Below, one piece after another: positions 1 to 20,000 of a stretch of DNA of 20,000 nt. The position numbers and the translations under genes are program-made. Source of the stretch: Chiloscyllium plagiosum (Eukaryota); assembly GCF_004010195.1 (NCBI RefSeq), contig NC_057754.1, positions 5,359,789 through 5,379,788 of the forward strand, written 5' to 3'. The stretch's first letter is position 1; every line of letters begins with the position of its first letter. The notes beneath the pieces are model-generated. The model made no database searches and had not been told where the DNA came from. It saw only the letters and a list, made by a program, of their open reading frames with translations.

Positions 1-85
1 GGAAAATACAGTGTGCTGGACCTGTTCAAAACACCTGTCATGTGCAAGACAGCCTACTGTACTATGCTTGTTTGGTAAGTTATCA

Positions 86-580
86 AATAATGGCATTTGA
101 CACGCTTGACTTTATTGGTCAAGGAATTGAGTACCAGGGTCAGGATGTCATGTTGCAGCTTTATAAGACTTTGGTTAGGCCGCACTTAGATTGCTACATT
201 CACTTCTGGTTGCTACATTACAGGAAGGCTGTGGAGCCTTTGGAGAGGGTGCAGAAAAGGTTTACCAGGAGGCTGCCTGGATTAGAGGGTATGGGCTACA
301 GGGAGAGGCTAGAGAAACTCTGGTTGTTTTCTCTGGAGGCTGAGGGGAGACTTGGTAGAAGGCTATAGCTTTACGAGATGTCACGGCAACTGTTTTATGC
401 AGAGAGTGTGTGGAATGAACTTCCTGAGGAAGTGTTGGATGCGGGGACAGTTACAACGTTTAAAAGACATTTGGATAAGGACAAGAACAGGAAAGGGTTT
501 GGAGGGATATGAGCCAGAAGCAGGCAGGTGGGACTAGTTTAATTTGGGATTATGATCGGCATGGACTGGTTGGTTAAGGC
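86..580 (+). mobile_element. CR1-clade (HER1-like) LINE 3' fragment
   Basis: RT C-terminal peptide LQLYKTLVRPHLD..ERVQKRFTRRLPGLEG followed by the 3' UTR ggagggatat..gtgggactagtttaatttgggattatg; frameshifted. Confidence 0.85.
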
Positions 581-582
581 CC

Positions 583-801
583 GGGGACAGATGAACTTCC
601 CTCGGGGACATTATTGAACAACGTGGGTTCTTAACAATAATCTGCATACACTTAGGTTCACGTTTTAACTCCAGATTTTTATTGAATTCAAATTTAACTA
701 TCTGAAAAGGTAGATTCAGAGCCATTAGTGTTAGCCTCCCAGGCATTAGCATGAAGTTCTGAAATGCCAGCCCAGAGGCTTTGCCACTACGTCACCACCT
801 C
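583..801 (-). mobile_element. Old tRNA-type SINE remnant (SacSINE1/DeuSINE-like)
   Basis: Shares ttccct..ggacattattga..gttctta..ttgaatt blocks with 5830-5925. Family name is from recall, not a search. Confidence 0.45.
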
Positions 802-853
802 TTCGTTTGCGACTTGATCAAAATCACCCTCAACCATCTCCTTCCTCTGCCAG

Positions 854-1068
854 GTTTTCAACCAGTTTTGCCTATTACGGGCTAGCGATAGACCTGCAAG
901 GATTTGGCGTTGATATTTACCTCATCCAGATCATTTTCGGAGCCGTGGACATCCCAGCAAAGCTCATTGGGGTTGTGACGTTAAGTTATATCGGCCGCCG
1001 GTTCACACAAGGTACCTCCCTCATCCTGGCGGGGAGCATCATTATCACAAACATCCTCATTCCAAAAG
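854..1068 (+). CDS. slc22a6: SLC22 organic anion transporter (OAT1-like) internal exon, TM7-TM9 region, 215 bp
   Basis: Acceptor ctctccttcctctgccag|G at 853/854; donor AAG|gtgagg at 1068/1069. Translates FSTSFAYYGLAIDLQGFGVDIYLIQIIFGAVDIPAKLIG...GRRFTQ...IPK, matching the OAT1/3 pattern including the PAK lysine (960-962). Paralog assignment (a6, a8 or lineage-specific) is uncertain. Confidence 0.93.
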
Positions 1069-2621
1069 GTGAGGCCTATACGTTTTCCACATCCCTCTCT
1101 CTCCAATGGGCCTCAGATTAAACACGGGGAGGGGTGTCCTTTCCAGGAAGATGTGGGAGATTTACTTTAGGTGGTAACGTTGTGACTTTGTGGCGCAAAA
1201 CCTGACTGAAACACCCGGCAGTGCACAGCTGGATCCCAGAAGTGGTATCGACAGGACACTTCCCTGACCTGAAGGGGTGTTTTCTTTCCCCAGGCATGTT
1301 CCAAGGATTGTCCCAGACCAGACCAACCTTGCTCTCCCTGTCTGCCTTGACGCTACAAGACAAGACTCAATTACCTTGGGCGTCTGTACATTCATGGTAG
1401 AGGATCAGTGCTGAGCCTGAGGCCTAGCTGCCAAAATAGCACCAACCATACACACTAGAATATCTCTGAAGAGATGCTTCCAGCCTGGCTTAGATCTGAC
1501 TCTGGTCTATCTGTCTCGGCTCCTCTAGCAAAGAAGGACCAGGCAATAGAGAGGCCATTTCACAGCCGTTGCTAGGCTATGAAGGTGTCAGTAGTCTACC
1601 GACTGGTTGTGCTGAGAGAGGTTCTCTCTACGGAGGCTCCAACTGGCCACTTCTAGCCCATGGAACCCAGCCAAGATTTTATCTCCCTCGGTGCCAATGT
1701 GTTAAAGTATTCAACAAAAGAATCTGCCTGAAAATGTCAAGCAGTTTATTAAACCATTGCTTCCCAAATTATTTTCTATTTTAAGTCTTGGACGTAATTG
1801 CAGGCGCAAGCTAAAACAAAGCGATAAAGCAACATTCAGTTCCTATTTTCAAAAATCTCAGTATTATTGGTCAATATTGCATCAGACCAACATGTGTTTT
1901 GAAATAAAAATGTTTAATGAAGCTTATTTAGACTTCAGCCAAGTTCTAGATCGTCCCCAGTGATGCCTCTCTCTATCCGTATCCACACAAATGTTGTAAT
2001 TAGCCCAGCTCCCAAATTTTTCTCAAATGTCTCCATCTCCCTTCAGCTCAGACCAACATTCTCTACTCATTTCCATCCCTCCAAACTTCACTCGCTCTCT
2101 CACTCTGCACCAGACTCCCAACCTCAATACATCCACTGACCAATCCCGTCTCCCTTATGTTGCCTTCTGTCTAGTCGTCAGTGCCCGTAAGGCAGAGTTG
2201 CTATGCTAGAGTAAGCAGACGGAAGCAGAAACCAGGACATCTAAAGAGTCACACTTTCCAAGGTCAGGCTCCTGGTTTCTCAGTCTGTGACTGAGTTGAC
2301 CATTCCGGCCTTTTCCGTGTGCCAGTCAGATTGGAGCCGGGCTGAAAGAATCTCTGTGGAGATATTCCAGTGTGCGCGGTTGGCGCCATTTTGGCAACCA
2401 GGCCTCAGGCTCGGTGCTGTCACACCATCTTCTATCCCAAATGCACGACACCAGAGGCGAGTGGGAATTGAGTCAGAGGCACAAGAAAATGGAGTCTTAT
2501 CTTGTAGCATCAGCATTCAGAGGGAGAGCAAGGTTACTCTGGCCATCAGACCATCCCATTTGAATGTGCTGCTAAAAGTTGTTTCTGAGGCTGAGGGGGG
2601 GGTCATCACCCATCACCTTTG

Positions 2622-2926
2622 GGTGGCTCAGTTGTTAGCACTGCTGCCTCACAGCTTCAGGGGCTAAGGTTCAACTCCAGCCTCGGGTGACTGCCTGTGT
2701 GGAGTCTGCATGTTCTCCCGAAGTCTGTGTGGCTTGCCTCCGGGTGCTCCTCCCACAGTCCAAAGATAGGTTGGCCACGCTAAAGTGTCCACAGATGTTG
2801 CAGGCTAGCTGGATTAGACATAGCAAAGGCAGGGTTACGGGGATAGGGTAGGTGGGTGTGGGTGACATGTCTTTTGGAGGGTCGTTATGGGCAGAAAGGC
2901 CTGCTCCCACACTGTAGGGATTCTAT
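2622..2926 (+). mobile_element. HE1-like V-SINE, diverged
   Basis: tRNA-like head ggtggctcagttgttagcactgctgcctcacag..ggttcaactcc, V-domain gtgtggagtctgcatgttctccc..ccgggtgctcc, and LINE-like tail ggcctgctcccacactgtagggattctat. Confidence 0.85.
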
Positions 2927-3229
2927 AATTCCTTGCTGCTCAGCAATATGGGTCCAGGCTTGTGCCATCAGACCCTCCGGACTGGGGGAGAGTCTGGAAA
3001 TGCTTCCATTATTATCCTGTATTCCAGCAAAGCCTAATGCAAACCTGAGGGACAACACATTATCTTTTACTTTGGCACTTTACAGGCTTTTAAGACTCAA
3101 TATTGAGTTTAACAACTGCAGAAGATGAACCTTGTCCTCCATTTTGCTTACCGCCATTGTCTTTCAGTGGATCTGATCCAACTTCCTCTGTCAACACCAA
3201 TCATTAACACCGACATTTCATCTCTATCG

Positions 3230-3437
3230 CTCCTCTACTGCTATTGGCACTCCTTTGGCCTCTTGCTCTGGGGTTCCACCTGTTCACCTCGCTCCTTTAT
3301 CCTCTTTCCCCACGGTATGAAACCCATCCTGTTTCCAGCCCCCTCCAGTTCCATCCCAGAGGTTAACTCTGTTTCTCACGCTCTGTACTGATTCTACCAG
3401 ACCCGTGCTGAGTTTCTGCAGCACTTGTCGTTATTTC
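3230..3437 (+). mobile_element. Degenerate Penelope-like terminal remnant lacking the hammerhead core
   Basis: ccagttc...gttaactctgtttctc...ccagacccgtgctgagtttctgcagca resembles the ctgcctgacctgctgcgcttttccagca tail of the 8137-8264 element; no CTGANGA/GAAA left. Confidence 0.4.
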
Positions 3438-3540
3438 CCTCCCCAGGCTCCAACGTGAGCGACGTTTCTCCATCGAAGGTACACTGTTATTGGCGCTGAC
3501 GTTCCCATTTCTCCATTCCCCCCCCCCCCCCCCCCCACAG

Positions 3541-3649
3541 ACATGGAGACCCTGCGAACGTCATTCGCTGCTATTGGGAAAGGATGTCTCGCAACGGCGT
3601 TCAGCTGCTGCTATCTCCATGCTGGTGAACTCTACCCAACTGTGGTCAG
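3541..3649 (+). CDS. slc22a6: SLC22/OAT exon, TM10 region, 109 bp
   Basis: Acceptor C19-acag| at 3540; donor AG|gtgggt at 3649/3650. Phase matches the previous exon (G+AC=Asp). Translates DMETLRTSFAAIGKGCLATAFSCCYLHAGELYPTVVR with the SLC22 ELYPT motif. Confidence 0.94.
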
Positions 3650-3899
3650 GTGGGTTCTCCTGTTCTGCGCAACCACTGAGGCCAGCAAAACTGGACTGAG
3701 AGATCGAGTGACATTCTTGGGGCAAAAGATAGAAAGATGCTGAGATAGAGGATCAGTGTGAGCAGCATTCAAAAACACTTTGCCATTAAGATGCATACGG
3801 TAGGGCTCCCTGAATGGTCTCTGGATAAAGAAGCTGCTTAATGCACTGCTGGGCCTTCACAGAATAGATGTATCAAAGCCAGGATGTGCCTTATGCTAT

Positions 3900-4000
3900 A
3901 CATAGGAACAGGAGTAGGCCATTCAGCCCATTGAGCCTGATGATCATCACCTCAATGCATCTCCCTGCACCACATCCCCATTCCTTAACATCACCAGCCT
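3900..4000 (-). mobile_element. CR1 LINE 3' tail fragment
   Basis: cataggaacaggagtaggccattcagcccattgagc is the reverse complement of the tail type at 10775-10810. Confidence 0.6.
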
Positions 4001-4263
4001 CCAGAGACCTGCCTCAAACCTACTTAATTGTTGGGCAAATGGGGTGCTCAGTGCTACTGGAACGAAAATATACAAGTCCTGGACAGCAGGTGAGAAAGTT
4101 GTCAGATAAGGCTGCAATAACTACCAGGGTCTTGCCAGGGTGAACTGGACAAGGTCCTCGCTAATGCTCGGAGATTATGGTAAGCGGGTGTCAGCACCTT
4201 CATAACAATGGGATGGGGGCAACAATCTAGCAACAGCCTCTGATTCTCTGCTTGCCTCTGTAG

Positions 4264-4467
4264 GCAGACAGGAATGGGTCTCGTGACCACCATGGCCCGC
4301 ATCGGAGCGATGGTGGCACCGGTTGTGAAAATAACGGGCGATTACGTTGCGTTTCTGCCGATGGCGACCTACGGCGGCATGGCGATAATCTCCGGAATTG
4401 CCGGCTTTCTGCTTCCGGAGACTCTCAATGTCCCACTGCCAGACACCATCGAGGAGGTGGAGAACAG
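4264..4467 (+). CDS. slc22a6: SLC22/OAT exon, TM11-TM12, 204 bp
   Basis: Acceptor ctctgcttgcctctgtag| at 4263; donor AG|gtctgt at 4467/4468. Phase is consistent (AG+G=Arg). Translates RQTGMGLVTTMARIGAMVAP...LLPETLNVPLPDTIEEVENR, with the TM11 Arg typical of anion transporters (4298-4300) and the LPET motif. Confidence 0.94.
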
Positions 4468-4734
4468 GTCTGTAACTCCTAGCAATTTTCTCTTTGATTT
4501 GCATTGTTGGTTGACCTACGGATAACATGCCATTCATTGGAGAATATTGGCCTCCCCACACTTAAGCCATCGTGTTGACTGACACTCCCAATTCCCACCA
4601 CTCCAGGTTCTCCAACAGATCACCCTGTCTGGAACTACTCATCAGGGATTCAGAGCGGTTTCCCTCTAACTGTGACCTTGATACCTTTACTCTCTTAGCA
4701 ACTTTTTAGACAGTTGACCACACCACATCACGGA

Positions 4735-5609
4735 CGTTCGATCTGGATAAATGCGAGATATTGCATTTTGGTACAACAATCAGGGGCAGGGCTTATACCA
4801 TTAATGGTAGGGCCTTGGGTAGTGTTGTAGAACAGTGGGACCCAGGGATGCAGGTACATCATTCTTTGAAGTTTGCAACACTTATAGACAGGGCAGTCAA
4901 AAATGCATTTGGCACATTTGCCTTCATTGCCCAGTCCTTTGAGTACATGAGTTGGGACATCATGTTGAGTTTATACAGGACATTGATGAGGCGTCTTCTG
5001 GAATACCATGCCCAGTTCAGGTGGCCCAGTTATAGGAAGAATATTATTAAGTTGTATAGGGTTCAGAAGAGATTTACCAGGATGTTGTTGGGTATGGAAC
5101 GTTTGATTTATAAAGAAAGGCTGAGACTTTTTTCACTGGAGCGTAGGAGGTTGAGAGGTGACATTATAGAGGTTGATAAAATAGTGAGGGGTATGGATAG
5201 AGTTAATGGTAGCTGTCGTTTCCCCACAGTGGGGGATTTCAAGAGTAGGGGAATCGTTTTTTTAAGGTGAGAGAGGAGAGATTTAAAAAAGACATGAGGA
5301 GCAACCTTTTTATACACAGGGTGGCTCATGTGCGGAATGAACGTCCTGAGGAAGTGGTGGAAGTGGGTACAGTAATAAGGTTTAAAAGACATCCAGATAA
5401 GTACATGAATAGGAAAGATTTGATAGTCATACAGCACGGAAACAGACCCTTCGGTCTAACCAGCCCATGCCACATAATCCCAAACTGAACTAATCCCACC
5501 TGCCTGCGTGGAGGGATATGGGTCAGGCAGGTGGGACTAGTTTAGTTTGGGATTATGGTTGGCACGGACTGGTTGGGCCGAAGGAACTGTTTCCGTGATA
5601 TATGACTCT
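4735..5609 (+). mobile_element. 5'-truncated CR1/HER1-like LINE
   Basis: ORF 4761-5270 (HFGT..GRAYTINGRAL..LYRTLMRRLLEY..RVQKRFTRML..RRRLRGDIIEV), then the 3' UTR ending gggccgaaggaactgtttccgtgatatatgactct. Confidence 0.9.
5423..5507 (-). mobile_element. Inverted CR1 3' tail nested in the LINE above
   Basis: Reverse complement of 5524-5609; it interrupts the host at aggaaagattt^ggagggatatggg. Confidence 0.85.
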
Positions 5610-5679
5610 CTCACTTGGTTTCTACTCTCCAGCTCAGTACACTTTGTTCACTCTTAGCTGGGCAACTTCATCTTTTTTC

Positions 5680-6025
5680 CTTCATGTGGGGAGGGGGGTC
5701 ACTGTGTTTGTTGCCCACCCTTAATTGCCCCTGAACTGGGTTGGGCATTTCAGGGAGCATGTTCTTGTCAATCACATTACTGTGGACTGGGAATCACATG
5801 CAGTTCAGACCAGCTGAGGATGGCAGGATTCCTTCCCTGAAGGACATTATTGAGCGTAATGTGTTCTTACAACAATCGATAGAAGTTTCCGAGTCACCAT
5901 AAGTGATTTTGTTTGTTGAATTTAAGCTCCACAAGTTGTTTTGGCGAGATTTGAACCTATAATCCCCAAAGCCTCAGCTGGCTTCTCGGGATTACCAGCA
6001 ACATCATCACGACACCGTCAGCTCC
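5680..6025 (-). mobile_element. Old tRNA-type SINE remnant (SacSINE1/DeuSINE-like)
   Basis: Homologous to 583-801; B-box-like gagatttgaacc (minus strand ggttcaaatctc) near 5946-5957. Confidence 0.5.
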
Positions 6026-6240
6026 CAGTCCCATACAACATTACTTCTGAAGGCACTCAACGATATTCCTGGGCCCCTCCTCTTCCTCATCCACGTGTAG
6101 GACGTGAGGTGAATTCCAGGTGTATGTTGAATTCACCAGCCCTCTTGGTACTGCCTTAGTGTTACCAGAATGCTTGGCTAACCTCTGTCCTTGGGGGACA
6201 GAATTTCTCTGAGTTGAACAATAGGAAGTTGAAAGTATTT

Positions 6241-6994
6241 GAGTCATAGAGATGTGCAGCATGGAAACAGACCCTTTAATCCAACTCGTGCATTCCAACA
6301 GATATTCTAAACTAACCTAGTACCATTTGCCAGCACTTGACACATATCCCTCCAAACCCTTCCTATTCATGTACCCAATCACATACCTTTTAAATGCTGT
6401 CATTGTACCAGCCTCCACCATTTCGTCTGGCAGCTCATTCCATACACGCACCACCCTCTGTGTGAAAAAATTATCCCTTAGGTCACTTTTAAATGTTTCC
6501 CCTTTTACCTTAAACCTATGCCCTCTGGTTTTGGACTCCCCTACTGAGGGGAAAAGACCTTGGCTGTTCACCCTATCCTTACACCTCATGATTTTATAAA
6601 CCTCTATAAGGTCACAATAGTATCATTTAAGATGTATTTAGACAGATACATGAAGGAACAGGGAGCAGAGGGGTACAGACCCTTAGAAAATAGGCAACAG
6701 GTTTAGAAAGAGGATCTGGATCAGCGCAGGCTTGGAGGGTCCGAAGGGCCTGTTCCTTTCTTTGCCTTCGTTAACCCTTCAGCCTCCGAAGCTCCAGGGA
6801 AAACATCCCCGGCCCACTCAGCCTCTCCCTACAGCTCAACCTCTCCAACCCTGACAACATCCTGGTAAATTTTTTCTGAATCCTTGCAGGTTTCACAACA
6901 TCTTTTCTATAGCAGGGAGACCAGAACTGAACGCAGTATTCCAAATGTGGCCTCACCAATGACAATGTCAGCCGCAACATGGCCTCCCAACTCG
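6241..6994 (-). mobile_element. CR1/HER1-like LINE 3' fragment interrupted by a + strand LINE tail
   Basis: ORFs 6771-6980 (LVRPHLEYCVQFWSPCYRKDVVK) and 6317-6589 (SKTRGHRFKVKGE..NFFTQRVVRVWNELP) are consecutive parts of RT/C-terminus; tail at 6241. Confidence 0.9.
6616..6757 (+). mobile_element. Nested CR1 3' tail of a different subfamily
   Basis: catttaagatgtatttagacagatacatga...gcgcaggcttggagggtccgaagggcctgttcct splits the host between ggtcac and cccttcagcctcc. Confidence 0.75.
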
Positions 6995-7059
6995 TAAGGA
7001 TCTTCTGCTAATTCCATATGCCCCTAGCCATTGACTCAACTCTCCGCCCCAGCTACCAT

Positions 7060-7613
7060 CTCAGATTGAGCTAAACAAATGATACCTGCGGTGTCCATTT
7101 TGAGTCTGAGCTACCCAGCTCACATCCCAATCACATTAAAGACAGCCAACTTCCATCCCTGCAACACTGCTCACCTCCACCTGTCTCTCAGATCACCCAT
7201 CACTGAAACCCCCTTTCCACACCTCTGGCACCTTGAGAATTAACATTCTAATGTCCTCCGCCGTTGTATTTAAATTTGGGTCTTCGTGGCTTCACTTCTC
7301 CCATTCTCCATCACCTCTTTACCCCTACAGCTCATGACCAAACTTACCACTCCTCTGACCCTTGTGTATTTCTCTCCCTAAATAGGCCATTGACTAGGTC
7401 CCATTCATTAAAATTTCCTTCCAAACTCTTCCAACTCCCAATCTTCATTTCTTCCAACTCCCATTCCTCATTTCCTCATTAAAATTGCTTTAGTCTCCTG
7501 GTCACCATTCCCATTATCTTTTGGCTTGACACCCAGTTTGCTCTTGTTATGTTGCCCAAAATGTCTCGGGACACGTTTCTACATTTGTAGGGTTGTGTGA
7601 ATGCACGGTTTGT
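7060..7613 (+). mobile_element. Highly degenerate L2-type LINE 3' remnant
   Basis: Decayed frame GVHFESEL...KTANFHPCNTAHLHLSL..ETP resembles the L2 RT C-terminus (GVIFDPEL..KTAYFHLRNIARLRP..ETLIHAF); pyrimidine-rich 3' part. Confidence 0.5.
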
Positions 7614-7809
7614 TAGGACTGTTGACCCTGTGTCTATAATTCGCCCACACAACAAAGCAAACGCTCGCAGTTAAGATACGTCATCACCCCAGCTTCCATC
7701 AAAAGTAAAGACAATGCTGAAGTCGAGTTTCGGGAAACAGCAAATCCCACTTGAAGTATCTTTCAGCTCACCTCCTCAGCCATATAGCACATAGTCTGTG
7801 TCACATTTC

Positions 7810-7920
7810 ATCATAGAGTCCCCATAGTATGGAAGCAGGCCATTCAGCTTATCGAGTCCATGCTGACCCTCTGAAGAGCATCTCACCTAAACTCACACCA
7901 TCTCTGCAACCCTGCATTTC
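7810..7920 (-). mobile_element. V-SINE 3' end anchoring the minisatellite
   Basis: Tail tcatagagtcccc..gcaggccattcagc..gagtccatgctgaccctctgaagagcat..accctgcatttccc parallels 9880-10012. Confidence 0.75.
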
Positions 7921-8136
7921 CCATGACTAACCCACCTAGCCTAGACATCCCTGCACACTATGGGACAATTTAGCACGGCCAATCCACCCTAACCTGCACA
8001 TCCCTGGACAAAATGGGGCAATTAAACATGGCCAATCTACCCTAACCTGCACATCCCTGGACACTATGGGGCAATTAAACATGGTCAATTTACCCTAACC
8101 TGCACATCCCTGGACACCATGGGGCAATTAAACATG

Positions 8137-8264
8137 AGGAGAAAGTGAGGTCTGCAGATGCTGGAGATCAGAGCTGGAAATGTGTTGCTGGAAAAGCGCA
8201 GCAGGTCAGGCAGCATCCAGAGAACAGGAGAATCGACGTTTCGGGCATAAGCCCTTCTTCAGGA
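8137..8264 (-). mobile_element. Short Penelope-like (pLTR-type) insertion in the minisatellite
   Basis: 128 bp non-array insert flanked by atggggcaattaaacatg (8119-8136) and atggggcttttaaacatg (8265-8282); array phase shifts by 146 = 128+18; carries a hammerhead core. Confidence 0.8.
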
Positions 8265-8266
8265 AT
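8231..8266 (-). ncRNA. Minimal type-I hammerhead ribozyme
   Basis: Minus strand AUUC-CUGAAGA-A-GGGC-UUAU-GCCC-GAAA-CG-UC|GAUU. Core intact, 4-bp stem II, palindromic ACGU minimal stem III, stem I with one U-U mismatch. Predicted cut between 8235 and 8234. Confidence 0.8.
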
Positions 8267-9678
8267 GGGGCTTTTAAACATGGTCAATCCACCCTAACCT
8301 GCACATCCCTGGGCACTATGGGACAATTTAGCATGGCCAATCCACCCTAACCTGCACATCCCTGGACACTATGGGACAATTTAGCACAGCTAATCTACCC
8401 TAATCTGCACATCCCTGGACACTATGGGGCAATTTAGCACAGCTAATCTACCCTAATCTGCACATCCCTGGACACTATGGGGCAATTTAGCACGGCCAAT
8501 CTACCCTAACCTGCACATTCCTGGGCATTATGGGCAATTTAGCATGGCCAATCCTCCCTAACCTACACATTCCTGGGCACTATGGGCAATTTAGCACAGC
8601 CAATCCACCCTAACCTGCACATCCCTGGACACTATGGGGCAATTAAACATGGTCAATCCATCCTAACCTGCACATCCCTAGACACTATGGGACAATTTAG
8701 CATGGCCAATCCACCATAACCTGCATATCCCTGGACACTATGGGAAAATTTAGCACGGCCAATCCACCCTAACCTGCACATCCCTGGACTCTATGGGACA
8801 ATTTAGCACGGCAAATCCACCCTAACCTGCACATCCCTGGACATTTTGGGACAATTTAGCATGGCCAATCCACCCTGACCTGCACATCCCTGGGCACTAT
8901 GGGACAATTTAGCACGGCCAATCTACCCGAACCTGCACATCCCTGGTCACTATAGGACAATTTAGCACGGTCAATCCACACTAACCTGCACATCCCTGGG
9001 CACTATGGCGCAATTTAGCACTGCCAATCTACCCTAACCTGCACATCCCTGGACACTATGGGGCAATTAAACATGGTCAATCCACCCTAACCTGCACACC
9101 CCTGGACATTATGGGCAATTTAGCATGGCCAGTCCACCCTAACCTACACATCCCTGGGCATTATGGGCAATTTAGCACAGCCAATCCACCCTAACCTGCA
9201 CATCCCTGGACACTATGGGTCAATTAAACATGGTCAATCCACCCTAACCTGCATACCCCTGGACATTATGGGCAATTTAGCATGGCCAGTCCACCCTAAC
9301 CTACACATCCCTGGCACTATGGGGCAATTTAGCACAGCCAATCCACCCTAACCTGCACATCCCTGGACACTATGGGGCAATTAAACATGGTCAATCCACC
9401 CTAACCTGCACACCCCTGGACATTATGGGCAATTTAGCATGGCCAGTCCACCCTAACCTACACATCCCTGGGCATTATGGGCAATTTAGCACAGCCAATC
9501 CACCCTAACCTGCACATCCCTGGACACTATGGGGCAATTAAACATGGTCAATCCACCCTAACCTGCATACCCCTGGACATTATGGGCAATTTAGCATGGC
9601 CAGTCCACCCTAACCTACACATCCCTGGGCATTATGGGCAATTTAGCACAGCCAATCCACCCTAACCTGCACATCCCC

Positions 9679-9789
9679 ATATGGAGGATAGTGGGCTAGT
9701 GTAGATTAGGTGGGCTTGGATCGGCGCAACATCGAGGGCCGAAGGGCCTGTACTGCGCTGTATTCTTCTATCTTCTATGTTCTATGTTC
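9679..9789 (+). mobile_element. CR1 LINE 3' tail
   Basis: ggatcggcgcaacatcgagggccgaagggcctgtactgcgctgta followed by a (TTCTATG)-like terminal repeat. Confidence 0.8.
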
Positions 9790-9879
9790 AAATCCCCTCG
9801 CAAGCTCCTGCCAATTCCTTGAAATCTTTGCCTCCTGATTAATGACCACTCTGTAAAGGGGAAATGGTCCAGAGAGTCA

Positions 9880-10246
9880 CAGAATCAGTACAGTTTGGAA
9901 TCAGGCCATCCGGCCCATCGAGACCACACCAACTCTCTGAAGAGCATCCCACCTAGACCTACCACCAAACAAACCCACAGCCCAACCCTATCCCAGTAAC
10001 CCTGCATTTCCAGTGGCCAGTCCACCCTAACCTGCACGTCCCTGGACACAATGGGACAATTTAGCACGGCCAATCCACCCTAACCTGCACATCCCTGGGC
10101 ACTATGGGACAACGTAGCACGGCCAATCCACCCTAATCCAAGCAGGGAGGATGTGCAAACTCCACACAAACAGTCACCTGAGGATGGAATCGAACCCAGG
10201 TCTCTGGTGGTGTGCAACAGCAGTGCTACCCATAGTGCCACCGTAC
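9880..10246 (-). mobile_element. HE1-like V-SINE with about 2.5-3 internal 53-bp units and a partial V-domain deletion
   Basis: Head at 10190-10246 (cgaacccagg..cagcagtgcta..gccaccgt); tandem units 10015-10137; tail at 9880-9960. Confidence 0.85.
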
Positions 10247-10569
10247 AACCTTTTGAGAGCATCTATCAGCTCACCTCCTCAACCACAACCTGCCAGCATA
10301 TGGTTGTGCGACATTTTAACCATCAGAGTAACAAGAATGCTCCACTTGGCTTCAGGAACCGATGTTCCCTTTAGCTTATTTTGCCCTGGCCACTGCAATG
10401 TGTTGCAGTTTAAGTTGGTTAAGTCCAGGGTGCTATAACACCATCCGTGCAACACCTTGGTGGGAACATTGGTCAGGACGCTTGGTTAGAAAGATGGAGG
10501 GCGAAACCAGCGTGACTTTTACTCCATGATTACAGTCCAGAGAGACTCCGACTGGATAGTCCACCGTGT

Positions 10570-10829
10570 TGAGGAGAAACCTCTTCACCCAGAGAGTGGT
10601 GGGTGTGTGGAATGCTCTGCCCCAGAAGGCTGTGGAAGCCAAGTCTCTGGATACTTTCAACAAAGAGATGGATAGGGCTCTTAAAGATAGTGGAATCATG
10701 GGTTATGGGGATAAAGCAGGTACAGGATACTGATTGTGGATAATCAGCCATGATCATAATGGATGGTGGTGCTGGCTCGAAGGGCCGAATGGCCTACTCT
10801 TGCACCTATTGTTTATTGTCTATTGATTG
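10570..10829 (+). mobile_element. CR1 LINE 3' end
   Basis: RRNLFTQRVVGVWNALP-coding sequence, then gctcgaagggccgaatggcctactc and a (TATTG)-like tail. Confidence 0.85.
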
Positions 10830-10899
10830 TGCAGGAAGAATCCTATTCAGACTGAGAACCGGCCCATTGACATTACGCTCACTCCTGAAGGATTGTCAC

Positions 10900-11545
10900 T
10901 GTATGGACCAGACCAAACTCCCTCAAAATATAATAAGAAGGTAGCCTAGACTCTAACTTTTTCTTATTTGTAAAGGTAACTGTGTTCCTGATGCAATGCA
11001 ACTGGTCAAACTAATCGACGTTCAGCAAAACACAATTTATTCAAGCACTATTGTTAAAATACAACAAGAGAAAGAGGGACTTGGATTAACTTAGCTCGAC
11101 AGGAAAACTTAACAGCATAATAGATTGTTTTACTACTAAACCCCAATAACTGTTCCAATATCGTAACATCCCATACATACATCCTTTGGCAAAAGGCAAA
11201 TTCAGAAAACAGATTCTCTTTGTCGCAGGCAGAGATCCCAGGTGTTTGGCTGTAACTGAGAGAAGGAGAAAAAAAAACTTCCACCTCTTCAAGACCCCAA
11301 CAACAACTGCCGAATGCGAAAACTGAAGATCCTGGTTCTGTGTTTGGGAACTTGACAACACCCAGCCAGGCTGCTTCTATTGTTTCAACTTTTAAACAAA
11401 ACCACCTCCCACCCCTCCTCCCTCCAAGGCCTCACAACCTGTTTCCTTCACTGACTTTCCAACTAGACAGCTCATCACCTCAGTCATAAAACCTCTCTTG
11501 AAATGAAAAGGACAAGGTATCCTCTTAAACAACAGCATTGTCACA
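10900..11545 (-). mobile_element. Solo LTR (Gypsy-like)
   Basis: TGT...ACA termini; near-perfect 4-bp TSD tcac (10896-10899) / ttac (11546-11549); AATAAA on the minus strand (11036-11041); homologous to 15362-16542. Confidence 0.65.
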
Positions 11546-11552
11546 TTACTTT

Positions 11553-11825
11553 GTGGGCGGCACGGTGGCACAGTGGTTAGCACTGCTGCCTCACAGCGCC
11601 AGAGACCCGNNNNNNNNNNNNNNNNNNNNNNNNNNNNNNNNNNNNNNNNNNNNNNNNNNNNNNNNNNNNNNNNNNNNNNNNNNNNNNNNNNNNNNNNNNN
11701 NNNNNNNNNNNNNNNNNNNNNNNNNNNNNNNNNNNNNNNNNNNNNNNNNNNNNNNNNNNNNNNNGTGTGGACTTGTTGGGCCGAAGGGCCTGTTTCCACA
11801 CTGTAAAGTAATCTAATCTAATCTA
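11553..11825 (+). mobile_element. Young HE1-like V-SINE spanning an assembly gap
   Basis: Head gtgggcggcacggtggcacagtggttagcactgctgcc and tail gggccgaagggcctgtttccacactgta-(ATCTA)n; N-run about 11610-11764. Confidence 0.9.
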
Positions 11826-11943
11826 CTTGGGCGCGGTGTCTCCAGAAGAAAAGTCAGTGGGGGGGCGGGGGGGGCGATGAGAAAGACTACAGATAAAAAA
11901 GCAATACTTTCTAATCAATGGTCTATGATGTGTTCATACCCAG

Positions 11944-12037
11944 AGCCAAAGGAGGTGCTGAGAAAGATGTAGAGCTAAAGAAAGACGAGATTCCACTACA
12001 AGAGACGCACATGTCAAAGATGGAGCAGACCATTTAA
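11944..12037 (+). CDS. slc22a6: Probable terminal coding exon of the SLC22/OAT gene (cytoplasmic tail)
   Basis: Branch-like CTAAT at 11911-11915 and acceptor ttcatacccag| at 11943. The phase-2 join gives R-AKGGAEKDVELKKDEIPLQETHMSKMEQTI*, TAA at 12035-12037. The charged tail has IPLQ, resembling the VPLQ of mammalian OAT1. Lies in non-repetitive sequence. Confidence 0.8.
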
Positions 12038-12348
12038 CCAAAGAAGGCATGGTCTCAATAACTCAGCAGCTCTCTCAAATGGCAACTGATATTCTGTAAT
12101 GTCCCAGAGGGAAAACTAAACTAGTATCACTTGGAGATGAACGTACTGTCATTTGAGGTTAAAAAAGACTAGTCAGACTACAGTGTGTCATCCGCAAGTT
12201 TTGCTGGTATTTCCTTCATTCACATTTTCATGTTGTGTTGGATTCTCAACTGGAAAGATTTCTGCTGCTAAATAATAAGGTGATTGATTCGCAGCCGTCA
12301 CAAATCTAAAACACAGGAAATGAATTTTGCAGAATCTGATGTTTGGAT

Positions 12349-12354
12349 ATTAAA
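12349..12354 (+). terminator. Candidate polyadenylation signal (ATTAAA)
   Basis: First canonical-type hexamer I found after the stop codon, about 310 nt downstream. No transcript evidence. Confidence 0.35.
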
Positions 12355-12692
12355 GCACTGGGTTTACATTGGCCTGGAGACCGGGATTACCTTTCAGTTT
12401 CCCCGCACCATGTAGGCTCCAACTCTGCAGCGTAGATCATTTGCACTGACAGATTTCCTGGCCAGCAGTCAGCCTGATTGGGCAGGCTTGGCTTCCAACT
12501 GGGGAGGGAGTGTTCTAGAGAAGCCCACACGACAAGACGGGCCCCATCTGGCTGGGGGGGAGGGTGGCGCTGGTGGCTATGATCTCTGACTCCTTTGGTG
12601 GACGGTTCATGCATGGGTATTTGCTCAGGTTTGGTATTGTGGTGTTTTGCGGGGGGTGGTTTAGGAATCTTGGGTGGAAGGACATGTTCCTC

Positions 12693-12850
12693 TCCTGGCC
12701 CCAAAGCCGTTGTATAAAGATATTCCTTTATCTGTGTCTCATAAGCCGTGGTATAAGGATATTCTTTATTTTCCTGGCCTATAAACTGTCCTATAAAGAT
12801 ATTCCTTTATCTACAGGCCCCCAAGCTATGCTGTAAAGATATTTCATTTC
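12693..12850 (+). repeat. Degenerate ~40-bp tandem repeat (4 units) with a palindromic core
   Basis: Core TATAAAGATATTCCTTTAT at 12713 and 12792, variants at 12752 and 12832; spacing 39/40/40. Confidence 0.75.
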
Positions 12851-13032
12851 CGTTGTAATTCTTGCACCATCTGTGTGCATGGCTGGCCCAGTCAGCATGT
12901 CCTTGGGGAATGGCTGATGAATCACCTTCTTGAAGCACTTCAGTCCATCTGAAAGACGTTCGCAATCCCAATCACCTTTCAAACAGCCGGGTTTCCCAAA
13001 ACGGGAACTCCATTGCTGTCTGGAATTATGAT

Positions 13033-13156
13033 CATGATTTGGAGATGGGCTATAAATTCTCCACAATCACCTGATGAAGGAGCGTCGCTCCGAAAGCTAG
13101 TGTGTTTCCAATTAAACCTGTTGGACTATAACCTGGTGTTGTGTGATTTTTAACTT
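13033..13156 (+). mobile_element. Short Penelope-like (pLTR-type) insertion with perfect 12-bp TSD
   Basis: TGGAATTATGAT at 13021-13032 and 13157-13168; contains a hammerhead core, ATTAAA (13111-13116) and a GT-rich tract. Confidence 0.8.
13068..13102 (+). ncRNA. Minimal type-I hammerhead ribozyme
   Basis: CAC-CUGAUGA-A-GGAGC-GUC-GCUCC-GAAA-GC-UA|GUG. Stem I CAC/GUG, 5-bp stem II, palindromic AGCU minimal stem III. Predicted cut after 13099. Confidence 0.8.
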
Positions 13157-13400
13157 TGGAATTATGATGCATTACACTTAGCTGAACACTTATCCCTGAA
13201 TGTGGAGTGGGTGCTTGAGACTAACGATTCTGTTGCACAGGGTTTTAGGCACAAAGTTACAGTCTCCTCGCTCCCAGAGGTTTCTAAAAGACTTATTTAA
13301 CTTATCGGTAATTTTCCAGGGCACTTTATCACAATCTTCACTGAGATTCTATCAGCGTTTATTCTGAAACAACTTTGAGGGCTTCACCTATTGAGTACGT

Positions 13401-14144
13401 CATCAAACCATACAGCATGGAAACAGACCCTTCAGTTCAACTTGTCCACATATCCTAAATTAATCTAGTCCCAACTGCCAGCATTTGGCCCATATCCTTC
13501 TGAACCCTTCCTATTCATGTACCCATCCAGATGCCTTTTAAATGTTGTCATTGTACCAATCTCCACCACTTCCTCTGGCAGCTCATTCCATTCATTCCCT
13601 CTGCGTGAAAATGTTGCCCCTCAGGTCCCTTTTAAATCTTGCCCCTCTTGCCTTAAACCTATACCTTCTAGTTTTGAACTCCCCGACCCTGGGAAAAAGA
13701 CTGTGGCTATTCACCTTAGGCACACCCCTTTAAGGTCACCCCTCAGCCTCCGATGCTCCAGGGAAAATAACCCCAGCCTATTCAACCTTTCCTTTACAGC
13801 TCAAACCCTCCAATCCCGGCAACATCCTGTAAATCTGTAAAATCCTTTCAAGTTTCACAACATCCCTACTATAGCAGGGAGACCAGAATTGAATGCAGTA
13901 TTCCAAAAGTGGCCAAACCAATGTCCTGTACAGCCGCAGCGTGATGTCCCAACTCCTATACTCGATGCACTGACCAAAGAAGGAAAGCATACCAAACACC
14001 TTCTTCACCACCCTGTCTACCTGCGACTCCACCTTCAATGAACTATGTATCCGCACCCCTATAGCTCTCTTTGTTCAGCAACACTCCCCAAGGCCCTACC
14101 GTTAGCCACGTAAGTTCTGCCCTGGTTTTGCCTTCTCAAAATGC
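13401..14144 (-). mobile_element. CR1/HER1-like LINE 3' fragment
   Basis: ORF 13778-14056 (SSLKVESQVDRVVKK..LYRTLVWPLLEYCIQFWSPCY) plus the 3' UTR and tail toward 13401. Confidence 0.9.
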
Positions 14145-14430
14145 GCTATGTTACTTTGTTGGATATTCCACAGCACCGACCAGAAGAAGGTGACTGTTTG
14201 GTTATCACCATCTTACTTGAGGACTGCAGGAGGTATGGGAGGAGGACAGGACTGAGCAAGGACCTAGACAGTGGAGGAGACACCTGCCTGCCTCTGGATC
14301 GGCTCTCTCCTCCTCTGGGTCACCTCTCCGGCAGACCGACGGTGTCATTACTGGCAATCTGTATGGCCTCTCGCTCCTGAAACACCGCGAGTCCCACAGC
14401 ACACTCCTCACCTTCAAACGACTCGAGTAT

Positions 14431-14465
14431 CGCTGGAGCCTTTCATTTTGCACTCATCAGGACAA
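14431..14465 (-). ncRNA. Degenerate hammerhead-like motif
   Basis: Minus strand UUGUC-CUGAUGA-GU-GCAAA-AU-GAAA-GGC-UC-CAGCG. Core present, but stem II is weak and stem I is broken. Confidence 0.5.
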
Positions 14466-14516
14466 TTCACAAGAATACCCATGTAAAGCAACGCAATGTT
14501 TTATACTGTCTGAGAA

Positions 14517-14817
14517 GAGTCATAGAGTCATACTGCACGGAAATAGACCCTTCGGTTCAACTTGTCCATGCTGACCACACATCCTAAATTAATCCAGTCC
14601 CAATTGCCAGCATTTGACCCGTATTCCTCCAAACATTTGGTCCAAACAGGCCACACCAACCATAATCCCAGGCTAAACTAGACTCATTTACCTGTGTCTG
14701 GCACATATCCCTCTCAACTTTTCCGATTCATGCATTTAACCAAATGTCTTTTAAACGTTGTAAGTGTACCCACATCCACCACTTCCTCCAGAAATGCATT
14801 CCACACACGAACCTCCG
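14517..14817 (-). mobile_element. Two adjacent CR1 3' tail fragments
   Basis: gagtcatagagtcatactgcacggaaatagaccc tail, then a second tail/UTR from about 14635 (ccataatccc..catatccctc..cttttaaacgttgtaa). Confidence 0.75.
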
Positions 14818-14950
14818 CTACATTGCTCAGTTGAGTGCAGGATGGAGCCATTACGGACAATCTCACATAAAGCCGCAAATTCAAATCTAACCTGAGCCTT
14901 TGAGATGGGGCAGTCAGCCCCTTTCCTTTATATTGGCATCTCCGGCAAAT

Positions 14951-14982
14951 GTCCTGATGCGTTCAAAACGAAAATCCTCGAC
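14951..14982 (+). ncRNA. Hammerhead-like motif with a core substitution
   Basis: GUC-CUGAUGC-GUU-CAA-AAC-GAAA-AUCC-UC|GAC. Stems I and II pair, but core A9 is C. Homologous to the 14431-14500 minus copy. Confidence 0.6.
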
Positions 14983-15871
14983 GAAATGGGTCTCTCTTTC
15001 AGCAAATGTCCTCAAAGCAAGTGGGTGATGGAGCCGAGATATACCATTCCACCACATTGCAGCTGGTCAGTGCTATGCTTTCGCTTTTCGGTCTTGAATT
15101 CAAAGCAAAATCCAGTGTTGAAAATGGTCAAGCCTTCCTGAATCGATCACACTGCAACCATTTACTGCCAGATCCCATCTGTGGCCCAAATCAGCTCTCG
15201 TGATCTTTCTTAAAGGGGACATGGGGAGGCTACGCGTAGAGGTGGTACATTATTGCAAAACAGAGGGTCAATGCTGGTGCAGAACATTGGCACTTGGGGA
15301 ATTACACACCGAACAGGACTTGTACAAGAAGACATAACACTGGCATAAAGAATATACATATTGTTATGGACCAGGCCAGACCCCCTCAGAACATTTCAAG
15401 AAAGGAGCCCGAACTCTAACTTTGCTAGTTGTTTTAAGCAAATGTAAAGTGAATATACCAGGAGGGTTGCATCTGGCACAACGACTCGCCTCAGGCAGAG
15501 TTTATTTGCAAGAAACACAAACAAAATACAGAATAACTTAACCTATCCAAAAACCCAACAGATTATCCTAACTTAATGATGCTGTTACAAATACTTGCAA
15601 CAAACCTCAGAAACACCTCATTGCAAAAGAAAAAGGATAACTCCAACATAGGCTCTTTCAGGAGAGATATCAGAGAGAGGGAGGATCAGCATGGACCTGC
15701 TTCTCTGCGTCCAGCTGCTTCACAACGGACTGCCTGCTTTCAGTGAACAGCCAGACCAGTGAAGACCAAACCAAACCAAACCAGAGAAAGCTGAGCTGGG
15801 AGAACTGGCCACAACCCTTTCAATGTATAAGTGTTTTTTTTCAAAAACTTGAAAACATTCTCAAACAGTTC

Positions 15872-16190
15872 GTGGGCAGCACAGAGGCACAGTGGTTAGC
15901 ACTGCTGCCTCACAGCGCCAGAGACCCGGGTTCAACTCCTGCCTCAGACGATTGTCTGTGTGGAGTTTGCATGTCCTCCATGTGTCTGTGTGGGTTTCCT
16001 CTGGGTGCTCCGGTTTCCTCCCACAGTCACAAAGATGTGCAGGTTAGGGTGGATTGGCCGTGCTAAATTGTCCCATAGTGTTAGGTGAAGGGGTAAATGT
16101 AGGGGAATGGGTCTGGGTGGGTTGCGGGTCGGTGTGGACTTGTTGGGCCGAAGGGCCTGTTTCCACACCGTAAGTAATCTAATCTAATCT
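15872..16190 (+). mobile_element. Full-length HE1-like V-SINE
   Basis: A/B-box tRNA head (ggcacagtgg; ggttcaactcc), V-domain, single 53-bp unit, (AATCT)n tail; TSD agttc at 15867-15871 / 16191-16195. Confidence 0.92.
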
Positions 16191-16231
16191 AGTTCAACCA
16201 ACACTTCTTGGAATTGCTTTTTTAATGACCT

Positions 16232-16472
16232 AGAGTCATAGGGATGTACAGCATGGAAACAAACTCTTCGGTCCAACCCGTCCATGCCGACCAGATACCC
16301 TAACCCAATCTAGTCCCACTTGCCAGCACCCAGCCCATATCCCTCCAAACCCTTCCTATTCATAAAACCATTCAAATGCCTTTTAAATGTTGCAATTGTA
16401 CCACCACGTCCTCTGGCAGCTCATTCCATACACGTATCACCCTCTGCGTGAAAAAGTTGCCGCTTAGGTCCC
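16232..16472 (-). mobile_element. CR1 LINE 3' end nested in the LTR
   Basis: agagtcatagggatgtacagcatggaaac..catatccctccaaacccttcc..gaaaaagttgccgcttaggtc. Confidence 0.85.
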
Positions 16473-16709
16473 TAATATCTCTGAAAAAAAAGCCAAGCAC
16501 AGCATAACCTTGTTAAAGGAGCAATATTCTATTTTTGTCACATGTTTACGACTGGAATACAGAAAATTAATTTAATAAAGTACAGTTTGCCAAAACTGGT
16601 GTTTGTGTGCTGTGATCGACCCAATGTAGAGAAGGAGGTTACAGTTCAGCCAACATACCTCAATGTGCTGTATCTTGCAAGATGGAGTCTTAAGAAGGCT
16701 GAGGTCAAA

Positions 16710-17728
16710 CAGCCAGACAGTATGGGAACAGACCCTTGGGTCCAACCCACCCACGCTGACCACATATCCTAGATTAATTAAGCTCCATTTGCCAGCATTT
16801 GGCCCACATCGCTCTAAACCCATCCTGTCCATTCAATTGCCTTTTCAATATTGCAATTGTACTCACCTCCTCTAGCAGCTCATGCCATACACATGTCACC
16901 TTCTGCGTGAAAATGTTACCCCTCAGGTCCTTTTTAAATCTTTCCCCTCTCACCTTGAACCTAATGCCCTCTAGTTTTGACTGTCCCAATTCTGGGGAAA
17001 ACACCTTGGCTCCTCACTCTATCCACACCCCTCATGATTTTATAAACTCCTGTAAAGTCACCCCTCATTCTCCAATGGTCCAGGGAAGAAAAAGCCCTAT
17101 CCTATTCAGTCTGGTGGCTAAGTGGTTAGCATCGCTGCCTCACAGCGCCAGGGACATGAATTTGATTCCACCCTCGGGCGACTGTCTGTGTGGAGTTTGC
17201 ACATTCTCCCCGTGTCTGTGTGATCCGGTTTCCTCCGGGTGCTCCGGTTTCCTCCTACAGTCCAAAGATGTGCAGGTTATGGTGGATTGGCTGTGCTAAA
17301 TTGCCCATAGTGTCTGGCGATGTGCAGGCTATGTGGGTTACCAATGAGAAAAGTCAAGGGATAGGGTATGACTGGTTGGGATGCTTTTTTGGAGGGTCGG
17401 TTTCGACCTAATGGGCTGAATGGCCTGCTTCTATACTATAAGGATTCAATTCAGCTCTCCCTTATAGATCAAACCCTCCAATCTCAGCAACTTCCTTATA
17501 AATCTTTCCTGCACCCTTTCAAGTTGAACAACATCTTTCCTGTAGCAGGGAGACCAGAACTGAATGCAGTATTCCAAAAGTGGTCTAACCAATGTCCTGT
17601 ACAGCCACAACATGACCTCCCAACTCCTATACTCAACGCACTGAACAATAAAGGCAAGAATACCAAATGCCTTCTTCACCACCCTGTCTACCTGCAACTC
17701 CACTTTCAAGGTGTACATATCTAGAACA
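16710..17728 (-). mobile_element. CR1/HER1-like LINE 3' fragment split by a SINE
   Basis: ORFs 17446-17739 (LYRTLVRPLLEYCIQFWSPCYRKDVVQLERVQ) and 16774-17004 (RFKVRGERFKKDLRGNIFTQ) are contiguous once the SINE is removed. Confidence 0.9.
17110..17448 (+). mobile_element. HE1-like V-SINE inserted into a LINE
   Basis: Head, V-domain and tail present; TSD attcag at 17104-17109 / 17449-17454. Confidence 0.9.
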
Positions 17729-17779
17729 ACCAGTATCACTGAAAATATGAAACAAAGAACACAAATACTGATCAGGTTT

Positions 17780-18348
17780 GTCCAGGGATGTGCAGGTTAG
17801 CGTGGATTGGCCGTGCTAAATTGTCCCATAGTGCCCAGGGATGTGCAGGTTATGGTGGATTGGCCGGGCTAAATTGTCCCAAAGTGCCAGGGATGTGCAG
17901 GTTAGGGTGGATTGGAAATGCTAAATTGTCCCATAGTGTCCAGAAATGTGCAGGTAAGGGTGGATTGGCTGTGCTAAATTGTCCCATAGTACCTGGGGAT
18001 GTGCAGGTTAGGGTGGATTGGCCGTGCTAAATTGTCTCATCGTGTCCAGGGTGTGTAGGTTAGCGTGGATTGGCTGTGCTAAATTGTCCCATAGTGCCCA
18101 GGTATGTGCAGGTTAGGGTGGATTGGCCGTGCTACATTGTCCCATAGTGCCCAGAGGTCTATAGGTTAGGGTGGATTGGCCATGCTAAATTGCCCCATAG
18201 TGTCCAGGGATGTGCAGGTTAGGGTGGGTAAGCCACAGCAAATACAGGATGGGTGGGTAGCCTGGCTGGGATGTTCTTCACAGTGTTGATGTGGACTAGT
18301 TGGGCCAAATGGCCTGTTTCCACAGTGGAATAATTCTATGATGTTATG
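17780..18348 (+). repeat. Second SINE-derived 53-bp minisatellite (about 8.5 units, to ~18230) plus SINE 3' tail
   Basis: Unit gggatgtgcaggttagggtggattggccgtgctaaattgtcccatagtgccca, then ggactagttgggccaaatggcctgtttccacag; no SINE head. Confidence 0.92.
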
Positions 18349-19457
18349 AGGGATTAGATTCTTCAGACAAACAATTAAACGCCATTGGTGTATAAGCCCA
18401 CAAATTAAATCTGTAGTCTATATAAACATCCCTCTGACACAGACAGACAAAGCAGTATTGGTTATGGGTGGAGGAAAATCAAGAAGGCAGTTCAGTGGTT
18501 CCTACTCACAGGTTACACTGATGCTGTTCTGAACATCTTTCTCTCGATGGTTCCCCTGGTTTGCAAGAGAGACAAGGTGGCTGGTTTGTATTTTGTTCTT
18601 TGTGCTCCATTTGCCTTTCCATGCCTTTGAGCATTAAGGCATTGTGGGATATGTTAGCTACATCATCTTGTCCAACGTAGAACGCTGCATGTGTGCAATA
18701 AATCAAATTGTGCCCTCCGCTCCCTACCTCCTGGTTCCCTCCTGTTTTATGGGCGAGATTGATGGACCAAACCGTAAAAGTTTGCCCTTAAAAGGGCTTA
18801 CAATTAAAAGGCACAGCTTACAAGAACTGCGGAAGGAAAGATGAACTGGTATTCTTCGGGTTTTAAATTGCTTCAGGGTTTTGACTGCAGAGAACAGAGA
18901 GACAGCCTCTGGGCTGGGTGTAGATGTAATCACACGTAGTTCCCATCCCCAAGCTGTTCCGTTATTGGCTGGCAAAAGGCTTTTGGATTTTGTCACCAGT
19001 AACTGGCCAGTAGTCCATAGACCAATAAACCTCTTGCTACCACTCTGAACTGCATCTGTACACACACTCCACAACTCCAGTTTGTTTACAATCCAAATGC
19101 CAATTATGCTTGTTTGAACAATGTGAGCCATGAGAATCAGATCACTTGCTTTACAAAACATACAGCAATTCTTTCAAACTCTACTCTTAAAAGCGGTCCT
19201 TCTCTTCCAGTTCAGAAAGCACAAAAATAGACACAATCTCTGCAGAACTTCCAACCAGGTTTCAATCTCGCTCGCGACAGTGAGACAACAATTTGCCATG
19301 CTATTAGTTTGCTATTATGACCTAATCTCACCTCATTCAGCTTCCCACTCTCCCGTCTACCAGATAGAAACTAGATGTTGAGATTTCCCAATGTGATAAT
19401 CTAAGCTTGGAATCTGGCTGTATGGTTCTTCGGTCTAAATGATTTGGATGAGAATAT

Positions 19458-19751
19458 GATTAGATTACTTACAGTGTGGAAACAGGCTCTTCGGCCCAAC
19501 AAGTCCACACCGACCCTCCGAAGAGCAACCCACCGAGATCCATTCCCCTACACCTAACACTACAGGCAATTTAGCACAGCCAGTTCACCTAAGCTGCACA
19601 TTTTTGGACTGTGGGAGGAAACCAGAGCACCCGGAGGAAACCCACGCAGACAATGTGCAAACTCCACACAGACAGTTGCCTGAGACGGGAATTGAACTCG
19701 GGTCTCTGGCGCTGTGAGACAGCAGTGCTAACCACCGTGCCACCATGCCGC
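19458..19751 (-). mobile_element. Full-length HE1-like V-SINE
   Basis: Reverse complement of the family at 15872-16190: tail gattagattacttacagtgtgg, head gctaaccaccgtgccaccatgccgc. Confidence 0.92.
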
Positions 19752-19907
19752 ATGGACAGTCCAGGCACCGTCTTCAAATGACTGACCTCCCACCCTCTCT
19801 CTCTCTCCCCACACTTTCCCTGGAGTACTCCACAGGGGTGAACCCTAAACCCACCTTTCCCAGATAAGCTCTCCAACATTGTCCTGTATAAGGCAAAGGT
19901 GGAACAT

Positions 19908-20000
19908 GTGTGTGTGTGTGTATGTGTGTGTGTGTCGGAGTGTGCGTGTGTGTGTATGTCTGTGTCTGTGTGTGTGTCTGTGTGTGTGTGTGTGTGTGTG
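19908..20000 (+). repeat. Imperfect (TG)n microsatellite
   Basis: TG dinucleotide run to the window end. Confidence 0.95.

What the first reader, a model, noticed from the sequence alone, without database searches (positions are those of the whole stretch)
13021..13168. Sense-strand hammerhead ribozyme plus poly(A) signal inserted about 1 kb after the OAT stop codon
Seen: a 124-bp insert with a perfect 12-bp TSD carries a complete hammerhead core (CAC-CUGAUGA-A-GGAGC/GCUCC-GAAA-GCUA|GUG). ATTAAA starts 12 nt after the predicted cut and a GT-rich tract follows at 13135-13151. Established: Penelope-like elements carry minimal type-I hammerheads with palindromic stem III that tend to cleave as dimers, and rodent Clec2 genes have 3' UTR hammerheads. 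Inference: if the transporter transcript reaches this point, the insert offers both a distal poly(A) site and a self-cleavage site that would detach the tail, or could aid termination.
Basis: partly seen in the sequence, partly recalled or inferred. Interest (0 to 1): 0.75.

Follow-up and report, generated by a model that had tools for sequence, protein, structure and literature searches.

The report
Penelope fragment ends shark transporter mRNA
Public transcript assemblies of an organic-anion-transporter gene stop inside a 124-base scrap of a very common repeat, likely a Penelope-type jumping gene, which likely supplies the mRNA's poly(A) site; the tiny self-cutting-RNA motif in the scrap is probably an idle passenger, because it would need a second copy to fold.

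Summary
In detail: exact 12-bp flanking repeats, 124-bp insert, hammerhead core, ATTAAA 12 nt past the predicted cut (0 of 300 shuffles give the motif). The motif fits the published minimal hammerhead of Penelope-like elements (PLEs), and the insert is a short piece of a very high-copy repeat. New evidence: in 5 of 5 RNA-like runs that hold this SLC22A6-like gene, a contig runs from the last splice acceptor into the insert, with almost no depth beyond it. These runs span three sequence types up to about 4.6% apart. Raw reads of other family copies carry poly(A) tails 13-15 nt after the ATTAAA. The nearer ATTAAA at 12349 is mutated in two runs. So the insert likely provides the main 3' end. Cleavage is unsupported: stem III has no loop, no partner lies in cis, and published monomers are inactive. 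Transposon-donated poly(A) sites are known in mammals; my searches found no PLE case. The scan already noted this repeat family and its poly(A) site elsewhere in this genome.

The parts
11944..12037 (+). Last coding exon of an SLC22A6/OAT1-like gene, from the splice acceptor to the TAA stop (12035-37)
   Evidence: Translation of joined exons; exon 855-1067 best matches SLC22A6, E 2e-22; RNA-like contigs start aligning at 11941, three letters shared with the previous exon end
12038..13131 (+). 3' UTR, about 1.1 kb, ending in the insert
   Evidence: One unbroken contig per run from 11941 to 13060-13099 in X10, X15, X16, X18, X20; depth 0-2.9 beyond about 13180. The end at 13129-13131 is inferred from other family copies.
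12349..12354 (+). Proximal ATTAAA, not conserved
   Evidence: Only other ATTAAA/AATAAA on + in 11900-14500; T>C at 12350 in X15; A>G at 12354 in X20
13021..13032 (+). Left copy of the 12-bp flanking repeat (inferred target-site duplication)
13033..13047 (-). Inverted piece of the element's tail
   Evidence: 13039-47 is the reverse complement of the last 9 letters of the 30-letter family consensus that follows 13158 in X22 (read by eye); 13033-38 inferred
13048..13058 (+). Start of the forward piece; an 18-nt family segment is missing after it in the window
   Evidence: Family loose end before 13059; contigs of X18 and X20 leave the window at 13060 with 18 further letters, not shown by the tool. 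The deletion is inferred.
13068..13102 (+). Minimal type I hammerhead motif; predicted cut 13099/13100; needs a dimer
   Evidence: fits the consensus line of PMC4209133 supplement
13111..13116 (+). Poly(A) signal ATTAAA (AATAAA in many family copies)
   Evidence: T>A variant at 13112 in family reads and contigs
13128..13131 (+). Family poly(A) addition site
   Evidence: 347 and 406 raw reads of X22 run into A tails behind 13128 and 13131. These are other copies; X22 had no reads on the unique UTR.
13135..13151 (+). G/U-rich downstream element
   Evidence: sequence; role inferred from its position
13157..13168 (+). Right copy of the flanking repeat
   Evidence: DNA contig 13135-13435 of X1 spans it

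Best explanation
A short end-piece of a high-copy repeat, likely a Penelope-like retroelement, sits in sense about 1 kb after the stop codon of an SLC22A6-like gene; transcript contigs stop inside it, so the gene likely uses the element's own poly(A) cassette as its main 3' end, while the minimal hammerhead 30 nt upstream of the tail is predicted to stay unfolded and uncut as a lone copy. Shown: the insert and motif; high copy number; transcript contigs reaching the insert and stopping there; poly(A) tails at this position in other family copies; the same insertion in three sequence types. Inferred: PLE origin (no RT gene linked here); that this copy's tail is added at 13129-13131; that it is the main site; that cleavage is negligible.
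For:: summed depth in DNA run X1 is 2.5e6-1.1e7 over 13051-13170 against 12-41 on the flanks (not a copy number, but a very abundant repeat). X15 and X16 have single contigs 11941-13099 and 11941-13088 (depth 53, 338), no intron depth, and 0 depth at 13171-13350, where the DNA run has 12-14. X10 (11941-13088, 2916-nt contig), X18 and X20 (11941-13060; 44 and 51 other letters; depth 7.5 and 647) show the same; beyond 13181 depth is 0, except one X20 contig at 2.9 (about 0.5% of 647). The five runs come from five studies. X22 raw reads give A tails 13-15 nt after the hexamer, where the window has no A run, and no pile-up of read ends at 13099/13100. The proximal hexamer is altered in X15 and X20. 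PLE hallmarks: the consensus of PMC4209133 is met letter for letter; family copies end at 13153-58 or go on into an A/C-rich tail of at least 30 nt; an inverted tail piece starts the insert, as PMC8557442 describes (passages). No cis partner among 323 UH sites. Modelled stem I pairing is 0.001 in 12950-13131 and 0.27 at best in a 47-nt piece; the active dimer is 5-16 kcal/mol worse than two monomers.
Against: No read joins the unique UTR to a poly(A) tail: contigs break inside the repeat, and the raw runs had no reads on the unique UTR (X22) or none at all (X23). Contigs cannot show ends or levels, and the tool warns that holes prove nothing. 'RNA' is a guess for X15, X16, X18 and X20, and X10 was labelled DNA; I infer RNA from the splice-site start. 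Flat contig depth cannot exclude partial use of 12349 where it is intact. The X15 contig ends at 13099, exactly the predicted cut. The folding model ignores tertiary contacts and proteins and had no active-ribozyme control. Unchecked earlier notes report U6 fusions at PLE hammerhead cut sites in this genome, which would mean such motifs do cut in vivo in some context.
Confidence: 0.68

Rival explanations
1. The insert gives the poly(A) site and the hammerhead also cuts a real share of the mRNA, by pairing in trans with abundant family transcripts or with help from a protein, so removing the tail (a Clec2-like outcome).
For: The core is intact and on the sense strand of the transcribed UTR. Family RNA is plentiful in the same runs. 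A PLE protein switches on its hammerhead in vitro (PMC11167929). Earlier unchecked notes e1-8159350 and e1-8160647 infer cutting in vivo.
Against: The dimer would rest on 4 bp plus two 3-bp stems and is modelled as very unfavourable. Dimers and trimers cleave weakly even in tandem (PMC4209133); 8 of 9 Xenopus retrozyme dimers showed no cleavage (bioRxiv 10.64898/2026.07.22.740005, passage). The insert has no ORF region, which the lizard protein needed for insertion activity. Polyadenylated family reads cross the site (832 of about 1146 minus-mate reads at 13105 still cover 13065), though a 30-nt cut product would be lost from such a library.
Confidence: 0.08
2. The proximal ATTAAA at 12349 makes most of the mRNA and the insert only ends a minor long isoform.
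For: The hexamer is intact in the window and no change is listed there for X16; contig depth is flat by construction.
Against: It is altered in X15 and X20. X18 stays unbroken through the distal 700 nt at a mean depth of only 7.5, which a rare isoform would hardly allow (inference; assembly threshold recalled).
Confidence: 0.11
3. The transcript ends elsewhere in or just past the insert (for example after TATAAA at 13051), or runs on and the downstream part was lost in assembly or filtering.
For: No copy-specific tail was seen; the tool warns about holes; TATAAA lies at 13051-56.
Against: The DNA run assembles 13135-13435 at depth 12, so that sequence can be assembled and laid. Five runs agree. 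X10, X15 and X16 run to 13088-13099, at or past where a 13051 signal would cut.
Confidence: 0.09
4. The mRNA's 3' end is made by the ribozyme itself at 13099, with or without later tailing.
For: The X15 contig ends at 13099.
Against: The other contigs end at 13060, 13083 (DNA) and 13088, as expected where 31-letter words become shared with other copies. 13099 lies one word length from 13070, near where many family pieces begin (13068-13073), so a graph break explains it.
Confidence: 0.04

Closest known systems
Minimal hammerheads (min-HHR) in pLTRs of metazoan Penelope-like elements (PMC4209133; parts 1-2 of 4 of the text and part 2 of 3 of supplement file 2 read; file 1 not searchable)
   Same: Consensus NNN CUGANGAH G..C GAAAN NU H NNN met; extra base before 10.1; G10.1-C11.1; palindromic 15.2-16.2; short helix I; mostly lone truncated copies. 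The turtle row has the same G-C palindrome and an AAUAAA just past the cut.
   Different: No shark row in the part read (0 hits for 'shark' or three genus names in the 2 searchable files). The main-text parts read do not discuss poly(A) use. Here the copy ends a host mRNA.
Poly(A) sites adopted from transposable elements in mammals (Lee, Ji, Tian 2008, PMC2553571; abstract and sections 9-10 read)
   Same: [quoted passage not shown]
   Different: The donors there are LINE, SINE, LTR and DNA elements; here the donor is likely a PLE end with a hammerhead core 30 nt before the tail, and it appears to be the main site.
Clec2 3' UTR hammerhead of rodents (passages of PMC6155905 and PMC6765202; the primary paper was not read)
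   Same: A predicted cut between the stop codon and the poly(A) signal of a host mRNA.
   Different: Clec2 is a discontinuous type III that folds in cis with shown cleavage. This is a compact type I lacking stem III, with no cis partner and no cleavage shown.
PAc Poseidon element of Anolis (PMC11167929; parts 1-2 of 4 read)
   Same: pLTR hammerhead; optional A/C-rich 30-40-bp tail; A/T-rich target.
   Different: PAc's hammerhead overlaps the ORF start and was tested with its protein; no ORF is linked here and the clade was not determined.

Membership tests
PLE minimal hammerhead (min-HHR) | Core CUGANGA and GAAA with a UH cut site | tested here: met
PLE minimal hammerhead (min-HHR) | Extra base between 9 and 10.1, G10.1-C11.1, palindromic 15.2-16.2, no helix III loop, short helix I | tested here: met
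   against PMC4209133
PLE minimal hammerhead (min-HHR) | Compensatory changes across copies | not tested
   No family copies could be fetched as loci (no genome; 0 matches)
PLE minimal hammerhead (min-HHR) | Self-cleavage as a dimer | not testable with these tools
   needs an assay; only a secondary-structure model was run
Rfam hammerhead families | Covariance-model match | tested here: not met
   no hammerhead family among the matches
Penelope-like element (EN+) | RT plus GIY-YIG ORF next to the repeat end | not testable with these tools
   No genome held; loose ends are limited to 30 letters
Penelope-like element (EN+) | Optional 30-40-bp tail at one end | tested here: met
   Family copies end at 13153-58 or go on into one shared A/C-rich sequence of at least 30 letters in all 7 runs with reads laid; its full length was not seen
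Penelope-like element (EN+) | Inverted truncated piece at the 5' end of the insertion | tested here: met
   9-letter reverse-complement match of 13039-47 to the tail; short, read by eye
Penelope-like element (EN+) | Target-site duplication confirmed by an empty site | tested here: inconclusive
   Exact 12-bp repeat; all 6 runs covering the locus carry the left junction; no skipping joint among those shown (316 joints hidden, none hidden)
TE-adopted poly(A) site | Host transcript reaches and ends in the element | tested here: met
   5 of 5 RNA-like runs holding the gene; contigs, so the end itself is indirect
TE-adopted poly(A) site | Tail joined to this very copy | tested here: inconclusive
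   Tails seen only on other copies (X22); X23 laid 0 reads
Clec2-type discontinuous 3' UTR hammerhead | Distant substrate strand in the same mRNA completes the fold | tested here: not met
   323 UH sites in the five exons of the window; only the native site gives 3 bp or more on both sides; exons upstream of the window not tested

The most novel reading that the evidence does not exclude
A host mRNA has taken over a whole PLE end cassette, hammerhead plus poly(A) site, and the ribozyme, completed in trans by the genome's abundant family transcripts or by a helper protein, clips off the tail. Transporter output would then be coupled to retroelement expression, and every gene ending in such a stub could be controlled the same way.
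Probability: 0.08. Interest if true: 0.8.

Novelty: new variant of a known kind. Interest (0 to 1): 0.42.

Why it matters
It is a concrete case of a likely Penelope-type element defining the 3' end of a vertebrate protein-coding gene, kept across about 4-5% sequence divergence. Donation of poly(A) sites is well known for mammalian transposons, but I found no PLE case in the library (listings, with passages of a few papers; subscription papers are largely missing). It also places a minimal hammerhead in a uniquely mappable, well-covered mRNA (depth 647 in one run), which makes the open question of whether these motifs cut in animal cells easy to test. With so many copies in the genome, the case is probably not rare, which limits the surprise.

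Tried and rejected
Rfam: no hammerhead match. No whole genome is held, so copy number, covariation and the link to an RT gene could not be tested. Scans for family copies found 0 matches in metagenome, viral and prokaryotic collections. No RNA holder was listed on record; of 24 runs listed I laid 8. X23 laid 0 reads and X22 had none on the unique UTR, so neither tests this gene. I rejected the X15 contig end at 13099 as evidence of cleavage, because a graph break explains it. I rejected a split hammerhead using the inverted repeat 12275-86/13064-75: it could extend stem I, but there is no UH before it. The whole insert folds no better than shuffles (z -0.94). The paper on dimer cleavage of small PLE hammerheads (PMC5785218) is not held; I saw only its citation and a review's summary. 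The Drosophila Penelope promoter paper gave 0 hits for 'polyaden' or 'AATAAA'. A sequence look-up in earlier findings showed nothing.

Full report
Observation. The 12-mer at 13021-13032 recurs exactly at 13157-13168 and nowhere else in the window, and it encloses 124 bp. The core reads CAC, CTGATGA, A, GGAGC-GTC-GCTCC, GAAA, GCTA, GTG from 13068 to 13102; ATTAAA follows at 13111-13116 and the G/T tract at 13135-13151. A descriptor for minimal hammerheads, written with this motif in view, finds this one site on either strand and none in 300 dinucleotide shuffles. Rfam has no hammerhead match. The gene is SLC22A6/OAT1-like (exon 855-1067, E 2e-22), with its stop at 12035-12037.

What the insert is. 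It is a piece of a very abundant repeat: summed contig depth in DNA run X1 rises from 12-41 on the flanks to millions over 13051-13170 (not a copy number). Family copies either end at 13153-13158 or go on into a shared A/C-rich sequence of at least 30 letters. The last 9 letters shown for that tail in X22 are the reverse complement of 13039-13047, so the insert starts with an inverted scrap of the tail. An optional tail and an inverted 5' piece are described as typical of PLE insertions (PMC8557442, passages; PMC11167929, parts 1-2). The motif meets the metazoan min-HHR consensus of PMC4209133 in each feature listed. I could not link it to an RT gene, as no genome is held and collection scans were empty, so PLE origin is a strong inference.

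Does the transcript reach it? Yes. Of 24 runs listed I laid 8. Five hold the gene as one contig that begins aligning at 11941, at the splice acceptor, with no intron depth, and runs into the insert: X15 to 13099, X16 and X10 to 13088, X18 and X20 to 13060. They come from five studies. Their RNA status is a guess by the tool (X10 was even guessed as DNA); I infer it from the splice-site start. Beyond about 13180 their depth is 0, apart from one X20 contig at 2.9 against 647 upstream, whereas DNA run X1 assembles 13135-13435 at depth 12. The other two runs were raw reads: X22 had none on the unique UTR and X23 laid none.

Where does it end? X22 shows the family's own poly(A) site: 347 and 406 reads run into A tails behind 13128 and 13131, 13-15 nt after the hexamer and just before the G/U tract, where the window has no A run. 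Those reads are from other copies, so the tail on this copy is inferred. The only other canonical hexamer in the UTR, at 12349, is altered in X15 (12350) and X20 (12354). X18 stays unbroken through the distal UTR at a mean depth of 7.5, which argues that the long form is not rare. Flat contig depth cannot exclude some use of 12349 where it is intact.

Age. X10 and X15 differ from the window at 4 and 6 letters, X16 at 10, X18 at 44 and X20 at 51 over about 1120-1160 nt. All carry the same left junction with the inverted piece, so the insertion predates these three sequence types. X16 and X18 bear the same organism label but differ in distance from the window, so I count sequence types, not species. 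X18 and X20 leave the window at 13060 with 18 further letters, matching in length the family segment missing from the window there; that deletion is probably later. Their contigs stop before the core, so conservation of the core in them is unknown. No empty site was seen.

Does the ribozyme cut? Nothing here shows it. Stem III is AGCU with no loop, so one strand cannot close it. The UTR has no second usable half-core, and none of 323 UH sites in the window's exons offers another substrate strand. In the folding model stem I pairs with probability 0.001 in the context 12950-13131 (0.27 in a 47-nt piece), and the double hammerhead is 5-16 kcal/mol worse than two free strands; this model ignores tertiary contacts and proteins and had no positive control. 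In print, the monomer tested was inactive and dimers were weak; the lizard motif cleaved only with the element's protein, and no RNA-seq ends fell at its cut. In X22 family reads cross the site with no pile-up of ends, though a 30-nt tailed product would be lost. Against this, unchecked earlier notes report U6 fusions at the predicted cuts of several PLE families in this genome, so such motifs may cut in the element's own context. The X15 contig end at 13099 is not usable evidence, since it is one word length from where many family pieces begin. A cut upstream of the signal would remove it rather than help the 3' end form (inference).

Comparison and verdict. Functionally this resembles LTR-derived poly(A) sites adopted by mammalian genes (PMC2553571, sections 9-10), with a likely PLE donor; my searches found no such PLE case. 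It does not meet the defining feature of the Clec2 ribozyme. In the published min-HHR alignment, 9 of the 44 rows in the part I read have AAUAAA or AUUAAA just past the cut (counted by eye, A/U-rich sequence, no control), so the hammerhead-plus-signal cassette may be common in PLE ends. Verdict: a real, known kind of motif in a likely adopted poly(A) cassette; interest 0.42; the regulatory-cleavage reading about 8%.

Noticed in passing
window about 8136-8265, minus strand (core 8239-8262): A second minimal hammerhead of a different family (stem II GGGC/GCCC, ACGU palindrome, GUC cut site, only 2 bp of stem I here), antisense in the last intron, interrupting a 53-bp tandem array.
   Followed up: partly
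window 7945-8136, 8279-9677, 10015-10136, 17782-18227: Arrays of a 53-bp unit, up to 26.6 copies, on both strands; the unit resembles part of the dispersed SINE-like repeat in the window.
   Followed up: no
window 12691-12852: Four degenerate 40-bp repeats inside the 3' UTR, containing three TATAAA; transcribed in all five RNA-like runs.
   Followed up: no
window 5467-5565: Long near-perfect hairpin that draws weak miRNA matches below gathering scores; it looks like a fold-back junction of a LINE-like 3' end (LINE label recalled).
   Followed up: no
window 12349-12354: The proximal ATTAAA differs between runs with the same organism label (X15 vs X1) and is ATTAAG in X20.
   Followed up: yes
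PMC4209133 supplement file 2, part 2: 9 of 44 min-HHR rows read have AAUAAA or AUUAAA within about 15 nt of the cut, including turtle and Xenopus; counted by eye, no control.
   Followed up: partly
runs X16 and X18: Same organism label but about 0.9% and 3.9% distant from the window over the UTR, so one label may be loose.
   Followed up: no
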